Origin: Acidimicrobiia bacterium
GTDB taxonomy: Bacteria; Actinomycetota; Acidimicrobiia; Actinomarinales; Actinomarinaceae
Reading direction: 5' to 3'
Assembly (NCBI GenBank): GCA_028376655.1
Contig: JAONAZ010000003.1
Location: forward strand, 18,109 to 82,108
Length of the DNA: 64,000 nucleotides
The position numbers were made by a program, and so were the translations under genes. The notes beneath the pieces were generated by a model that did not search any database, was not told the DNA's origin, and was given only the letters and a program-made list of their open reading frames with translations. Shown here piece after piece: positions 1 through 64,000 of this stretch. Within the stretch, counting starts at the first letter, position 1; the number at the start of each line of letters is the position of its first letter.

Positions 1-157
1 TTCAGATGAAATTGTTGAACTATAAAAAAAATAAACGGATGGGAATATTAAATACCAGTAATCGAATGGAGGAAAACTGAGAAAATATAACGCTCCTGCA
101 AATATTGACTTTAATAACATATGTTCATATGTTAGTAATTACTGGCAACGAAATAAA

Positions 158-892
158 TTAAAATATACTTCTGTATATAACTATCAAGCCAGAAATTATT
201 GAAAAATAAGTTACCATTTCCGCAATTAATTTATCAGAAACCATAGAAAAAAGTGAAGTTGAAAATCGTATACCTAATAAAACTGGAATGATTAAATATA
301 GAAACAAAATTATATGATCTATGTTTAAGTTTCCATTGAAGAATAACAATGAAAGAGTAATGACAATACCTAAAGTAAATACAGCATTTAAAGAGGGGCG
401 AAACTCATCACCCTTAGTACCTCGATACAAAATTGCAACAGGGGGACCGCCTATTGCAGCAATCATCCCAAAAATTCCTGAGAGTGTTCCAGCTATAAAA
501 GAATTTTTTGGGTTTCTTTTTACATTCCATCCAAAAAAAGATCCTAATCCAGCACTAAGTACTATCAAACCGACTGAAATGGATAAAGGTTTGGGGTCTA
601 AAGTGGTTAAAAAATATAAACCAATTGGTCCTCCTACTAATCGACCAATAATCAGAAACCTTACTGGCTCCCAGTTCACTTTTGATTTTTCTCGAAAGAA
701 AACTCTCAAAGCTAAAGGTAGGCCCAAGAGTGAAAGTAATTGAGGAATTAATAAAGGGTTTATTTGAATAATTATTGGTGAAGCTATTACCGCAAATCCG
801 AAGCCAAGAACTCCTTGAACCGCTGCTGAGAGGAATACAAGAAATCCAAGAAAGATTAATTCCTGTAGAGCTAGGTCAAAGGGGATGGTCAA
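158..892 (-). CDS. TauE/SafE (TSUP) family anion exporter membrane protein
   Basis: The 244 aa ORF is multi-TM with Gly-rich helices (GVLGFGFAVIASP, IGGPPVAILY) typical of the TauE/SafE family. It has a TTG start at 890-892 that overlaps the stop of the upstream Rdx-like gene. Confidence 0.72.
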   Translation of the reverse strand: MTIPFDLALQELIFLGFLVFLSAAVQGVLGFGFAVIASPIIIQINPLLIPQLLSLLGLPLALRVFFREKSKVNWEPVRFLIIGRLVGGPIGLYFLTTLDPKPLSISVGLIVLSAGLGSFFGWNVKRNPKNSFIAGTLSGIFGMIAAIGGPPVAILYRGTKGDEFRPSLNAVFTLGIVITLSLLFFNGNLNIDHIILFLYLIIPVLLGIRFSTSLFSMVSDKLIAEMVTYFSIISGLIVIYRSIF

Positions 893-1125
893 CTAAGTGC
901 TTTTTCAATAAGACTTAGAATCTCACCTTCTTCTGTGTGTCTTCCTGTCTCAAGTTTTGAATAAAGAAGAGTTTCATTTAAGTAGAATTCAAAAACCCCT
1001 CCTGATCCAGGAATTAAATTTATAGAACTAACTTTTTGACCGTATATTTCTAAAATGTCTTCTATCGTACTAACTGCACGAGGTGTGTAGTTTCAAACTA
1101 CACAAAATTCAAGTTTGATATCCAT
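889..1125 (-). CDS. Rdx/SelW-like thioredoxin-fold selenoprotein candidate (in-frame UGA = Sec)
   Basis: This gene is absent from the ORF track because of the TGA at 1093-1095. Reading from ATG 1125 to TGA 889-891 gives MDIKLEFCVV[U]NYTPRAVSTIEDILEIYGQKVSSINLIPGSGGVFEFYLNETLLYSKLETGRHTEEGEILSLIEKALS. That matches the Rdx family pattern (IEYCxxC..RA....L, PGxGGxFE, SK..GR.P), with UGA at the second redox position. Confidence 0.7.
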
Positions 1126-1162
1126 AACATAAATACTATCATAAAAAACTCAGAGGAGTTAC

Positions 1163-3064
1163 GTGTTTGACTATTCAAAAATAACAAAAAGTGATCTTAT
1201 TGAAGATGTTGAAAAAACACTTAAAACAAGCAGCGCCCTAATCGATGATATAAAAAATTTAAAACTTCCAACGCTAATGATGTTTGATCTGTTCGAAAGA
1301 CTTATTTCAGACCTATCTGGAAGAGTTGCTTTTTTAGCAGATGTTAGCGAATCAGAAGAAATAAGAAATTATGGTAACGAAGCGGAATCTCTTATAGGTA
1401 ACTACCTCCTTGAAGTAACTACTGATGTTGGCTTATATGATAAATTCAAAGTAATAAATTCTAACAACTTAGATGATGAGTCCAAAAAATACCGTGATGA
1501 ACTTGAAAAAGACTTTATTGATGCGGGTCATAATTTAATACGAGAACAAAAATTAAGACTTATTGAAATTGAAAAGAAATTAATTGATCTAGAGATTGGT
1601 TTTTCAAAAAATATAGCGAATGATAAATCAGAAGTTTACCTAACAGCCTCTGAGCTAACTGGTCTAAGTGAAGGTGAGTTGGGAAACTTAAAGTTAAAAT
1701 CTGATAAATATATAGTGACTATGGCTTACCCAGATGTAAATGCCGTTTTAGAAAATTGTACAAATCGAGATTCAAGAAAAGCTGTTTGGAAAGCATTTAA
1801 TAATAGAGCTGTGAAAACGAACTCCCCTATTCTCAAGGAAGCAGTTGTTCTTAGAAATGAAAAAGCAAAATTATTTGGATTCAATACTTGGGCTGAGTAC
1901 AGACTTAAATATCGAATGGCAAAAAATCCTAATAATGTAAATGTAATGTATGAAAGTTTAATTCCGATACTTCAAGAATCTGCAGAAATCGAGAAAATAG
2001 ATCTCTGTACGGACAATATTGAAGCATCTGAAGTAGCACCTTGGGATATTCGATATTTCATAACAAAAAAAAGAAATGAGCTCAGTAGTATCGACAATAG
2101 TGAGTTAAAAAAATATTTTCATATTCACGATGTAAAAAATGAAATGTTTTCTATTTGCGAAGATGTTTTTGATATTTCAATCAAAAAAGAAAAGTCGACG
2201 ACAGCTTGGCAAGAAGATGTAGAACTTTGGTCTATATGGAATGAAAATAACGAACAAATTGCTTACTTCTATCTAGACCTATATCCAAGAGAAGGTAAAT
2301 ATACCCACGCTGCAGTGTTTGATATCTCACCCGGAAGTCAAGATGGTGAGTCATTACCCGTATGTTCCATGGTCACAAACTTTCCTAATCCAAACACAGG
2401 AGATGGACTAATGACATTTGACGAAGTAGAAACCCTTTTTCACGAATTTGGACACGTATTACATAATGGAATCGGAAAATCAACATTTGCCCGGTTTGTT
2501 GGGGCAAACGTTGAGTGGGATTTTGTGGAAGCTCCAAGTCAAATAATGGAACATTGGGTATGGAAAAGTGAATGCTTACAAAGATTTTCTAGACATGTAG
2601 ATACAGGAGAAGTATTAAATGATGAGTTGAGTAAAAAGCTTAATTCAACGAAAAATATAGGTATTAGTCTCTTAACTCTTCGCCAAGTGTCCTTTGGATT
2701 AGCAGATCAATATTTACATGGATCAGATTTTAAAGACAGTCTTGACGAAATCGAAAGAAGGTCACAAGAAGTCACAACAATTACTTATCCTCAAGATGTA
2801 AATCATCTAGGTGCATTTGGACACTTGTTGGGAGGTTACGATGCCGCGTATTATGGCTATCTATGGGCAGACATAATAGGAGATGATTTATTTAGTAGGT
2901 TTGAAAAAGAGGGAGTTCTCTCTAAAAGTGTTGGGGTGGAATATAAAGAGAAAATATTAGCAGTTGGTGGATCTAAAAATGCTGAAACAATGGTAGAAGA
3001 CTTTCTTGGCAGAAAGTGGAATGATCAAGCTTTTTTGAAACAAAAAAAATTAGGAGATTCTTGA
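1163..3064 (+). CDS. M3 family zinc metallopeptidase (oligopeptidase A / dipeptidyl carboxypeptidase-like)
   Basis: The ORF is 633 aa with a GTG start and contains the HEFGH zinc motif (LFHEFGHVLHNG). Its length and overall pattern fit thimet/Dcp family M3. Confidence 0.85.
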   Translation: MFDYSKITKSDLIEDVEKTLKTSSALIDDIKNLKLPTLMMFDLFERLISDLSGRVAFLADVSESEEIRNYGNEAESLIGNYLLEVTTDVGLYDKFKVINSNNLDDESKKYRDELEKDFIDAGHNLIREQKLRLIEIEKKLIDLEIGFSKNIANDKSEVYLTASELTGLSEGELGNLKLKSDKYIVTMAYPDVNAVLENCTNRDSRKAVWKAFNNRAVKTNSPILKEAVVLRNEKAKLFGFNTWAEYRLKYRMAKNPNNVNVMYESLIPILQESAEIEKIDLCTDNIEASEVAPWDIRYFITKKRNELSSIDNSELKKYFHIHDVKNEMFSICEDVFDISIKKEKSTTAWQEDVELWSIWNENNEQIAYFYLDLYPREGKYTHAAVFDISPGSQDGESLPVCSMVTNFPNPNTGDGLMTFDEVETLFHEFGHVLHNGIGKSTFARFVGANVEWDFVEAPSQIMEHWVWKSECLQRFSRHVDTGEVLNDELSKKLNSTKNIGISLLTLRQVSFGLADQYLHGSDFKDSLDEIERRSQEVTTITYPQDVNHLGAFGHLLGGYDAAYYGYLWADIIGDDLFSRFEKEGVLSKSVGVEYKEKILAVGGSKNAETMVEDFLGRKWNDQAFLKQKKLGDS

Positions 3065-3101
3065 AGAAAAGCTTGCATCCTCTTAATAAAGTTGTTAACC
3101 T

Positions 3102-3117
3102 TGTGAATATATTCACA
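3102..3117. promoter_or_regulatory. Perfect TGTGA-N6-TCACA palindrome (CRP/FNR/GlxR-type operator candidate)
   Basis: The sequence is TGTGAATATATTCACA, lying within the 18-bp perfect palindrome TTGTGAATATATTCACAA. It ends 19 bp upstream of the ATG at 3136, and a near-identical copy sits at 39269-39284. Confidence 0.45.
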
Positions 3118-3135
3118 AAGTAAAAAAGGAACGAA

Positions 3136-3330
3136 ATGACTGACGGACTAAAAGCAAGTCAAATTAAAGGTGGAATAAGGCCTTCTAAAAGTTTTGACCA
3201 GGGCAGAGTGTGTAAGGATGAATCTTGCAGCACAAAACTAAGCATATATAACAAGAGAGATCATTGTTTTAATCATGCTCCTGTAAAGTATCCTCGAGTA
3301 AGAGGTCGTATTTTACAAGAGACTGCATAA
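3136..3330 (+). CDS. Small zinc-ribbon-like protein of unknown function
   Basis: The ORF is 64 aa with a good SD (AAGGAA) and the pattern C-x4-C-x17-C-x2-H (CKDESC...CFNH). I do not recognise a named family. Confidence 0.5.
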   Translation: MTDGLKASQIKGGIRPSKSFDQGRVCKDESCSTKLSIYNKRDHCFNHAPVKYPRVRGRILQETA

Positions 3331-3392
3331 ATTTTTAATAAACTACCAAATACAAATGAGATCTATAAAAAATATTATATTAATATAAACTT

Positions 3393-3596
3393 ATGGATTT
3401 AAAATTCACTGTTCCTGAAATAAGTTGTGGGCACTGTAAAGAAACAATTGAGAAAGCCCTCGACGTTACAGGCATATCAAATATTAATGTTGATATTGAT
3501 AGTAAGGCTGTTTCATTAAATATTTCAGAAGAAACTGAGATATCAACTATAGAGTCTTTGCTTGATGAACAGGGCTACTCTATTGTCAGAAATTAA
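3393..3596 (+). CDS. copZ: Heavy-metal-associated (HMA) copper chaperone CopZ-like
   Basis: The 67 aa ORF carries the metal-binding loop SCGHC in a ferredoxin-like HMA context and sits immediately upstream of a Cu P-type ATPase. Confidence 0.8.
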   Translation: MDLKFTVPEISCGHCKETIEKALDVTGISNINVDIDSKAVSLNISEETEISTIESLLDEQGYSIVRN

Positions 3597-5628
3597 AGAA
3601 ACCTTAACTCTCGATTTAGAGGGAATGACTTGTGCTGCATGTGCAGCAAGAATTGAAAGAGTTATTTCTAAAAATGAATATATTGAGTCTGTATCAGTAA
3701 ATTTTCCATTAAAAAAAGCAGTTGTTAGATATAAAACCGAACTCAACATTGATGAATTAATTAAAAAGATCGGCTCTATAGGTTATTCGGCTAACATCTC
3801 CTCTTCAGAGGTTGAATCTGCTCAAAACTATAAAAATATTTTCCTTGTCCCATTTTTATCTTTAGGTTTTTCTGCAGGCATCTCTCAAGGATTTAATACC
3901 AATAACTCATTGAGAGCATATGTATTAGGTTTCATAGTTATATTTGTGTTTGGAAGACGTTTTCATATTTCCGCAGCAAAGAAAATAGTACACTTTGAAT
4001 TTAATATGGACACCCTCATTTCCCTTGGTAGCTTAAGTTCGGTAGCAGTGTCTCTTCTCCCGTCTGCTAATAGTGATATGTTCCTTGATGCGGGAGCTTA
4101 TATAATTTCATTTGTATTGTTTGGCAAAGCAGTTGAAGAAGTTTCAATTCAAAGCTCTATAGATGTATCTGAAGCCATTAAAAATTCTAGACCTCAAAAT
4201 GCTAAATTATTGAATAATGGAAATATTGAAGTAAAGATGGTTTCAGATCTATCAGGGGGTGATCTTATTGGCGTTTCCCCAGGTGAAATCATTCCAATTG
4301 ATGGAGTTATTACTTCGGGGTCTTCTTCAACTAACGAAGACTTTCTTACCGGCGAGTCAATACCTGTAAATAAAAAAACTGGTGATAATGTATTGGCTGG
4401 GAGTATTAACTTAGATGGATATATAGAAGTTGAAGTTAAGGATGATGCAGCCTCAACATATGATTTTATAGAGAAACTTATTCTAGAAGCACAGTCAACC
4501 ACACCAGCCATTCAAAAAAATCTTGATAAAGTAACACAATTTTTTGTACCGGGAATACTTACTCTAAGTCTTTCTTCATTCGTATACAGATATTTTCTTT
4601 TAGGTAATGATTTAATAAGATCTCTTGAGGTTGCTATCTCAGTATTAGTGATTGCTTGTCCTTGTGCTCTCGGTTTAGCCACACCAATAGTATTGTATAA
4701 AGCTTCTACGTTGGGATACAGAGATGGATTTATTTTTAAAAATTTTGATAAATTACAAAACTTAAAACAACTTAATAAAATTATTTTTGATAAAACTGGC
4801 ACTCTCACGTCTGGTATTTTTAGTATAAAAAAAATTGATGTTGGCAACTCTAAGTTAACTGAAGACATAGTGTTGTCATACGCTGCTAGCTTGGAGGTGA
4901 AGTCAAATCATCCTGTGGCAAAAAGTCTACTTCTAGAGGCGGAAAAAAGAAACTTGGAGTTATTTTCTTCAAAAAATGTCAAAGAAGTCACCGGGTCTGG
5001 AATTCATGGATCAATACATGACACTGTCATTTCTGTTTTTAGAAAAAAAGATTTTGAGAATGTGCTCGAAATAACTATTGATGATGAGAAAGCTTATATT
5101 CACCTTCAAGAAGATATGACAGTAGATAAAAATCTAATTAATAAAACAAAAAAATATTATGATATTTCAATTTTATCAGGTGATAGTTCAGAGAAAGTTT
5201 CACTTTTAGCAGATGAATTAGGAATTGAAAATGCTTTTGGCGATCAAACCCCTGAGGACAAACTTGAATTTGTAAAAAATGTTCAAAAAACAGAGGGTGT
5301 TATTTTTATAGGGGATGGTGTAAATGACTCTCCTTCCTTGCAACAGGCAAATGTTTCTATTACAACCTCAATAAGTAGCCAAATTGCCCAAGCATCCAGT
5401 GATATCGTTATTCACGAAGGGGGAATTGAGAAAATCCTTAAAATTAGGAATCTAGCTTTAGTTAGTAGCAAACGAGTCTGGCAAAATCTATTTCTTGCAT
5501 TCATCTACAACACTCTGATGATACCAGTAGCTATTTCTGGAAACATATCACCAAAACTAGGAGCATTGGCAATGGCTGTATCTAGTATTTCAGTAGTTTT
5601 AAATTCTTCAAGAAAACTAGTTAAATAG
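3562..5628 (+). CDS. copA: Copper-translocating P1B-type ATPase
   Basis: The 688 aa ORF has an N-terminal HMA motif GMTCAAC, the CPC motif in TM6 (IACPCALGLATP), the phosphorylation site DKTGTLT and the hinge GDGVNDSP. The exact start is uncertain because it overlaps copZ. Confidence 0.9.
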   Translation: MMNRATLLSEIKETLTLDLEGMTCAACAARIERVISKNEYIESVSVNFPLKKAVVRYKTELNIDELIKKIGSIGYSANISSSEVESAQNYKNIFLVPFLSLGFSAGISQGFNTNNSLRAYVLGFIVIFVFGRRFHISAAKKIVHFEFNMDTLISLGSLSSVAVSLLPSANSDMFLDAGAYIISFVLFGKAVEEVSIQSSIDVSEAIKNSRPQNAKLLNNGNIEVKMVSDLSGGDLIGVSPGEIIPIDGVITSGSSSTNEDFLTGESIPVNKKTGDNVLAGSINLDGYIEVEVKDDAASTYDFIEKLILEAQSTTPAIQKNLDKVTQFFVPGILTLSLSSFVYRYFLLGNDLIRSLEVAISVLVIACPCALGLATPIVLYKASTLGYRDGFIFKNFDKLQNLKQLNKIIFDKTGTLTSGIFSIKKIDVGNSKLTEDIVLSYAASLEVKSNHPVAKSLLLEAEKRNLELFSSKNVKEVTGSGIHGSIHDTVISVFRKKDFENVLEITIDDEKAYIHLQEDMTVDKNLINKTKKYYDISILSGDSSEKVSLLADELGIENAFGDQTPEDKLEFVKNVQKTEGVIFIGDGVNDSPSLQQANVSITTSISSQIAQASSDIVIHEGGIEKILKIRNLALVSSKRVWQNLFLAFIYNTLMIPVAISGNISPKLGALAMAVSSISVVLNSSRKLVK

Positions 5629-5665
5629 TTTCTAGATAAATCTTCACATTGATTAATCTTTTAAT

Positions 5666-6523
5666 ATGGACGATATAATTTGGCACAGAAAACCACTTTT
5701 ATCTGAACCAGTAGCTGTTCTGGCCTTTGAAGGTTGGAGTGATGCAGGAAATACAGCAAGTGGATGCATTGAAAATCTCTGTAGCAATCATGATGTTGAT
5801 CCATTTGCTGAAGTTAACTCTGAAAACTTTTATAACTACCAGATGAGAAGACCCATTGTAGATGTAAAAGAGATTGGTGAAAGAAATTTTCACTGGCCTC
5901 AAACCTCGTTTTACTCAATTGAAGATTATAAATCTGCAAACGATATTATATTAGTTTTTGGAGAAGAGCCATCAATGAGGTGGAAAACTTACTCAGAAAA
6001 TATTGCCAATACCTTGATTGAGTTAGGCGTTAAAAAAGCAGTCACACTTGGGGCGTTCTTTGGACAAGTGGCTCATACCCTGCCTGTTCCTATCTTTGGT
6101 GTCAGTGATGATCCGACATTTAATTCAAGATATAATGTTTTACCTACAAACTATTCTGGCCCAACCGGTATCACAAGTGTTGTGGGGCATGAACTAAGAA
6201 ATAGCGGAATAGAAACGTCAGGTCTGTGGGCTGCTGTTCCTCATTATCTTAGTTCTGGTGGATATCCTAAAGGAATCAGCGCTTTGTTAAATAAATCAGC
6301 CGATATTTTAAAAATTGATATTGATGACACCGGTATTCAAACAGAAGGACAGCAATTTGAGACAAAAATCAAGAAAGCTATGGAGAATTCTGAAGATCTA
6401 GCAGATTATGTAGCGAAACTCGAAGATGCAGAATTAACAATTGAAGATATTTCTGATGATGCAGATGATAGTCTTGTTCAACAGATTGAAGAGTTTCTAA
6501 ATAATGAGTCTGGGGAAGTCTAG
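5666..6523 (+). CDS. PAC2 (proteasome assembly chaperone 2-like) family protein
   Basis: The 285 aa ORF has the N-terminal LAFEGWSDAGNTAS signature of actinobacterial PAC2 family proteins and an acidic C-terminal tail. Confidence 0.72.
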   Translation: MDDIIWHRKPLLSEPVAVLAFEGWSDAGNTASGCIENLCSNHDVDPFAEVNSENFYNYQMRRPIVDVKEIGERNFHWPQTSFYSIEDYKSANDIILVFGEEPSMRWKTYSENIANTLIELGVKKAVTLGAFFGQVAHTLPVPIFGVSDDPTFNSRYNVLPTNYSGPTGITSVVGHELRNSGIETSGLWAAVPHYLSSGGYPKGISALLNKSADILKIDIDDTGIQTEGQQFETKIKKAMENSEDLADYVAKLEDAELTIEDISDDADDSLVQQIEEFLNNESGEV

Positions 6524-6615
6524 ACGCTTTTCTTCTTATGTCTATTTGACTTACGACGTTTTCTATATTTATGTTTAGACATTTTTTTACGTCTTTTTTT
6601 AATCAAAGATCCCAT
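6520..6615 (-). CDS. 30S ribosomal protein bS22 (actinobacterial small basic protein)
   Basis: This 31 aa ORF is below the ORF-track cutoff and reads MGSLIKKRRKKMSKHKYRKRRKSNRHKKKSV. It matches the mycobacterial bS22 pattern MGSVIKKRRKRMSKKKHRK. Its stop shares the CTAG tetranucleotide with the convergent PAC2 stop. Confidence 0.8.
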   Translation of the reverse strand: MGSLIKKRRKKMSKHKYRKRRKSNRHKKKSV

Positions 6616-6685
6616 AAATTAAATTTTTTCCTTTTTACCTAACTGCGAAATTCTAACGCATTTTCATCATTAATTGAAAATCTTT

Positions 6686-7543
6686 TTAAAGTTTTTTGTT
6701 CTCTGAATACCTTATAGCTTTGTTTAGAGTCATGACACTATCATCATCATTTGGAGATCTTTTCAATGCCCATAATCCCCAAGTAATCATTGATAGTATT
6801 TCAAAATACTGAAATTTTTCCTTCTCTTCATTCGTTTTAATGCCGATTTCATCAAGTGCTTCACTTCTTAGGTTTTTATCTAAATCAAACTTATTTTGGC
6901 AAAATAAATCAGCATAATCAAAATATGGGTCTCCCATCGACGAGTACTCCCAGTCGATGAGAAAGGTCTCATCTTTATATATAACAAAATTACCGGGGTA
7001 TAAATCTTGATGGCACGGGTTGTTGTTTATTCCAATTTCATTTAACTTTTTAACGATTTTTAAACCTACCTCTTTTGATTCTTCTTCAATTGGATTTGAA
7101 ATATCTGCAATATCACTAAATACACTTAGTGGAGAAAAGTTTTTTTTAAATATTAGGTCTGAGTTATGTAATATTTTTAATTTACTAAACGCATTATTTC
7201 TCATTTTTGGATTCTGAAAATCATAAGATTTATATGTATATATATCAAAAAATTCTGAAATTTTAATTCCCGTCTGTTCATCAAAAATTAGATAGGGTAA
7301 CGTTAAGCCATACTCTTGAGCTTTTGAAGTATTGTGTTTTTCAGATATTCTATTAATAACATCCGGGTTGTCTCCTGGAATTCTCAATACAAATTTTTTA
7401 TTATCAACATTCACAACGTAACTAGTATTTGTTATACCATCTAGTGTTGAGATTTCATAATTACTCTTATCTTTTGACTTAGAAATGTTATATTTTAAAA
7501 AAATTTCTATCACTTTACTAGTATTGAACATATTCATTATCAT
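6686..7543 (-). CDS. Choline/ethanolamine kinase-like (APH superfamily) phosphotransferase
   Basis: The 285 aa ORF has the Brenner-type catalytic motif HQDLYPGNF followed by IDWEYSSMGDPYFDYADLF, as seen in ChoK/LicA-like kinases. Confidence 0.65.
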   Translation of the reverse strand: MIMNMFNTSKVIEIFLKYNISKSKDKSNYEISTLDGITNTSYVVNVDNKKFVLRIPGDNPDVINRISEKHNTSKAQEYGLTLPYLIFDEQTGIKISEFFDIYTYKSYDFQNPKMRNNAFSKLKILHNSDLIFKKNFSPLSVFSDIADISNPIEEESKEVGLKIVKKLNEIGINNNPCHQDLYPGNFVIYKDETFLIDWEYSSMGDPYFDYADLFCQNKFDLDKNLRSEALDEIGIKTNEEKEKFQYFEILSMITWGLWALKRSPNDDDSVMTLNKAIRYSENKKL

Positions 7544-7553
7544 AATATAAGTT

Positions 7554-7754
7554 ATGAATGATCCATTTGCACTAGATTTAACAATTAATTTACTACTTCT
7601 TGGTTTTGGAGGAGCAATGTTTGCAGGAAGTCTATTCGCATATTTAAATAGGAATAACAGATCAGAAGATTTTTATGCACCACGCACATTGTTTTTGGGA
7701 AGTATAGGTTTTTTTATAACTTTTTGGGCAATTGCTTCTATTGTAAATAATTAA
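7554..7754 (+). CDS. Small two-TM membrane protein, unknown function
   Basis: The 66 aa ORF has two hydrophobic segments. I recognise no family. Confidence 0.35.
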
Positions 7755-7798
7755 TAAACTCAAAAAGTCGGTTAGTATATTCAAAGAAAAGAGAAAGC

Positions 7799-8359
7799 AT
7801 GCTTTCAGATGTCGATATAAAAAAAGCACTTAAAGATAATTTAATTCAAATAAATCCTTTAGAGGAAAGCTATATACAACCCTCAAGTATTGATTTAAAA
7901 GTTGGAAAAGATTTTCGAGTTTTTGAAAAACATAAATATAGCCACATTGATCCGAAAGCTGAACAACAAGACCTCACTAGCTTAGTTACAGCTACGGAAG
8001 CTGAACCTTTTGTCTTACATCCTGGTGAATTTGTTTTGGGCACTACATTTGAAAAAGTTACTTTATCTAACAAAGTTGTGGCTAGGTTAGAAGGGAAATC
8101 TTCACTCGGAAGAATTGGGCTACTAATCCACTCTACAGCAGGATTCGTAGATCCTGGATTTTCTGGTTACTTGACTTTGGAACTATCTAATGTTGCAAAC
8201 TTACCAATTATGATTTATCCAGAAATGAAGATTGGTCAGATTTCATTTTATTATTTAAACTCTCCATCCGAAGCAACCTATGGCTCTGAAGCATATGGAA
8301 GTAAGTATCAAGGACAAGAAGGTCCTACTCCAAGTAGAAGTCATAACGACTTTAAATAA
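7799..8359 (+). CDS. dcd: dCTP deaminase (possibly bifunctional dCTP deaminase/dUTPase)
   Basis: The 186 aa ORF starts MLSD.DI and has the [11 protein letters not shown] and [15 protein letters not shown] motifs characteristic of Dcd. Confidence 0.9.
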
Positions 8360-9042
8360 TGTTTCCAGGTATAGGTACATTAATTAATGGTGTTGGTGTT
8401 TTAGCTGTAGGTCTACTATCAAGATTATTTTTTAAAAAAAGTGTCAAAAATTTTGAAGAAAATTTACTCCCATTAGGATTACTTGTTCTAGCTTTAGGTG
8501 TTAGAGAGTCTTTAAAAAGTCCTGATTTCATATTCACTTTATTTGCCGTAATTGTAGGTGCATTGATTGGCAACTATTTACAAATAGAGACTCAAATCAA
8601 AAAATTTGGTGACTATCTCTATAACAGATTTGAGGATTCTGGATTAGATCAAGGTAAATTTATTGATAGTTACCTATCAACGACGCTAATAGTAATTACA
8701 GGTCCTCTGGCAATAATTGGACCATTTTTTGATGTGGTTGAATCTAATTTAGAACTTCTTTTAATTAAGACTGCTTTAGATTGTTTTTTAGTAATTTTTA
8801 TTACCTCTAGTGGTGGCAAAGGTGCAGTCTATTCTGGAGTTTCAATATTACTTTACCAAGGCTTCTTTACTCTTTGTGCTGTTCTTGTAAATACAAATAT
8901 AGATCAGGTTGTGTCTGATTCTATTGCAGGTATTGGAGGTATTCTTTTAATCGGAGTTGGAATTAATTTACTAGGTTTAAAAAAGATTCCTGTTGGAAAC
9001 TACATGCTGAGTTTATTTATTCCTTTTCTCTTAGCATTGTAA
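8359..9042 (+). CDS. DUF554 family membrane protein
   Basis: The 227 aa multi-TM ORF has an N-terminus (GIGTLINGVGVLAVGLLS) that resembles DUF554/YdfK-like proteins. Confidence 0.6.
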   Translation: MFPGIGTLINGVGVLAVGLLSRLFFKKSVKNFEENLLPLGLLVLALGVRESLKSPDFIFTLFAVIVGALIGNYLQIETQIKKFGDYLYNRFEDSGLDQGKFIDSYLSTTLIVITGPLAIIGPFFDVVESNLELLLIKTALDCFLVIFITSSGGKGAVYSGVSILLYQGFFTLCAVLVNTNIDQVVSDSIAGIGGILLIGVGINLLGLKKIPVGNYMLSLFIPFLLAL

Positions 9043-9679
9043 AAGTTCTTGTTGCTCCTTCAACTCCTTCAAAGAGTTCTTCGAGTTTTAAAGATTCTTC
9101 TTCAAAAGAACCTGTAATAAAATGTGGCTTTTGAATGTTAAATGATCTGTTTTTAAAATCAATTTCTATAGGAACATATGGAATATTCATATCTTTTGCA
9201 ATATAGTAAAACCCACTTCTAAATTGTGAAACTGCATAGGTTCCCCCTTCAGGTGTCAAAACTAAAACAAAGTTTTCTAGTTTTGAAAATTCTTCTATAG
9301 CACTTCTAATGTGCCCTTTAGCTTCTGTTCTATATACGGGTATGCCACCTAGATTGACCAGCATTTTTTTCTGTAACCAACCCAATGGCCATGGTATTCC
9401 TAGTCGATCAAGATTTTTTGAAAAAGTAATTGGACTTGGTAATCTTGTAAATACCCACTTTGCTCCAAAGAAATTTACTTTTAAATCTAAAGCGAGAACT
9501 GTAAGTAATCCATACCATGCATCTCTCATAGCTGTATGAGGTACACCTACTAGAACCATCCTCTTGTAATTTGGTATTTCACCATTTACATCCCACTTTG
9601 AAATTTTTAATATAAATCTTCCAGTGGGTCCTAGAACTTTTCTCTTCTTTTCGACTACATTCTGTGGAAGTGCATTCAT
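9017..9679 (-). CDS. PlsC-family lysophospholipid/glycerol acyltransferase
   Basis: The 220 aa ORF has the HxxxxD catalytic motif (PHTAMRD) and a second acyltransferase block (LTPEGG). Confidence 0.62.
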   Translation of the reverse strand: MNALPQNVVEKKRKVLGPTGRFILKISKWDVNGEIPNYKRMVLVGVPHTAMRDAWYGLLTVLALDLKVNFFGAKWVFTRLPSPITFSKNLDRLGIPWPLGWLQKKMLVNLGGIPVYRTEAKGHIRSAIEEFSKLENFVLVLTPEGGTYAVSQFRSGFYYIAKDMNIPYVPIEIDFKNRSFNIQKPHFITGSFEEESLKLEELFEGVEGATRTFTMLREKE

Positions 9680-10662
9680 TTCTGAACCAAATACTTAGCG
9701 ATTTGAACGGCATTGAGTGCTGCTCCTTTTAATAAATTATCAGAAACACACCAGAAATTAATAATTTTTGGACTTGATAAACCTCTTCTTAGCCTTGATA
9801 CAAGAACATCAGTATTGTTTTCAGCATCTAGTGGCGTAGCTAGTGTTTCTGCCCAATACTGTACTCCTTCAAAACTATTCAATTCAATTATTGCTCTTTC
9901 CGTATCTATATCTTCTTCAAACACTGCAGAACAGAACACTCCATGGCCAGTTATTACCCCTACCCTTGCATTCGAGGGTTCGACGATTAGTTTAGGAATA
10001 TCTAATATTTTTCTTGACTCGTGAACAAATTTCATCTCTTCATCAGAATATTCATTCTCTAATAAATTACCAGCTAAAGGAATGACATTTCTTGCAATTG
10101 GCCTTGGGTAATATCCATTTTTATAATCTGCTAATGAAGTGTGGTCTAAAGACTCTTCCTCCTTCAAAGAATTCACAGCTGCAGTGCCAGAACCCGATAC
10201 AGCTTGGTATGCAACAGGTGTCATACTAACTAAGTTAAATGTATCATGTAAAGGCTTTAAAGCCATCACAAGTCCCATTGTCGTACAATTGGGATTTGCA
10301 ATTAACTTAGAAGACGAAGTAATCTCATTTTGGTTAATTCCGTAAACAACAAGTGGAACATCTTCTTGTAGTCGAAATGCTGAAGAGTTATCAATCACAT
10401 ATGACCCTTGAGATATAAAATTTTCAGCAAATGCTTTTGACCTAACTCCACCAGCTGAAAATAAAGCCATATCATATTTTCCAATATTTTCAGACTTCAA
10501 TTCTTTAATTACTACATCCTGATTGTTAATTTTTAAAGTCTTTCCTGCAGATTTATTTGATGCAAATAAATGAAATTCAATATCATTTGGAAGAAGTCGT
10601 TCACATTGTTTAATGATGTTTCTACCGACAAGTCCAGTAGCACCTACAATTGCTATTTTCAT
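9676..10662 (-). CDS. asd: Aspartate-semialdehyde dehydrogenase
   Basis: The 328 aa ORF has the Rossmann N-terminus MKIAIVGATGLVG and the active-site block NPNCTT. It lies directly downstream of ask, as in the actinobacterial ask-asd operon. Confidence 0.9.
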   Translation of the reverse strand: MKIAIVGATGLVGRNIIKQCERLLPNDIEFHLFASNKSAGKTLKINNQDVVIKELKSENIGKYDMALFSAGGVRSKAFAENFISQGSYVIDNSSAFRLQEDVPLVVYGINQNEITSSSKLIANPNCTTMGLVMALKPLHDTFNLVSMTPVAYQAVSGSGTAAVNSLKEEESLDHTSLADYKNGYYPRPIARNVIPLAGNLLENEYSDEEMKFVHESRKILDIPKLIVEPSNARVGVITGHGVFCSAVFEEDIDTERAIIELNSFEGVQYWAETLATPLDAENNTDVLVSRLRRGLSSPKIINFWCVSDNLLKGAALNAVQIAKYLVQK

Positions 10663-11880
10663 TTACTCTATAATAAATTCATCATGCAAAACTTCAATAG
10701 CTTTTTGCATATCATTTTTTGAAATTACACAAGATATTCGTATTGGGGAGGTTGAAATCATCCCTATATTAATTTTATTGGAACCGAGTATTTTAAACAT
10801 TTTTGAGGCAACACCAGATTCCGATTTCATTCCAGCACCAATAATAGAAACTCTTGCAATGTTTTCATCTTTATCAGAACCTTCAGCCTTCAAATCGCTT
10901 GTAAGATTTGAAAGTATATTCATGACTTCATCTTGTTGTTCTTCAGGAGCTGTAAAGCTTATATCTGTTTTTGAATCTTTAGAAACATTTTGAACAATCA
11001 TGTCAACATTGACGCCTTTATCTGAGAGGTGACCAAAAACACTTCCAGCAATTCCTGGTTGATCGGGTACACCAAATAATGTAAATTTAATTTCTTTGTC
11101 ATTGTGGGTAACTCCACTGACTATTGCTTGTTCCATTACTTTTTCCTTAACTGTCGTTCCCACACCTTCACTGAAGGTTGGTTTTACGATTATAGGTACA
11201 TTATACCTTCTACCAAATTCAACTGACCTAGCCATTAATACTCTGGCTCCTGTGGATGCCATCTCCAACATCTCATCATATGTTATTTCCTTTAACAGCT
11301 TGGCTTTATCGGTAATCCTTGGATCTGCAGAAAAGATACCCTCAACATCTGTATAAATTTCACATTTTTCAGCGCCTAAAGATGCTGCAAGAGCAACCGC
11401 AGTTGCATCAGAACCACCTCTACCTAAAGTTGTTATTTCTCTGGTGTCTGGATTAAATCCCTGAAATCCAGCAACAATAACAATGTTTCCTTTTTCTAAA
11501 CCTTCTTTTACTCTTTCTCCAGATATTTTTTCAATTTCGGCTCTTCCGTGACGTGAAGTGGTAAGAATCCCAGCTTGAGAACCTGTTAATGAAAAAGAAT
11601 CGTAACCAAGACTGTTTAAATGCATTGCAAGAAGTGACATTGTTATTCTCTCACCAGCTGAAAGAAGCATATCCATTTCTCTTGGTGATGGGCTCTCTGA
11701 AAGCTGACTAGCAAGAGCTATTAACTCATCTGTACTCGATCCCATTGCAGAGACAACTACCACGACTTGCTTGTCATCTTTTTTTGCACTAATTATTTTT
11801 TTCGCAACAATTTTAAGCGACTCTGGATTCGCTACGCTTGTCCCTCCATACTTTTGTACTATTAAACTCATTGGAAACAT
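10663..11880 (-). CDS. lysC: Aspartate kinase (alpha subunit ORF; nested beta-subunit start likely at 11136)
   Basis: The 405 aa ORF has the VQKYGGTSV N-terminus and C-terminal ACT domains. The true start may be the second Met at 11871. Confidence 0.92.
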   Translation of the reverse strand: MFPMSLIVQKYGGTSVANPESLKIVAKKIISAKKDDKQVVVVVSAMGSSTDELIALASQLSESPSPREMDMLLSAGERITMSLLAMHLNSLGYDSFSLTGSQAGILTTSRHGRAEIEKISGERVKEGLEKGNIVIVAGFQGFNPDTREITTLGRGGSDATAVALAASLGAEKCEIYTDVEGIFSADPRITDKAKLLKEITYDEMLEMASTGARVLMARSVEFGRRYNVPIIVKPTFSEGVGTTVKEKVMEQAIVSGVTHNDKEIKFTLFGVPDQPGIAGSVFGHLSDKGVNVDMIVQNVSKDSKTDISFTAPEEQQDEVMNILSNLTSDLKAEGSDKDENIARVSIIGAGMKSESGVASKMFKILGSNKINIGMISTSPIRISCVISKNDMQKAIEVLHDEFIIE

Positions 11881-11928
11881 TCTAATGAACTATTTAAAGA
11901 TATAACAGACCTAGTACTCTAGTTTGTA

Positions 11929-12807
11929 ATGAGTATTGACTTACATCTACATTCTGAAAACTCTGATGGAACGGAGAGTCCAGAAAGTATTATTGAAAGA
12001 GCTATTGAAATACAACTTGAAGCCATCTCTATTACAGACCATGAGTATCTTACAAAAGTACCTAGCAATCATGATATTGAGATTATTAAGGGTGTCGAAG
12101 TAAGTGTTTCGTGGGAAAAATTAGATAAATCTAATCCGTATGCGGGAATACATTTACTTCTTTATTTTGTGGAAGAAAAATCACCAATTGATTCTTTTTT
12201 AGAAAACATAAGAGCTTTAAAAAATACTAGAAATATGGAAATTATTGAAAATCTACAAAATGAAGGCCTTGAGATTAATCAATCTGAACTGGACTCCTTT
12301 AAAACTAAAGTACCTGGAAGGCCCCATATTGCAAGTATCTTGAAAGATAAAGGGCATGTTAGTTCTATAAATGAAGCATTTGTTAAGTATCTTGGTAATG
12401 GGAAAATTGGTGATTCACGAAGCCATCAACCTGATATCAAGAAAGTTATCGATCTTTCAAAAGAATCTAGATGTCTTGTATTTTTAGCACACCCACATAC
12501 GTTGATGAGTAATGATAAATATTCAAAAAAACAAAACTGGGTGAATGAATCATTTTATGGACTTATTGAAGAGCTCACTGGGTTTGGTATAAATGGTTTA
12601 GAGACTACTTACTCAAGTTATAGCAAAAATATATCCAGTCAGATTTCAGAAATTTCAAATAAATTAAATCTACTGGAATGTGGTGGCTCTGATTATCATG
12701 GTGATATAAAACCAAATATAAATTTAGGATTTGGATATGAAAACACTCCAATTAAAGTCCCCTACAAATTCTTGAATGACATGAAAGAAAAACATGGGCA
12801 ACTCTAG
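11929..12807 (+). CDS. PHP-domain metal-dependent phosphoesterase (TrpH/YciV-like)
   Basis: The 292 aa ORF has the IDLHLHSENSDG N-terminal His motif and the later HPH and GGSDYHG blocks of the PHP family. Confidence 0.75.
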   Translation: MSIDLHLHSENSDGTESPESIIERAIEIQLEAISITDHEYLTKVPSNHDIEIIKGVEVSVSWEKLDKSNPYAGIHLLLYFVEEKSPIDSFLENIRALKNTRNMEIIENLQNEGLEINQSELDSFKTKVPGRPHIASILKDKGHVSSINEAFVKYLGNGKIGDSRSHQPDIKKVIDLSKESRCLVFLAHPHTLMSNDKYSKKQNWVNESFYGLIEELTGFGINGLETTYSSYSKNISSQISEISNKLNLLECGGSDYHGDIKPNINLGFGYENTPIKVPYKFLNDMKEKHGQL

Positions 12808-14290
12808 AAAATTACTTGGTTCAATATCTTTAATTACAATATCTTATTTAATGAGTCGTATTCTCGGTTTCTTTAGAGAAATTCTTCTTGCCAGGTGGAC
12901 TGGAGTTACTGGTGCTTCAGATACATTAGATTTAGCTTTTATTATTCCTGACTTCTTATTTTATTTATCAGCAGGTGGATATCTGGCGATTACTTTAATA
13001 CCTATCCTTAGTGATTTATCAAAAAATAAAAAAAACGAGCTCAACGACTACTTTGTCTCACTTCTATATGGATTGTCACTTATATTTATATTGATTTCTT
13101 TTCTTTTCTTTCTTTTTAGATATCAAATTGTGAATCTTTTGAGTGTTAGTGATCCAGATTTATTCGTAAAGTTATTTACGCCTATTGTCTTCAGTCAAGC
13201 TTTTTTCTTTATTGGTGCTATTTTAATGTCATTTCAGTATTTTAAAAATGACTTTAAGTATGCTGCAATAGCTCCTGTTGTGTATAACTTATCAATTATT
13301 TTGTTTGGTTGGCTTAACTCAAGCTCACCTGAGTCGACAGTTTATGGATTTGCTATCGGGGGTTTAATCGGTTCAGTTATTGGACATCTTTTAATCCAAC
13401 TCCTAGGAGCAAAAAATAATGGTCTAGTGTTTAAATTTCTGAAACCAAGACTTGAACATGTTTTACAATACCTAAGAATATCTCTTCCATTAATTGTTGG
13501 CCAATCTATTGCCGTTGTAGATGAGCAATTATTTAGATACTTTGGCTCACTTTTAAGTACGGGTTCAATTGCTTCTTTTAGGTATGCAAGAAGAGTAGCT
13601 TTAATTCCAGTAGGTGTCGTAGCACAAGCAGTGGGTGTAGCAAGCTATCCAACTTTATCTAATTTATTCGTAGAAAATAAATTAGAGGAGTTCAAACTAC
13701 TGGTAAGAAAACAGTTGTCAGCTTTGGCTGCTATAAATACAGGGGTTCTAATTGTTTTTTTAACGAATTCAGAAAATATCATTGAAATTATTTATCAAAG
13801 AGGGATGTTTACCGCTGAAGATACTGTCAGAGTTTCATCAATTTTTATGGTTGTTACTTTTGGTATAATTCCGTGGTCTCTTAATCAAATTATCACTCGA
13901 TCTTATTATGTACAAAAAAATTACTGGTTTCCAGTTTGGATTGGAACTTCTGTTACCTTTATTACAATTTTAATCTTACATCTACTCAGCAATCCCTCTG
14001 AAGGAAGCTATGCACTGGTCATCATCTCTTCACTTTGGATTAATACATTGGTTTTATCTATCTTCCTTAAAATTAGAAATGAGCGACTCATTAATAGGTT
14101 TCAAATTTTAGATTTTTTGAAAATACTTATGATAGGTTTAGTGACATATTATTTAAGTGTCACATTAAAGCTCTATTCTGGAAATCCATTGCTTGAGTTG
14201 TTATATGATACATTTTTTATCTTTATAGTTATATTGATGTCTCTCTTTGTCGTTAAAATGAAATATATTAATTTGAAAAGGACCAACTGA
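12794..14290 (+). CDS. murJ: Lipid II flippase MurJ/MviN family
   Basis: The 498 aa ORF has about 14 TM segments and the N-terminal MSRILGFFREILLARWTG pattern typical of MurJ. Confidence 0.8.
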   Translation: MGNSRKLLGSISLITISYLMSRILGFFREILLARWTGVTGASDTLDLAFIIPDFLFYLSAGGYLAITLIPILSDLSKNKKNELNDYFVSLLYGLSLIFILISFLFFLFRYQIVNLLSVSDPDLFVKLFTPIVFSQAFFFIGAILMSFQYFKNDFKYAAIAPVVYNLSIILFGWLNSSSPESTVYGFAIGGLIGSVIGHLLIQLLGAKNNGLVFKFLKPRLEHVLQYLRISLPLIVGQSIAVVDEQLFRYFGSLLSTGSIASFRYARRVALIPVGVVAQAVGVASYPTLSNLFVENKLEEFKLLVRKQLSALAAINTGVLIVFLTNSENIIEIIYQRGMFTAEDTVRVSSIFMVVTFGIIPWSLNQIITRSYYVQKNYWFPVWIGTSVTFITILILHLLSNPSEGSYALVIISSLWINTLVLSIFLKIRNERLINRFQILDFLKILMIGLVTYYLSVTLKLYSGNPLLELLYDTFFIFIVILMSLFVVKMKYINLKRTN

Positions 14291-14631
14291 TGCAAAAATT
14301 TCCACTAAAAAAAGGGCTTTCAAGTGTTGAAAGTCTCCATGAAGAAATTAATGAGTACATAGATGTATTAATGGGTCATATTAATCCACCTATACCTGAT
14401 GGTATAGATACATTATTTGAAGTTAGTAGCACATATTTAGCAAGGGCTAAAGAAATTGAAATAAAACTTCTTGAAAGAGAAAGAAGTGGATCAATTACTG
14501 CTGGAGATGACCTAAAAAAATTTAGAACAGGTGAATTAAGAAGTTTTATAGAACTGTGTAAAAGTGGGCAAAATCAGGGTTCAAGAAGAATTACAGTTGC
14601 TCTCAGTGAGTTAAATCTAAAAGAAAGTTAA
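14290..14631 (+). CDS. Hypothetical soluble helical protein
   Basis: The 113 aa ORF has a start that overlaps the murJ stop (ATGA-type coupling). I recognise no family. Confidence 0.4.
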   Translation: MQKFPLKKGLSSVESLHEEINEYIDVLMGHINPPIPDGIDTLFEVSSTYLARAKEIEIKLLERERSGSITAGDDLKKFRTGELRSFIELCKSGQNQGSRRITVALSELNLKES

Positions 14632-16163
14632 GTTAAATCCTTAACGTCAAAAATTTCCTGAGCAACACTCAAGCCTTTTTCTTTATTATTAATTTTTGTT
14701 TTTACACTAAGCGTAATTTTAACAACAATTTCTAAACCCATCATTTTTGCTATCATAGAAGTAAGTAAATCAATAATTTCATGAGATTTCTTTAATTCCT
14801 CAAATAAAAATTCATTTTCTTTATCAACAATTAAATTTATTATATTTTCTTCCTCTACTTCAGCACTAACTGCTGTTATATAAGAAAATTTTCTTGGTGT
14901 TAATTCTTTTTTCATCTCTTCAAGAATTTTTGGCCAGAATACATCGAAATTTCCAAGAGATTCTTTCTTAGAGGTAACGTTCTTTTTTTTAGTATTTTTT
15001 GATGTACTCGTAACTGGTATGATTTGTTCTTTTTGTAGGTCAGTCTCTTGAGTTATTTTAGGAGAAGGTTCTTCGTTTGAAAATCGTCCTTCAAGTAGGT
15101 CTACTCTGTAGCTAATAGTTTTTACATCAGTTCCTAATTCTGGCTTGATAACTTTCATTAAAAACAATTCAAGCTTTAAATGCTGTGATGTACTATTAGA
15201 TAGGTTGTGATTAATATTATCTATTAAGTCGAGTATTCGAATTAATTGTTTTGCGTTTATTTTCTTATCAGCTACTTCAAGCAGGCCTTTAATATTTGGA
15301 GTTAAATTTTCTAATTTGGTATCGCTAGGCAGATATTTTAGATAAAACATATTTCTAAAAAATTCAGAAATTGAATCCATTATGTCTCTTGGCTGTAATC
15401 CTTTTTTATATGCATCTCTTAGCACTGTAAGAACCGCTGCAGTATCTTGTGTTTCAATTGAGTTGACAATTGTCTCAAATTCTTTGGTGCTTAATTTTCC
15501 AAGTATTCCGTATAGATCATCAACTGTTGATTTTTTTCCAAATGTATTAAAAGTTTGCTCAAAAAGATTTATTCCATCTCTCAGAGATCCGTCAGAAAAT
15601 GTAGCAATTGTATTTAAAACTTCTACATCAAGTATCATTTTTTCTTTTTTTCCAATTTTCTCAAGTGTTTTAACTATTTCAACTTCAGATATTTTTTTAA
15701 ATACAATATGTGTAGTTCTACTTTTTACAGTTTCGAGTACTCTTTCAGGTTCAGTTGTAGCAAGAATAAAAATTATATGCTCTGGTGGCTCTTCTAAAGT
15801 TTTTAGAAAAGCATTTGAAGCTGCATTTGAAAGCATATGTACTTCATCAAGAATATAAACTCGTTTTTGGCCAGGACTACTAGCAATAAAATTTACGCTT
15901 TCGTTCATATCCCTAATGTCATCGACTTTATTATTTGAAGCGGCATCGATCTCAGTAATATCAAATATTGGATCGCATCCAAGCTGAGTTGCAATAATTC
16001 TTGCTAGGGAAGTTTTTCCAACACCTCTTGGCCCTGAAAATAGATAAGCATGACCTAAATTATTATTTTTAATTTGTTGAGATATTAAAGATACAGCTTC
16101 TTCTTGGCCCACTAGTTCAGTGAGCTTCTCTGGTCTATATTTTCTGTATAGTGCTTGTTGCAT
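14628..16163 (-). CDS. dnaX: DNA polymerase III subunit gamma/tau
   Basis: The 511 aa ORF has the AAA+ clamp-loader motifs GPRGVGKTS and ILDEVHMLS and the SRT sensor block (VKSRT). Confidence 0.9.
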   Translation of the reverse strand: MQQALYRKYRPEKLTELVGQEEAVSLISQQIKNNNLGHAYLFSGPRGVGKTSLARIIATQLGCDPIFDITEIDAASNNKVDDIRDMNESVNFIASSPGQKRVYILDEVHMLSNAASNAFLKTLEEPPEHIIFILATTEPERVLETVKSRTTHIVFKKISEVEIVKTLEKIGKKEKMILDVEVLNTIATFSDGSLRDGINLFEQTFNTFGKKSTVDDLYGILGKLSTKEFETIVNSIETQDTAAVLTVLRDAYKKGLQPRDIMDSISEFFRNMFYLKYLPSDTKLENLTPNIKGLLEVADKKINAKQLIRILDLIDNINHNLSNSTSQHLKLELFLMKVIKPELGTDVKTISYRVDLLEGRFSNEEPSPKITQETDLQKEQIIPVTSTSKNTKKKNVTSKKESLGNFDVFWPKILEEMKKELTPRKFSYITAVSAEVEEENIINLIVDKENEFLFEELKKSHEIIDLLTSMIAKMMGLEIVVKITLSVKTKINNKEKGLSVAQEIFDVKDLT

Positions 16164-16171
16164 ATTATTAA

Positions 16172-16768
16172 ATGGTAATAGATTTCCTTTCTATAATGCA
16201 CCAAAGAATTAAACTTAATCAAATGAGAATTGGTGTAGATTTAGATGGCGTAGTTGCTGATTTTACAAAAGGCTGGACTACACAATACGCATTAGACTTT
16301 GGTAAAGAAATCTCAGAGGATGAAATTACAGATTGGGGTCTATCACAACCTTTAACCCACTTTGAAAAAGACTTGGATTTTTGGAACTGGGCTATGGATA
16401 TAAATGGCTCTTCAATATTTAGACATTTAGAACTATATAGAGATTCTCAGGAAACTTTAATGGAGCTATCAAAAATTGGTCACGAAATAGTTATTATTTC
16501 ATCAAAACCTTGGTGGTCAATTCATGACACCCTTATTTGGCTTGGTGAAAATAAAATTCCAACAAAAGAAGTTCATTTTATTGAAGACAAGTGGACAATA
16601 AAATGTGATGTATATCTCGATGATGCACCTCATCAATTAGAAAATTTTGTAGAAAAAGTTCCAGATAAAACAATAATTAGGTTCGAAAGACCTTACAACT
16701 CTCAACTTAGTGGAACCTACACTATTAAAGACTGGGCTGATTTAATTCCTTTGTTAAATAACTTATAG
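16172..16768 (+). CDS. HAD-superfamily 5'(3')-deoxyribonucleotidase (NT5C-like)
   Basis: The 198 aa ORF has the HAD motif I DLDGV (RIGVDLDGVVADF). The likely true start is the Met at 16223. Confidence 0.62.
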   Translation: MVIDFLSIMHQRIKLNQMRIGVDLDGVVADFTKGWTTQYALDFGKEISEDEITDWGLSQPLTHFEKDLDFWNWAMDINGSSIFRHLELYRDSQETLMELSKIGHEIVIISSKPWWSIHDTLIWLGENKIPTKEVHFIEDKWTIKCDVYLDDAPHQLENFVEKVPDKTIIRFERPYNSQLSGTYTIKDWADLIPLLNNL

Positions 16769-16784
16769 CGTTTAAGGTAAAACT

Positions 16785-17765
16785 ATGAACGATTCATTTA
16801 TTCTTAGAGATCGTAAATGGAGAGAAACAAATGAGCGAGTGACTCTCTCCTCAACTGCTGCATTATCTGAAAAAACTCTAGGAAGAGGTCGAGATGAAGA
16901 ACCAGACATGTTTAGAACAGCTTATGAAAGAGATCGCGATCGCATAATCCACTCCAAAGCTTTTAGAAGGTTAAAGCATAAAACACAAGTTTTTATTAAT
17001 CCTGACGGAGATCACTTTATAACAAGAATGACTCACACTTTACAAGTTACTCAGGTAGGTAGGTCTATTGCTAAAACAATGGGTTTGAACTCTGACTTAA
17101 CAGAAGCTATATGCATGGGCCATGACGTTGGACACTCACCCTTTGGTCATACTGGAGAAGATGCATTAGATAAAATTCATCCAAATGGATGGAGTCACTC
17201 TGAAAATTCTGTAAAAGTTTTGGATAGGATTGAAAACCTTAATCTATCCCTTGAAACTCTTGACGGAATACATAAACATCCCTGGAAATATGAAGAAAAA
17301 CCCATAACTCAAGAAGGAATGATTTGTAGGTTTGCAGATCGTATAGCTTATCTTACTCATGATGTAGAAGATGCAATTAGAGCAGAAGTTTTAAACCCCA
17401 AAGATATCCCATCCTCAATTGTTAAAGAGCTAGGTCCCCCAGGGAAAACGTGGATTAACAGCCTAATTTCAGGAATTTTTAAAGCTTCATCAAGCGGTCA
17501 GGTACAAATGGATAGTGCTATTGCTGGAAATATGCAGGATTTACGAGATTTTATGTTCGAAAAAGTATATTTAAGAAAAGGAACAGAAAATCAAAGAGCC
17601 GAATATCAGAATATTGTCATAAGTCTTGTTGAGTATTTTACTAAACATTCCGAGAACTTACCTCAGGCCTATAAACAAGAGCAGTCAGATGTGGAAAATG
17701 CTATTGATTATGTTGCAGGTATGACAGATAGATTTGCATTATCATCTTATGAGAAAATTAGGTGA
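16785..17765 (+). CDS. dGTP triphosphohydrolase-like HD-domain protein
   Basis: The 326 aa ORF has DRDRIIHSKAFRRLKHKTQVF, TRMTHTLQV and the HD residues GHDVGHSPFGH typical of the Dgt-like family. Confidence 0.85.
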   Translation: MNDSFILRDRKWRETNERVTLSSTAALSEKTLGRGRDEEPDMFRTAYERDRDRIIHSKAFRRLKHKTQVFINPDGDHFITRMTHTLQVTQVGRSIAKTMGLNSDLTEAICMGHDVGHSPFGHTGEDALDKIHPNGWSHSENSVKVLDRIENLNLSLETLDGIHKHPWKYEEKPITQEGMICRFADRIAYLTHDVEDAIRAEVLNPKDIPSSIVKELGPPGKTWINSLISGIFKASSSGQVQMDSAIAGNMQDLRDFMFEKVYLRKGTENQRAEYQNIVISLVEYFTKHSENLPQAYKQEQSDVENAIDYVAGMTDRFALSSYEKIR

Positions 17766-18621
17766 AATCCGGGTCTCTCTTTTCAAAGAATGCAGTTACT
17801 CCCTCTTTAAGGTCTTCGGATATTAAATAAGAAGTATTCCACATACGAACATAATCAAGTGCCTGTTCTGTTGAGAGGTCTTCCCCTTTGTTGAGGACAT
17901 CTTTTGTTCCAGAGACAATATGCCTTGAGTTTTTAGCAATTTCTTCTGCAAGTATTATTCCGGCTTCATACAATTCTTCAACACTATCATAAACTGCATT
18001 AACAAATCGTATTTTATCTGCATGAATTCCATCAAAATGTCTTCCTGTGAATGCAAGTTCTCTTACATCTCCTTTAGAAACTATGTTTGGCATTCTTTGT
18101 AAAATGCCCACATCAGCAACTAAACCTAATTTTGTTTCTCCAATTGAAAATTTTGCATCTTTAGTAGAAAGACGAATATCACAAGCAGAAATCATGCTTG
18201 TGGCCCCACCTAGACAGAAACCATGTGCAAGTGCGATAACAGGAATCTTAGAATTAGCTATTACTGTAAAAGCAGTTTGCATATCATCTATTACCTTCAT
18301 TGTTTTTCTCCTATCATCTGCAGTAGAAGATAGATTTTCATTTAAACTCATATCACCCATAAAAGTTGCAATATCTATGCCCGCTGAAAATGAGTCCCCC
18401 TTACCAAGTAAGAGAATGCACTTAGCTTCTTCATTATCATTTATTTCTTTGATTAAGGCTGGAATACCAAACCATATATCAAAATCCATTGCATTCTTTT
18501 TTTCTGGTCTATTTAGCCAGATATAGGCAACTTCGTTATGAATTTCTTTCATTAACTTTTGTTCCATACATCTAATCTTAGTAAGATATTTGGATGGATG
18601 TATTTGAAGCGCTCTACACAA
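17758..18621 (-). CDS. Enoyl-CoA hydratase/isomerase (crotonase) family protein
   Basis: The 287 aa ORF has the WLNRPEKKNAM, FSAGIDI and GFCLGGA crotonase blocks. The likely true start is the Met at 18567, which removes the overlap with the next gene. Confidence 0.8.
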   Translation of the reverse strand: MCRALQIHPSKYLTKIRCMEQKLMKEIHNEVAYIWLNRPEKKNAMDFDIWFGIPALIKEINDNEEAKCILLLGKGDSFSAGIDIATFMGDMSLNENLSSTADDRRKTMKVIDDMQTAFTVIANSKIPVIALAHGFCLGGATSMISACDIRLSTKDAKFSIGETKLGLVADVGILQRMPNIVSKGDVRELAFTGRHFDGIHADKIRFVNAVYDSVEELYEAGIILAEEIAKNSRHIVSGTKDVLNKGEDLSTEQALDYVRMWNTSYLISEDLKEGVTAFFEKRDPDFT

Positions 18622-19256
18622 CTAGAGCTATGAGAAGAGTAAAGGAAGAGCCTATACCTCAAGAAATTTTAAAAAAAATGGTTGATGCTGCTGTTCGTGC
18701 TCCGAGTGGAGCTAATAATCAGGGTTGGAAATTTATTATAGTCACAGAATCAAACATAAAAAATGTACTTGGAGACCTCTATAGAGAAGCTTGGGACTTT
18801 TATATCAAAGAGTATTATGGAAATAATCTAGATATGGGTGCATCAAAAGTGTTAGATGAAACTAAAGCTGATCAAGTAGTGAGAATTAGTAAGTCTGCTA
18901 CTTGGTTGTCTGAAAATTTTCACAAAGTGCCGGCACAGTTTGTAGTTTTATCAAGAAATGATTCATCAGGCTCATCAATTTACCCAGCTATTTGGAATCT
19001 AATGTTAGCTGGAAGAGCACATGGTATTGGTACTTGTCTGACTACTGTACTTGGAATGTTTAATCAGGAAAAAACTTTCGATGCTTTGAATATCCCCACT
19101 GATAAAGGGTGGAGAATTAATGCAATTGTTACTGCTGGCTATCCACTGGGAAAGTGGGGAGTCGCTAAAAGAGATCCCTTAGAGGATGTCACCTTTTTAA
19201 ATACTTGGGGCAATAAACCTGGTTGGGATCTAGAAGAACCACTTTTTAATTACTAA
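18594..19256 (+). CDS. Nitroreductase family protein
   Basis: The 220 aa ORF has the RRVKEEPIP...AVRAPSGANNQGWKF pattern of FMN-dependent nitroreductases. Confidence 0.75.
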   Translation: MDVFEALYTTRAMRRVKEEPIPQEILKKMVDAAVRAPSGANNQGWKFIIVTESNIKNVLGDLYREAWDFYIKEYYGNNLDMGASKVLDETKADQVVRISKSATWLSENFHKVPAQFVVLSRNDSSGSSIYPAIWNLMLAGRAHGIGTCLTTVLGMFNQEKTFDALNIPTDKGWRINAIVTAGYPLGKWGVAKRDPLEDVTFLNTWGNKPGWDLEEPLFNY

Positions 19257-19303
19257 ATTAAAAGCAATTAGTAAAGATACTTTTGAGCTATTAAGCTCTG
19301 ATT

Positions 19304-19888
19304 ATGGTGAGATTAAATATAAATATTTTGATTTTCTCTTTAGTTTTTATCACTAGCTGTAGTAATTCAAATCAAGAAAATAATATAAACTCAACAAATG
19401 AAACAGTAGTAGTCGAAGTCGAAGAAGTAATCAAAGAACCTGCTAACAATATTTGGCTTTCAGCTAAAAAAGGTGATATTGAATCTATCAAGCAACATAT
19501 AGCTTTTGGGACAGATTTAAATTCTAAAGGTTCTAGCAGAGATGAGACGGCATTAATTATTGCTGCTTGCCAAGGGCATTATGAAGTGGTTAAGTTGTTG
19601 GTAAATGAAGGCGCTGATTTAAATATCCAAAATGATGAAGGTGTTACTGCACAATTCTGTGCGGTGTTCTTTGGTCAATTAGAAATAGTTCAGATTCTAA
19701 GTGATGAAGGAGCTGATCCAAATATAATAAATAGTCTGGACTTAACAGCAATGGATCTTGTATCAGTTGAATGGGATAGCACAAGAGAGTCAGCAGTAAA
19801 ATTTTATAAACTAAAATATCAAGTTAATTTTGATATAGAAGATATAAAATCTGAACATCCATCAATAATGGATATTTTAAATAAATAA
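19304..19888 (+). CDS. Ankyrin-repeat lipoprotein
   Basis: The 194 aa ORF has a signal peptide with lipobox FITSC and at least two clear ANK repeats (TALIIAACQGHYEVVKLLVNEGADLN; VFFGQLEIVQILSDEGADPN). Confidence 0.75.
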   Translation: MVRLNINILIFSLVFITSCSNSNQENNINSTNETVVVEVEEVIKEPANNIWLSAKKGDIESIKQHIAFGTDLNSKGSSRDETALIIAACQGHYEVVKLLVNEGADLNIQNDEGVTAQFCAVFFGQLEIVQILSDEGADPNIINSLDLTAMDLVSVEWDSTRESAVKFYKLKYQVNFDIEDIKSEHPSIMDILNK

Positions 19889-19927
19889 TAAAAAGACTTA
19901 CTCTTTTTAACTACTAAAAAAACCAAG

Positions 19928-20094
<167 letters not shown>

Positions 20095-20101
20095 AGTCTT
20101 G

Positions 20102-20187
20102 CGGAGGGAGTGGGATTCGAACCCACGGTATGGAATACATACAATAGTTTTCAAGACTATCGCCTTCGTCCGCTCGGCCATCCCTCC
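20102..20187 (-). tRNA. tRNA-Ser (anticodon UGA)
   Basis: This is a class II tRNA with acceptor GGAGGGA/TCCCTCC, anticodon arm ATAGT-CTTGAAA-ACTAT and T-loop GGTTCGAATCC. Confidence 0.9.
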
Positions 20188-20209
20188 AAAAAGGTATAGT
20201 TCTTCTGCG

Positions 20210-20298
20210 CGGAGGGAGAGGGATTCGAACCCTCGAAGGGGATAAACCCTTACACGCTTTCCAAGCGTGCGCACTAGGCCAGACTATGCGATCCCTCC
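20210..20298 (-). tRNA. tRNA-Ser (anticodon GGA)
   Basis: This is a class II tRNA with anticodon arm CACGC-TTGGAAA-GCGTG. Its 5' half is identical to that of tRNA-Ser(CGA) at 20803. Confidence 0.9.
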
Positions 20299-20325
20299 AG
20301 TTGAAGACCTAAGTTCTCAGTTTAC

Positions 20326-20784
20326 TTATCTCTTACTTTCAAAGAAAGAGGATAATATAACTTCAGATTCATGTGGTAATATATTTTCCCTAATCTCAAC
20401 AAAGTGATTCAGCCTGGGGTCTTGGGGAATATTGTAAAGTGAGTAAGCTGCTCCCGCTTTTAAATTAGGTACTCCGTAAAGAAGTGTCTTTATTCTTGCA
20501 TTCACAATAGCCCCTGCACACATTGCATCAGGTTCAACGGTTACTGCAATCGTTGTATCTTCTAGTCTCCAAGTCTTAAAAATTTTAGATGCCTCTTGGA
20601 TTACAATAATTTCAGCATGTAAAACAGGGTTTTGGTCAATTTCTCTCATATTGTGAGCTGATGAAATTAAATTATCATCTTTATCAAATAAAGCAGCACC
20701 AATAGGTATCTCATCTAATGTAAGTGCTTTTTTAGCCTCCTTGAGAGCTACCTGCATTTTGTCAATATCTGATTTGTACTTCAT
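20326..20784 (-). CDS. tadA: tRNA-specific adenosine-34 deaminase
   Basis: The 152 aa ORF has the CDA-fold zinc motifs HAE (PVLHAEIIVIQ) and PDAMCAGA (PCxxC-like variant). Confidence 0.85.
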   Translation of the reverse strand: MKYKSDIDKMQVALKEAKKALTLDEIPIGAALFDKDDNLISSAHNMREIDQNPVLHAEIIVIQEASKIFKTWRLEDTTIAVTVEPDAMCAGAIVNARIKTLLYGVPNLKAGAAYSLYNIPQDPRLNHFVEIRENILPHESEVILSSFFESKR

Positions 20785-20802
20785 ATCTCTAAACTAATTA
20801 TA

Positions 20803-20891
20803 GGAGGGATCGCATAGTCTGGCCTAGTGCGCGACACTCGAAATGTCGTAAGTCTTTTTAGGCTCCGTGGGTTCGAATCCCACTCCCTCCG
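20803..20891 (+). tRNA. tRNA-Ser (anticodon CGA)
   Basis: This is a class II tRNA with anticodon arm CGACA-CTCGAAA-TGTCG and T-loop GGTTCGAATCC. Confidence 0.9.
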
Positions 20892-20936
20892 CTTTACATT
20901 AAATCTATAAAACATTGAAGACCCTAAAATTATCTA

Positions 20937-21488
20937 ATGATTGAATTTGGTATTTTTGCATTTGTAACTTCTATTACTCCTGGACCTAATAATTCAATGC
21001 TAATGGCATCAGGAATAAGGTTTGGAAGAAAAAAATCATTGCCTCACTTTTTTGGTATTTGGTTGGGTTTTAATTTTTTATTTTTCCTAGGTGGTAATTT
21101 ACTTTCATATGTTCCTGACATAGTTTTTGAATACCTTCAATATGCTGGATATTTAGTTATTTTATACATTGCCTATAAAGTGGCTATGACTAAAACTACT
21201 GTTAAACAAGGGGGCAAGGAAGGTAAGCCCTTCACGTTTATTCAAGCAGCACTTTTTCAGTGGGTAAACCCAAAAGGTGTAGTAATGGCGGTATCTGGAC
21301 TTACAGCTTTTCAACTACCTCATTTACAGGCAAATTTAATTTATTTACTTGTAGGTGGGCCTTGTGTTCTCACATGGCTTTACTTAGGAGAGCGACTTCA
21401 AAATTTCTTAATAGGAAATAAAAAATTAGAAAGATTTGTCTATGTGATTCTTGCCTTGAGTATGGTTGCTAGCTTATTTTTGGCTTAA
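20937..21488 (+). CDS. LysE/RhtB family amino-acid exporter
   Basis: The 183 aa ORF has 5-6 TM segments and the N-terminal ITPGPNN motif of the LysE superfamily. Confidence 0.75.
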   Translation: MIEFGIFAFVTSITPGPNNSMLMASGIRFGRKKSLPHFFGIWLGFNFLFFLGGNLLSYVPDIVFEYLQYAGYLVILYIAYKVAMTKTTVKQGGKEGKPFTFIQAALFQWVNPKGVVMAVSGLTAFQLPHLQANLIYLLVGGPCVLTWLYLGERLQNFLIGNKKLERFVYVILALSMVASLFLA

Positions 21489-22730
21489 TCTCTTAACATC
21501 AAGTATTTTTGCAAGACTATCTGAAAATTCTACACTGCCATCTTTTTGTTGATTGTTTTCAATTAATGCGATTAATATTCTTCCGACAGCTAATGCTGTT
21601 CCATTAAGTGTGTGCATGGTTGTGGTATTTCCATCAATTTTTGTACGGATGTTTAATCTTCTTGCCTGAAAATCAGTAGTATTTGAACAAGACGTAACTT
21701 CTCTGTATTTTTGCTGACTTGGTATCCAAGCTTCAATATCATACTTTTTAGCAGCTGAAGCTCCTAGGTCGCCTGTACACACATCAACCACTCTGTAGGG
21801 AATTTCAAGCTCTTGTAATATTTCTTCTTCGACTGAAAGCAAGTATTCGTGCTCATCTTTTGATTTCTCCGGATTACAAAATGAGAACATCTCGACTTTA
21901 TCAAATTGGTGGACCCTAAAAATTCCAGTAGTGTCTTTTCCGTATGTACCTGCTTCTCTTCGAAAGCAAGTTGAAAATCCTGCATATCTCAATGGCAAAG
22001 ATTCTAAATCTAAAATTTCATTTGCATGCAAAGCGGCTAATGGAACTTCTGACGTCCCTACAAGGTATAAGTCATCTTTAGGAATTTCATATACTTGTTC
22101 GGCATCATCTGGAAAAAATCCTGTACCAAAAAGTGCTTCTTCTCTAACTAGAACTGGTGGGATTGTAGGTGTAAATTGTTTATTTGATAATTTATCTAGG
22201 ACCCATGAAACAAGGTTAAGTTCAATCTTTACAAGATCTCCAAAGATATAGGAAAATCTTGATCCAGATACTTTTGCAGCTTTTTCAACATCAATTAAAT
22301 TTAGGCTTTCCCCTATTTCTAGGTGATTTTTAATATGTTCAAGTTTTTTAATTTCTCCAACTTTTTTAATTTCTTTATTATCTTGATCTGTTGCTCCTGT
22401 TGGGGATGTTTCATCAACTAAATTTGGAATCTTAATCCATTGATCTAGAAATAATTTTTCTTCGGTTTCATATTTCTCATTTAAAAGTTTGACACTTTCA
22501 CTCAAAATAGTTGCTTTTTTGAGAAGTTCTTCTTTTTCAGCTCCATCAGCTTGAGAAATTTTTTTTCCAATATTGTTTTGTTCAGATTTTGCCTGTTCTG
22601 CCTCGAACTTAATTGCTCTTTTCTTTTCGTCCTGCTGGACGAGAAAGTCAATATCAATATTTAGTCCCCTTCTTTCAAGGTTCTCTTTTAATATGTCTAT
22701 ATTGTTTCTAAGAATCTGTTGGTCTAACAT
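21474..22730 (-). CDS. serS: Seryl-tRNA synthetase
   Basis: The 418 aa ORF has an N-terminal coiled-coil arm and class II motifs (FRREAG, GTALAVGR). Confidence 0.93.
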   Translation of the reverse strand: MLDQQILRNNIDILKENLERRGLNIDIDFLVQQDEKKRAIKFEAEQAKSEQNNIGKKISQADGAEKEELLKKATILSESVKLLNEKYETEEKLFLDQWIKIPNLVDETSPTGATDQDNKEIKKVGEIKKLEHIKNHLEIGESLNLIDVEKAAKVSGSRFSYIFGDLVKIELNLVSWVLDKLSNKQFTPTIPPVLVREEALFGTGFFPDDAEQVYEIPKDDLYLVGTSEVPLAALHANEILDLESLPLRYAGFSTCFRREAGTYGKDTTGIFRVHQFDKVEMFSFCNPEKSKDEHEYLLSVEEEILQELEIPYRVVDVCTGDLGASAAKKYDIEAWIPSQQKYREVTSCSNTTDFQARRLNIRTKIDGNTTTMHTLNGTALAVGRILIALIENNQQKDGSVEFSDSLAKILDVKRLSQK

Positions 22731-22733
22731 TAA

Positions 22734-23768
22734 CTACTCCTCTGGAGGGATAAACCCGGATATTGTAAATAAGTTGTCTTCAAGTTCTTCTTCATTTTCA
22801 ATCTCTTCAATTTTAATAAACCATTCATACAAAATTCCTGATTCGAGTTCAATAGTATCAGTAAAGTAACTTTTACTTTCAAATGCTCCTATGGAACTTA
22901 TCTTAGCTCTTTTCTCAAAAACAGAATCACCGAACTCATCTGTCACTAATACTAATAAAATAATATCAAATTCTTCTACATTCCCCTCATTGGCAATAAC
23001 AACCTGGATTCCTATAGGCTCCTTGAGAAAGACTCTGTAGTTGTCTTCTGTTACTGCAATTGGGCTTGGTAAAAACTGTACTCCTGTGATTGCAACATCT
23101 CTTCTTAAGAAAAGTCCTTCGGATGAATCTCTAGCCTTTTTAACGATTAAATCCGCAAAATTAAAAGCGCTACCTTCTAAGCCAGTATATTTTACTGGAT
23201 AAAAAACTGGTAAAAATAAATTGTCTTCACGTGACCTCTGAGAAATTTTTTGAACAAATTCTTCATATGCTTTATCTCCAATTGATAAGTCAATAATACT
23301 TTGGGCAAGTGCTTCTTCTATTTTTAATGAATTAGGATTATCTATCAATGTAATTATTGATATCTGGAATGTTTCCAACCCCTTTAGCCATGAGGATGTT
23401 GCTATGTTTAATAATTCTTTTTCTGAACTAACAAAATCTCCTCCTATATTTTGAACTAAGTTAAAAGCTTCTTGCGAGTCTCTAACTAAATTTGATAAAG
23501 TTGTCTCAAAATCATTCCTATTTATTTCATCAAAACTTAATACCTTTTCAAACTCTTTTGATGATTCGTTGTGCAACAGTGATACTATCGAGGCTTCTTC
23601 TAAAAACTCGTTGAGGTCTGATGAATTACTGAAATTTTCATAATAATTGAAACCAAAAAGAGAAAGTAAAAATATCACGCCTATAAGCAATGATGTCCTA
23701 ATTGTTTTGTTAGCTCTATTCATTTTAATTTCTTCTTTATACAGTCTAAGAAAACAAATATATTTCAC
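22734..23768 (-). CDS. N-terminally membrane-anchored extracytoplasmic protein, unknown function
   Basis: The 344 aa ORF probably starts at the Met at 23723 (MNRANKTIRTSLLIGVIFLL) and has a single TM followed by a mixed alpha/beta acidic ectodomain. Confidence 0.45.
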   Translation of the reverse strand: MKYICFLRLYKEEIKMNRANKTIRTSLLIGVIFLLSLFGFNYYENFSNSSDLNEFLEEASIVSLLHNESSKEFEKVLSFDEINRNDFETTLSNLVRDSQEAFNLVQNIGGDFVSSEKELLNIATSSWLKGLETFQISIITLIDNPNSLKIEEALAQSIIDLSIGDKAYEEFVQKISQRSREDNLFLPVFYPVKYTGLEGSAFNFADLIVKKARDSSEGLFLRRDVAITGVQFLPSPIAVTEDNYRVFLKEPIGIQVVIANEGNVEEFDIILLVLVTDEFGDSVFEKRAKISSIGAFESKSYFTDTIELESGILYEWFIKIEEIENEEELEDNLFTISGFIPPEE

Positions 23769-23786
23769 AACTAAGATTATTAATGA

Positions 23787-24446
23787 ATGAACAATATTAG
23801 ATTAGTTTGGTCAATTAGGACTGAATGTGGTCCAAATCGAAATAAAAATGAAGACTCTGTTTTTCCAAACAAGTCAGGCAGTGGTAATCCTCCATTTAAA
23901 GCGGCTGTATGTGATGGCTTAGGTGGCCATGTTAAGGGAGATGTGGCAAGTAACATTGCAGCGTCTAACATGAACAATTCTTTTGATGACCTTGTATCAG
24001 TTATTACTACAGCGAATTTAGAAATCTTGAAATATCAAGAAAAGAATAAAGAATCTGTTGGTATGGGTACAACTATGACTGCTATAACCGTTGATGAGGA
24101 TGGATTAATGAAAATTGGCCATGTTGGAGATACTCGTTGCTATGTTCTTTCTAATAGAAAACTACTGCAACTAACACAGGATCATAATGTCCCGGGTTTT
24201 CAAAATATATTAGAAAAAGCATTGGGTTCAAATGAAAATCTTAAGATTGAGCACCAAGATTTTCAATTAAAAAATGGTGATGTTGTACTCCTTTGTAGTG
24301 ACGGGCTTTACAATGAATTTAGTGACGAATATTTAAAAAAGAAACTACAGGAAGGCATTAGTGCAGATACATTGGTTGGAGAAGCTTTGATACAAAAACC
24401 AAAAGATAACGTATCTGCAGTAATAATTAATATATTTTCAAAATGA
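23787..24446 (+). CDS. pstP: PP2C-family Ser/Thr protein phosphatase (soluble PstP-like)
   Basis: The 219 aa ORF has the NEDS, DGLGGH, GMGTT and SDGL PP2C blocks. It has no C-terminal TM segment, and its stop overlaps the pknB start. Confidence 0.8.
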   Translation: MNNIRLVWSIRTECGPNRNKNEDSVFPNKSGSGNPPFKAAVCDGLGGHVKGDVASNIAASNMNNSFDDLVSVITTANLEILKYQEKNKESVGMGTTMTAITVDEDGLMKIGHVGDTRCYVLSNRKLLQLTQDHNVPGFQNILEKALGSNENLKIEHQDFQLKNGDVVLLCSDGLYNEFSDEYLKKKLQEGISADTLVGEALIQKPKDNVSAVIINIFSK

Positions 24447-26212
24447 ATATTGGACAAATAATAAAAGATCGATACAAGATTCTTGAACTCCTTGGTGAAG
24501 GTGGAATGGCCTTTGTGTATAAAGCTGAAGATAAACAACTGAAAAGAATGGTTGCTATTAAAACCCTTAAACCAAACTATGTTCAACAAGAGACGTTTGT
24601 TGAAAGATTTAAAAGAGAAGCTCAAACAGTAGCTAATTTGAATCATCCAAATATTGTTCAAATATTTGACTGGGGAATCGAAGATGAACCATTTTTTGTT
24701 ATGGAATATATTGAAGGTAATACCCTTACCTCGATTATTGCTAGAAAAAAAACTATAAGTATTGCCGATATTTTATTTATTGGTGCACAAGTCTCTGATG
24801 GACTCCAGGCAGCACATAATAGAGGCTTGGTGCATAGAGATATTAAACCTGGAAATATTATGATCACTCCAGATGGAAAAGTAAAAGTAACTGACTTTGG
24901 AATTGTCTCATTACAAAATGAAGATAGTGACATCACAAAAACTGGTTCTATTTTGGGAACTTCTAGTTATATTTCTCCTGAACAAGCTCAAGGAAAACCT
25001 GTTTCTGTTGAGTCGGATCTTTATTCATTAGGTACTGTTATGTATGAGTTAATTGCAGGGAGGCCTCCTTTTGAAGGTGAAACTCCTATTGCTACAGCAA
25101 CTAAACACCTTACCGATAAGCCAAAGAAATTAAGTATCTATCGCAAAGATATACCTAAAGGTTTAGAAAATGCAGTTCTAAAACTTCTCCATAAGTATCC
25201 AAAAGATAGATATAAGAATGCAGAAGATCTAAGAGCTGTTCTTCTCCAACAAAGAAGACAACTGCAGGCTCAGGAGACTCAAGAAAATTTAGTTAATTTA
25301 ACAAATCCCAAAATAAAATTCAGATTCACTCTTCCAGCTCTTGTGTTATCCCTTGGATTAGTCTTTGGAACGGTTTGGGGTCTTTCTGAAATATTTAGTG
25401 GTCTTCCTGCAGATGGTGGTTCTCCAACAGTAATAGAGATACCCGATCTTACTGGAAGTAGTCAAACACAAGCATTAAATGATCTTCAGTTACTTGGGTT
25501 TACGGTTGGTATTGAAAATGCAGCACACCCTACTGTTCCCACGGGAGCAGTTATAAGAACACAGCCATTGGCAAATACTGTAACTAATCCAGATACTTTC
25601 GTGACAATAATAGTCTCTGTTGGACAAGAAGCATTTCCCATCCCATATGTTATAGACCTCGAAACAGATAGAGCTGTATATGTGATTGAAGAAAGTGGTT
25701 TTAGTATTGGTCAGCAATTTAATGTGAATGATGACAACATTCCAAGAGGATTTGTAATTTCACAAAATCCTATAGCTGGTAAAAAAATGAGCCCTGGCTC
25801 AACTGTGGATTTGGTAATATCTTCAGGCCCTAGTTTGATTGAAATAAGTGATCTCTCTAGGAAGTCTCCTGAGGATGCAACACAGATTTTAGAGACACTA
25901 GGTTTTGAATATGAAATTTTAGAAGAGTACTCAGAAGAGGTAAATGAAGGCTTAGTTTCTCATACCATTCCTGAAGTAGGTGAAATAGTAACACCTGAAG
26001 AAATAATTACAGTAATTGTTTCACTAGGCTTAAAGGCAGAAGTTCCAAACTTAATTGGCTATACATATCAAGAAGCATCAAATATCCTTCAAGAAATAGG
26101 ATTATTGCCTTCGGCGAGTGGTGATACAGGTGGCAGAGTTACAGGGCAAAACCCAGAAGAAGGTAACTTTGTAGACCCTGAAGGTTTTGTAGAATTAAGT
26201 TTTGACAACTAA
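24443..26212 (+). CDS. pknB: Ser/Thr protein kinase with extracellular PASTA repeats
   Basis: The 589 aa ORF has Hanks kinase motifs (GEGGMAFVYKA, HRDIKPGN, DFG, SPEQ), a single TM (LPALVLSLGLVFGTVWGL) and then repeated PASTA-like units (IPDLTG., .PYVIDL, .VPNLIGY). Confidence 0.9.
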   Translation: MNIGQIIKDRYKILELLGEGGMAFVYKAEDKQLKRMVAIKTLKPNYVQQETFVERFKREAQTVANLNHPNIVQIFDWGIEDEPFFVMEYIEGNTLTSIIARKKTISIADILFIGAQVSDGLQAAHNRGLVHRDIKPGNIMITPDGKVKVTDFGIVSLQNEDSDITKTGSILGTSSYISPEQAQGKPVSVESDLYSLGTVMYELIAGRPPFEGETPIATATKHLTDKPKKLSIYRKDIPKGLENAVLKLLHKYPKDRYKNAEDLRAVLLQQRRQLQAQETQENLVNLTNPKIKFRFTLPALVLSLGLVFGTVWGLSEIFSGLPADGGSPTVIEIPDLTGSSQTQALNDLQLLGFTVGIENAAHPTVPTGAVIRTQPLANTVTNPDTFVTIIVSVGQEAFPIPYVIDLETDRAVYVIEESGFSIGQQFNVNDDNIPRGFVISQNPIAGKKMSPGSTVDLVISSGPSLIEISDLSRKSPEDATQILETLGFEYEILEEYSEEVNEGLVSHTIPEVGEIVTPEEIITVIVSLGLKAEVPNLIGYTYQEASNILQEIGLLPSASGDTGGRVTGQNPEEGNFVDPEGFVELSFDN

Positions 26213-27035
26213 TATAAATTTTTTTAAAAAGGAACTAAAAAAATGGTACAAAAAAAACCAGAGATCTTTTGAGTGGAGAAATTCAAATAATCCTTGGAAA
26301 ATACTTCTAATCGAAACTCTATCTCAACAAACGCAAATAGATAGAGCAGATGAATTCTACAAAAAATTTATACATAAATATCCGACACCTCAACATATGG
26401 CACGTGCTAACAAAAAAGAAGTTTTAAAACTCTGGTCTGGTTTAGGTTATAACAATAGAGCAATTCGACTCCATGCTTCGTCAAAAGTTTTAGCAAAATA
26501 TAATTTTGATGAAATATATCCTGATTTTACAATACTTCCAGGTGTGGGGCCCTACACAAACTCTGCGCTACTAAGCTTTGCATATGAAAAAAAAGTTATT
26601 GCAGTCGATACAAATATAAAAAGAATTATTAAAAGATTTTTCAAAATTGATGATTTGGATACTTTTCTTAGCAAAAATACAGACATGTTATTAAAAAACT
26701 TTAAATCTAGAGACTTTAATCAAGCCTTAATGGATCTTGGAGCAACTGTCTGTACCTCTAGTAATCCTAAATGTAAGATTTGCCCCCTTGAGCTTTTGTG
26801 TAATAAATTCATTGTGAAAGAAAATAAAAAGTCAAAAAGATTTGAAGGATCTATGAGACAAAAAAGGGGACATGTTTTAAAAATGCTTTTGACGGGAAAA
26901 AATGTAACAAAGCAAAGCATCAATAAAGAATTAGAGGTTACCAATAAAATTACAGACCAGATTCTTGATTCGTTAATGAGAGATGATTTAATTACTATTT
27001 CTAAAAATAAAGTTATTGTAATAAGTGATAATTAG
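26202..27035 (+). CDS. HhH-GPD/FeS DNA glycosylase, MutY-like (lacks the NUDIX-like C-terminal domain)
   Basis: The 277 aa ORF has the SQQTQ block, helix-hairpin-helix LPGVGPYT and a 4Fe-4S loop C-x6-C-x2-C-x5-C (CTSSNPKCKICPLELLC). Confidence 0.7.
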   Translation: MTTNINFFKKELKKWYKKNQRSFEWRNSNNPWKILLIETLSQQTQIDRADEFYKKFIHKYPTPQHMARANKKEVLKLWSGLGYNNRAIRLHASSKVLAKYNFDEIYPDFTILPGVGPYTNSALLSFAYEKKVIAVDTNIKRIIKRFFKIDDLDTFLSKNTDMLLKNFKSRDFNQALMDLGATVCTSSNPKCKICPLELLCNKFIVKENKKSKRFEGSMRQKRGHVLKMLLTGKNVTKQSINKELEVTNKITDQILDSLMRDDLITISKNKVIVISDN

Positions 27036-27050
27036 GATACAATTTTCAAT

Positions 27051-27305
27051 ATGCCAGTTTCAAAAAAAAGAATTAAAAACTCTCAACCAACTCAATCGAA
27101 AAAAATGTCTACACAACTAGGTGCAGATAAGGGACCTTCACCAAGGTGGTTTGTTTTAACAATGAGTTCTTTAATGATTTTAGGTGTTTTGATGATTGTA
27201 CTAAATTATCTTACAATTCTTCCAGGATCTGTCTCTAGATGGTATTTGTGGGGTGGGCTAGGGATGATCGGTGGAGGTTTTTTAATGACTACAAACTATA
27301 ATTGA
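27051..27305 (+). CDS. crgA: Cell division protein CrgA
   Basis: The 84 aa ORF has a basic N-terminus (MPVSKKRIKN) and two TM segments with the W..G...IGGGF pattern. Its position near pknB matches other actinobacteria. Confidence 0.7.
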   Translation: MPVSKKRIKNSQPTQSKKMSTQLGADKGPSPRWFVLTMSSLMILGVLMIVLNYLTILPGSVSRWYLWGGLGMIGGGFLMTTNYN

Positions 27306-27517
27306 CCAATTAAACATACTCAATAGAAATATTTCGAAAATTTTAAAAGTAATCCCAGCTTTAGGAACTCTAGGTTTATTTTATGAGTTAAATAAAGCCG
27401 GCAAAGATGGGCTAATACAAATGTTTACCGACCCATTATATTACTTCATTATCTTGGGGTTAATATCGACCTTATTAATTATGATGATTATTCTTAAAAA
27501 TTTCCAAATACTTTAAA

Positions 27518-27748
27518 TTAATTAACAGGCTGCATTTCTTCTTTACAGTGTTTTGGTGGATCATTAGCAACTACTGATAAAAGTTTTATAGTTAATTCTG
27601 TACCACAAATATTACATCGAAAATCTTGTAAAGTTTCGAGAACATCTTCTGGATCAATTTCTGGAGGGGTGCTCGCAAGTGAGGTAATTGAATTACTTAA
27701 AAATCTAAAGACTAAGTATCCAATTAATAATGCTATTAAATATTCCAT
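27518..27748 (-). CDS. Membrane-anchored small protein with CxxC...HC motif, unknown function
   Basis: The 76 aa ORF has an N-terminal TM and the motifs CNICGTE ... PKHCKEE. Its start overlaps the stop of the upstream small ORF by 1 nt. Confidence 0.4.
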   Translation of the reverse strand: MEYLIALLIGYLVFRFLSNSITSLASTPPEIDPEDVLETLQDFRCNICGTELTIKLLSVVANDPPKHCKEEMQPVN

Positions 27749-27933
27749 TACATATTTAAGTATCTATAAAGTGCTATTAAAACAGCAACGATAACCCAAG
27801 TTGTAGTTACTGCTTTTGTATTTGTAGAATTCAAAACTTTTTTATATTTCCGGGATGAAATAACTTCTTCAATATTATCTTTGAGCTCAGAGAGTTCTCT
27901 TGCAGATAAATTTTCTAAATCTTTTTTGTCCAT
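27748..27933 (-). CDS. Small tail-anchored protein, unknown function
   Basis: The 61 aa ORF has an N-terminal amphipathic helix (DLENLSARELSELKDNIEEVISSRK) and a C-terminal TM. Confidence 0.4.
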   Translation of the reverse strand: MDKKDLENLSARELSELKDNIEEVISSRKYKKVLNSTNTKAVTTTWVIVAVLIALYRYLNM

Positions 27934-27953
27934 ACTATAAGATTACCTTGTTG

Positions 27954-28026
27954 TGGAGATGATGGGACTTGAACCCACGACCCCCTGCTTGCAAAGCAGG
28001 TGCTCTTCCAGCTGAGCTACATCCCC
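27954..28026 (-). tRNA. tRNA-Ala (anticodon UGC)
   Basis: I read GGGGATGTAGCTCAGCTGG..., anticodon arm CCTGC-TTTGCAA-GCAGG and the G3:U70 identity pair in the acceptor. Confidence 0.9.
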
Positions 28027-28115
28027 TCGCAATTAATATTATGCCTCTGATTTCGATGTAAATGAAAAAATTTTATAAATATTTTTTAATTGTGACTATT
28101 GTAAATAAGACATAA

Positions 28116-28190
28116 GGGCCTATAGCTCAGCCTGGTTAGAGCGCATCCCTGATAAGGATGAGGTCGCTAGTTCAAATCTAGCTAGGCCCA
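28116..28190 (+). tRNA. tRNA-Ile (anticodon GAU)
   Basis: I read GGGCCTATAGCTCAGCCTGGTTAGAGC, anticodon arm CATCC-CTGATAA-GGATG and T-arm GCTAG-TTCAAAT-CTAGC. Confidence 0.9.
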
Positions 28191-28237
28191 CTAAAAAAAT
28201 ATTAATTTAAAAAAATCTATACAGCTAAAATGCCATA

Positions 28238-28504
28238 ATGAATTTAATAATTTTTGGATATTTTGCAGCTTTTTTTACGGCTGTCTCATTTTTACCACAG
28301 GCCATAAAAACAGTAAAAACTAGAGAAACTGGGGGTCTATCGCTTCTCACTTATTTATTTTTATTTCTTGGCTCTTTGTCATGGTTTATCTATGGAATTC
28401 ATTTAACCGATTATCCCTTGATGGTTACAAATTCGTTAACAACAATTTTCACAGGAATAATACTCTATCTAATTTTCTCAGAGAGAAATAGTAAATATAA
28501 TTAA
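28238..28504 (+). CDS. SemiSWEET / PQ-loop three-TM transporter
   Basis: The 88 aa ORF has three TM segments and a PQ motif in TM1 (VSFLPQAIKTVKTR), as in bacterial SemiSWEETs. Confidence 0.7.
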   Translation: MNLIIFGYFAAFFTAVSFLPQAIKTVKTRETGGLSLLTYLFLFLGSLSWFIYGIHLTDYPLMVTNSLTTIFTGIILYLIFSERNSKYN

Positions 28505-28510
28505 TAAGTA

Positions 28511-28939
28511 TTGATGAAAAAACTATTATTAGCTTTATTTTTTGTATTTTGCTCTCCTGTTTCTGTTGAACAAATAGCTGATACAAGTACTACCACTACA
28601 GAAAAAGAACTGACCCTTTGTCAAAAAGTAGAAAAAGAGTATATATCTCTGTCGAATAAATTGTTTGTAACGAGCTTCGAGTTAAATGATTATATAAATA
28701 ATCTTTCAGATGCACTTGTTGAAGATGATAGAACTGTGTTTTTCAATGATATGAGTATAAATATTGATCATCAAAATATTTATAAGAAATACCTTGAGGT
28801 GAGAGCATATGTTTATCAAGAAATAAACACCATTTATAAAACAAATAAAGACTGTCCCATTGCTGGAGACCAAGAGATTGCTGATGAAAAAGTATTGGAA
28901 GCTAAAAAAGAACTCGCAGAATTTTTAAATAATTACTAA
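28511..28939 (+). CDS. Secreted/lipoprotein of unknown function
   Basis: The 142 aa ORF has a signal peptide with a possible lipobox (FVFCS) and a helical acidic body. Confidence 0.45.
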   Translation: MMKKLLLALFFVFCSPVSVEQIADTSTTTTEKELTLCQKVEKEYISLSNKLFVTSFELNDYINNLSDALVEDDRTVFFNDMSINIDHQNIYKKYLEVRAYVYQEINTIYKTNKDCPIAGDQEIADEKVLEAKKELAEFLNNY

Positions 28940-29349
28940 TTATTAAGTTTGATTAGATAGTCTTCAAAATCATTAAGACTATCCACAATATTTTCACCAT
29001 ATTCGAAAAGCCCCCAGATAAAGTTATTTAGAACTTTTATGTTGTTTGCATTAATTCCAATAATTTTTTTGTTTAAAGCATAAGCGTAACCAATTTCTGC
29101 TGATGTTCCAGAGTCAACATCTCTTCCTGTTAGAAGAGCAACAACTATATCTGCCGACTTCAAGAAATCCATATCTGTATCAAAAATCATGCTTTTTTTT
29201 TCGAAGGTAAACTCACCTTCAACTAATCCAGCATCGCGATGTGGTAAAAAAGTTTCAAAAGCATTCTTCTCAAGAATGCTTGCAATTTTTTCTAGATAAC
29301 TTCTTTCATGGTCATCAAATAGAGGGCCGGCAATATAAACTTTCTTCAT
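28936..29349 (-). CDS. Nucleoside 2-deoxyribosyltransferase-like protein
   Basis: The 137 aa ORF has the MKKVYIAGPLF N-terminus and the later D.GTS.E.GYA block characteristic of the NDT/Rcl-like family. Confidence 0.68.
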   Translation of the reverse strand: MKKVYIAGPLFDDHERSYLEKIASILEKNAFETFLPHRDAGLVEGEFTFEKKSMIFDTDMDFLKSADIVVALLTGRDVDSGTSAEIGYAYALNKKIIGINANNIKVLNNFIWGLFEYGENIVDSLNDFEDYLIKLNN

Positions 29350-30071
29350 TGGTTTATTGTATTAATTAATTTTTTAATTTGCAGTAAATCTTTGTATTGT
29401 AAAACATTTTCACTCATGGAATTTACACTCTCAAGAATTTTTATATTCCATATAGTTAGAAGAGGTATTACCTCGACTTTTATAAAAAACAAACTTGTCT
29501 CGCTATCTAAAGGTACTGAAGTCTGTGTCTCAAGTCTAAAATATAGATTTTCTATTTTGCTAACTTCTGGTTTTTTAAATCCAGGAAAATTACTTAATTC
29601 TGGAAATGTTGTTATTGTCCAAACCCATCTTTTTATACTTTGTTTGCACATATATTCTGATAACTTCCTGCTGGATTTAATCAACTGATCATTATCAGCT
29701 ACAGGTGAGTGAATACTAGAAAGATTCTTTCCTAACTTGTTTACTGGTATCCAGCCACTTGGGAAGCAGACAGAAACTAACTCCATGTTTCCTTTGTGCA
29801 TAACAACAAAATCTTCCTCTAGTGAAAGAGTTAAATCTTCTAAACTTATTTCCTGCTCAGTTTTTAGATAATTACTGACTTTTATTCTCAACCCTTTATT
29901 TTCGGAAAGATCTGACTCACCATTTAAAGAATCTTTGTGTAGTTTTAATTCCTTCTTTTTTTGTTCTAGGTATTCCTGGTTTGGTTTAAGGTTATAAGCC
30001 ATTCCTTCATGTCTAACCATGGAAGGGTTATTTGTAAATGGGGTCTTAACAAAATCTAAATTCATTATCAT
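29346..30071 (-). CDS. DUF3445 (heme-dependent oxidative N-demethylase alpha-like) family protein
   Basis: The 241 aa ORF has the block VCFPSGWIPVNKLGKNLSSIHSPV, which matches the DUF3445 hallmark (FPS.W...EKLG..L..IH.PVP). It overlaps the downstream NDT-like gene by 4 nt. Confidence 0.6.
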   Translation of the reverse strand: MIMNLDFVKTPFTNNPSMVRHEGMAYNLKPNQEYLEQKKKELKLHKDSLNGESDLSENKGLRIKVSNYLKTEQEISLEDLTLSLEEDFVVMHKGNMELVSVCFPSGWIPVNKLGKNLSSIHSPVADNDQLIKSSRKLSEYMCKQSIKRWVWTITTFPELSNFPGFKKPEVSKIENLYFRLETQTSVPLDSETSLFFIKVEVIPLLTIWNIKILESVNSMSENVLQYKDLLQIKKLINTINQ

Positions 30072-30095
30072 TAATTTTATATAGAAAGGACATCA

Positions 30096-30836
30096 TTGGG
30101 AAATACTGGAGCATTATTACTGCACGGATTATTTGAGCATAAAGGTAGGCATAAAATAAACGCAGACTGGTTTAATAACTTAAATATTGATACAACCTTG
30201 ATTGATTTACCTGGACATGGAAAAAAAGACCCCAATAGAGGAGATATTGATTCGTGGGAAAGGAATGACCAGGTGGTAGAAGAAGCTTTTAAAAGTCTTA
30301 ATAATTTTGATAATAAGATTTTAATTGGACACTCTTACGGTGGGCTTATAGCAACTTATTCTACTTTAAAGGGAATCATTTCTCCCGATTACCTTATCTT
30401 GTCAGCACCTTTGTTTAAAGATAATTATCCCAAAGCAATAAGAAGTTTATCTAAACCTATGGCTTCAATTGCTCCAAAACTAAGGGCTCCTTCTCCAGTG
30501 AATAAAAGAAATCTCTCCACCGATACCGATGTTGTGGACGATTACTTTTCTGATCCACTAGTGTTCAGAAGCTTATCATTTAGATTTGGATTTCTAATAA
30601 CTGAGGCACAAAAATATGTAAATAAGAATATTAACAAGTTAGATATTCCAACAATTGTACTTCATGGAAAAGAAGACAAAATAGTTCCTATATCTGGATG
30701 TACCGAAATTGCAAAACTAGAAAATGTAACTTTTGTTGAAGTCAAGAACTCGAAACATGAAATACTTAATCAAGAGACAAGGCCCCTTGTTCTAAGTGAA
30801 ATATTTAATTGGTTACGAAAAAATGAACTTGTTTAA
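30096..30836 (+). CDS. Alpha/beta hydrolase (lysophospholipase/monoacylglycerol lipase-like)
   Basis: The 246 aa ORF has a TTG start, the nucleophile elbow GHSYGG and late Asp/His blocks (HGKEDKIVP, SKHE). Confidence 0.75.
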   Translation: MGNTGALLLHGLFEHKGRHKINADWFNNLNIDTTLIDLPGHGKKDPNRGDIDSWERNDQVVEEAFKSLNNFDNKILIGHSYGGLIATYSTLKGIISPDYLILSAPLFKDNYPKAIRSLSKPMASIAPKLRAPSPVNKRNLSTDTDVVDDYFSDPLVFRSLSFRFGFLITEAQKYVNKNINKLDIPTIVLHGKEDKIVPISGCTEIAKLENVTFVEVKNSKHEILNQETRPLVLSEIFNWLRKNELV

Positions 30837-30850
30837 ATAATAATATGCCT

Positions 30851-30869
30851 ATTGCAAACAATTTGCAAT
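30851..30869. promoter_or_regulatory. 8-3-8 perfect inverted repeat upstream of cbiM (operator candidate)
   Basis: The sequence is ATTGCAAA-caa-TTTGCAAT and ends 28 bp upstream of the ATG at 30897. Confidence 0.3.
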
Positions 30870-30896
30870 AAGATACGAATAGCTTATAATTCTATT

Positions 30897-31826
30897 ATGC
30901 ATGTACCTGATGGATTTATTAACGCCCAAGTTTCTACTGCTACTGGAGTAATTAGCCTGGGAACTTTATGGGTCTATATAAGAAGTGCTAAAAATCTAGT
31001 TGCTGATAAATTAATTGCCCTTACTGGAATGATGTCTGCACTCATATTTGTACTCCAAATGATAAATTTTCCGATTGCAGCTGGAACCAGTGGGCATCTC
31101 TTAGGGGGCGCTCTAGCTGTTATTGTTCTTGGTCCAAGTCTTGGTGTAATATGTATTTCTATTGTGGTCATTATACAATCTCTCCTATTTGCTGATGGTG
31201 GACTTAGCGCTTTAGGAGTGAACGTACTCAACATGGCTATTGTTACCTCACTTTCTGGGTGGCTTACAATAACTTTTTGGAAGAAACTATTTGGCGATTC
31301 TCATTTTACTTTAATCGCAGGTTCTGTAGTCGCTGGTTTGTTATCTGTGGTTTTTTCATCAATCGCATTTGTTTTAGAGTATGCCATTGGGGGAACTGTA
31401 TCTGTTCCTCTAGGAAGCGTTCTTATTGCAATGATTTCTACACACTTATTTATTGGCTTAGGAGAAGGAATCATTACTGCACTAATTATTTCCCTTTTGC
31501 TCCGAGTAAGATCTGATTTAGTTTATGTAAATTCTAGAAAGAACAAATCTAACAATGTTTCGACCTCTTATGGACTTTTTATAATACTGATTTTGTCACT
31601 TACTTTAATTACCCCTTATGCATCATCATCTCCAGATGGATTAGAATCTGTAGCGAGTGATTTTGGTTTCGAAGAGACTGATGGCGTAGTTTTACTCCTA
31701 GAGGATTATGGTATTTCTAGTATAAATAATAATTTTTTATCAACTGTTGTCAGTGCGCTTGCTGGAATCCTTTCAATAGCTGGATTAGTTACCCTATTCT
31801 TTAGAAATAAAAGTGGGAAAAATTAA
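30897..31826 (+). CDS. cbiM: CbiM/NikM-type Co/Ni ECF substrate-capture component fused to a PDGLE domain
   Basis: I moved the start to the Met giving the N-terminus MHVPDGF, because the N-terminal Met-His is the metal ligand in this family. The protein has CbiM TM blocks (SGHLLGG, FADGG), a C-terminal SSSPDGLESVA (PDGLE) segment and a final TM. Confidence 0.8.
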   Translation: MHVPDGFINAQVSTATGVISLGTLWVYIRSAKNLVADKLIALTGMMSALIFVLQMINFPIAAGTSGHLLGGALAVIVLGPSLGVICISIVVIIQSLLFADGGLSALGVNVLNMAIVTSLSGWLTITFWKKLFGDSHFTLIAGSVVAGLLSVVFSSIAFVLEYAIGGTVSVPLGSVLIAMISTHLFIGLGEGIITALIISLLLRVRSDLVYVNSRKNKSNNVSTSYGLFIILILSLTLITPYASSSPDGLESVASDFGFEETDGVVLLLEDYGISSINNNFLSTVVSALAGILSIAGLVTLFFRNKSGKN

Positions 31827-32063
31827 CTAATTTTATTTTGATTTTTTCTGCTTAATTGAATATATTTAAATTAACTTTTTGTGAAGAAAATCTTTATAGA
31901 GGATCATTGCAAGAAGGGTTAGAGATAGCCCTTGAAGCAAGTTAAATTTGGAAACAAATGAAGCGGAGTATTCAAGGGTTTTCTCATTTCTGAAGGCTCT
32001 TCTGATTATTTAGTGAAAGTTAATAATCGTGTATGAATTTTCTTCCCAGATTACAATTAAGTT

Positions 32064-32642
32064 GTGAAGGCATATTTAGATATAAAAGAAATTCATTCTG
32101 CTTGTAGGAAATGTCGTAAATGTGATTTATCATCAACAAGAAATAATGTCGTTGCAGCTAAAGGTAACCCCTCAGCAAAAGTTTTTATAATTGGTGAAGC
32201 GCCAGGAGAAAAAGAAGATATTACTGGATTTCCTTTTGTAGGTAGGGCTGGAAAAATGTTAGATACTGTCTTAACTTCTGTAGATATTGATCCTCTCGAA
32301 GATTGCTACATAACAAATATAGTCAAATGTAGGCCTCCAGAGAACAGGAGGCCAACAAAGGATGAAATTAATAGTTGCATTTCTTGGTTGGAAACTCAAA
32401 TTGACCATTTGAAACCATCTATAGTTATCCTTGCTGGATCAACAGCGGTTGAAGGATATCTTGGTATTAAAGAACCTATTACAAAAGTTCGTGGTTCTTG
32501 GATTATGAGAGATGGGATAAAGTTTATGCCGATATTTCATCCAGCTTATTTATTAAGAAATCCCTCTAAAGAAAAGGGGAAGCCAAAATGGTTAACGTGG
32601 CAGGATTTAAAAAAAGTCAAAGAAGAGTTGGATTTACTTTAA
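32064..32642 (+). CDS. Family 4 uracil-DNA glycosylase (FeS type)
   Basis: The 192 aa ORF has a GTG start, the Cys cluster C-x2-C-x2-C near the N-terminus, motif A GEAPGEKED and motif B HPAYLLRN. Confidence 0.85.
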   Translation: MKAYLDIKEIHSACRKCRKCDLSSTRNNVVAAKGNPSAKVFIIGEAPGEKEDITGFPFVGRAGKMLDTVLTSVDIDPLEDCYITNIVKCRPPENRRPTKDEINSCISWLETQIDHLKPSIVILAGSTAVEGYLGIKEPITKVRGSWIMRDGIKFMPIFHPAYLLRNPSKEKGKPKWLTWQDLKKVKEELDLL

Positions 32643-33547
32643 GTTGAAAATTCCTCTTTCGTATTCATAATTAGTGAAATAAATATAAAAATACCCGCAA
32701 CCAAGATATTAGAGTTAAAGGTTTCATCCAAAAAAAGAACCCCTGCAGTAACTCCTACTACGGGAACGAGGTAATCAACTGATGCAACTTGTAGAGCACT
32801 AACTCTTTGTATTAACCACGTGAACGAAGTAAATGCACCTAAATTAAAAAAAGCTAAGACTCCAACTCTGAATATTTGCGAACTATTTAATGTTTCGACT
32901 TCAGTCCCTGTAGTAATAAAAACTATTAATGAAAGAAATATTACAATTGGATACTGGTAAGTCAACCAACTGCTTACTTTATATTTAGGTGCATATTTTC
33001 TATTCAAGACAGTAGCTAAGGCTATACATTGCACACCCATAAAGGCTAAAGATCCCCCTAATAAAATATTTCCTTGATTTTCTAATCCTGTTTCTTTTGA
33101 AATAAAAAGATATGAAACTCCAAGAAGTCCAATAAAAATTGATATATATTTTTGTTTAGATATTTTCTCATCTTTAAGAAGAATTTTTAACCAAAGAATA
33201 GTGAATACTGGAGCAGAGCTTATTAATAACGTAACAAGGCCTGAAGAAATGTATTGAAGGGAAAATATAAAAAACCATCCAACAAAAAAGATAGATGCGA
33301 GAGCTGTTGTAGATGCCTCTTTAAGTAACTTCTTATTAAATTTATCTTTATTGAAAATTGAATAGTGTATTAAAAGCAATGTGCCAATTATTGACACTCT
33401 TGTAGTTATCAAAAATATTTCACCAACTCCTTCAATTAATAGGCTTCTAGAAAGTACGTTTCCTGAACCCCACATAAAAGCAGCTGTAAAAATTCCTCCT
33501 ATTATTTTAAAAATAGAAGTATCGTTTTTTGATTTGTTGTTTTCCAC
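32639..33547 (-). CDS. EamA/DMT superfamily transporter
   Basis: The 302 aa ORF has 10 TM segments and a two-fold EamA repeat architecture. Confidence 0.72.
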   Translation of the reverse strand: MENNKSKNDTSIFKIIGGIFTAAFMWGSGNVLSRSLLIEGVGEIFLITTRVSIIGTLLLIHYSIFNKDKFNKKLLKEASTTALASIFFVGWFFIFSLQYISSGLVTLLISSAPVFTILWLKILLKDEKISKQKYISIFIGLLGVSYLFISKETGLENQGNILLGGSLAFMGVQCIALATVLNRKYAPKYKVSSWLTYQYPIVIFLSLIVFITTGTEVETLNSSQIFRVGVLAFFNLGAFTSFTWLIQRVSALQVASVDYLVPVVGVTAGVLFLDETFNSNILVAGIFIFISLIMNTKEEFST

Positions 33548-33604
33548 TCACGAGATAATAATATTCGAAAAAAGTTAGTCTCCATTTTCTTTTTTGCTAT
33601 GATT

Positions 33605-33695
33605 TGTATATCGGGAGCTAAATGCTGAGAGGGTGTAAAAACCGACCGTTTGAACCTGTTGGGTAATTCCAGCGAAGGAAACTCGGACTCTTATC
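33605..33695 (+). promoter_or_regulatory. TPP (THI-box) riboswitch
   Basis: I read CGGGAGC..GCTGAGA..ACCG..GAACCTGTTGGGTAATTCCAGCGAAGGAAAC. This matches the THI element core (GGGGUGC, CUGAGA, ACCUGAUCUGGAUAAUGCCAGCGUAGGGAA). It lies directly 5' of the transporter gene at 33719. Confidence 0.85.
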
Positions 33696-33718
33696 CCTTT
33701 ATTTAAAGTGAGGTAAAA

Positions 33719-35083
33719 GTGAATAATTTGATTGCATACGGCATAGTTTTATTAACTCTATTTTTTATATATTTAAGAACAACAAGAATACAGTCATCAA
33801 ATAAAGAGTATTTTGTATTAAATAAAACAGAAGGAGTGCTTGGGCTTTCTTTAAGTTTTTATGCCAGTGGAATGGGTTTATGGATTTTAACATCACCAGC
33901 TGAAGTAGCTTGGTATGGTTTAGGTTTTGACATTTATGGATATGCACTTTCGGCTGCAACACCTTTTGCCCTAATTTATTTTTTTGGTCCAAAGATAGCC
34001 TCGTTAACACCTGAAGGAGCCACATTGCCACAATTTATAGAAAAAAGATACGGTACTGGTGCTCAAAAAGTAGTTTCTCTTGTTGCGATTCTTTACATGA
34101 CAGCATTTCTAATAGCTGAATTTGCATCTATTAATTTTATTTTTCCAGAAATAGTGGATGTCTCAGGTTTAGTGATAAGTATGTTTATTGGGTTTTTTAC
34201 ATTTCTTTATTTGAGTAGATCTGGATTTAAAGCTTCTTATGTCACTGATAGGTTTCAAGGAATAGGAATTATTGCATTACTTGGTGTTTTGTTTACTGTT
34301 TGGCTTAGCCAGAATTCAGTGAGTGAACTTATTGAATATTCAAAGCTTGGAGGAATAAATTCTTTTGAAACATTTAGTTTTAAATCAGCTCTAGCTGTTG
34401 TTGTTGCAGTAACAGCAGCAGAAGTATTTTCACAGGGATATTGGCAAAGAACTTTCTCAGCTGAAAATACTAAAAGTATTAAAACTGCATCTGTTTATGC
34501 CGGTTTAGGTTGTTTTCTAACTATTTTACTTTTAGGTATTGCTGGAGCAGTGGGAGCAGGAAAGGGGATTGAAAATCCTACATTAAGTTTCATACAACAA
34601 CTTGAATTAAGTATTCCTATGTCTTTTGTGCTTTTATTACTTTGTACTCTTTTAGTCGCTTCAAGTATAGACACTCTAGAAAGTGCTATTTCTTCAACTA
34701 TATCACTTGATTTGGTAAAAAAAGGAGTAAGTGAGGCTAGGTATATAACAGGTGGTTTAGTTATATTTTCTATCTTTTGCTCTATTTATGTTTCCAATAT
34801 TTTTAGTGTTTTTTTGGTTGCTGATTTATTTGCAGTTTGCTTAGTATTCCCTGTATTTTATAGGTTAAAAGATAACTCTAAAGGTTCTTTTTTATTACTA
34901 CCTTTTATAGTCTCTATAAGTTCTGCTTATTCGTATAGATTATTTTTTATAGATTTAGATATTAATCCAGGTGGAGTTTTTGTACCAACAGATGCTTATG
35001 GACTTGCAGATCTTAATACCTTTTTAGTAGGATTAATTTCTTCGATGCTAGTGACGTTGGCTTATAATAAAATAGCTAAATAA
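33719..35083 (+). CDS. Sodium:solute symporter (SSS) family transporter, TPP-riboswitch controlled (ThiV-like thiamin-precursor importer candidate)
   Basis: The 454 aa ORF has a GTG start with a GAGG SD and about 12-13 TM segments of SSS-like topology. The assignment to thiamin metabolism rests on the riboswitch. Confidence 0.7.
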   Translation: MNNLIAYGIVLLTLFFIYLRTTRIQSSNKEYFVLNKTEGVLGLSLSFYASGMGLWILTSPAEVAWYGLGFDIYGYALSAATPFALIYFFGPKIASLTPEGATLPQFIEKRYGTGAQKVVSLVAILYMTAFLIAEFASINFIFPEIVDVSGLVISMFIGFFTFLYLSRSGFKASYVTDRFQGIGIIALLGVLFTVWLSQNSVSELIEYSKLGGINSFETFSFKSALAVVVAVTAAEVFSQGYWQRTFSAENTKSIKTASVYAGLGCFLTILLLGIAGAVGAGKGIENPTLSFIQQLELSIPMSFVLLLLCTLLVASSIDTLESAISSTISLDLVKKGVSEARYITGGLVIFSIFCSIYVSNIFSVFLVADLFAVCLVFPVFYRLKDNSKGSFLLLPFIVSISSAYSYRLFFIDLDINPGGVFVPTDAYGLADLNTFLVGLISSMLVTLAYNKIAK

Positions 35084-35098
35084 AAATTAGGAGAGGTC

Positions 35099-36961
35099 AT
35101 GAAGTCATCAGATTTGGATAAATTTTCGAGTCTTAGTGAAGTCGATATTAATGGATCTGAACTAATTGTAACTTCAACAAAAATGAGCATAATAAAAAAT
35201 GCATACATCAAGGAACTTTGGAGGTATTCAAATAATACTTGGAAAAGATTTAAAGGCTCAGAGTCAAAAAATTTCCTGAATGCAAAGTATTCGAGAAATA
35301 AAAATTATTTATCGTATATTGAGGTTGAAAAAGATAAAGATGAAAAACCAAATTTTAAATTAATTGTCAAAGAAGGCAATTCCCTAAAAATAATATTTAA
35401 AACAAAAGCAAATATCCAAAGTTACATCTGGAGTAAATCAAATAAACACATCTATGTGATTGTCAACGATTGGGAAAAATCATTTAGTAAGATCCAAGAT
35501 AAAAATGACGAGCCATTTTATTTAGAAAATATTCCTCACAGGTTTGATACCAGGGGGGTTATCTTTAATAGAAGATGTCATATATATAAAGTTAATGTAG
35601 TGACTGGTACATCCTCAAAAATTGTAGATGGAGATAAAGAAAATCTTACTTCTTTAGGTTCAGTTGTTGAACATGAGAAATATCTTTATTTTTCAACAAG
35701 TGCCTATAACGAAATGGGTACGATGCTTCAAGAAAGGATTATAAAAAAGACCTCTGAAGGTTTAGAAATAATTCATTCTAAAGGTATGTGGAGTAAATTA
35801 TTTTCATTTAATGGAAAACTTTACGGGGTTGGATTAAAAAATAGATTTGATTGGCCAACAGTTACCTCAATATACGAAATTAGTGACTCTGGAAAGACTA
35901 GAAAAATTGATAATAATTTTGATCGAACTATTGTCGATATCAAAACTACAGAAAATTTAATGTACGTTCTTTATGAGGATTCTGGAAAGCAATTGCTTGG
36001 AGTAAAAACTGAGAAGGGAATTAAAAATCTATTTTCTGAAGAAATTACAATCACTGATTTTGTTATAGATAATGATGACTTATATTTCATAGCGAATAGC
36101 TTCACAAGAAATGATGAAGTCTTTAGGTATACAGAATCCAACGTAGAAAAAATTTCTAAAACGAATGATGCCTTTCATAAAAAAGTAGTTTCATATGAAT
36201 GTACTTATAAACGGTTTGATACAGGAAAATCAAAAGTTGATACATGGGGAATTTTTGTAGGTAAAGACAGACCCACCTTATTAAATATTCATGGTGGTCC
36301 AGCAAGCCAATATGGGTTTACTTTTTTTGATGAATTTCAAGTTTATGCTGAAGCAGGTTTCAATGTTATAGCTTGCAACCCCAGAGGGTCTACTGGAAGA
36401 GGTCATAAATATCTCAGAGATGTATGTGGCAATAAATGGGGTGTAAATGATACCCATGATGTTTTATCTGTATTCAAACAGATGGTGCGTGAGCTTAAAA
36501 TTACAAATAAAGATTATGGCATAATGGGTGGATCCTATGGAGGTTTTATGACTTCGTGGATTATTGGTGCGTATCCTAAGATGTTTAAATCAGCAATAGT
36601 TGAGAGAGCTTTAATTAACTGGGAAACTATGGTTGGAACCTCAGATATTGGAATAGGATTTCCAGAGATGTATCTTCTGGATGATATGGATAATAATTTA
36701 AACCTTTACAGAAAAAAAAGTCCTATCACTTATGCAAAAAAAATAAAAACTCCAACACTGATACTTCATTCAGAAAATGACTACCGTTGTCCAATTGAGC
36801 AGGGTGAACAATTATTTTCCACTCTAAAGAGAAACAAGGTAGATTCAGCAATGATTCGTTTTCCTAATGAAGGTCATGAACTTAGTAGATCTGGTAAACC
36901 AGTGCACAGAAAGCAAAGGTTTGACTTTATTATTGACTGGCATAGAAAACATTTATCATAA
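35099..36961 (+). CDS. S9 family serine peptidase (prolyl oligopeptidase/acylaminoacyl-peptidase-like)
   Basis: The 620 aa ORF has an N-terminal beta-propeller-like region and a C-terminal alpha/beta hydrolase with the nucleophile GGSYGG and late D/H blocks (ENDYRCP, EGHEL). Confidence 0.8.
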   Translation: MKSSDLDKFSSLSEVDINGSELIVTSTKMSIIKNAYIKELWRYSNNTWKRFKGSESKNFLNAKYSRNKNYLSYIEVEKDKDEKPNFKLIVKEGNSLKIIFKTKANIQSYIWSKSNKHIYVIVNDWEKSFSKIQDKNDEPFYLENIPHRFDTRGVIFNRRCHIYKVNVVTGTSSKIVDGDKENLTSLGSVVEHEKYLYFSTSAYNEMGTMLQERIIKKTSEGLEIIHSKGMWSKLFSFNGKLYGVGLKNRFDWPTVTSIYEISDSGKTRKIDNNFDRTIVDIKTTENLMYVLYEDSGKQLLGVKTEKGIKNLFSEEITITDFVIDNDDLYFIANSFTRNDEVFRYTESNVEKISKTNDAFHKKVVSYECTYKRFDTGKSKVDTWGIFVGKDRPTLLNIHGGPASQYGFTFFDEFQVYAEAGFNVIACNPRGSTGRGHKYLRDVCGNKWGVNDTHDVLSVFKQMVRELKITNKDYGIMGGSYGGFMTSWIIGAYPKMFKSAIVERALINWETMVGTSDIGIGFPEMYLLDDMDNNLNLYRKKSPITYAKKIKTPTLILHSENDYRCPIEQGEQLFSTLKRNKVDSAMIRFPNEGHELSRSGKPVHRKQRFDFIIDWHRKHLS

Positions 36962-37008
36962 TTCTTTTGAAGTATAAAATTTGTAGTTAAAGTGGTAACG
37001 AGGAAGCC

Positions 37009-38379
37009 ATGGAAAATGAGATATCAAAACCAGTAAATGGTGCGGAACTAAGAAAACTTTCACGTAAGAATCCAGACGTAGCTTATAATTTTCTCTCACA
37101 AAATGTTGAAATCTGGAATGAAATTGCTTCAAATGATCCTTTTGACTCTGCAGATACTCTTGAAGAATTTGAACCCAAAGAAGCTGGTGAGTTACTTTTA
37201 AATATTCCAGTAGATGTTTCAATAAAGATTTTTGAATCTTTAAGACCAAGAGCAATAATCGAAATTGTTCAAAGTTTAGGTAGTAGTGTTGTCGATGAGA
37301 TTTTTAGTCAGATGGATACCGAAGACGTTGTTGATGTTTTTGAGAGAAGTACTGTTGATGAGGCTGAAGACTTACTAGAAATTTTAAATAAATCTACAAA
37401 ATTAAATATCAACAAAAGATTAGCTTATCCCAAAGATTCGGTCGGAAGGTTAATGTCAGAAGAGGTAGCAAAAATTTCAACTGGCTTAACTATTAAAGAA
37501 GCCCTAAGTGAACTTAAAAATTTGCACCATGATGTTGAAGATATTGTATATGTCTATTCTGTTGATGAAAAAAATTCCCTTTCTGGTGTTCTTTCGTTTA
37601 GAGAAATTGTATTTGCGAATCAAGAAGAGCTTATTGAAAATGTAATGATCCCAAATCCGATTTATATTAACCCTACTGATGATCAAGAAGAGGCTGCGAG
37701 ATTAATTAAACAATATGAGCTACTCGCCTTACCTGTTATTGATAAAAATAACAAACTTATCGGACAAGCAACTATCAGTACAGCTTTAGATGTTATTCAG
37801 ACAGAAATAGCTGAAGACTTTTCTCAATCTTTTGGAGCTGGTGCGGAGGAAACAATTTTTACACCTTTTCAGAAATCTATAAGACTCAGATTACCTTGGA
37901 TTGCGGTGAATATGGGTCTTGCATTTATTGTTTCTTGGCTTATTGCTCAATTTGATGAATCAATAGCTAGTGATGCATTACTCGCTGCATTAATGCCTGT
38001 AGTAGCTCTGGTTGGTGGAAACTCTGGTGCACAATCGTTGGCAATCGTCATAAGGGCACTTGCAAGAAATGATATATCTGATGCAAGAGTTGGAGAGGTA
38101 ATAGGTAAGCAGTCCTTAATAGGAGTGATTAATGGTATTTTTATGGGAATTTTTTCATTTGTTTTACTTAATATTATTGGTCTCAATAGCTATGCCCTAT
38201 CGCTTAGTATTGCAATTTTTGGAAACATGTTGATAGGTAATCTTTTTGGAGCATCTATACCTTTGGTTTTGAGAAAGCTTGGCTTTGATCCTGCCCTCGC
38301 TTCAAATATTTTTCTCACACTTATTACTGACATTGTTGGATTTGCTGGCTTTTTAGGAATTGCTCTCCTGTTAATCTAG
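37009..38379 (+). CDS. mgtE: Magnesium transporter MgtE
   Basis: The 456 aa ORF has the MgtE N-domain, tandem CBS domains and a C-terminal 5-TM domain with the GNSGAQS and ITDIVGF motifs. Confidence 0.9.
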   Translation: MENEISKPVNGAELRKLSRKNPDVAYNFLSQNVEIWNEIASNDPFDSADTLEEFEPKEAGELLLNIPVDVSIKIFESLRPRAIIEIVQSLGSSVVDEIFSQMDTEDVVDVFERSTVDEAEDLLEILNKSTKLNINKRLAYPKDSVGRLMSEEVAKISTGLTIKEALSELKNLHHDVEDIVYVYSVDEKNSLSGVLSFREIVFANQEELIENVMIPNPIYINPTDDQEEAARLIKQYELLALPVIDKNNKLIGQATISTALDVIQTEIAEDFSQSFGAGAEETIFTPFQKSIRLRLPWIAVNMGLAFIVSWLIAQFDESIASDALLAALMPVVALVGGNSGAQSLAIVIRALARNDISDARVGEVIGKQSLIGVINGIFMGIFSFVLLNIIGLNSYALSLSIAIFGNMLIGNLFGASIPLVLRKLGFDPALASNIFLTLITDIVGFAGFLGIALLLI

Positions 38380-38876
38380 TGATCCCTAGATCTTGAAGTT
38401 TTAGTCATAGTTTTAGAAAGTTTTCCATTTTCGAAAATAAAAGACTCTATTCCGTCAACAAGATGTTTTCCTTGTTGTGATTTCTGAGAAATAACTTGGA
38501 GTCTCAATCCTTCAAAGGGAGAAATTAAAGTTATCGAGTGTTGTTTAAAATGTTTAGATGATTGATCTCTTCTAATGACATCACTAATCATATGGTGGGA
38601 TTCCCATGACCATTCATCATCGACAACAACAAACTTACATATATGCTTTGTTTGCGTTCTGTCAATTCTGGCACCAGGACAAACTAGAAGACTTCCCTCA
38701 ATCCATGGATTCAATCCTACTCCATCAAATTTTGGAAAGCCCGTATCAAAAGCTTTGTCAATGATTGCATCAACATCACCATTTTCAAGATTTCTCTTTT
38801 TTATAATTTCAGAAATATTGTTCTGTAGGTCGAAAAGTTCTTTTTCTGAAAACTTTTCTAATTTTTCCTGATCCAT
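38376..38876 (-). CDS. Hypothetical soluble protein
   Basis: The 166 aa ORF shares an N-terminal helix motif with the ORF at 27748-27933. I do not recognise the remainder. Confidence 0.45.
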   Translation of the reverse strand: MDQEKLEKFSEKELFDLQNNISEIIKKRNLENGDVDAIIDKAFDTGFPKFDGVGLNPWIEGSLLVCPGARIDRTQTKHICKFVVVDDEWSWESHHMISDVIRRDQSSKHFKQHSITLISPFEGLRLQVISQKSQQGKHLVDGIESFIFENGKLSKTMTKTSRSRDH

Positions 38877-38909
38877 ATAATAAATTTAAGCAGGACTGTA
38901 AGACACTTA

Positions 38910-39041
38910 TTATTCTTCAGTGTCTTTTTTATTGAAATTTTGAACATCAATACGAATTATTCCAATTACAAAAATAGTTAGTGTTACAACTGGAAATATT
39001 AAAATTACTAAGAAGGGGCTTGATAATATTGTTTGTATCAT
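38910..39041 (-). CDS. Possible 43-aa single-TM peptide
   Basis: This ORF is below the ORF-track cutoff and reads MIQTILSSPFLVILIFPVVTLTIFVIGIIRIDVQNFNKKDTEE. The only supporting evidence is its hydrophobic profile. Confidence 0.25.
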   Translation of the reverse strand: MIQTILSSPFLVILIFPVVTLTIFVIGIIRIDVQNFNKKDTEE

Positions 39042-39251
39042 AATTTAATATTAACAAAGCTAGCAGGTATAATAACTCCTGAAAGGATACTTATGATAAA
39101 ACTAGGATTATACGCAAGCATTGTTTCTGTGATAGCTTCAGTTATCATTTATGCAGTGTTAGATGACCCTCAATTAGCTATATATATTGGACTATGGGCA
39201 CCAACCCTAATTCTTTATGGTCAAGCATACGAAAAAGCTAATCAAGAATAA
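39033..39251 (+). CDS. Small two-TM membrane protein, unknown function
   Basis: The 72 aa ORF may really start at the internal Met (MIKLGLYASIV...). Confidence 0.35.
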   Translation: MYHNLILTKLAGIITPERILMIKLGLYASIVSVIASVIIYAVLDDPQLAIYIGLWAPTLILYGQAYEKANQE

Positions 39252-39268
39252 ATAAACTTCGATTATAT

Positions 39269-39284
39269 TGTGAATAATTTCACA
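39269..39284. promoter_or_regulatory. Perfect TGTGA-N6-TCACA palindrome (second CRP/GlxR-type operator candidate)
   Basis: The sequence is TGTGAATAATTTCACA. The flanks (TTGTGAATA..TTCACAAAGTAA) are almost identical to the site at 3102-3117. It lies 105 bp upstream of the ORF at 39389. Confidence 0.45.
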
Positions 39285-39388
39285 AAGTAACTAATATAGC
39301 TACGTGAGCAAATTTGAAAAAAGAATTTTTTGGGGATTTATGAGCGTAGCTTTCTGTCTTCATATGTATCTTGTAGTTTCTTCTATAG

Positions 39389-39862
39389 TTGCAAGTTAAA
39401 AAATACATAATATTTTTAATACTTTTATGTTGTTCTAACAACGTTTCCAACTCTTATATTAAAGATACTGCTTCAGCAAATGTTATTGATTCAGATGTCG
39501 TTCTCACTGAAATACTTGAGAGCTACAAACAATTTTCAGATTATCCACAAACTTCTTTGGATGCAATATGGAATTATGCACATCCTGATAATAAAAAAAT
39601 AACCGGACCAAAGGAAAACTTTAGGAATATGCTTTTATCAGAGCCCTATAACTCGATACTAGATTTAAAGGAATATAGTTTTACTAAGACTGTCGAGACT
39701 GAAAATAGCGAACATTATGAAATAAAAATATTAGCTAAAAATAATTCCTATTTTGAAGTAACTTGGGTTTTTCAATTCGATGAGTGTCCTGAAAATCCTC
39801 AAAATAAATGCTGGCTCACAATAGCTGTGACTGCCCCCTCGTATTATGAATCTGGTGTATAA
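39389..39862 (+). CDS. Lipoprotein of unknown function
   Basis: The 157 aa ORF has a TTG start and a signal peptide with lipobox LLCCS. Confidence 0.45.
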   Translation: MQVKKYIIFLILLCCSNNVSNSYIKDTASANVIDSDVVLTEILESYKQFSDYPQTSLDAIWNYAHPDNKKITGPKENFRNMLLSEPYNSILDLKEYSFTKTVETENSEHYEIKILAKNNSYFEVTWVFQFDECPENPQNKCWLTIAVTAPSYYESGV

Positions 39863-39970
39863 CTGTACATATAAGTTCTCAAATAAATTCTAAATATTAC
39901 ATCATTGCTATCATCAAACTAGCTAATAAAGAGTAAATATTCGCTTTTTTAAAAATATTTAGGATGGATT

Positions 39971-41107
39971 ATGACAAACACTTACTCAAAAGAAATAAGA
40001 TCAACAGTCACAAGTGATGGAGTTATTGAGATAACAATTGGAAAGGTTGACGTCCCTATACCAGCTGATGATGAAGTATTAGTTGAGATTCATGCAGCTC
40101 CGATTAATCCATCTGACATAGGACTACTAACTACTTTTGCAGGTGATCTCTCAAATATCGATATTTCTGGATCTGGTGAAGATTTAGTTGCTTCCATGAA
40201 GATACACCCTGCATTAATGAGTTCTATGAAATCACGACTAGACCAATCTATGACAGTAGGTAATGAAGGTGCCGGTATAGTTATTGATGCTGGAGAGAAT
40301 GCCAAAAAACTTATTGGTAAAACAGTAGGATTCGCAGCTGGATCGATGTATTCACAATATAGATGTGTTCCTGCAATTAACTGTTTAGTAATGGAAGAAG
40401 GAACTACACCTAGAGTTGCAGCATCATCTTTTGTAAACCCATTAACCGCCTTATGTTTTGTCGAAACTATGAAAATGGAAAATCATTCTGCAATAGTTCA
40501 TACGGCAGCTGCTTCTAATTTAGGTCAAATGCTTGTCAAAATATGTAAGGATGATGAAATTCCATTAGTCAATATAGTGAGAAAACAAGAACAGGTAGAC
40601 ATCTTAAAAAATATTGGAGCAGAATACATTTGTAATACAAGTGATCCAGACTTTATGAAAAATCTAGTAAAAGCAGTATTAGAAACAGGAGCAACATTGG
40701 GTTTTGATGCAACTGGAGGTGGTAATAATGGAGAATTACCTAGTCAGATTTTATCTGCAATGGAAATTGCAGCTAACCAAAAGTCTGAAGAATATTCAAG
40801 ATATGGTTCTGAGACCTACAAACAAGTATATATTTATGGTGGTCTTGATCAGTCTCCAACAATACTTAAAAGATCTTACGGTATGTCTTGGGGACTAGGT
40901 GGATGGCTTCTAACCCCGATGCTTGGAAAAATTGGAATGGATAAATTTCAAACAATGAGAGCGAGGATTGCTAAAGAAATAAAAACGACTTTTGCAAGTA
41001 CGTATATTCAGGAGATATCTTTAGAGGAGATGCTTCAACCAGAAGTAATAAATGCATATGCTAAACATAAAACGGGTAATAAATACTTAGTAAATCCACA
41101 AAAGTAA
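39971..41107 (+). CDS. Medium-chain dehydrogenase/reductase (quinone oxidoreductase-like) family protein
   Basis: The 378 aa ORF has a GroES-like N-domain (VLVEIHAAPINPSD) and a Rossmann segment (AIVHTAAASNLGQ). Confidence 0.72.
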   Translation: MTNTYSKEIRSTVTSDGVIEITIGKVDVPIPADDEVLVEIHAAPINPSDIGLLTTFAGDLSNIDISGSGEDLVASMKIHPALMSSMKSRLDQSMTVGNEGAGIVIDAGENAKKLIGKTVGFAAGSMYSQYRCVPAINCLVMEEGTTPRVAASSFVNPLTALCFVETMKMENHSAIVHTAAASNLGQMLVKICKDDEIPLVNIVRKQEQVDILKNIGAEYICNTSDPDFMKNLVKAVLETGATLGFDATGGGNNGELPSQILSAMEIAANQKSEEYSRYGSETYKQVYIYGGLDQSPTILKRSYGMSWGLGGWLLTPMLGKIGMDKFQTMRARIAKEIKTTFASTYIQEISLEEMLQPEVINAYAKHKTGNKYLVNPQK

Positions 41108-41149
41108 TTTTTATTTATGATTCAGAATGTTGGCTTCTTTTTTTTAATC

Positions 41150-41683
41150 CTAATCGTCAAGATTCTCGAGAGGGTTTTCGGGTTGGCAGATTTCAAATGC
41201 TTCCTGAACTTTTTCTGATTCAAAATCAATATTTGCATCTCTGAATGCAAAGAATCCAAATTCACCAGGTTTAGGATCTGGAAAATCGATTCCCTCATCT
41301 CTCATGCATTGCGAAAATTCTAGAGATGCATCAACTAAAGCTGCTTCAACCTCTGGATCGAGATCAAATTGTTCTGGTAAAGCTTCTCTTAAAATATCTT
41401 CACAATTAACAAAAGCTTCATCGAATTCTTCTTCATTCTCTATATTGAGATCATCAAATTCGGGGTTTCCATCGACATCGAAACTTGGATCAGGAAAGTT
41501 TATACCTTCTTCTCTCATGCATCGTGCAAAATCTAAAACACCTTCCTCAAAAGTTTTCTCAACTTCAACAACTTCTATTTGCATTGTACTTTCTATAGTT
41601 GCTACACCTTCTGACAATTCTTCACCACCAATTGTGCAAGCTGAGACAAGAACCAATGTAAAAGTTAAAATTATATTTTTCAT
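41150..41683 (-). CDS. Acidic Cys-pair-module lipoprotein, paralog 1 (unrecognised family)
   Basis: The 177 aa ORF has lipobox LVSAC and two modules starting FARCMREEGINFPDP and FSQCMRDEGIDFPDP, each closed by a second Cys. It overlaps the ABC permease gene by 4 nt. Confidence 0.6.
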   Translation of the reverse strand: MKNIILTFTLVLVSACTIGGEELSEGVATIESTMQIEVVEVEKTFEEGVLDFARCMREEGINFPDPSFDVDGNPEFDDLNIENEEEFDEAFVNCEDILREALPEQFDLDPEVEAALVDASLEFSQCMRDEGIDFPDPKPGEFGFFAFRDANIDFESEKVQEAFEICQPENPLENLDD

Positions 41684-42861
41684 TTTCTAACTGCTTCTGC
41701 TGGCTGTATTTTTGAAGCCTTAATAGCAGGATAAACTCCTGAAATTGCCCCAATTAATAATGCCAATAAGATTGCACCTAAAACTTGGCTTACAGGTATC
41801 GAAAATACTATATCTGTATAATTTGTATAACCAAGGGTTATACCAGTTCCTAAAAATACTCCTACAAGTCCGCCTATTCCAGATAATACAATGCTCTCTA
41901 GTAAAAATTGATATCTTATCTCTTTACGAGTTGCTCCGATAGACCTACGCACGCCAATCTCCATTCTTCTTTCAAGAACTGACATAACCATAACGTTTGC
42001 AATAGCTACCCCTCCTACAAGCAATGCAACAGAACCAAGGCCAAGAAGTAAATTTGTAAATGCTGCGTCAGCAGCCTCTTGTGCCTCTAATGCATCAGAG
42101 GGTCTAGAAACTTGAACTTGATCTGGATTTTCTGGATTCATTGAGGGCGCTATTACTTCAACAACATCTTCTATGTATGAAGGATTTGCCCTAACATAAA
42201 TTGTTGTTGGTTCTTTGTCTATATCAAAAAGAGTTTTCGCAACTCCATATCCAATAAATACTGATCTGTCTAAGTCTGGATGAATTTTTAACTCATCTAA
42301 AATCCCTACAACACCAAACCACTCATCACCAATTAAAATTTTTGTAGGAGTTTCTAGGGTATTTATTCCCAATCTAGAAGCAGTAACACTACCTAAAACC
42401 GTAACTGGAATGTTTGATAGACCATCCTGTATGAATCTTCCTTCAATTAAATTTCCTCCAACAACCTGATGGAGTTCTGGACTTGTGACTATAGTTGATA
42501 TTCCACCACCTTCGAACTGAGAAATAAAATCACTGCGTCTTACGATTAAATCTGCTTGAGTTGTAGAAGTAACTTCTTCTACTGGTCCTATCCTTTCAAC
42601 CATACCCACAACTCCATCAGGTAGTTTCTCCTGGGTTCCAAAGAAGCCTGCTTGTGGAGAAGCTTTTATTAGGTTTGTACCAAGAGATTCAAGAGTTGCC
42701 AATAAATCTGCACGACCAGATGCTGAAATACCTGTTACAGCAACTATTGCCGCAATCCCTATTCCTATGCCAATTGATGTTAAGGCTGCTCTACCTCTTC
42801 TTGCTCTTACTCCATATAACGCAACAAAAAAAAGATCTTTAATTTTTAATCTCTGTTTCAT
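41680..42861 (-). CDS. MacB/FtsX-type ABC transporter permease with a large extracytoplasmic domain
   Basis: The 393 aa ORF has TM1, an ectodomain of about 220 aa and then three C-terminal TM segments (FtsX fold). The order ATPase-permease matches MacB-like systems. Confidence 0.85.
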   Translation of the reverse strand: MKQRLKIKDLFFVALYGVRARRGRAALTSIGIGIGIAAIVAVTGISASGRADLLATLESLGTNLIKASPQAGFFGTQEKLPDGVVGMVERIGPVEEVTSTTQADLIVRRSDFISQFEGGGISTIVTSPELHQVVGGNLIEGRFIQDGLSNIPVTVLGSVTASRLGINTLETPTKILIGDEWFGVVGILDELKIHPDLDRSVFIGYGVAKTLFDIDKEPTTIYVRANPSYIEDVVEVIAPSMNPENPDQVQVSRPSDALEAQEAADAAFTNLLLGLGSVALLVGGVAIANVMVMSVLERRMEIGVRRSIGATRKEIRYQFLLESIVLSGIGGLVGVFLGTGITLGYTNYTDIVFSIPVSQVLGAILLALLIGAISGVYPAIKASKIQPAEAVRK

Positions 42862-43542
42862 TTATGCAACGATCTTTCCATCAGTTAAAGTTATTACTTT
42901 TTTAAATTTCTTTGCATGCTCTTGATTGTGAGTAATCATAACTACAGTTTTTCCCTGCTTGTTTAATTCTTTAAGAATATTGAGAATATTCATTCCAGAT
43001 TCTTTATCTAAGTTCCCTGTTGGCTCGTCAGCAAGAATAAATGCTGGATCTTGCACGAGTGCTCTTGCAATGGCAACTCTTTGCTGCTGTCCTCCAGACA
43101 GTTCTGTTGGTTGATGTGTTATTCTGTCACCTAAACCAACATCCTCTAATACTTCTGCTGCTTTTTTTAATCTTTCTTCCCTTTTGATACCTTGATAAAG
43201 TAAGCCTTCTGCAACATTTTCCTGAGCAGTTAGACCAGGAAGTAGAAAAAAACTTTGAAAGATAAACCCAATTTTTTCACCCCTAAATTTTGACAACTCA
43301 TTATCTGAGAGATTTGAAATATCTTGACCTTCTATCTCTACGGTACCTTCAGTTACTGTGTCTAGTAAGCCAATCATATTGAGTAATGTTGACTTGCCGC
43401 TACCAGATTGACCAACTATTGATACAAGGTCACCTTCTTGAATTTCTAAAGTGAGTTTGTCTATAGCCTTAACTTGTGGCGGCCCTTCGTAAATTTTGGA
43501 TATATTTTTTAAAGCAATTACAGTTTTTTGTTTTGATTTCAT
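42862..43542 (-). CDS. ABC transporter ATP-binding protein (MacB/LolD-like)
   Basis: The 226 aa ORF has Walker [10 protein letters not shown], signature LSGGQQQR, Walker [12 protein letters not shown] and an H-loop (ITHN). Confidence 0.92.
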
Positions 43543-45125
43543 CTAGGTACAACTACCATTTGTCCTTTTTGAATATTTCCAATAATTTCTACAAATCCAT
43601 CTGTAAATACACCTATTTCAACAGCAACATAAGTGGTATCTGTTCCAGAATCTCCATCAAATACTTCACCTTCCGTGTCTCCACTGAATACTTCTACCGC
43701 ATACCCACCTTCAGCTAAAGCTATTAAGGCATTAACGGGTACATATAAAACATTCTTAGATACTTCAGTTGTAACAAATACTTTTACTGGAGCTTGGTCG
43801 TAAACTTCAATAGATTCTGGATTAAGAACATCTAATGTCACTTCTATGAAATCACCAGCTTGTGTTTGTGTAACAACTTGATCTATGAAGGTAATTATTG
43901 TTGGGACCCTTTCGTCCGTTGGTAGTTCAATTTCTACAGTATCACCTAAAGAAACAGTCTCCTGATCTGTTGCATCTACCTGGAATACAACTTCAATTCC
44001 AATAGAAGATATATTATAAAGTTGAGAATTGAGGACGAGAGCTGAACCAAGATCATTTATATATGATCCAACAATAAGCGGGGAGTTAGAAGCATAAGCA
44101 TTGGTTGGTGAAAAAGTTTCTGATTTAGATGAAAGCATGAGTTCCTCAAGCTCTTCTTTTTCTTTGGCTAATTCAGCTACCTGATCGACACCATCATTGT
44201 ATGCGTTTAGTGTGTCATCATAAGCTTTTTGGGCTGTTTCAATTGCTAAAGCTTCTGTTGAGTCAATTGCTGATTCTTTTCCTTTTTCTAATGTTTTAAT
44301 TCTTTTCTGCTCTTCAATTGTCTGCTCTAAGTCCTCAATGGCACCATCTAAAGTTCCATCTGCAGTCTTTTCTTTTGTCTTTGGATTTGATGTGTCTCTA
44401 TATAATGTCAAACTTTGTTCTGCATTCTTGATGGCTGTATCTGCTGCTTGCCATGCGGTGCTTTCCTCAATTGCTGTGTCTTTAGCATCATCCAACTTTT
44501 TCTTCTTATCGTTGACCTGCGTTAAAGTGGTTCCTCCATCTTCAATTGTCTTCTCAATAGCTTCAACAGCCGACTCTTTTAAATTGATTGCAACTTGTTC
44601 TGTCGAAGTTATTTCTGATTTAGTATCAATTTTGTAGTCAATGTAAAGAGAATTTAACATGGCCGAAGTTATCTCATCAAATGTCTCGTCTGGAATAAAA
44701 CCTTCAGAAGAATAACCCAAAAACTGTAAAGCTTTTTCGAGTTGTAAAACATCTGGTCCAGACTTTGAATTTAAATCTAATGTCCTGTAAAAAGGTATCG
44801 ACCCTTCAACTAAAATTACAGGCTTGTTGTCAACTGCAAAAAGGATTTCTCCATAATTTACTACTGTTCCTTCTTCTGGAAGATAAGTAACCACTCCAGC
44901 AATAGGGGTTTTAAGAATTTTGCTGTCGGTTTGCCTTAGTGTCCCGTTATATTCTTCTTTTTTTGATAAATCACCCTGTTGGATACTTACGGTTGTTAAT
45001 TCTAGGGTTTTACTATTAGTTGAGGAATCAGTGTTTTGAGTACCAAAATAATAACCTCCATAAGCAAGAGCAGTTATGGTAATTAACACATACAGGTTTT
45101 TTAATTTAAATATATTTTTTATCAT
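43539..45125 (-). CDS. Membrane-fusion (HlyD/efflux adaptor-like) protein with an inserted peptidoglycan-binding domain
   Basis: The 528 aa ORF has an N-terminal TM, a lipoyl-like hairpin (GVVTYLPEEGTVVNYGEILFAVD), a PG_binding_1-like segment (GPDVLQLEKALQFLGY), a long coiled coil and C-terminal beta-barrel domains. Confidence 0.72.
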   Translation of the reverse strand: MIKNIFKLKNLYVLITITALAYGGYYFGTQNTDSSTNSKTLELTTVSIQQGDLSKKEEYNGTLRQTDSKILKTPIAGVVTYLPEEGTVVNYGEILFAVDNKPVILVEGSIPFYRTLDLNSKSGPDVLQLEKALQFLGYSSEGFIPDETFDEITSAMLNSLYIDYKIDTKSEITSTEQVAINLKESAVEAIEKTIEDGGTTLTQVNDKKKKLDDAKDTAIEESTAWQAADTAIKNAEQSLTLYRDTSNPKTKEKTADGTLDGAIEDLEQTIEEQKRIKTLEKGKESAIDSTEALAIETAQKAYDDTLNAYNDGVDQVAELAKEKEELEELMLSSKSETFSPTNAYASNSPLIVGSYINDLGSALVLNSQLYNISSIGIEVVFQVDATDQETVSLGDTVEIELPTDERVPTIITFIDQVVTQTQAGDFIEVTLDVLNPESIEVYDQAPVKVFVTTEVSKNVLYVPVNALIALAEGGYAVEVFSGDTEGEVFDGDSGTDTTYVAVEIGVFTDGFVEIIGNIQKGQMVVVPR

Positions 45126-45188
45126 TGTTCTAGTTACCTTAGTTTATTAAACCTGTAAATTTTCTGAGAAATTATTTTTATAAGTTTC

Positions 45189-45788
45189 TTAATCATCCCA
45201 CTCCTCACCTTTCAACTCTTCTGGCAATGTTTCCTCACAGGCTTGCCATGTCTGAACAATTGGGTCATCTTCACTAAAATCCCATTCTTCACTTGTATAT
45301 GCGTCAAGGTTCACATTTCTATTAAAGTAATTGGGATCGGGGACCTTCGGGTATCCATTCTCTCTAAAGCAACTTGCTATATGTAGTGCACTGTCTAACT
45401 CTTTCGCGGTTTCAGCTGGGTTTTCAAATTGATTCTCGTCTGCAACTCCCCATAAATTATACTCCAAAGCACAGTCTTCTATTTTGCTCCATAGTTCCTC
45501 TTGTTCTTCAGTGGTCAAGGTTTCAAAGTAGGAAGCAATAGTTGTATATGCATCTAAAAAGTTTCTTGGTTCTTTGAATTTATAACCAGATTCATTTACA
45601 CACTGAACAAGGACTAATGGGGCATCTTCATCTGAAATTTCTTCCCGTTCATCTGTAAGTTCAATGCCAAGAGCAATCGCCTCTTTTCCTTTATCGGTAT
45701 CTGAAACGGAAACAATAGCTTGTTCTTCTTGTTGAAATAATGAACAAGCTGTAAATAAAACTAATATTATTGAGGCTTTTCTGTACAT
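45189..45788 (-). CDS. Acidic Cys-pair-module lipoprotein, paralog 2
   Basis: The 199 aa ORF has lipobox LFTAC and modules LVQCVNESGYKFKEP and IASCFRENGYPKVPDP, each with a closing Cys. Confidence 0.6.
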   Translation of the reverse strand: MYRKASIILVLFTACSLFQQEEQAIVSVSDTDKGKEAIALGIELTDEREEISDEDAPLVLVQCVNESGYKFKEPRNFLDAYTTIASYFETLTTEEQEELWSKIEDCALEYNLWGVADENQFENPAETAKELDSALHIASCFRENGYPKVPDPNYFNRNVNLDAYTSEEWDFSEDDPIVQTWQACEETLPEELKGEEWDD

Positions 45789-45813
45789 ATAAGATTATAA
45801 ATTATACATAGCT

Positions 45814-46404
45814 TTAACTTCCACCTTGTTGTGGGGGTTCGCGTCCAAGATCATCAAAACACTCTGCCCGTACTTCTCTGATTTGTTCTTGTAAGTATTG
45901 TCCTGACTGAACAAGCTCAGAAATTATACTTCTAAGTGATCTTTCTGCGTTAGGATCTTCAACCTCTATCCCTTTTTCTCTAAAACATCGTGCAATTTCA
46001 AGCGCGGAATCTAACTGTTCTGCGACTTCTTCTGGATTCTCAAAATCTGCTGTGCCACCTAGTGGAATGTTGTTATCTTCAGCACAAGTCTCTATAGTCT
46101 CAAAAAGTTCGTCTCTACCTTTTTGATCAGCAGCTAAAAATACCGGTTGCAAAACGCTTCGTAAACTCTCATCATTTTTAGGATCTGTAATATCATATCC
46201 ATTTTCTCTTAAGCACCTAGCTAGTAAAAGTTGTGCATCTTCAGGAGAAATTATTTCTTGAACGACCTCTTCCGTAATAGTTTCAACTGTTGTGTCGCTT
46301 GATAAATTATTTACAGAAATAACTCCTTGCGAGTCATCTGACGAGGAGCACGCAGAGATAAGAACAAATATAAGTAATAAAGTGTTGGTTAAGTATTTTT
46401 TCAT
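45814..46404 (-). CDS. Acidic Cys-pair-module lipoprotein, paralog 3
   Basis: The 196 aa ORF has lipobox LISAC and modules LARCLRENGYDITDP and IARCFREKGIEVEDP, each with a closing Cys. Confidence 0.6.
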   Translation of the reverse strand: MKKYLTNTLLLIFVLISACSSSDDSQGVISVNNLSSDTTVETITEEVVQEIISPEDAQLLLARCLRENGYDITDPKNDESLRSVLQPVFLAADQKGRDELFETIETCAEDNNIPLGGTADFENPEEVAEQLDSALEIARCFREKGIEVEDPNAERSLRSIISELVQSGQYLQEQIREVRAECFDDLGREPPQQGGS

Positions 46405-46459
46405 GGTTACATTTTAGTAAATGTGTATTGGACTAGGGAGAAAACCAATACACAAATAC

Positions 46460-46939
46460 TTAACTACTGCCTTTCGACTTATGGTGTCCTTTTCTGTGAT
46501 GACTTTTAATGCTGTCTTTAAACTCTTCTTCTGAAATTACACCATCTTCAAGCTCCCCTGAAAAGCGTTCTTTAAATCGATCTATTTTTTCTTGATCTAT
46601 AGTTGTTACAGAATCTAGTTCTACTATCGTAATTTCTTCATCTTCAAGCATTTCATTAATTAGATTTTTGATTTCTTCTCTTTCCGCTTTTATCGTTAGT
46701 TTTTTTGATTCAAGAGCTCTCAATACGCTATCAGACTGATTCTGAGACAGAGTGCCCTCTTCAACAAGACCTATTAAGACACCCTCTAGAAGATTGTGTT
46801 TATCAGCTTTGTCATTAGAAACCTTTTTTTCAAAAAAATTCTCTCTAACTTGAGGAGCTTCAGAGGCATAAGATATACCCATAATGCCAACACCAAGAGT
46901 AAGACCAAAAACGCCTATTCCTAATAATAATCTTTTCAT
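46460..46939 (-). CDS. Secreted/anchored helical protein with a His-rich basic tail (positional analogue of CpxP/Spy-type accessory proteins)
   Basis: I set the start at the Met preceded by an AAGGA SD (MKRLLLGIGVFGLTL...). The body is charged and helical with one LTxxQ-like motif (LSQNQ), and the C-terminus reads HHRKGHHKSKGSS. The gene is divergent from the RR/HK pair. Confidence 0.5.
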   Translation of the reverse strand: MKRLLLGIGVFGLTLGVGIMGISYASEAPQVRENFFEKKVSNDKADKHNLLEGVLIGLVEEGTLSQNQSDSVLRALESKKLTIKAEREEIKNLINEMLEDEEITIVELDSVTTIDQEKIDRFKERFSGELEDGVISEEEFKDSIKSHHRKGHHKSKGSS

Positions 46940-46990
46940 ATTCGTCCTTTCTTTTTCATACTCTTTTGTAACAGTTGCAACCTTGGGATA

Positions 46991-47018
46991 TTCTGTGAAA
47001 CCTGAGAAGTTTCTGAGA
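46991..47018. promoter_or_regulatory. Three phased CTG(T/A)GA direct repeats in the divergent promoter region (response-regulator site candidate)
   Basis: CTGTGA at 46993, CTGAGA at 47002 and CTGAGA at 47013 are spaced 9 and 11 bp apart. They lie between the - strand operon start (46939) and the RR start (47070). Confidence 0.3.
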
Positions 47019-47069
47019 TGAGTAATAGCCAACACTTGATAAATTCATTTATGTTGTCATTATTAACTA

Positions 47070-47747
47070 GTGGTAAAAAAAATACTTTTAGTTGAAGACG
47101 ATAAGAAAATATCAGAATTAGTCAAAGATTCTCTGCAAGAAGAAGGCTATGTTGTAGAACAATCTTTTGATGGAGAAGATGGTTATTTTAAGATTATCGA
47201 AAATCAACCCGATCTAGTAATCCTAGATATAATGATGCCAAAAATGAACGGATATAAAGTTTGTGCGAAAGTAAGAAAAATTGGAATTACCTCACCAATT
47301 TTAATGCTAACTGCAAAAAATGGTGAATATGATGTTGAAGAAGGTCTGGACACTGGTGCAGATGACTACCTGAAAAAACCATTTTCTATGGTTGAACTTT
47401 TGGCTAGAATTCGAAAGCTCTTAAGAGTAAGTAATCCAGAAATAAATATATTAGAGTTTCAGGCTTTAAAGGTTGATCTGAAATCAAGAAGAGTTACTAA
47501 TAATGATATTGAAATTAAGCTAACCAAGCAGGAGCTTGATCTTCTAAGTTTCTTATTAATAAATAGTGGAAATATTGTATCTAAAAATGAATTATTGGAA
47601 GAAATTTGGGAAATCTTGTACCCAAGTGAAGAGGACGAAAATAAAGTTGAAGTATATATAGGCTATCTGAGAAAAAAGCTAAAACCATTTAACTTAGATG
47701 GACATATTCATACAGTTCGTGGATTTGGCTATAGGTGGAATAATTGA
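47070..47747 (+). CDS. OmpR/PhoB-family response regulator
   Basis: The 225 aa ORF has a GTG start, a receiver domain (DD, ILDIMMP phospho-Asp, K at PF) and a winged-helix C-terminus (TVRGFGYRW). Confidence 0.9.
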   Translation: MVKKILLVEDDKKISELVKDSLQEEGYVVEQSFDGEDGYFKIIENQPDLVILDIMMPKMNGYKVCAKVRKIGITSPILMLTAKNGEYDVEEGLDTGADDYLKKPFSMVELLARIRKLLRVSNPEINILEFQALKVDLKSRRVTNNDIEIKLTKQELDLLSFLLINSGNIVSKNELLEEIWEILYPSEEDENKVEVYIGYLRKKLKPFNLDGHIHTVRGFGYRWNN

Positions 47748-49012
47748 AAAACATTGGCATAAGAACAAAAATTATAATAATCACACTTATTATTCTTGGT
47801 GGTGGATTTTTTATTGCTCCAGAAATCTTAGAGGAAGTTGCTGAGACCAGATATAGAGGAACTATGGAAGATGGAAGGGAGAAACTAGTAAAACAACTAG
47901 AAAAAAATTATGAAAAAATAAATCTCAGAAACACTCCGCGTATAGGTGACTATTTTGTATTTGTTTATGATAAAGAAAGTGGAAAACTAATAAGAGAATA
48001 TAGCTTTTTTCCCCCACGTCTCATTGATGATTACAATTTAGCAAAAAACCAATTTGCAATAAATGAAGATGATTTAAATTTTATAAAAACCGAAAGTACA
48101 GACAAAAAAGTAAGTATTATTGTCGGCTTTAGTGAGTCAACTTCTAGGAATATAGTTGACGGCCTGGAAAGATTTTTTGTGCTGAGTTATCTTTTGGCTT
48201 CAATATTTGTCGTATTAGGTATCTTAATTTCTACAGAAATAGCATTAAAACCTGTAAGCAGATCTATCAAAAAAATATCTGAATTTGAACCGTTATACAA
48301 AATGGAAAAACTTGATGATGTGAAAAGCAATGATGAGATTGGGAAGTTGATTTCGACATTTAATTCTCTTCTTGAAAAAGTTCACATAAGTTCAATAAGT
48401 CAGAAACAATTTATTTCAAATGCCTCACATGAACTAAAAACACCTTTAACAAGTTTAAAATTACAAATCGAAAAGTTGAAAAAACAAAATAATACAGACG
48501 AGAAAACTTTCATTGGGATTGAAGAAGATGTGATTGAAATCCAATCAATAATAGAAGCTTTATTAATCCTTGAGACTTCTACTAAAGGTGGTAGTACTGA
48601 TGGGGAAATTCTCTTGAATGAATTAATTAAGAAGACTGTTAAAGGTACCGATGTTGATTTCAAAAATAACCTAGAAATAATGGTTGATTCAAACCAAGAA
48701 ATTCTTAAATTGATGCTTAATAATTTAATTGGGAATGCGGAAAAATTTAAGTCGAACAAAGTAATAATTAGTACCGATATGGTGGATAAAGCTCCCTCAT
48801 TAATCATTGAGGATGATGGAATTGGAATTCATCCAGAAAATTATGACTTAATATTTACTCCCTTTTGGCAAGAAGATGAATCAAGAACAAGAAATGTTGG
48901 TGGTAAAGGTCTTGGTTTGAGTATTGTAAAAAATATTGTTTCAAAATATGGTTGGAAGATTACAGCAGGTAAGTCTGACCTTGGTGGGGCTAAGTTTATA
49001 GTTAGTTTTTAA
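47744..49012 (+). CDS. Sensor histidine kinase with a periplasmic-type sensing loop of about 130 aa
   Basis: The 422 aa ORF has two TM segments flanking an extracytoplasmic loop, the H-box SHELKTPLT, the N-box NLIGNAEKF and the G-boxes DDGIGI and GGKGLGLSIV. It overlaps the RR stop by 4 nt. Confidence 0.88.
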   Translation: MKNIGIRTKIIIITLIILGGGFFIAPEILEEVAETRYRGTMEDGREKLVKQLEKNYEKINLRNTPRIGDYFVFVYDKESGKLIREYSFFPPRLIDDYNLAKNQFAINEDDLNFIKTESTDKKVSIIVGFSESTSRNIVDGLERFFVLSYLLASIFVVLGILISTEIALKPVSRSIKKISEFEPLYKMEKLDDVKSNDEIGKLISTFNSLLEKVHISSISQKQFISNASHELKTPLTSLKLQIEKLKKQNNTDEKTFIGIEEDVIEIQSIIEALLILETSTKGGSTDGEILLNELIKKTVKGTDVDFKNNLEIMVDSNQEILKLMLNNLIGNAEKFKSNKVIISTDMVDKAPSLIIEDDGIGIHPENYDLIFTPFWQEDESRTRNVGGKGLGLSIVKNIVSKYGWKITAGKSDLGGAKFIVSF

Positions 49013-49016
49013 ATGC

Positions 49017-49517
49017 TTATTTCTGCCAACCACACTCTTGTAGCAATGGGGTAATGTCGTCTTTTGAACTTTTTAGTCCACTTAAATCAAGCTTAGGTTC
49101 TTGTTGGCTTGGGTCTGAAACATTTATACCCTTTTCTCTTAAGCATTTAGCTAATTCAAGATTTTCATCATATAATTTTGCAAGTTCTTCTGGGTTTTGT
49201 GAAGATGAATCTGACCAAAGGTTGTATTTGTTAATACAGTAATTAACATCCTCTCCCAGCTGTAGTTCTTCATCTTTGCTTGTGCTTAATTGACTAATTG
49301 TTGTTTTTAAATCTTGTATATCAAAGGGAGTTGTTATGTCATAACCTTTTTCTGCGTTTAAGCACTGAGTTAAAACAATTGGATAATCCTCTTCAAATAT
49401 AGTCGAAGTAGTTGTTGATTCAGCTGACAAAGAAACAACATTTGAATCCGGTCCCGTTGAGCATGCAGTACCAAAAAATAAAACTAATAATGCTGCTACA
49501 AACTGATTTTTTATCAT
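49017..49517 (-). CDS. Acidic Cys-pair-module lipoprotein, paralog 4
   Basis: The 166 aa ORF has lipobox FGTAC and modules LTQCLNAEKGYDITTP and LAKCLREKGINVSDP, each with a closing Cys. It is convergent with the HK gene across a 4-bp gap. Confidence 0.6.
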   Translation of the reverse strand: MIKNQFVAALLVLFFGTACSTGPDSNVVSLSAESTTTSTIFEEDYPIVLTQCLNAEKGYDITTPFDIQDLKTTISQLSTSKDEELQLGEDVNYCINKYNLWSDSSSQNPEELAKLYDENLELAKCLREKGINVSDPSQQEPKLDLSGLKSSKDDITPLLQECGWQK

Positions 49518-49604
49518 TTTCTATATTTTAGTGAAAGCTTGTTTGATGAGAGGATGAATGCATAAATAATAAAATAATTACTAGTCGCTTTTAATTAGAA
49601 GTTT

Positions 49605-50807
49605 TCAGACAAATATTTGTGTCTTGGGTTCGATGCCTCCAGTTAACGGCATCGCATATTCGAAAAATTCATTTGTGACATAAGACTTTACAGGATCTAG
49701 AAACTCTAAGGGCATATCTTTTGTGTGTTTTGCCACTTTACGAAGTTCAGTAATCTCAACATCACAATGATATTTTTCAGAAAGTTGTCTTTGTAATATT
49801 ACAGATCCACTTTCTAATTGCTTTGAGGCTACAACAGCGTGTTGCCCTACTCTCTCAGCTTCTTCTGCATCAACTTTGGAAATATCCGCAATAAATGATC
49901 TCTGTAAATAGCCAAAAGTATCTGCTCTTACTCTTGCTCCATCAATATATTCAGAAACTAAGTTGGTTAAAGTATCACCTAAAGCACCTGAACCTGATAA
50001 TTGGATATTTCCATGACTATCTTTTTTTCCTGCCAACTCTGAACCTGTCTGATCAGCATATGTTTGTAAAAAGTATTCTCCTTCTTCATTGTGAACACCT
50101 TCAGAAATTGCAACAACGCACCTTCCTAGGGAGTCGTAAACTTCTTTTACTTCTTTTAAAAATCTATCTATATTAAATGTTTTCTCTGGAACATAAACCA
50201 AATGAGGACCATCCTCCTCTGTTGATTTCCCTAATGTACTCGCTGCTGTTAACCATCCAGCATGTCTTCCCATTAATACATTAATTTTTATCCCACCAAG
50301 ACTTCTATTGTCAGCATCATCACCTTGGAATGCATGAGCTACAAATCTAGCAGCAGATCCATACCCTGGGCAGTGGTCTGTTTCGCGCAGGTCATTATCA
50401 ATAGTTTTAGGAATATGGAATGCCTTCATTTCATATCCAATTTGTTTTGCGCCCTCAGAAACTAGATTTGCGGTCTCAGCAGAATCATTTCCGCCAATGT
50501 AGAAAAAATTTCTGATGTTTTGTTTTTCAAATATTGCAATTAGATTTTCAATATCAGAGTCTGTTGGTTTTTTTCTTACTGAGCCGAGGGCTGCAGCTGG
50601 TGTTTTTCCAATGCCATATAATTGTGCTTCAGACAAATTAGATAAATCAACAAAATCTTCATTCATCATTCCAGCTAGTCCGTGCTTAGCACCTAGTATT
50701 TCATCGAAATCACACTCTACTGCTTCTTTAATAAAACCAACTAGTGATTTATTAATTACGGCAGTTGGTCCACCAGATTGTCCAATAACAGCTTTTCCTG
50801 CTGACAC
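49605..50807 (-). CDS. pfk: 6-phosphofructokinase family protein (ATP versus PPi dependence unresolved)
   Basis: The 400 aa ORF has the PFK blocks SGGPTAVIN, IGGNDS, PKTIDNDL and MGRHAGW. Confidence 0.85.
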   Translation of the reverse strand: MSAGKAVIGQSGGPTAVINKSLVGFIKEAVECDFDEILGAKHGLAGMMNEDFVDLSNLSEAQLYGIGKTPAAALGSVRKKPTDSDIENLIAIFEKQNIRNFFYIGGNDSAETANLVSEGAKQIGYEMKAFHIPKTIDNDLRETDHCPGYGSAARFVAHAFQGDDADNRSLGGIKINVLMGRHAGWLTAASTLGKSTEEDGPHLVYVPEKTFNIDRFLKEVKEVYDSLGRCVVAISEGVHNEEGEYFLQTYADQTGSELAGKKDSHGNIQLSGSGALGDTLTNLVSEYIDGARVRADTFGYLQRSFIADISKVDAEEAERVGQHAVVASKQLESGSVILQRQLSEKYHCDVEITELRKVAKHTKDMPLEFLDPVKSYVTNEFFEYAMPLTGGIEPKTQIFV

Positions 50808-50811
50808 TTAT

Positions 50812-51720
50812 TTAACTCCCGTTTTGATACACAGAAAGAAACCCGAGGTATGATTCAGCAATTTCTGTAACTGCTTCATCCCTAGATTTTTCACCTTCAT
50901 GAAAACTTTTTAGAGCATTCCAGAATATTGACCTACCTATAGCAAAGCCCTTGTAACCATCAACAGATGATCCGGCACGGAGCCACTCGTTAACTTTCTC
51001 ATCTGTAGCACCTCTACCTAGAACTACAGCAATAACATTTTCCCTATCTCCGGTTTTGATTGCGGCAGCTACTTTTTCACAATCTTCAGCTGTATCGAGT
51101 CCTTCTATTTTCCATATATCAGGATCTGCTCCTTTTTCTCTCATCTCTTCTACAACCCTGACCGCTAATTTAGGTCTAATTTCAGAATCATAACGAGTCT
51201 GATCATTTCCTACTGAGGCAAGCTGTTCTTCTGTTGCTGGTACAAGAAATTCTAGAAGAAATTTTTTATCATTTTCTGTTAACCAGTCAGACAATTCCTT
51301 AATCCTTGCCCCTTGAGTTGATCTTACTTCTTCATCATCATCAGGATTCCATCTAACTAAGATTTTTATAAAATCAGCACCAATCTCGTTAATTTTTTCA
51401 CCAAATTGAGCACCGTATTCAAAATCAAAAACTTTTTGGCCTGATTTCTCAACTGGGGCAGCAAACTTAATCCCCATTTCTTTTGCTTTTTGTTGAACAT
51501 CAAGACCAAAAGTTTCATCTACTAAAATTGCAGGTTCTCCTCCGGTTATCCCAGATTCTTTAGCTTTTATGAAGCCATCAAATATAATATTTTTTAGTTC
51601 AGTAACCTTATTTGACTCTTCTTCGGTAGGCTGTCTTCCTTCAACCCCTAAAAGACCCTTAGTTATAGTTCCCCTGTGGTCAAAAGCTAATATATATAAA
51701 TCTTCCGAATAACCCTTCAT
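50812..51720 (-). CDS. DUF2090/Cgl0159-like class I aldolase-fold protein
   Basis: The 302 aa ORF has the N-terminal YILAFDHRGT block, as seen in the aldolase-like domain fused to IolC-type kinases. It lies directly upstream of pfk in the same operon. Confidence 0.55.
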   Translation of the reverse strand: MKGYSEDLYILAFDHRGTITKGLLGVEGRQPTEEESNKVTELKNIIFDGFIKAKESGITGGEPAILVDETFGLDVQQKAKEMGIKFAAPVEKSGQKVFDFEYGAQFGEKINEIGADFIKILVRWNPDDDEEVRSTQGARIKELSDWLTENDKKFLLEFLVPATEEQLASVGNDQTRYDSEIRPKLAVRVVEEMREKGADPDIWKIEGLDTAEDCEKVAAAIKTGDRENVIAVVLGRGATDEKVNEWLRAGSSVDGYKGFAIGRSIFWNALKSFHEGEKSRDEAVTEIAESYLGFLSVYQNGS

Positions 51721-51728
51721 TTTTCTCC

Positions 51729-52691
51729 TTAAACTTTTTCTTTCTGGCTAGTTCTTGAGTACACAACTAAACCTATCAAGATAAACAGTACTAGATAGAG
51801 TATATTATTTTGAAAGACTGAAGAATTTTGTATCTCTTCAGAGTAAAGGTTTGAATAAATGATTCCTGGATCTTCTTGGGATTGTCCTATTTCAGATAAA
51901 GTATTTAACAAGTCAACTGTGCTGGCTCCCCAGTTGTTTGCTAAGTTTTCATCTAAAAAGAAGACATTTCCACTTTGTACCGCAGTAATCTCCCCCCAGC
52001 CAACTCTTGTAGAGAGGTCTTTATTCAAATAGTCAGAATGACCTACGACAATCAGATTTGGATTGGAAGCCAAAACCTCTTCTTCTGAAAACTCAGGATA
52101 TCCACTTCCAAATGGATCTTCTTTTAGATTAGCAACATTGTTTATTCCCAGAAGATTGTAGATTTCGCCTATAAAAGAATTCTCATTTATTGTGTATATT
52201 CCATAAGTAAATCCAATCTCATGGAAAACAGTTATGTTTTCTGATGAAAAGTTTTGTATAATCTCTTCAACATCTCTTTGCATCGCTGAAACGAGTTCTA
52301 ATGATTCATCAGATTTGTTTATTAATGTTCCAATTTCTTCGATTTGTGTATAGACATCTTCAAAATCTCTTGCGGGAGGTAGTAAAGCATAGTTTATTTC
52401 TAAACCTTCTAACCCTTCAATGATTCCATTAAAATCAAAAGCTACTACTACAAGGTCAGGATTCAACTCGATTAAATCTTCAGCAGTTACAGTAAATGCA
52501 TCTATTTTTTCAATAGGTAGTTCTGTTTCTGAAAATGAATCAACCCCGACTAAAAGACTCTCACCTCCTAGCGCTTGGATAACTTCTGTGTGTGTTGTTG
52601 ATAACGAAATAACTCTTTGTTCTATGCTCGACTCTTCAGAGCCTGTACACATCGTCATCAACGCGGCAAGAATTAGTATCTTATATTTCAT
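51729..52691 (-). CDS. BtuF/FhuD-type (Peripla_BP_2) substrate-binding lipoprotein, cobalamin-riboswitch controlled
   Basis: I set the start at the Met preceded by an AAGGA SD (MKYKILILAALMTMC lipobox). The protein has class III SBP blocks (ISLSTTHTEVIQALG, NPDLVVV, VFFLDENL) and an extra C-terminal TM (ILYLVLFILIGLVVY). Confidence 0.75.
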   Translation of the reverse strand: MKYKILILAALMTMCTGSEESSIEQRVISLSTTHTEVIQALGGESLLVGVDSFSETELPIEKIDAFTVTAEDLIELNPDLVVVAFDFNGIIEGLEGLEINYALLPPARDFEDVYTQIEEIGTLINKSDESLELVSAMQRDVEEIIQNFSSENITVFHEIGFTYGIYTINENSFIGEIYNLLGINNVANLKEDPFGSGYPEFSEEEVLASNPNLIVVGHSDYLNKDLSTRVGWGEITAVQSGNVFFLDENLANNWGASTVDLLNTLSEIGQSQEDPGIIYSNLYSEEIQNSSVFQNNILYLVLFILIGLVVYSRTSQKEKV

Positions 52692-52744
52692 AATTTCCTT
52701 TCTTACCACGAGATAAGATTGATACTCCATTCCTTCTCTCGAGG

Positions 52745-52850
52745 ATTGTTGTTTTAATAAAACTAAAAAGGCGACCTGACTTATCTTTCGAATTACAGTT
52801 GCGGGACAGTGTTAGAATTTTACTAACTTCGCTTTTTAACTTCTTTGTTT
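52745..52850 (-). promoter_or_regulatory. Cobalamin riboswitch (compact form)
   Basis: The - strand reads GCGAAGTTAGTAAAATTCTAACACTGTCCCGCAACTGTAA...AAGTCAGGTCGCC. This matches the conserved GGGAA-N-GGTGAAAATCC-N-CCCGCAACTGTAA core and a B12-box-like AAGYCAGG..CC. It sits in the 5' leader of the SBP gene. Confidence 0.7.
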
Positions 52851-52866
52851 AAAGTATGTTAGCAAA

Positions 52867-53364
52867 TTATTCTTTTTCGTCTTCTTCATTTTTAAGATTT
52901 TTTAATGTATTCGAAAAAGTCATCAACATAGTTTCTTTATTATCTTGATGTTCTTCTTGAGTGTTTTCTAAAGTTTGATTTTGTGCATCATTATAAGTTT
53001 CTTCAAGTACCACAACTTCGATTCCACCAACTAAGTCTGAGACTAGGTTGTAGAAGAAAGCTCCAATTGTTGCCAATGCTGTTTGTGTTAACAAATAAAC
53101 AGTTGCTAAAAATACTACAGATGAAAATAAAGGTTCGATATTCCCTACGAGCGATGCATCTTGATCGAGTAGAGCCAATCTTCTAGCTATGTCTTCTAAT
53201 CCTTGTGGAACACCTGCGTTAACAAGTAATACCCAAAGGATTGAAAATCCTAAAACTATTGTGAGGGCAACTATAAAGTTTAAAACAAAGGTTACCTTCA
53301 AGACCGTCCATGGGTCTATCTTTCTGATAATTCTTCTAACTCTATTAACTCTTACCATTTTCAA
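52867..53364 (-). CDS. DUF3566 family membrane protein (conserved downstream of actinobacterial gyrA)
   Basis: The 165 aa ORF has RKIDPWTVLKV followed by TM helices, and it occupies the same position as mycobacterial Rv0007-like proteins. It overlaps the gyrA stop by 4 nt. Confidence 0.65.
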   Translation of the reverse strand: MKMVRVNRVRRIIRKIDPWTVLKVTFVLNFIVALTIVLGFSILWVLLVNAGVPQGLEDIARRLALLDQDASLVGNIEPLFSSVVFLATVYLLTQTALATIGAFFYNLVSDLVGGIEVVVLEETYNDAQNQTLENTQEEHQDNKETMLMTFSNTLKNLKNEEDEKE

Positions 53365-55856
53365 TCATTCTTTATGGGGATAAAGGCAGAGATTTCTTCT
53401 TCTTTAGCAAGTTTCATTACCTTTACTCCCTGAGCTGCTCTGCTCATTTTTTTAATTTGCTTCACAGCACATCTTATTGCTGTTCCACCAGTACTCATAA
53501 GCATAACCTCAGTATCTTCATCAACCGAGCGTGCTCCAATTAAATCTCCCTTAACATCTGTGACTTTTAAAGCTTTAACACCCATTCCACCCCTACCTGC
53601 CTTTCTAAATTCATCGAGGTTTGTTCTCTTTCCATATCCTTTTGCAGTTATGAATAATAGAGTTTCATCTCTAGATGTAGCGGCACCAACAACCTTGTCT
53701 CCTTCACGGAGTTTTATACCCCTAACACCCATCGCAGTTCTTCCTTGTGGCTTAAGATTATTTTCATCAAACCTAATGGCCTGACCTTTTTGAGAAACTA
53801 ATATAACATCTTCTTTACCTGAGGTAGTTTTTACAGAAACAACTTTGTCATCTTCTTTTAGTTTTATAGCTTGTAAAGATTTGTAATTTGAATCAAAGTC
53901 TTTAAATGCAGATTTTTTAATTGTACCCTTTTCAGTCATGATGAGTAAAAATTTCTCAGTTTCATAATCTCTTGTATCAATAATTGCTTGGATTTTCTCA
54001 TCCTGAGACATTGATAAAACATTATGAATTAAAGACCCTTGTGCGGTTCTAGTTGTCTTTGGCAATTCGTGAGCTTTAGCTCTATAAACTTTTCCTTGAT
54101 CTGTAAAAAATAATAAATATGCATGTACTGATGTAGATAGCAGGTGTTCAATAACATCCTCATCAGATGAGGCTGCTTTTACACCTTTACCACCTCTTCC
54201 TTGTTTCTTGTAAGCAGTAGAGGGGACAGCTTTCACATAACCATTTGAAGAAACTGATACAATAATTTCTTCATCTTCAATTAAATCTTCGATTGAGACT
54301 TCGCCAACATCTGGCACAATACGTGTTCTTCTTTCATCGCCAAATTTTTTTGTTATTTCTTCTAATTCTTCAACAAGAATATCGTCTTGTTTTTTTCTAC
54401 TTTTAAGAATTATTCCAAGTTCTTTGATTGTTTTTTTAAGTTCTACTTTTTCCTCTTCAAGTTTTTCCCTTTCTAGTGCAGTTAATCTTCGAAGTGGCAT
54501 ATCAAGAATGTGTGATGCTTGAATTTCAGAAAATTTAAATTTTTTCATTAAAGAGTTTCTTGCTGTTTCTGCGTCTTTAGATGCACGTATAACCTTTATA
54601 ATTTGGTCTATTTTATCTAGAGCTAATATTAAGCCTTCAACAATATGAAGCCTGTCTTCTGCTTTTCTTAATCTGTATTGAGTTCTTCTTTGTATCACGT
54701 CGATTTGGTGTTCTATGTAATAATTAATTAATTGTGGTACAGACAATACCTTTGGAACACCGTCAACAAGTGCAACTGAATTTACTGCAAAAGTATCTTG
54801 TAATTGTGTTTGTTTAAAAAGATGGTTGAGAACAACTTGTGGAACAGCATCTCTTTTAAGTTCGATGACCAGTCTTGTACCGTTTCTATCACTACTTTCA
54901 TTTCTTAGATCTGAAACACCTGATAGTTTTTTATCTTGTACTAGTGATGCAATTTTTTCCATTATTCTATCGATTGACGCTTGATATGGAAGTTCTTTTA
55001 CAATGATTGCAGATTTACCTTTTCCAAGTTCTTCAACATCTGCAACAGCTCTTAATTTAATAGAGCCTCTACCTTTTAAAATTGCATCTTTAATTGTTGG
55101 AGTATCCACGACAAGACCTCCAGTAGGAAAATCAGGTGCTTTTATTATTTTTAAATAATCTGAGGGTTTTGGATTTTTTGTATTCAGTGTAAATTTAACA
55201 GCCTCAGTAATCTCTCTTAAATTATAAGGAGGCATATTTGTAGCCATAGCAACAGCGATACCTTCTGCACCGTTTATAAGAAGGTTTGGGAATCTTCCTG
55301 GTAAAACTTTTGGTTCAAAACTTTCTCCCGAGTAGTTTGGTTCAAAAGTAACAGTATCCTCATCAATTCCATCTAAAAGTTGTGATGAAAGTGAAGACAT
55401 TCTTGATTCTGTATACCTCATTGCAGCGGGTGGATCATCTGGTGTACCAAAGTTTCCTTGAGGTTCAATTAATGGATAACGTGTACTGAAATGTTGGCCT
55501 AATCTAACCAAAGTTCCATAAATTGCATCGTTTCCGTGTGGGTGATAGTTACCCATTACATCACCGACAACTTTTGAACATTTTCTAAATGGACCAGTGG
55601 GTCTTATTCCTGTTTCATACATTGAATACAATATTCTTCTTTGTACTGGTTTAAGTCCATCTTTTACATCGGGCAGAGCCCTTGAGACAATTACAGCCAT
55701 TGCATAATCTAGAAATGATTTGGATATCTCATCTTCGACCTGAATAGATGTTTCATTGTTAATCATTTTTGTGTCGACATCATTTTTAGCTGCTGGTTTT
55801 TTAGCTGCTGGTTTTTTAGCTGCTGGTTTTTTAGCTGAGGGCTGTTTTTTAACCAT
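53361..55856 (-). CDS. gyrA: DNA gyrase subunit A with a Lys/Pro/Ala-rich N-terminal extension
   Basis: The 831 aa ORF has the catalytic region AMRYTE, the QRDR-like block GNYHPHGNDAIY and a C-terminal beta-pinwheel with the GyrA-box-like QGRGGKG. Its start overlaps the gyrB stop (TAATG). Confidence 0.95.
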   Translation of the reverse strand: MVKKQPSAKKPAAKKPAAKKPAAKNDVDTKMINNETSIQVEDEISKSFLDYAMAVIVSRALPDVKDGLKPVQRRILYSMYETGIRPTGPFRKCSKVVGDVMGNYHPHGNDAIYGTLVRLGQHFSTRYPLIEPQGNFGTPDDPPAAMRYTESRMSSLSSQLLDGIDEDTVTFEPNYSGESFEPKVLPGRFPNLLINGAEGIAVAMATNMPPYNLREITEAVKFTLNTKNPKPSDYLKIIKAPDFPTGGLVVDTPTIKDAILKGRGSIKLRAVADVEELGKGKSAIIVKELPYQASIDRIMEKIASLVQDKKLSGVSDLRNESSDRNGTRLVIELKRDAVPQVVLNHLFKQTQLQDTFAVNSVALVDGVPKVLSVPQLINYYIEHQIDVIQRRTQYRLRKAEDRLHIVEGLILALDKIDQIIKVIRASKDAETARNSLMKKFKFSEIQASHILDMPLRRLTALEREKLEEEKVELKKTIKELGIILKSRKKQDDILVEELEEITKKFGDERRTRIVPDVGEVSIEDLIEDEEIIVSVSSNGYVKAVPSTAYKKQGRGGKGVKAASSDEDVIEHLLSTSVHAYLLFFTDQGKVYRAKAHELPKTTRTAQGSLIHNVLSMSQDEKIQAIIDTRDYETEKFLLIMTEKGTIKKSAFKDFDSNYKSLQAIKLKEDDKVVSVKTTSGKEDVILVSQKGQAIRFDENNLKPQGRTAMGVRGIKLREGDKVVGAATSRDETLLFITAKGYGKRTNLDEFRKAGRGGMGVKALKVTDVKGDLIGARSVDEDTEVMLMSTGGTAIRCAVKQIKKMSRAAQGVKVMKLAKEEEISAFIPIKND
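55783..55842. repeat. 15-nt tandem repeat (3 perfect copies plus 1 partial) inside the gyrA 5' end
   Basis: The unit TTTTTAGCTGCTGGT occurs three times in tandem on the + strand, followed by a diverged fourth copy. On the - strand it encodes AKKPAAKKPAAKKPAAK. Confidence 0.9.
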
Positions 55857-57778
55857 TAAACATCCAAAAATCTAACATCTTTTGCATTTTGTTCTATGAA
55901 TGTTTTTCTTCTAGATACGTCTGTACCCATTAGAATTTCAAACATATCTGCTGCTTTCGCTTCAGCTGCTTTCCCGTCAGCAATATTAACCCTTATAAGA
56001 GTTCTTGATTCTGGATTCATTGCAGTATCCCAAAGTTCTCCTGCATTCATTTCACCTAAACCTTTGAATCGCGAAATAATAAGTTTTTTGTTTTTATTCT
56101 CTTTTTTAAATTCTTCAAGGGCTTCGTCGTCTTTGAGGTAGTTGACCCCACCTGTTGATTTTGCTCTATACAAAGGAGGTTCTGAAATCCAGACTTTTCC
56201 TTCTTTAATTAACCCGGGCATAAATTTAAAAAAGAATGTTAAAAGCAGTGTTCTAATATGTGCACCGTCAACATCCGCATCTGTTAGAAAAATAATTTTA
56301 TCGTATCGCGATTCCTCACCTTTGTATTCTGTATTTATTCCTGTCCCGATTGCTTTAATAAGAGAGCTGATTTCTTCATTTTGAAGCGCTCTATTTTCTG
56401 TTACTTTTTGGACATTTATAATCTTTCCACGAATTGGAAGGATTGCTTGAGTTCTTGATTCTCGTGCTTGTTTTGCAGGACCAGCTGCAGAGTCACCCTC
56501 AACAATAAATAACTCGCTTTCTGAAGGATCTTTAGAAGAACAGTCTGCTAACTTTCCTGGTAATCCGGCTGTTTCAAGTATGCTTTTTCTTTTGGTTAAC
56601 TCTCTAGCCTTTTTGGCACTCATTCTAGCTTTTGCAGCAAGTGCACATCTCTCCACAATGGCTCTTCCCTCTTTTGTGTTTTTTGACAACCATTTTGGTA
56701 ATTCTTGATTGACTAAAACTTGAACTTTTGATTTTATTTCAGTATTCCCAAGTTTTGTTTTTGTTTGTCCTTCAAATTGAGGTTCTTGTACTCTCACTGA
56801 AACCACTCCAGTTAGTCCCTCTCTTATGTCATCGCCGGTAAGTGCTATGTCTGAGTGAAGGTTTCTAGATTTTGCAAAATCATTTATTGCTTTAGTAATA
56901 GCTGTTCTAAGGCCTTCTTCATGAGTTCCGCCTTCTAGTGTGTGGATGTTGTTAGCAAAACTTTTAATAGTTATTTCATCTTCTGCCTTCCATTGTAAAG
57001 CTACCTCGATCTCAGAGTCCTTAGCTTTATCCGAAAATGAAATAACTTTATTATGGAGTACCTCATGTCCTTCATTTAAATAATCAACAAAATCTGTTAA
57101 GCCTCCTTTATATAGAAACTCTTCTTTTGTTGCTGGTTTAACTCTGTTGTCTTTTAAAACAATTTTTAAACCTTTGTTTAAAAATGCTGTCTGTCTTATT
57201 CTTTCTGAAACTATGTTGTATTCAAACGTCTGAGTTTCTGTAAATATTTTCGGATCTGGTAAAAAGTTTACTTTTGTTCCTGTTTTTTTAGAGGGCTTAC
57301 CTTTCTTTATTTTTGAGGTTGGTTTTCCGAAGTCAAAATTTTGGTTCCAGATATGTTCGTCTCTCTGAACCTCTACTTTTACATAAACCGATAATGCATT
57401 AACAACAGAGATGCCAACACCATGTAAACCACCACTAACGGTATATGCGCCTGATTCAAACTTACCTCCAGCATGAAGGGTTGTTAAGACGGTTGTAAGA
57501 GCTGAAACTTTAGTTTTTAGATGTGGTTTTACTGGAATCCCACTTCCGTTGTCAGAAACGGTTACTGAACCATTTTTCTCAAGTTGTATTTCAATAGCAG
57601 TACATCTTCCGGCCATGGCTTCATCAACTGAGTTGTCAACTACCTCCCAAATAAGGTGGTGTAGACCTGTTGGACCGGTTGAACCGATATACATAGCGGG
57701 TCTTTTACGAACAGCCTCAAGACCCTCAAGAATTTTTATATCTTTTGAATCATAGGTGTTAGAATCTTTTTTTGGCAC
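55856..57778 (-). CDS. gyrB: DNA gyrase subunit B
   Basis: The 640 aa ORF has the GHKL ATPase (GLHHLIWEVVDNSVDE, GLHGVG), the Toprim EGDSA and the PLRGKI/DADVDG blocks. Confidence 0.95.
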   Translation of the reverse strand: MPKKDSNTYDSKDIKILEGLEAVRKRPAMYIGSTGPTGLHHLIWEVVDNSVDEAMAGRCTAIEIQLEKNGSVTVSDNGSGIPVKPHLKTKVSALTTVLTTLHAGGKFESGAYTVSGGLHGVGISVVNALSVYVKVEVQRDEHIWNQNFDFGKPTSKIKKGKPSKKTGTKVNFLPDPKIFTETQTFEYNIVSERIRQTAFLNKGLKIVLKDNRVKPATKEEFLYKGGLTDFVDYLNEGHEVLHNKVISFSDKAKDSEIEVALQWKAEDEITIKSFANNIHTLEGGTHEEGLRTAITKAINDFAKSRNLHSDIALTGDDIREGLTGVVSVRVQEPQFEGQTKTKLGNTEIKSKVQVLVNQELPKWLSKNTKEGRAIVERCALAAKARMSAKKARELTKRKSILETAGLPGKLADCSSKDPSESELFIVEGDSAAGPAKQARESRTQAILPIRGKIINVQKVTENRALQNEEISSLIKAIGTGINTEYKGEESRYDKIIFLTDADVDGAHIRTLLLTFFFKFMPGLIKEGKVWISEPPLYRAKSTGGVNYLKDDEALEEFKKENKNKKLIISRFKGLGEMNAGELWDTAMNPESRTLIRVNIADGKAAEAKAADMFEILMGTDVSRRKTFIEQNAKDVRFLDV

Positions 57779-57855
57779 AGATCTCCTAAGAAGCGTTTCT
57801 TTATTTTGTTGTGTACAGCCCCTTGCTGAACTCCTATTTTAGTAGATTAATTACG

Positions 57856-58143
57856 CTATTGTTGGTTATTCAATATTTGAACATCTATAGAAATGAGTTT
57901 TAAGTCTAATTTTTTTTCAATATCTATAAGTATTTTTTGTTCTTCAAGCTCAATTAAATCTTTTACTCGAGAAGATTCTGTATAAATGGTTGCTTTATTG
58001 TTTAAAACCGGTCCTAAGGATATTTCTTTAGACCATTTATATTTATTTTTTGAAAAATAACCTTCTATTTTTTTTGATTTAGAAAAACTTATACCCAGGT
58101 CGTTGGTTTCAACATTTATTTTAGTGGGGTGTTTTGATGCCAC
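57856..58143 (-). CDS. Small protein at the DUF721/DciA position between dnaN and gyrB
   Basis: The 95 aa ORF has a start that overlaps the dnaN stop by 1 nt. The assignment is mainly positional, since actinobacterial Rv0004-like DUF721 lies upstream of gyrB, and the sequence similarity I can see is weak. Confidence 0.4.
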   Translation of the reverse strand: MASKHPTKINVETNDLGISFSKSKKIEGYFSKNKYKWSKEISLGPVLNNKATIYTESSRVKDLIELEEQKILIDIEKKLDLKLISIDVQILNNQQ

Positions 58144-59258
58144 TAATTTGGTCTTACTGGCATTAGTAAATATTTAAAGGTTTCATGTTCTCCTTGTATT
58201 ATGACTGGTTTTTCATTTCCTGAAAAACGCATATATACACTGTTTCCATCTAAAACCTCTATGCCTTGTATTAAATAGTTGGGATTGAATGACATTGTAA
58301 AACCACTTACATCTCCGACGTCTAAACCAAGGGTTTTTATTGAAACCTCTTCACTACCGCCACCAATCTCTTTGTTCACTGTTGTTATTTTTAGAGTTTG
58401 TGGATCTGAAATCTCTATTTTTACAGGTATAAAACCTTCCGCAACAACGGTCGCTCTATCTAGGGTTTCAAGTATGGCGCTTTTGTTAATCTCTATAGAG
58501 AAAAGGTTTTCTTTTGGAAAAAGACTTTGGTATTCCGGGAAGGTTCCTTCAAGTTTTCTAATTGAGGCAGAGAATTTTTTATCATAAAAGTGTAGTTCTC
58601 TTTCTGTTGAGTTTATTTCGATTTTTTCTTCTGTTTGTTCGAATATTCTTGCTGTCTCGTTAAGAGACCTAAAAGAAAGTATTCCTGCGTCCTCTGTTGG
58701 AAAGTTTACTAGATCGTGTGTTGCGAGCCGATAACTGTCTGTTGCTGCCAGTTCTGTTTTTTCATTTGCGTTGTTGAAATAGACTCCGGTCAGTATCGGT
58801 CTTCCTCCTTCTGGTGAAGCTGCTATGCCTACTTTTTTTAAAGCTTCAAAAAGTTCGTGTGGTTCAATACTTTGGCTTTTTTTATCATCATAGTTCTGTT
58901 CAAGCAATGCTTCTGGGTATGTTTGTTCATCAAGTTTTCTTAAAGTAAAGTTTAATTTATTTTGTTCAACTCTTAGTTCGCTACCAATGTCAGAAAAAGT
59001 TACTTCACCCCTTGGTAGTTTTCTAACCATATCAGACAAAACCCTAGAGTTTATAAGAGCTTTTCCATCTATTTCTATCTCTGCTTTTGCTTTAGCTTTA
59101 ATTACTATGTCTAAGTCGGACCCTATTATTTCAATAGAGTCCTCTACTGTTCTGAAATAAATACCTTGAAGAGAAGGTGTCGCTGGACGGGGGTCTACGA
59201 TTCTAGAAACTGTTGAGACTATATTTTTTAACTCACTTGTTTTTATTTTGAACTTCAA
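58143..59258 (-). CDS. dnaN: DNA polymerase III beta sliding clamp
   Basis: The 371 aa ORF starts MKFKI..SEL and has the three-domain clamp pattern and C-terminal LMPVRPN. Confidence 0.93.
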   Translation of the reverse strand: MKFKIKTSELKNIVSTVSRIVDPRPATPSLQGIYFRTVEDSIEIIGSDLDIVIKAKAKAEIEIDGKALINSRVLSDMVRKLPRGEVTFSDIGSELRVEQNKLNFTLRKLDEQTYPEALLEQNYDDKKSQSIEPHELFEALKKVGIAASPEGGRPILTGVYFNNANEKTELAATDSYRLATHDLVNFPTEDAGILSFRSLNETARIFEQTEEKIEINSTERELHFYDKKFSASIRKLEGTFPEYQSLFPKENLFSIEINKSAILETLDRATVVAEGFIPVKIEISDPQTLKITTVNKEIGGGSEEVSIKTLGLDVGDVSGFTMSFNPNYLIQGIEVLDGNSVYMRFSGNEKPVIIQGEHETFKYLLMPVRPN

Positions 59259-59375
59259 TTTACTCCTATATATATTTAATAATAATAAAGCTGTCGGACA
59301 TGTTGAAAAACTTTTTAAAACAAAGTAAACAAAGGTTTTTGATGTTGAGTGTTTTGAACAAAACAGACATAAAAA

Positions 59376-60683
59376 TTAAGAAGCTTCCACCATATTTAAC
59401 TTATTGTCGAAACTGTTCACTTCCTTTAACACAACTGCAGAGTTTTTCCCTTTTTTTAAATACGACAAAACAGTCGAGTGAGAACGGTTTCCAAGATATA
59501 GACCAATTTGAGTCAAAGAAAGATCTGTATGCTTTCTCATTAAAACAACCAAAAGGTGTCTAGCAGCACTCACTTCCAAGCTTCTATTTTTTGAAGCAAT
59601 GAGTTTTTTATCTATTTGATGAAGACTAGAAACGTAATCAAATAGATACTCGGGGGTTAAAATAAACGTATTCTTGTTTAGTAAGTTTTTAACTAATCCT
59701 GTTATATAATCAGAATTATTAACACCTGTTTGTTTATTAAGCACAAGACTATTAACAATGCCATTAATATCTCTAAAACTGGAAATATCAATATTAGACA
59801 AATCTTCAATATTTGAAAAAGTTAGTAAATTATTATCATTTTCTTCATTTGTTTTAGTTAAGAATTCTTTAAACATTTCTGAACTAGGTTGTTCAATATC
59901 TGTTACAAGCCCATTTAATATACGTGAGATTAATCTTTCAGGAAATCCAAGTAAGTCTTGTGGTTTTTGATCAGAAACCAAAACTACAGCTTTATTGTTA
60001 TTTAAGAAATAATTAATAGTATGAAAAAGTTCTTCAGAAACTCCCTTTTTGCCCATAAAAAACTGAATATCATCAATTAACAAAATATCAACAGATCTAA
60101 TTTTGTTTTTAAATAAATCGATGCTTTGATTTTTAATTCCCGAAACATAAGACTCAAGAAACGATTCTGAGTCAATATAATAAGATGACCGAGAAGACTC
60201 CTCCATAGTTTTTAATAAATGAGTTTTACCAACACCAGGTTTTCCGTGGATAAACAGGGGATTAAACCTACTTCCGGGGTTCTGAACAACATTTTTTGCA
60301 GCTGTGATAGCTAAATTATTAGAACTTCCAGTTAAAAGATTGTTGAAAACACTTAAATCAACTTCAAAAACTTTTTCTTCTTTGTCGTTAATAGGCTTTT
60401 CAGGGTAAGAATCAGTGATAGTTTGTATGTCGACTTTCTTTAATTTTATACTTGGATCTAAAACAAAAATACAATTATGGATTCCAGAGATTTTCTCAGA
60501 AATAGATAATAATTTTTTATATATTTTTTTTTCAATTGACGATTTAACAAATTCTGAATTTATACATATATTTAAATCACCATCTACAATTTGAAAATCT
60601 ATTTGATCTAACCAATATGTTTCGGTCTTACTAAATTCTTCTTGAGAAATCTTTTGTCTAAAAATTTGTAAATCCTGATTCAT
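59376..60683 (-). CDS. dnaA: Chromosomal replication initiator DnaA
   Basis: The 435 aa ORF has the AAA+ Walker A GKPGVGKTHL, Walker B LLIDDIQF and the domain IV helix-turn-helix (LSLTQIGLYLGNRSHSTVL). Confidence 0.93.
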   Translation of the reverse strand: MNQDLQIFRQKISQEEFSKTETYWLDQIDFQIVDGDLNICINSEFVKSSIEKKIYKKLLSISEKISGIHNCIFVLDPSIKLKKVDIQTITDSYPEKPINDKEEKVFEVDLSVFNNLLTGSSNNLAITAAKNVVQNPGSRFNPLFIHGKPGVGKTHLLKTMEESSRSSYYIDSESFLESYVSGIKNQSIDLFKNKIRSVDILLIDDIQFFMGKKGVSEELFHTINYFLNNNKAVVLVSDQKPQDLLGFPERLISRILNGLVTDIEQPSSEMFKEFLTKTNEENDNNLLTFSNIEDLSNIDISSFRDINGIVNSLVLNKQTGVNNSDYITGLVKNLLNKNTFILTPEYLFDYVSSLHQIDKKLIASKNRSLEVSAARHLLVVLMRKHTDLSLTQIGLYLGNRSHSTVLSYLKKGKNSAVVLKEVNSFDNKLNMVEAS

Positions 60684-60956
60684 GTTCTATATAAAACTAA
60701 TAAAGAATGACAAAATTTCATAGAGTGTGAAAACCAAACTTAATAAAAGTTAAATTTTCAATATGCATAAAAAGACTATATATCATTGACTTATATAGAG
60801 GAAATATTTAATAATTTAAATTAAATATTTTAGATTACGATTATTAGTTAATTTAGTTTTCGCGAGGATAGTTCTGATTTCGCGAACTAAAAATAATAAA
60901 TTATATTTAGTTTGTTTAAATAATTTATCGCTTTATTGTGATTGCACAGGAGAAAA
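60684..60956. other. AT-rich rpmH-dnaA intergenic region (candidate oriC/dnaA promoter region)
   Basis: This 273 bp region is very AT-rich. It has one 8/9 DnaA-box-like element (gTTTTCACA, - strand, 60726-60734) and two TTTCGCGA repeats 20 bp apart (60858, 60878). I could not confidently identify a full box array. Confidence 0.35.
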
Positions 60957-61091
60957 ATGAAAAGAACTTATCAACCTAGCAATAGAAAAAGAAGCAGGAA
61001 ACACGGTTTTAGATTAAGAATGCGTACCAGAGCTGGAAGACAAATCCTTAAAAGGAGAAGAAGCAAGGGACGCAAAATAATTTCTGCGTAG
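60957..61091 (+). CDS. rpmH: 50S ribosomal protein L34
   Basis: This 44 aa ORF is below the ORF-track cutoff and reads [44 protein letters not shown], the canonical L34 sequence. Confidence 0.93.
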
Positions 61092-61095
61092 TTAA

Positions 61096-61419
61096 TTGTT
61101 AAGTTTTACTGCACTAAACATTAGTCAACATTTTAAGAACCTGAAAAAAGACGAAAACGCTATTAACGTTGGTGGTTTAAAAGTTTATATAAAAATAAAC
61201 AACCTAGAAACTTCCAGGCTTGGAATAAACATATCAAGCAACGGGACAAACGCGGTTAATAGAAATAAATTTAAAAGAAGGATAAAAGAGGCTGTAAGGG
61301 GTTTAGAGATAAAACATAATGTAGATATATATGTTATTGGTTCAATACAATCTTCCAAAATGAACTTAAAAGATATAAATAAAATATTAAAATCTCATCC
61401 CGAACTTACAAATAAATGA
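61096..61419 (+). CDS. rnpA: Ribonuclease P protein component
   Basis: The 107 aa basic ORF has a TTG start and the RNR-like motif (AVNRNKFKRRIKE). Its position directly after rpmH is conserved. Confidence 0.8.
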   Translation: MLSFTALNISQHFKNLKKDENAINVGGLKVYIKINNLETSRLGINISSNGTNAVNRNKFKRRIKEAVRGLEIKHNVDIYVIGSIQSSKMNLKDINKILKSHPELTNK

Positions 61420-61631
61420 AAATTTCAAAAATATTTTATGTAATAGTTAGATCTTTACTTAATTTCTTTGGCTTTGGTCAAGGAAATTGTTTATATTATC
61501 CTACCTGCAGCGAAGTTATTAGTAACTCTATTGAAAAAAGTGGATTAATAAAGACATTTCCTTTAATTTTAAAAAGGGTTTATATTTGCAACCCATTATA
61601 TATAAAATTTGGTAAAAATTGGCAATATTAG
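61416..61631 (+). CDS. yidD: Membrane protein insertion efficiency factor YidD
   Basis: The 71 aa ORF has the conserved C.YYPTCSE motif and sits between rnpA and yidC. Confidence 0.8.
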   Translation: MKISKIFYVIVRSLLNFFGFGQGNCLYYPTCSEVISNSIEKSGLIKTFPLILKRVYICNPLYIKFGKNWQY

Positions 61632-62458
61632 AACCATTCGCACTCGCTATTGGGTTTTTATTATCATATTCTTTTGATTTTACAAATTCCTATGGTTTTT
61701 CTATAGTCGCATTAACAATTATTATTAATATAATAATATTTCCTTTGACCTTAAGGCAAACAAGGTCAACTAAAAGAATGCAAGATATTCAACCAGAACT
61801 TAAAAAATTACAAAAACAACACAAAGATAATAAAGAGCAGTTAAATAAAGAAATTGCAGATCTCTATAAAACAAAAGGCATCAATCCACTTGGTTGTGTT
61901 TTACCATTAATTATTCAAATGCCAGTATGGTTTGCACTTTTTAGAGTTCTTAGAGAGCCCCTTGATTTTATACCCAAGGATGCATCATTATTCCCGCAGT
62001 TAGGCGATCCATCGAGTATTTTGTTCTACACCATGGATCTTCAAATTCCTGCATCTGAAATAGCCACCTGGATTGATAGAATTCCGTATTTAGTACTTAT
62101 TTTGTTTGTTATATTGACGGCTTTATACCAACAAAGCCAACTGACAAAGAAAACAGGTAATTCAAATAATCCACAAGCACAACAAATGCAAATGATTGGA
62201 AAAATAATGCCTCTATTTTTTGGATTTATATCATGGACACTTCCTTCAGGGTTAGTTGTATATTTTTTAACAGGAAATATATTTAGGATTGGACAGCAAG
62301 CTTTAATCGTTAAAATTGAAGAAAATCAAAAAGATAAAGAGAATCAAAAAAGTCAAAAAGATCAAAAAGAGGATAATAATAAATCTGAAACATCAACTGA
62401 AAATAACGATGAAAAAGATGATCCTCGAAAAAACAGAAAAAAAAGAAGGAGAAAATAA
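61619..62458 (+). CDS. yidC: Membrane protein insertase YidC (short Gram-positive type) with a Lys/Asp-rich tail
   Basis: The 279 aa ORF has IFPLTLRQTRS, MQDIQPELKKLQ, GINPLGCVLP.IIQMPVWFAL and GLVVYF blocks. Confidence 0.85.
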   Translation: MAILEPFALAIGFLLSYSFDFTNSYGFSIVALTIIINIIIFPLTLRQTRSTKRMQDIQPELKKLQKQHKDNKEQLNKEIADLYKTKGINPLGCVLPLIIQMPVWFALFRVLREPLDFIPKDASLFPQLGDPSSILFYTMDLQIPASEIATWIDRIPYLVLILFVILTALYQQSQLTKKTGNSNNPQAQQMQMIGKIMPLFFGFISWTLPSGLVVYFLTGNIFRIGQQALIVKIEENQKDKENQKSQKDQKEDNNKSETSTENNDEKDDPRKNRKKRRRK

Positions 62459-63249
62459 TGTCAAATAAATGGGTAGAGGTCGAAGCAAAAACCATAGATG
62501 ACGCAATAAAAGCAGGCTTAAAAGAACTAAACCTTGAAGATGCAACACAAGCAAATATCAATATTTTAAGAGAACCTGAAGGCGGCGTTTTTGGAGTGGG
62601 TGGTACAAAAGCATTGGTACGTATTTCAGTTAGAAATGGTGTACAAAACAATAGTCGAGATGGAAACAATCGTGGAGGAAATACACGTAGTTATAGCCAA
62701 AATAAAAGAACTCCTAAAAATAATGATAAGAAAAGAGATTATGAAAAGAAACCAAGAGTTGAAGCAGATCCTAAAGAGCAACTGGATGTTTCTATAAAAT
62801 TCTTAGAAGGATTAATCAACTCATTTGGACTAAAAGGAACTGTTACTGGTGAATTAGATGATCAAAACCTTCTTGTAGCCGTTAAAGGAGAACAAACAGA
62901 GGCTTTAGTCGGAGAAAAAGGAAATATCATCCGTTCATTACATGAATTAACAAGAACGGTTATACAAAGAAAAACAGGTGCTGGCACAAGATTGAGACTT
63001 GATGTAGCAGATTATGCAGTTAAAAGAAAAGAAGCTTTAACCATTTATGCAGAAAGGCTTACAAAACAAATACTTGAAGATCATCAAGAAGTTATGCTTG
63101 AACCTATGAATTCTGTGGATAGAAAAACTCTACACGATGCAGTTTCTAACATAGAAGGAATACAATCTTATTCTGAAGGAAGAGAACCCTATAGATCTGT
63201 TGTTTTTGCACCGACTGAAAAACAAGGAAGTAAAAAAGAAGAAGAATGA
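62458..63249 (+). CDS. jag: Jag/KhpB RNA-binding protein (Jag_N, KH and R3H domains)
   Basis: The 263 aa ORF has an N-terminal Jag_N domain (VEVEAKTIDDAIKAGLKEL), a central basic linker and a C-terminal R3H-like domain (LEPMNSVDRKTLHDAV). Its position after yidC is conserved. Confidence 0.8.
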   Translation: MSNKWVEVEAKTIDDAIKAGLKELNLEDATQANINILREPEGGVFGVGGTKALVRISVRNGVQNNSRDGNNRGGNTRSYSQNKRTPKNNDKKRDYEKKPRVEADPKEQLDVSIKFLEGLINSFGLKGTVTGELDDQNLLVAVKGEQTEALVGEKGNIIRSLHELTRTVIQRKTGAGTRLRLDVADYAVKRKEALTIYAERLTKQILEDHQEVMLEPMNSVDRKTLHDAVSNIEGIQSYSEGREPYRSVVFAPTEKQGSKKEEE

Positions 63250-63860
63250 GCTTTAATCCCCAAATTCCAGATTGGGGTAAAAGTTTTTCCGACAATAACT
63301 TAGAAAAGCTACTTTCATATCATAATTGGCTTAAGGATACTGGAATTAAAACAGGGTTAATTAGCTCCAAATCAGATCAATTTATATGGGATGAGTTTAT
63401 TGTTCACTCTCTTTATTTTTATAAAATTATTCTTGATTTAAATACTTCTTTGACCAACGTATATGATTTAGGTACTGGTGCTGGAATCCCAGGAATACCT
63501 TATGGAATTGTTTCTGATAATAAAGTTCAATTAGTTGATATTAAACAAACTAGAATATTCGAATTAGAGCGTTTCTTGAACACCAATGAACTTCCAAATA
63601 TAACTGCATTAAAAGCTGATGCAGAGCTTTTTATAAAAAATCAAGATAATTCAATCTTTTTAATGAGATGCTATATTCCTAAAGATGATTTAATCGAGAA
63701 ATTAAAGAAGCATATGTTTACTAATAAAAACAATCTATTTATAATTTCTTCAAAATCAGACTCAAAAGAACTTAATAAAGACTTGTTTCACGTGAAACAA
63801 CAAAAATTTCTTATTAATCAGGATGAATATAGATTTATTGATGTTATAACAGTAAAGTGA
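63246..63860 (+). CDS. rsmG: 16S rRNA (guanine527-N7)-methyltransferase RsmG (GidB)
   Basis: The 204 aa ORF has the SAM motif [12 protein letters not shown] and sits between jag and parA. Confidence 0.8.
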
Positions 63861-64000
63861 AAACAATATCAATAATTTGCCAAAAAGGTGGCGTAGGAAA
63901 AACAACAACTGTAGTAAACCTAGCGACAACTTTTTCAACATTAGGTTATAAAACCCTAATTTTAGATCTAGACCCACAAGGGAATGTATCAACTTATTTA
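63857..64000 (+). CDS. parA: ParA/Soj chromosome partitioning ATPase (5' fragment, runs off the window)
   Basis: The GTG start overlaps the rsmG stop. The translation [43 protein letters not shown] contains the deviant Walker A KGGVGKTT. Confidence 0.85.

Follow-up and report, generated by a model that had tools for sequence, protein, structure and literature searches.

A probable SelW-like selenoprotein gene of Candidatus Actinomarina with a candidate SECIS hairpin and a conserved junction to a TauE/TSUP transporter gene

SelW-like proteins are a high-confidence prokaryotic selenoprotein family. Members with a CxxU motif have been described from Sargasso Sea and GOS metagenomes, and the family is the commonest selenoprotein family in sea water. 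For the marine genus Actinomarina, the preprint 'Actinomarina, resolved' used deep-Sep to predict a 78-aa 'uncharacterized' selenoprotein, the most widespread one in 59+35 genomes (bioRxiv 10.64898/2026.04.03.716425). In this study, we describe a gene on the minus strand of a 64-kb stretch of Candidatus Actinomarina DNA (hereafter the window) at positions 889-1125, which is very probably a genuine and functional SelW-like selenoprotein gene with an in-frame UGA read as selenocysteine (Sec). It shares with the marine SelW-like selenoproteins the family (PF10262/TIGR02174), the CxxU after the first strand, the small size and the marine habitat. Nothing essential differs; the Actinomarina host, a fixed TauE partner and the exact SECIS element are what is added here. 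Genus, length of 78 aa and a single Sec are also those of the deep-Sep prediction, which is almost certainly the same gene. The most widespread 'uncharacterized' selenoprotein of these abundant marine bacteria is hereby assigned to the Rdx/SelW-like proteins and its SECIS is located. The gene belongs to a known family with an ordinary mechanism, and our findings leave the knowledge of selenocysteine decoding unchanged.

Bacterial relatives with solved structures carry cysteine in place of Sec. Atu0228 (2fa8), SAV_2001 (3dex), BpR68 (2ojl) and VcR75 (2p0g) match the sequence with E-values of 3.6e-7 to 1e-4, their CxxC aligned to the CxxU, and the predicted fold superposes on them with TM-scores of 0.73-0.75, even though these proteins are about 25 residues longer and only 20-25% identical. 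Regarding the RNA signal, the best known counterpart is the SECIS of Escherichia coli fdhF. Liu et al. reportedly showed in 1998 that its minimal form is a 17-nt upper stem-loop located 11 nt after the UGA, in which G23 and U24 of the loop contact SelB. The candidate element described below has the same 11-nt spacer, the same hairpin length of 17 nt and likewise a G-U in a small apical loop, at positions 22-23 from the UGA as compared to 23-24 in fdhF. Unlike the fdhF element it has no bulged U, its loop reads AGUUA where fdhF has GGUC, and its stem contains more AU and is weaker (-6.6 kcal/mol). The cognate Actinomarina SelB, which would bind this hairpin, is reported to be divergent (bioRxiv 10.64898/2026.04.03.716425).

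The gene and its protein family

Translation of 889-1125 (minus strand) reveals 78 codons, i.e. 77 residues and a stop, and reads MDIKLEFCVV*NYTPRAVSTIEDILEIYGQKVSSINLIPGSGGVFEFYLNETLLYSKLETGRHTEEGEILSLIEKALS*, with an internal TGA at 1093-1095 (codon 11) and the terminal TGA at 889-891. The first position of the CxxU is the Cys codon UGU at 1102-1104 (codon 8), and this cysteine is invariant in all aligned homologues. The redox motif is thus C8-V-V-U11. When Cys is substituted for the internal stop, the protein matches Rdx PF10262 of Pfam with 62.7 bits (cut-off 22.6, E 3.9e-17) and TIGR02174 (CXXU_selWTH) of NCBIfam with 52.5 bits (cut-off 34.2). An initial annotation of this DNA, made from the sequence, had proposed a 78-codon Rdx-family ORF at this place, and translation and both models confirm it. 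The top-scoring NCBIfam model is NF041051 (SelTWH_Campy), matched over the full length with 73.2 bits; as an equivalog would have to reach 88 bits, the gene represents a related subfamily and not that equivalog.

The aligned counterparts of FCVV[UGA]NY are YCTQCNW in 2fa8 and YCTQCQW in 2ojl, and the CxxC/CxxU lies right after the first beta strand, which comprises residues 2-8 in an AlphaFold2 model. In this model, of moderate confidence (pLDDT 69, pTM 0.58), the protein adopts a thioredoxin-like beta-alpha-beta-beta-beta-alpha fold with the elements E2-8, H15-28, E34-40, E46-49, E52-56 and H68-77. The top 21 Foldseek matches of the model are all bacterial SelW-related structures (TM 0.71-0.75), and it is only below these that MIEN1, thioredoxins and mouse SelW follow.

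Gene callers using the standard table 11 miss the gene, yet it is real, and the catalogues carry a mistranslation. In the public protein catalogue the ORF appears solely in a code-4-style translation (entry P0001), in which both TGAs are rendered as W, and about 100 catalogue proteins with W at the CxxU column stem from gene calling under genetic code 4. A cluster of 81% identity bears the JGI name 'selenoprotein W-related protein'.

For comparison we collected 113 sequences that cover the site; their sources are independent assemblies, genomes of single cells and metagenomes. They comprise the window, 106 Actinomarina-type loci and six Chloroflexi loci (46-52% identity), hence two phyla. Several of the related metagenome loci are AACY (Sargasso/GOS) contigs. 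A metagenome scan with a mixed Actinomarina/Chloroflexi alignment yielded Actinomarina-type loci only and no intermediate lineages, and a catalogue search with the mixed alignment found only Actinomarina-type proteins among the best 120 of 3630.

A candidate SECIS hairpin and the palindrome around the UGA

Two structures had been put forward initially as a possible, atypical bacterial SECIS: a palindrome centred on the UGA and a hairpin starting right after it (1092-1072). The actual candidate is a third hairpin at 1065-1081 (minus strand), which is of the typical bacterial kind. This 17-nt hairpin, UCGUGC-AGUUA-GUACGA, consists of a 6-bp stem and a 5-nt loop with G-U at loop positions 2-3. 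It is separated from the UGA by an 11-nt spacer at 1082-1092 (AACUACACACC), which doubles as the 3' arm of the palindrome and whose length is constant across all Actinomarina-type sequences. When the sequence upstream of the UGA is removed, the hairpin is the minimum-free-energy structure.

Conservation patterns point to this hairpin as the element under selection. Across the alignment 95.8% of the stem cells are paired, as compared to at most 52% in slid controls. At the closing pair (30-46) U-A, C-G, G-C and A-U all occur, and at pair 33-43 U-A, G-C and G-U. Within Actinomarina the closing pair changes from U-A to C-G, with a reversal, and the Chloroflexi have G-C or A-U instead; mapped on the tree, G-U was replaced by G-C in four lineages or more. 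None of 500 shuffles reached the observed covariation score. Within Actinomarina the covariation comprises few independent events. The codons underlying the hairpin are constrained as well: synonymous entropy is zero at CGT GCA GTT and at ACG, whereas comparable codons in the rest of the gene reach 1.2-1.8 bits, and the run CGT-GCA-GTT-AGT-ACG is essentially frozen among 24 distinct sequences (joint probability 1.7e-4). CGT and ACG are rare codons here, accounting for 7% of Arg and 6% of Thr codons.

The published bSECIS model demands an apical loop of 3-9 nt, an upper stem of 4-16 bp, a G in the first two loop positions and a UGA-loop distance of 16-37 nt (PMC13188914). In the hairpin the loop is 5 nt long with G-U from its second position on, the stem has 6 bp, and the UGA-loop distance is 17 nt. 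Folded alone, it reaches -6.6 kcal/mol in the window and -8.2 kcal/mol in the C-G clade, as compared to the MFE threshold of -7.5 kcal/mol in the published model, for which the stretch that was folded may differ. Its stability is not unusual relative to shuffled sequence (z = -1.25). Rfam at gathering thresholds detected no SECIS family in the window, only tRNAs and an AdoCbl riboswitch. A covariance model seeded with the hairpin, of which there are 48 distinct sequences, could help to find further selenoprotein genes in AT-rich Actinobacteria of the sea, for which the Rfam models fail; about four more such genes per Actinomarina genome are reported.

The palindrome itself is real and slightly longer than first noted, spanning 1084-1104 instead of 1085-1103. 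It is a perfect 10+1+10 palindrome (TGTGTAGTTT-G-AAACTACACA, minus strand, 100% complementary), and as RNA it would form a 9-bp stem with the UGA as a 3-nt loop (-9.4 kcal/mol). Most of it arises because the Cys-Val-Val and Asn-Tyr-Thr codons are mutually complementary. Given the peptide C-V-V-U-N-Y-T and the codon usage of the window, a 9-bp RNA stem with G-U pairs allowed has a probability of about 0.076. The palindrome is lineage-specific and probably, for the most part, an incidental by-product of these codons and not a recoding signal.

A secondary role of the palindrome in this lineage, compatible with a SECIS at 1065-1081, seems unlikely. The palindrome might serve as a 5'-proximal hairpin for mRNA stability or ribosome pacing before the UGA, or as a DNA operator between the selenoprotein gene and the divergently oriented peptidase gene. 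The probability of a perfect Watson-Crick palindrome given the peptide is only about 0.003. Relative to the presumed transcript it occupies +22 to +42, and a -35-like hexamer of the M3 gene follows 11-31 bp downstream of it. Against this, the perfect palindrome is not conserved beyond the closest clade, an imperfect one persists where the M3 gene is not the neighbour, and no candidate binding protein was identified.

It is very improbable that recoding depends on the palindrome or the hairpin 1092-1072, be it as the SECIS itself or as an indispensable component of the signal. The stability of the palindromic hairpin in the window, one compensatory change (GUA/UAC to AUA/UAU) and the retention of AAC and UAC against the AT bias of the genome would fit such a function. 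Pair-breaking synonymous changes are nevertheless common in sister clades (GUU/AUU, GUC, UGC, ACC; A.C in locus L085). Across relatives the hairpin energy thus ranges from -9.4 to 0 kcal/mol, with a weak or broken hairpin in the other Actinomarina clades (-2.9 to 0 kcal/mol) and none in the Chloroflexi orthologues, most of which give 0, even though the UGA is kept in all of them. Moreover, a ribosome that has the UGA in its A site encloses both palindrome arms. The hairpin 1092-1072 has a permanent A.C mismatch, with one position unpaired in 23 of the 24 distinct sequences; 79% of its cells are paired, and its pairing probability in the folded mRNA is zero. We also considered the palindrome as an insulator of the SECIS from the hairpin 1092-1072. 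This idea was rejected, as the SECIS is the MFE fold without the 5' arm and the hairpin 1092-1072 has no pairing probability to begin with.

Reading of the in-frame UGA

In the alignment with Atu0228 (2fa8), an Rdx protein of solved structure, the internal stop falls on the second Cys of CTQC, and the placement of the TGA at the second CxxC/CxxU position by the initial annotation therefore holds. That annotation had weighed Sec recoding against a fresh pseudogene, had favoured recoding in view of the intact downstream conservation and had proposed an alignment of orthologues, and this alignment supports recoding. None of the outcomes that it had named as fatal to this reading was encountered. 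The column is TGA in 113 of 113 sequences, including 33 of 33 genome loci (27 Actinomarina-type and six Chloroflexi), and TGT or TGC in none. The coding sequence is conserved on both sides of the UGA, and the reading frame of 78 codons is intact across all orthologous loci examined. In the metatranscriptome contigs that cover the gene, the TGA is unaltered. A scan of the window for other TGA-interrupted ORFs gave no convincing case besides 889-1125. Sec insertion at UGA11 is what we infer, with high confidence in the explanation as a whole, from codon conservation and the conserved hairpin.

A fresh pseudogene or a TGA sequencing error in a former Cys-containing Rdx gene, for which the sole hint is one in-frame stop in an otherwise intact ORF, is extremely improbable in view of the same TGA codon in all of these independent sequences from two phyla, the frame kept throughout and the unchanged site in RNA contigs. 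General reassignment of UGA to Trp (code 4) or Gly (code 25), which would make it an ordinary sense codon and which the W placed at TGA on these contigs by public gene catalogues and the AT-rich genome (33% GC) might suggest, has an equally negligible probability: TGA is an ordinary stop in the window, as had been stated initially, and terminates eight of the 30 large ORFs, including the M3 peptidase, whose Pfam match extends to the profile end; code-4 translations overrun the conserved C-terminus into non-conserved tails; and in this family, for which Sec use is established, the column corresponds to the catalytic Cys/Sec residue.

Concerning the Sec machinery, no tRNA-Sec and no selA, selB or selD were found in the 64-kb window, the 10 candidate ORFs of fitting size all being other genes. 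At genome level, all 84 complete Actinomarina genomes are reported to have selC, selA, selD and a divergent selB, this one unreviewed preprint being the source (bioRxiv 10.64898/2026.04.03.716425).

In the mechanism that we propose for the SelW-like gene, a promoter with only an extended -10 element would give rise to a leaderless or nearly leaderless bicistronic mRNA, with initiation at its 5' AUG. SelB carrying Sec-tRNA(Sec), held on the 17-nt hairpin that starts 11 nt downstream of the UGA, would allow this codon 11 to be decoded as Sec. The predicted protein has 77 residues, a thioredoxin fold and the redox centre Cys8-x-x-Sec11. The terminal UGA would end translation because no hairpin follows it, and its overlap with the UUG start of the TauE/TSUP gene would probably allow coupled translation.

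Promoter, gene junction and the TauE neighbour

The flanking genes are those described initially, a TauE/SafE (TSUP) family membrane transporter gene as the downstream cistron at 158-892 on the minus strand (PF01925, 77.1 bits) and a peptidase M3 gene at 1163-3064 on the plus strand (Pfam). Upstream of the SelW-like ORF, a putative extended -10 promoter, TG-A-TAGTAT, at 1133-1141 (minus strand) ends 8 nt before the ATG, and relatives retain a TGnTAnnnT-like element at the same offset. The start codon is ATG in 105 of 106 ORFs, none of 106 upstream regions contains a Shine-Dalgarno-like motif, and one 151-nt RNA contig has an end exactly at 1125. These features suggest that the mRNA is probably leaderless or nearly so.

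At the other end of the gene, the TGA stop overlaps the TTG start of TauE in a TTGA at 889-892 (minus strand). The overlap had been noticed in the window and is kept in 107 of 107 Actinomarina-type loci. The last sense codon before it varies (AGT, GAT, GGT) and always ends in T. In the window a TAG stands directly upstream of the TauE TTG in the TauE frame. Metatranscriptome contigs cross the junction. A Shine-Dalgarno-like motif upstream of the TauE TTG was found in none of the 107 loci, such motifs being scarce generally (14 of 58 ORFs). As the stop of the selenoprotein ORF overlaps the TauE UUG start, the two genes are probably translated in a coupled way. At the six Chloroflexi loci no TauE relative was found, and the downstream genes in four of them resemble trpS and dtd.

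The operon link to TauE is the sole fresh point of this analysis, and a search of the literature for a link between TauE and selenoproteins found nothing relevant. Actinomarina is described as having no universally conserved gene adjacency (bioRxiv 10.64898/2026.04.03.716425). The overlap of the stop with the start of the TauE/TSUP transporter gene never varies and offers a small, testable clue to the function of bacterial Rdx/SelW proteins. Given the weak UUG start of TauE, the lack of a Shine-Dalgarno motif and a start inside the upstream stop, ribosomes would arrive mainly by finishing the SelW-like ORF. A speculative and rather unlikely extension is that this ORF acts as a selenium-sensing leader, whereby Sec insertion at codon 11 would gate TauE synthesis by the selenium supply and TauE would be a selenium/sulfur-oxyanion transporter working with the CxxU protein. 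If true, this would give bacterial members of the Rdx family their first link to a function. The idea of TauE as a DsbD/CcdA-like conduit of thiol electrons fed by the CxxU protein was discarded, as the TauE protein contains zero cysteines. Overlaps of 4 nt between genes are common in this compact genome.

A selenoprotein gene of the Rdx/SelW family

The gene at 889-1125 on the minus strand is a genuine selenoprotein gene that uses the canonical bacterial mechanism. Read from 1125 to 889 it encodes MDIKLEFCVV*NYTPRAVSTIEDILEIYGQKVSSINLIPGSGGVFEFYLNETLLYSKLETGRHTEEGEILSLIEKALS*, the internal stop being a TGA at 1093-1095. Once this stop is replaced by Cys, the ORF exceeds the thresholds of Pfam Rdx (PF10262; 62.7 against 22.6 bits) and NCBIfam TIGR02174 'CXXU_selWTH' (52.5 against 34.2 bits), which bears out the Rdx family proposed in the initial annotation; against the Campylobacter-type equivalog NF041051 it reaches 73.2 bits, short of the 88 required. 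The top sequence matches among solved structures are bacterial SelW-related proteins. In this comparison FCVV-UGA-NYTPRA aligns with YCTQCNWLLRA of Atu0228, which puts the stop at the second redox residue of the CxxC/CxxU motif, as had been proposed. An AlphaFold2 model from 19 relatives, of moderate confidence (pLDDT 69, pTM 0.58), predicts the beta-alpha-beta-beta-beta-alpha order of the family. A Foldseek search of the PDB with this model gives bacterial SelW-related structures for all of its 21 best matches (TM 0.71-0.75); thioredoxins and mouse SelW rank lower.

The window has a GC content of 33% and carries dnaA and gyrB. Marine Actinobacteria of the Candidatus Actinomarina / OCS155 group, as MAGs and single-cell genomes, supply the nearest genomic loci (73-94% protein identity); the remoter ones (46-52%) lie in MAGs of Anaerolineae (Chloroflexi). 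TGA is found at the same codon in all 33 genome loci, including six from Chloroflexi, and, with 80 metagenome loci added, in 113/113 sequences covering the site, none of which has a Cys codon. General reassignment of UGA in the host could be read from about 100 catalogue proteins of the form 'FCVVWNYTPRA...ALSW...'. These were called with genetic code 4, which turns both TGAs into W and continues into non-conserved tails; the W is therefore a gene-calling artefact and no evidence for reassignment. Moreover, TGA terminates 8 of the 30 large ORFs of the window. Together, these observations exclude general reassignment for practical purposes and likewise the fresh pseudogene that the initial annotation had weighed against recoding. 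Public protein catalogues hold the gene (P0001-P0134) only as code-4 translations of 84-92 residues with a spurious tail past the true stop, in which the Sec position looks like a family-wide conserved Trp.

The SECIS hairpin and the palindrome

Three candidate structures were counted in a gap-free alignment of the window and 33 loci, spanning 15 nt upstream and 60 nt downstream of the UGA. The hairpin UCGUGC-AGUUA-GUACGA (window 1081-1065, minus strand; alignment columns 30-35/41-46) is paired in 95.8% of cells, and its covariation score was reached by 0/500 shuffles; with partners slid as a control, pairing falls to 20-52%. The closing pair is U-A (12), C-G (9), A-U (1) or G-C (1), pair 33-43 is U-A, G-C or G-U, and pair 34-42 is G-U or G-C. 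On a rough tree inferred from the remaining gene sequence, the closing pair switched from U-A to C-G once, with one reversal, and G-U changed to G-C in at least four lineages. Codons 16-20 (CGT GCA GTT AGT ACG) are free of synonymous variation in 24 distinct gene sequences from Actinomarina, two pair-preserving AGT to AGC changes excepted; in other parts of the gene, codons of comparable four- and six-fold degeneracy have a synonymous entropy of 1.2-1.8 bits. CGT and ACG account for just 7% of Arg and 6% of Thr codons in the window, and the five codons together have a probability of 1.7e-4.

When folding begins at the UGA, the minimum-free-energy structure of both Actinomarina clades is this hairpin (-6.6 and -8.2 kcal/mol). 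One Chloroflexi sequence forms it in the same register; the others have a hairpin offset by some 4 nt, whose loop is AGUGU or AGUUUG. Its spacer of 11 nt, length of 17 nt, G-U at loop positions 2-3 and UGA-to-loop distance of 17 nt fit the published bacterial consensus geometry (a stem of 4-16 bp, a loop of 3-9 nt with G as its first or second base, and 16-37 nt between UGA and loop; PMC13188914). The sole marginal point is the energy in the window, -6.6 against a published criterion of -7.5 kcal/mol. The layout is that of the minimal E. coli fdhF SECIS minus the bulged U.

The initial annotation had suggested two other elements as a possible SECIS. Its hairpin at 1092-1072 did not hold, being paired in 79% of cells with one position unpaired in 23/24 distinct sequences. 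The perfect palindrome around the UGA, TGTGTAGTTT-G-AAACTACACA (1084-1104, minus strand), is real and on each side 1 bp longer than reported. In it, UGU (Cys), GUA (Val) and GUU (Val) are complementary codon by codon to ACA (Thr), UAC (Tyr) and AAC (Asn). For this peptide at the local codon usage, a 9-bp RNA stem has a probability of 0.076 and a perfect Watson-Crick palindrome one of 0.003. In the alignment above, 86% of the palindrome's cells are paired, with one compensatory pair. AAC is retained in 23/24 distinct sequences against a 72% preference for AAT, and in genome loci UAC goes with GUN and UAU with AUN at the pairing codon, which hints at selection on the palindrome; a secondary, lineage-specific role is conceivable. 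Synonymous variants breaking its pairs (GUU/AUU, GUC, UGC, ACC) are nevertheless frequent in sister clades, one locus (L085) having AUU opposite UAC, and the hairpin energy of -9.4 kcal/mol in the window compares with -2.9, -0.3 and 0 elsewhere and essentially zero in Chloroflexi orthologues. Since these orthologues keep the UGA, the palindrome is not required for decoding; it does not serve as the SECIS and is likely a by-product.

Linkage to TauE and transcription

The gene lies between an M3 peptidase gene (1163-3064, plus strand) and a TauE/SafE-family gene (158-892, minus strand) whose protein contains no cysteine. The proposed overlap of its stop with the TTG start of TauE proved invariant: the gene ends xxT-TGA in 107/107 Actinomarina-type loci, while the last sense codon varies (AGT, GAT, GGT). 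On its upstream side, the selenoprotein gene adjoins the M3 peptidase in just 63/107. A preprint on 84 complete Actinomarina genomes reports no pair of genes that stays adjacent throughout the genus (bioRxiv 10.64898/2026.04.03.716425), against which the pair with TauE stands out; that measure is cluster-based, however, and its gene caller would miss the SelW-like gene. The six Chloroflexi loci yielded no relative of the window TauE. Four of them (L029, L030, L032, L033; ~3230-4700) have downstream a tryptophanyl-tRNA synthetase-like gene (trpS, GARPTGRQHLGNYLG motif) followed by one resembling D-aminoacyl-tRNA deacylase (dtd), as judged by eye from N-terminal motifs.

A Shine-Dalgarno-like motif was found in 0/106 regions upstream of the selenoprotein gene, 105/106 loci start with ATG, and 7-12 nt separate the ATG from the end of a conserved element, TGnTAnnnT or TATAGT. 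We infer a leaderless or nearly leaderless mRNA. Such translation may be common in this genome, as suggested by Shine-Dalgarno-like motifs ahead of just 14/58 window ORFs (starts taken as the longest possible, uncurated). Many of the 58 have a TAnnnT-like hexamer just 5' of the ATG. As these motifs are rare and 4-base overlaps are common in this compact genome, translational coupling to TauE is plausible, and by itself not special. In marine metatranscriptomes, contigs covering the gene retain the TGA. Two span the junction into TauE, and one of 151 nt ends exactly at 1125; these are contigs, not reads, and may include DNA carry-over. For the divergent M3 gene, the -35 hexamer of the best sigma-70-like promoter match (TTGATA-16-TATCAT, 10/12; 1115-1142, plus strand) falls within the opening codons of the selenoprotein gene, so that the two genes share their 37-bp intergenic region.

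Relation to earlier work and other features of the window

No tRNA-Sec is among the seven tRNAs of the window and no sel gene among the ten ORFs scanned. The preprint 'Actinomarina, resolved' reports selC, selA, selD and a divergent selB for all 84 complete genomes and predicts about five selenoproteins in each, among which '78 aa ... uncharacterized' is the most widespread; Rfam SECIS models failed on these genomes (bioRxiv 10.64898/2026.04.03.716425). This 78-aa family is almost certainly the present gene. The preprint's third grouping 'matches K07090', predictions being mapped to the same-strand gene of largest overlap (bioRxiv 10.64898/2026.04.03.716425). Given this mapping and the 4-nt overlap, that grouping may be the SelW-like gene mis-assigned to its neighbour TauE. 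K07090 is the TauE/YfcA-type orthologue group.

SelW-like proteins count among high-confidence prokaryotic selenoproteins, an 81%-identical cluster bears the JGI name 'selenoprotein W-related protein', and several related loci are Sargasso/GOS contigs; gene and mechanism were thus already known, and novelty is low. Our analysis adds the Rdx/SelW-like assignment of the unnamed family, the exact SECIS with covariation and synonymous-site evidence, the demotion of the palindrome and a likely leaderless start. A modest new lead comes from the invariant TTGA overlap with TauE.

Elsewhere, four tRNA-Ser (GCU, UGA, GGA, CGA) and one tRNA-Arg (ACG) cluster within 1 kb (19927-20892). tRNA-Ala(UGC) and tRNA-Ile(GAU), usually located in rRNA spacers, lie back to back on opposite strands at 27953-28191, and no rRNA gene was detected across the whole window. 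The 344-residue ORF at 22734-23768 (minus strand) has no NCBIfam match at E<=1e-5. An AdoCbl riboswitch (52722-52858, minus strand, 57.9 bits) lies directly 5' of a gene for a BtuF-like ABC substrate-binding protein (51729-52730). At 3393-5628 (plus strand), two ORFs overlap: one of 67 residues, heavy-metal-associated-like and with a CGHC motif, runs into the start of another of 688 residues, which by eye looks like a copper P-type ATPase because of its GMTCAAC metal-binding and CPC motifs.

Follow-up and report, generated by a model that had tools for sequence, protein, structure and literature searches.

A Ca. Actinomarinales version of a conserved actinobacterial cassette that links two-module Cys-pair lipoproteins to a MacB-type pump and a two-component system

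In the region described here, Ca. Actinomarinales carry their own version of a conserved, uncharacterised cassette of the Actinomycetota. In its canonical form the cassette consists of an OmpR-type response regulator (RR), a sensor histidine kinase (HK) and a Cys-pair lipoprotein, the latter followed by a PG-binding adaptor, an ABC ATPase and a MacB-type permease. Within the window, i.e., the whole 64-kb stretch of DNA that was analysed, the lipoprotein has undergone a lineage-specific expansion to one canonical copy and three divergent ones (LpA to LpD). We tentatively propose, with a probability of roughly 0.45, that these tethered lipoproteins serve a MacB extruder, itself induced by the two-component system (TCS), as subunits of the capture, hand-off or immunity type on the extracytoplasmic side. 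The locus is composed as follows:

41150..41683, - strand: LpA, canonical-like two-module Cys-pair lipoprotein, lipobox LVSAC (ORF, 5 Cys)
41372..41554, - strand: LpA module 1, Cys55...Cys94
41159..41341, - strand: LpA module 2, Cys126...Cys166
41680..42861, - strand: MacB-type (FtsX-family) permease (MacB_PCD and FtsX matches, hydropathy)
42862..43542, - strand: ABC ATPase of the MacB/LolD/FtsE type (ABC_tran)
43539..45125, - strand: membrane-fusion (periplasmic adaptor) protein (homologs, Foldseek match)
45189..45788, - strand: LpB, divergent two-module Cys-pair lipoprotein, lipobox LFTAC (ORF, HMM)
45441..45635, - strand: LpB module 1
45207..45404, - strand: LpB module 2
45814..46404, - strand: LpC, divergent two-module Cys-pair lipoprotein, lipobox LISAC (ORF, HMM)
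46054..46248, - strand: LpC module 1
45829..46020, - strand: LpC module 2
46460..46939, - strand: His-tail protein, first gene of the operon (ORF, Shine-Dalgarno and ATG 46939)
46940..47069, no strand: divergent intergenic region between pump operon and RR gene, presumed promoters/operators
47070..47747, + strand: OmpR/PhoB-type RR (Response_reg and Trans_reg_C)
47744..49012, + strand: HK (HisKA and HATPase_c, hydropathy)
49017..49517, - strand: LpD, most divergent two-module Cys-pair lipoprotein, lipobox FGTAC (ORF, HMM)
49206..49397, - strand: LpD module 1
49020..49178, - strand: LpD module 2

All open reading frames that the initial annotation had placed in the operon, the RR/HK pair and LpD were found where it had put them, and the gene coordinates bear out the tight packing it described, namely 4-nt overlaps at 43539-43542 and at 41680-41683, where the LpA start meets the permease stop, and an abutment at 42861/42862. 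LpB occupies the canonical lipoprotein position upstream of the adaptor gene. The HK gene starts with TTG in a 4-nt overlap with the RR stop, and LpD lies convergent with it, 4 nt from the HK stop.

The four paralogs have one design in common: behind the lipobox, a disordered tether leads to two modules, each about 55-60 aa long and containing one Cys pair. With the lipobox Cys, this gives exactly five Cys per protein. The translations contain every one of the eight opening motifs and of the eight closing motifs with Cys that the initial annotation had listed. Paralogs match one another in BLASTP at 23-35% identity (35-92 bits), and a family HMM from which all window sequences were left out recognises LpA with 131 bits (E 7e-42), LpC with 83, LpB with 49 and LpD with 35 bits (E 1.6e-12). 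The likeness of the four is not a matter of chance; no fifth copy was found in the 64-kb window. Purifying selection acts on all four paralogs. The dN/dS ratio of LpA (0.05) resembles that of the pump genes (0.05-0.09), and those of LpB (0.13), LpC (0.34) and LpD (0.31) are higher. LpA is probably the conserved core subunit in the Ca. Actinomarinales lineage, with LpB, LpC and LpD as likely derivatives that evolve faster and may broaden specificity.

The modules belong to a large, unnamed and uncharacterised family. A profile of the eight modules retrieved 3,149 representative clusters, mainly two-module lipoproteins of Actinomycetota, and LpC alone has 2,120 database relatives. Two modules are present in 141 of 150 family representatives and exactly five Cys in 208 of 221 mature proteins; the family is strongly acidic (median pI around 4, D+E 23% of residues). 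Alignments of 38 and 124 sequences show that the four module Cys, a G and a (D)P are invariant, so that the Cys positions and motif are indeed conserved among homologs. Scans of Pfam and NCBIfam at E <= 1 yielded no match for the LpA-D modules or for 14 diverse family members, and neither a PDB sequence search nor a PDB fold search with a confident model returned any; family members are labelled "hypothetical protein" in every source. The view that the module is not any named domain is thereby upheld. A single precomputed Pfam tag, PF28567, was a faint "YGL041W_C" match and was rejected as spurious. The AF2 model of LpA reaches a pLDDT of 80 overall and 88-97 in the modules, with the N-terminal 43 residues disordered, and confidently predicts a helix/beta-hairpin/helix fold that occurs twice. 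Disordered tethers of 22-37 residues precede the modules. Each module probably contains one disulfide, and the conserved C, R, G, D and P seem structural; a search for a ligand site in the module identified none. Large actinomycete replicons encode 5-6 family members each, a pattern expected of specificity-diversified modules.

Linkage to the pump speaks for our proposal. We examined the best-scoring 80 of at least 533 loci, a choice that may under-sample unlinked divergent members. Every one of the 69 evaluable loci among these, all from other species, has the adaptor, ATPase and permease genes directly downstream of the lipoprotein gene and on its strand; they come from Actinomycetes, Acidimicrobiia, Thermoleophilia and some Chloroflexota. 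Lipoprotein, adaptor, ATPase and permease genes follow one another in the same order, with 4-nt overlaps, in Nocardioides, and in this order also in Streptosporangium and on plasmid pSCL4 of S. clavuligerus. An RR/HK pair adjoins the cassette in at least 49 of 55 loci. The linkage of the paralogs to MacB, membrane-fusion and TCS genes claimed for the window is therefore found elsewhere, and unlinked members are essentially absent. Nor is the system peculiar to this genome: it is a widespread actinobacterial cassette that usually has one lipoprotein gene (72 of the best 80 of at least 533 loci). Near-absolute gene linkage and invariant Cys together identify a phylum-wide, uncharacterised six-gene cassette. 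They also bear on the suggestion that the small genes encode hitch-hiking secreted proteins, or that the motif is a composition artefact of low GC content, for which the low-complexity linker regions could speak. This reading is effectively refuted, as the identical motif and invariant Cys recur in high-GC genomes, the linkage extends across classes, all four paralogs are under purifying selection and a confident structure prediction was obtained.

Domain matches confirm that the permease is MacB-type, the ATPase an ABC ATPase and the RR/HK pair OmpR-type. The permease exceeds the Pfam cut-offs for MacB_PCD (61.9 bits) and FtsX (73 bits), aligns over its full length with A. baumannii MacB (5GKO; 95 bits, residues 7-391) and further matches Spr0695 (5XU1 chain M, 87 bits), YtrF (9O9X) and, weakly, LolC; by hydropathy it has four TM helices, the first two of which enclose a periplasmic core domain of about 215 aa. 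For the ATPase, the matches are ABC_tran at 125 bits, the MacB model at 240 bits (its NBD half) and LolD at 237 bits. The window adaptor scores under the Pfam thresholds (HlyD_3 18.7 bits, PG_binding_1 16.1 bits), and its identity is drawn from homologs and from Foldseek matches of its AF2 model (pLDDT 63) to AcrA/MacA/MexA/EmrA/CusB (E 1e-13 to 1e-8). Its homologs carry PG_binding_1 (E 1e-10 to 1e-22) together with HlyD_3 and Biotin_lipoyl, and it aligns to canonical adaptors over aa 31-160 and 350-527. A TM anchor is followed by a lipoyl-like half, a PG_binding_1 remnant (about aa 122-156), a lineage-specific coiled-coil insert of about 190 aa (about aa 165-345) and a beta-barrel/membrane-proximal C-terminus. 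The "PG-binding adaptor" of the initial annotation is hence an adaptor, but its PG-binding domain is degenerate here and the coiled-coil insert is found instead.

The TCS comprises an RR with Response_reg and Trans_reg_C domains and an HK with two TM helices, an extracytoplasmic loop of about 115 aa and a HAMP-HisKA-HATPase_c arrangement. An unlikely explanation is that the lipoproteins are partners of the HK, which bind the signal or tune its extracytoplasmic loop, the pump being the regulated output. The frequent adjacency of the TCS is consistent with this, as are two Nonomuraea loci (L051, L072) in which a secreted single-module relative is divergent from a second RR-HK pair without an adjoining pump. 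The TCS, LpD and His-tail block varies in presence among close relatives; LpD, so near to the HK gene, is lost together with the TCS in the relative L085, and the chimeric deletion variant P0183 lacks LpD module 2 along with the TCS. TCS-linked lipoproteins are moreover an established actinobacterial theme (CseA/CseBC, LpqB/MtrB, HbpS/SenS). CseA (sigE-cseABC) and LpqB (mtrAB-lpqB) are, like the lipoproteins here, conserved beside an OmpR-type TCS; however, Pfam and NCBIfam scans revealed no homology to them, and their genes lie in the TCS operon, whereas the gene of the present family belongs to the pump operon and is retained where the TCS is missing. Gene order and overlap bind the lipoprotein to the adaptor more strictly than to the TCS, whose position is variable (upstream, divergent or downstream), and loci without a TCS (L023, L033, L068, L069 and L085) keep the lipoprotein with the pump. 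TCS types differ between cassettes (heavy-metal-sensor-like or VanRS-O-like), which argues that the lipoprotein tracks the pump and not one sensor family. Because of the pump-less Nonomuraea relatives and the joint loss of LpD and TCS, some members may nevertheless work with the sensor.

In the proposed pump-subunit mechanism, the kinase would sense an extracytoplasmic stimulus and the regulator would induce the divergent operon; a search for a regulator site in 46940..47069 identified none, and promoter-like matches there were weak. The MacB-type machine, acting by mechanotransmission with a wall-spanning or wall-anchored adaptor, would then drive the substrate out of the wall zone or off the membrane's outer face. 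Lipid-tethered, disulfide-stapled acidic lipoproteins would capture the substrate, or shield against it, and hand it to the pump, a cationic envelope-active molecule being the most plausible substrate. In its logic this would be comparable to the LanI, LanFEG and LanRK immunity modules or to the delivery by CusF to CusB/CusA. LpA, translationally coupled to the permease and evolving as slowly as the pump, would be the core subunit. In favour of this mechanism, the lipoproteins are the only extracytoplasmic components of the window system to have any Cys. Of the three roles initially considered, that of accessory or substrate-capture subunit best fits the gene order; none is proven.

The same linkage could suit lipoproteins that are cargo, either extracted from the membrane in a Lol-like manner or pushed via the adaptor into or through the wall, since exporters are often co-encoded with cargo genes. 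The lipoprotein extractor LolCDE belongs to the MacB family, the enterotoxin STII, itself disulfide-bonded, is exported by MacAB, and the modules are small, compact and predicted to be disulfide-stabilised. We consider this quite unlikely. The slow evolution and translational coupling of LpA fit a subunit better, no function is obvious for an acidic two-module protein that is exported, and the lipid anchor with its long tether suggests membrane retention. Actinomarinales furthermore appear monoderm (PMC7771536), so that there is no second membrane as a destination for lipoprotein sorting.

It is also unlikely that the acidic modules or reduced Cys pairs bind Cu, Zn or Ca as a CusF-like or NosL-like chaperone for a pump that extrudes or delivers metal, the His-tailed protein being a second binder. 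The gene logic does parallel that of cusRS/cusC-F-B-A, where a small binder gene lies directly upstream of the adaptor gene, followed by the pump, with a divergent TCS, and the window adaptor model also matches CusB. RR and HK score well against heavy-metal TCS models, the adaptor's only NCBIfam match is CzcB/NccB (24 bits), and the low pI of the family would suit cations. The His-tail protein has a signal/anchor peptide, a helical acidic body and a C-terminal HHRKGHHKSKGSS tail (4 His among the last 15 residues), and its ATG is preceded by the Shine-Dalgarno sequence GAAAGGA 8 nt upstream. Yet every metal-family match falls below curated cut-offs, and other cassettes have VanRS-O-like sensors. 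The His-tail gene matches no family in Pfam/NCBIfam scans, has no counterpart in the canonical cassettes of the best 80 of at least 533 loci and appears to be lineage-specific. CusF, which serves an RND pump, is a soluble beta-barrel and has a His/Met/Trp site, whereas here an ABC pump accompanies a helix-hairpin-helix module that has a Cys pair but lacks conserved metal ligands: His amounts to 0.9% and Trp to 0, the Met that follows the first Cys gives way to V/L/F in LpB, LpC and LpD, and a D-x-D/N-G loop occurs in 46 of 261 modules (18%).

The same operating logic, by analogy only, is offered by the lantibiotic immunity/resistance modules LanI, LanFEG and LanRK, e.g., NisI/NisFEG/NisRK, in which a TCS-controlled surface lipoprotein intercepts a cationic membrane-active peptide and an ABC exporter expels it; NisI consists of two tandem similar domains. 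LanI shows no match in sequence or family, no lantibiotic genes lie nearby, and LanFEG is of the ABC-2 type without an adaptor, unlike the MacB-type pump with an adaptor described here. The pump itself resembles the monoderm MacAB-type (type VII ABC) systems Spr0693-0694-0695 of S. pneumoniae and YknXYZ/YtrF of B. subtilis, which likewise have a separate ATPase and 4-TM permease, a membrane-fusion adaptor (the window adaptor model matches MacA) and the MacB periplasmic core domain. In contrast to those, the cassette has an obligatory co-encoded two-module Cys-pair lipoprotein, adaptors with one or two PG_binding_1 domains (degenerate in the window) and nearly always a TCS, none of which is described for the solved systems. 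YbjP (DUF3828), a small lipoprotein on TolC in MacAB-TolC and AcrAB-TolC (PDB 9QGY, 9TG4; eLife 2026, PMC13082787), has only lately emerged as a stoichiometric companion of tripartite pumps; it resides in the outer membrane, its gene lies apart from those of the pump, and efflux does not require it (PMC13082787). It has no fold or family likeness to the present module, and Actinomarinales lack TolC and an outer membrane.

Ca. Actinomarinales have been reported to have no two-component systems and few paralogs, the background against which this TCS-linked expansion in a tiny marine genome is seen. Since the lipoprotein family almost always lies beside a MacB-type pump, its adaptor and a TCS, it is probably an unrecognised accessory part of MacB-type efflux pumps across Actinobacteria, and the obligatory Cys-pair lipoprotein is a feature absent from descriptions of solved MacB-type systems.

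The pump operon occupies the - strand from an ATG at 46939, which is preceded 8 nt upstream by the Shine-Dalgarno sequence GAAAGGA, down to 41150. Every gene and coordinate of the initial annotation was borne out by the ORF listing, the 4-nt overlaps and the abutment it described were all found in the cluster, and the motif strings it quoted (16/16) are present in the translations.

Genes of the cluster, as found in the ORF listing
41150-41683 (-), lipoprotein LpA; overlaps the permease gene
41680-42861 (-), permease, 393 aa
42862-43542 (-), ABC ATPase; abuts the permease gene
43539-45125 (-), adaptor, 528 aa
45189-45788 (-), lipoprotein LpB
45814-46404 (-), lipoprotein LpC
46460-46939 (-), first operon gene, encoding the His-tail protein: 159 aa, anchored or secreted, helical, C-terminus HHRKGHHKSKGSS
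47070-47747 (+), OmpR-type response regulator (RR), divergent from the pump operon
47744-49012 (+), histidine kinase (HK); 4-nt overlap with the RR gene
49017-49517 (-), lipoprotein LpD; ends 4 nt past the kinase stop

The sole repeat that could have served as an RR operator shared by the operon and LpD promoters, TTTTCATAyTC in two copies, was rejected as 5'-UTR and coding sequence around the start codon, and promoter and terminator scans gave background levels only. The idea that the His-tail protein is a CpxP/Spy/ZraP (LTxxQ) relative, drawn from its 'LSQNQ' string and His tail, was backed by neither Pfam nor NCBIfam at E <= 1, and its gene has no counterpart among the 80 canonical loci considered below. 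A PADLOC scan for anti-phage defence returned no system-specific component, the one match being a generic LolE-TM hit by the permease.

LpA, LpB, LpC and LpD each contain exactly five Cys: that of the lipobox and a pair in each of two modules. Their lipoboxes (LVSAC, LFTAC, LISAC and FGTAC) place the Cys at positions 15-19, behind a basic n-region and a hydrophobic h-region; under the lipobox criterion [LVI][ASTVI][GAS]C all four are predicted bacterial lipoproteins, that is, Lgt/LspA substrates, and the lipobox Cys is nearly invariant across the family. The four-way paralogy proposed at the outset is upheld by BLASTP (23-35% identity and 35-92 bits between paralogs) and by a family HMM built without window sequences, which matches LpA with 131, LpC with 83, LpB with 49 and LpD with 35 bits; judged by these identities and scores, it is not a compositional artefact. 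A fifth copy was sought in the 64-kb window and not found, and the adaptor, permease, kinase and His-tail protein sequences contain zero Cys.

The eight window modules were combined into a profile; among 1.84 billion representative proteins it matched 3,149 clusters with the threshold set to E <= 1e-3 and 709 with E <= 1e-10. Among the 150 best representatives, 141 have two modules (the other nine are fragments or chimeras), most measure 170-230 aa with a lipobox at the start, and the module motif reads A-x-L-x-F-A-x-C-M-R-x-x-G-V/I-D-x-P-D-P ... F-x-x-A-x-x-x-C. The Cys positions and the motif, first read from the window alone, proved to be conserved among homologs: alignments of 38 and of 124 members show no variation at the four module Cys, a Gly and (D)P, nor at the Arg that follows the first Cys in module 2; in module 1 this Arg is nearly invariant. 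Exactly five Cys occur in 208 of 221 mature proteins, a set with a median pI of about 4 and 23% Asp or Glu, and within modules the two Cys are spaced 35-52 residues apart, most often 42-43.

The first reading of the module as lying outside any named domain also stands. Neither Pfam-A nor NCBIfam offers a family for the window proteins or for 14 diverse relatives (there were only short chance matches, such as those to CHCH/CX9C at E 0.005-0.1), the PDB yielded no sequence match for the module, and Foldseek found no PDB fold match for the LpA model (best E 1.6, TM below 0.25). The sole precomputed Pfam tag seen, PF28567 on the database representative P0271, is a faint spurious match to the yeast family YGL041W_C; no paper on PF28567 was found. 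Family members are labelled hypothetical in all database sources, and a literature search mainly of openly accessible journals found no characterised member, an absence that is not proof.

The AF2 model of LpA, built with the 124-sequence alignment, has a pLDDT of 80 overall and of 88-97 in the modules, and its N-terminal 43 residues form a disordered tether. Each module is modelled as a helix, a short beta-hairpin and a helix, and since one Cys sits in each helix, the model fits one inter-helix disulfide per module. The module is a confidently predicted new small fold. No recognisable ligand site was found in the modules, which counts against a role as accessory pump subunits; a specifically metal-handling version of that role is improbable. 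An EF-hand-like or Excalibur-like Ca site of the pattern Cys...DxDxDG...Cys was rejected, as the scans gave no match to Excalibur or another Ca domain and D-x-D/N-G follows PDP in only 46 of 261 modules. A CusF-like metal site was likewise dismissed, conserved His, Met or Trp being absent from the modules.

The permease scores above the Pfam cut-offs for MacB_PCD (61.9 bits, cut-off 27) and FtsX (73 bits, cut-off 25.5). Hydropathy places its TM helices at 27-45, about 264-296, 319-337 and 351-369, so that, as in MacB, a single TM precedes the ectodomain (about 215 aa) and three follow it. It aligns full-length to MacB 5GKO (A. baumannii, 95 bits) and MacB 5LIL; further alignments were obtained with S. 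pneumoniae Spr0695, B. subtilis YtrF and, weakly, LolC. The ATPase matches ABC_tran with 125 bits, and in NCBIfam it scores best with the models for the NBD half of MacB (240 bits), for DarD and for LolD (237 bits). The two proteins are predicted to form a MacB-type (FtsX-family, type VII) ABC transporter, with the ATPase in the MacB/LolD/FtsE clade. In MacB-type mechanotransmission, the substrate is picked up on the extracytoplasmic side and does not pass across the membrane.

The gene at 43539-45125 had been described as a PG-binding adaptor. In Pfam, its product is sub-threshold for both HlyD_3 (18.7 bits vs 22.2) and PG_binding_1 (16.1 bits vs a cut-off of 23), and no PDB sequence relative was found. 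Residues of about 31-160 and 350-527 align with the cassette adaptors of other Actinomycetota. These homologs contain PG_binding_1 in 7 of 8 canonical loci tested (E 1e-10 to 1e-22), with 40-78 bits in canonical-locus homologs and long Acidimicrobiia forms, and some also pass HlyD_3 and Biotin_lipoyl. An AF2 model of moderate confidence (pLDDT 63) is matched by Foldseek to AcrA, MacA, MexA, EmrA and CusB (E 1e-13 to 1e-8, probability 1.0). Because of this alignment, the domains of the homologs and the Foldseek matches, we take the product to be a membrane-fusion/periplasmic adaptor of the HlyD/MacA/AcrA family. Its PG-binding segment keeps DVLQLEKALQFLGY, and the second half of the motif is gone. 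The earlier label therefore suits the cassette in general, of which PG_binding_1 is, judging from the homologs, a defining feature, and applies to the window adaptor only as a vestige, the domain having decayed there. A coiled-coil insertion at residues ~165-345 (~190 aa), peculiar to this marine lineage, lies where the PG-binding domain of canonical adaptors joins the beta-barrel, and the Actinomarinales adaptor may have swapped wall-binding for a long helical spacer. Orthologs at 67-68% identity are annotated as Candidatus Actinomarina sp.

Scanning GTDB at one genome per species, with a 10-sequence family alignment as query, confirmed at least 533 family loci. Gene context was read in the best-scoring 80 of these, whose ORFs were searched with the window's own proteins; they come from Actinomycetes (Nocardioides, Streptosporangium, Nonomuraea, Microbispora, Amycolatopsis, Kitasatospora and Streptomyces), Acidimicrobiia, Thermoleophilia/Solirubrobacterales and a few Chloroflexota. 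The linkage to pump and two-component system (TCS) genes seen in the window recurs in these genomes: the lipoprotein gene is followed immediately, on its own strand, by adaptor, ATPase and permease genes in 69/69 loci with enough sequence, and at least 49/55 have an adjacent RR/HK pair, two more having been missed by the adjacency rule. One lipoprotein gene per locus is the rule (72/80), with two in 8/80. The Pfam-annotated order is RR-HK-Lp-adaptor(PG_binding_1)-ABC-MacB in Nocardioides, with 4-nt overlaps, and Lp-adaptor-ABC-MacB-RR-HK in Streptosporangium, where the lipoprotein has three modules. The cassette on S. clavuligerus pSCL4, BB341_RS29835-RS29860 plus RS33850, bears generic PGAP names only, and large replicons of Nonomuraea and Embleya carry 5-6 family members.

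We favour a role of the tethered lipoproteins as accessory capture, hand-off or shielding subunits of the MacB-type pump, a reading to which we assign a probability of roughly 0.45. In the proposed mechanism, an inducible module of sensing, capture and expulsion, an extracytoplasmic cue would be detected by the kinase and the regulator would switch on the divergent pump operon. The MacB-type machine and its wall-associated adaptor would then expel a compound from the outer face of the membrane, with the acidic lipoproteins assisting by capture, hand-off or shielding.

The window RR (receiver and Trans_reg_C) and HK (HisKA and HATPase_c) score above the Pfam cut-off in all four domains, and hydropathy gives the kinase 2 TM helices and a 115-aa loop at aa 29-143, as expected of a predicted canonical OmpR/PhoB-type TCS; no named NCBIfam equivalog reached its cut-off for either protein. 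The kinase of the Nocardioides cassette comes closest to the family of heavy-metal sensor kinases, below curated cut-offs. VanR-O/VanS-O are nearest (265-274 and 174-187 bits, below cut-offs) for the Streptosporangium and S. clavuligerus pSCL4 cassettes, whose pairs lie at these two loci:

L082, 11982-13768, VanRS-O-like regulator and kinase, below cut-offs
L086, 3665-5499, VanRS-O-like regulator and kinase, below cut-offs

By these matches, the TCS of the cassettes are not one orthologous family, and sensors of more than one lineage seem to have been recruited to the cassette. This bears on the proposal that the lipoproteins partner the kinase as co-sensors, which we find unlikely: the lipoprotein gene is fixed beside the adaptor gene, often overlapping it, whereas the TCS shifts in position, differs in family between cassettes and can be absent while the lipoprotein remains. 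Two observations lean towards co-sensing, namely the joint loss of LpD with the TCS block and a single-module secreted relative beside a pump-less TCS in Nonomuraea. The latter (L051 15520-15963 (-) and L072 15183-15644 (-); sequence AAFVQCMRSHGLPDFPD...AAVRAC) has a signal peptide and no lipobox Cys, and is divergent from a second RR-HK pair without a pump alongside. The fixed order of lipoprotein and adaptor, the varied TCS families and the TCS-less cassettes lead us to prefer accessory subunits.

Purifying selection acts on the cassette proteins. LpA, close to the canonical family and with its gene overlapping that of the permease, has a dN/dS of 0.05 against an 87%-identical relative, compared with 0.05-0.09 for the pump genes; the values are 0.13-0.34 for LpB, LpC and LpD, which together make up a divergent subgroup. 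That the lipoproteins are cargo, i.e., substrates of the pump, is quite improbable, since LpA behaves as a core subunit and the predicted lipid anchor and the tether imply retention, both of which favour an accessory-subunit role. The second modules of LpB, LpC and LpD are 32-37% alike, more than they resemble first modules, so the internal duplication is older than the paralog split.

Related loci differ in the LpD-HK-RR-His-tail block, which is present in L083 and L084 and absent in L085 (619-kb contig), where the phosphofructokinase gene is followed directly by LpC-LpB-pump-LpA. The representative protein P0183 (148 aa) is a natural deletion variant, a chimera in which LpD module 1 is fused at '...NPEE|FKD...' with the C-terminal His tail encoded by the first operon gene; the deletion removes LpD module 2, HK, RR and most of the His-tail gene. 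It affects the same block in another way than in L085 and represents a second, independent route to loss of the TCS block. Across 41150-49517, dS against L083 is a mosaic (0.2-0.5 for LpD, HK, His-tail, LpC and LpB; 1.1-2.1 for RR, adaptor, ATPase, permease and LpA), which suggests that recombination exchanged sub-segments between lineages. L083 and L084 (6556-6996) have an extra gene for a 146-aa multi-TM membrane protein between the His-tail gene and LpC; the window is without it and has only 55 nt there. The LpA ortholog at L083 11850-12371 and its L085 equivalent are annotated as 122 aa from an internal Met; their frame runs upstream through the lipobox VKLFCLVVVLSAC and probably begins with a non-ATG codon located at the permease stop, which means that the public gene calls truncate the ortholog. 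The window also holds a four-tRNA cluster at 19928-20298 (-), with more tRNAs nearby at 20803-20891 (+) and 27954-28190; flexible islands of this order are reported to have tRNAs as their hot spots of recombination (PMC7771536). The GC content of the window is about 33%; this and the annotation of the adaptor orthologs place the window in Ca. Actinomarinales. Upstream of LpD lie the following features:

49605-50807 (-), phosphofructokinase-family gene; LpD is next downstream after an 87-nt gap
50812-51720 (-), DUF2090/DeoC-like gene, after the Peripla_BP_2 gene
51729-52730 (-), Peripla_BP_2-type binding lipoprotein, directly downstream of the riboswitch
52722-52858 (-), AdoCbl (B12) riboswitch, 57.9 bits, above the gathering score

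MacB-type pumps and their adaptors are familiar, as are efflux or immunity operons under TCS control. In gene logic the cassette is like the LanI+LanFEG+LanRK immunity modules and cusRS/cusCFBA, and its lipoprotein recalls YbjP, found in 2026 to ride on MacAB-TolC and AcrAB-TolC (PMC13082787; PDB 9QGY). The cassette lipoprotein has, however, no homology to LanI, CusF, YbjP (DUF3828), CseA or LpqB in Pfam/NCBIfam at E <= 1, the LpA model has no fold match to the YbjP chains in the PDB, and in each case the ABC class or the partner differs. Since pump and adaptor belong to the known MacB and PAP families and the lipoprotein, without homology to the compared systems, to no named one, the cassette is best described as a known kind of pump with a new lipoprotein family. 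The new lipoprotein family of this TCS-controlled envelope pump is conserved and, at somewhat less than even odds, has an accessory role.

We further speculate, with more doubt than belief, that these proteins represent a phylum-wide, hitherto unrecognised class of lipid-tethered, disulfide-stapled subunits that would give the MacB-type pumps of monoderm Actinomycetota substrate capture and specificity. Such a 'binding-protein-dependent exporter' would use the wall-binding adaptor as conduit and the dedicated TCS as sensor, and the four diverged copies would reflect selection to recognise several different envelope-active compounds with one pump. To our knowledge, little is understood of how MacB-type pumps select substrates where an outer membrane is lacking. 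The family, unnamed and thousands of members strong, has a MacB-type pump alongside in 69/69 loci examined (among the best 80 of at least 533) and is a concrete, testable candidate for a missing pump component in Actinomycetota, and its carriers include the antibiotic producers Streptomyces clavuligerus, Nonomuraea and Microbispora. Four paralogs of one family together with a canonical TCS are notable for Ca. Actinomarinales, and the window TCS shows, against the published view, that this order is not devoid of two-component systems. That a 1.1-Mb Actinomarinales genome, among the most streamlined of free-living organisms, invests in four paralogs of the lipoprotein argues for a strong ecological role.
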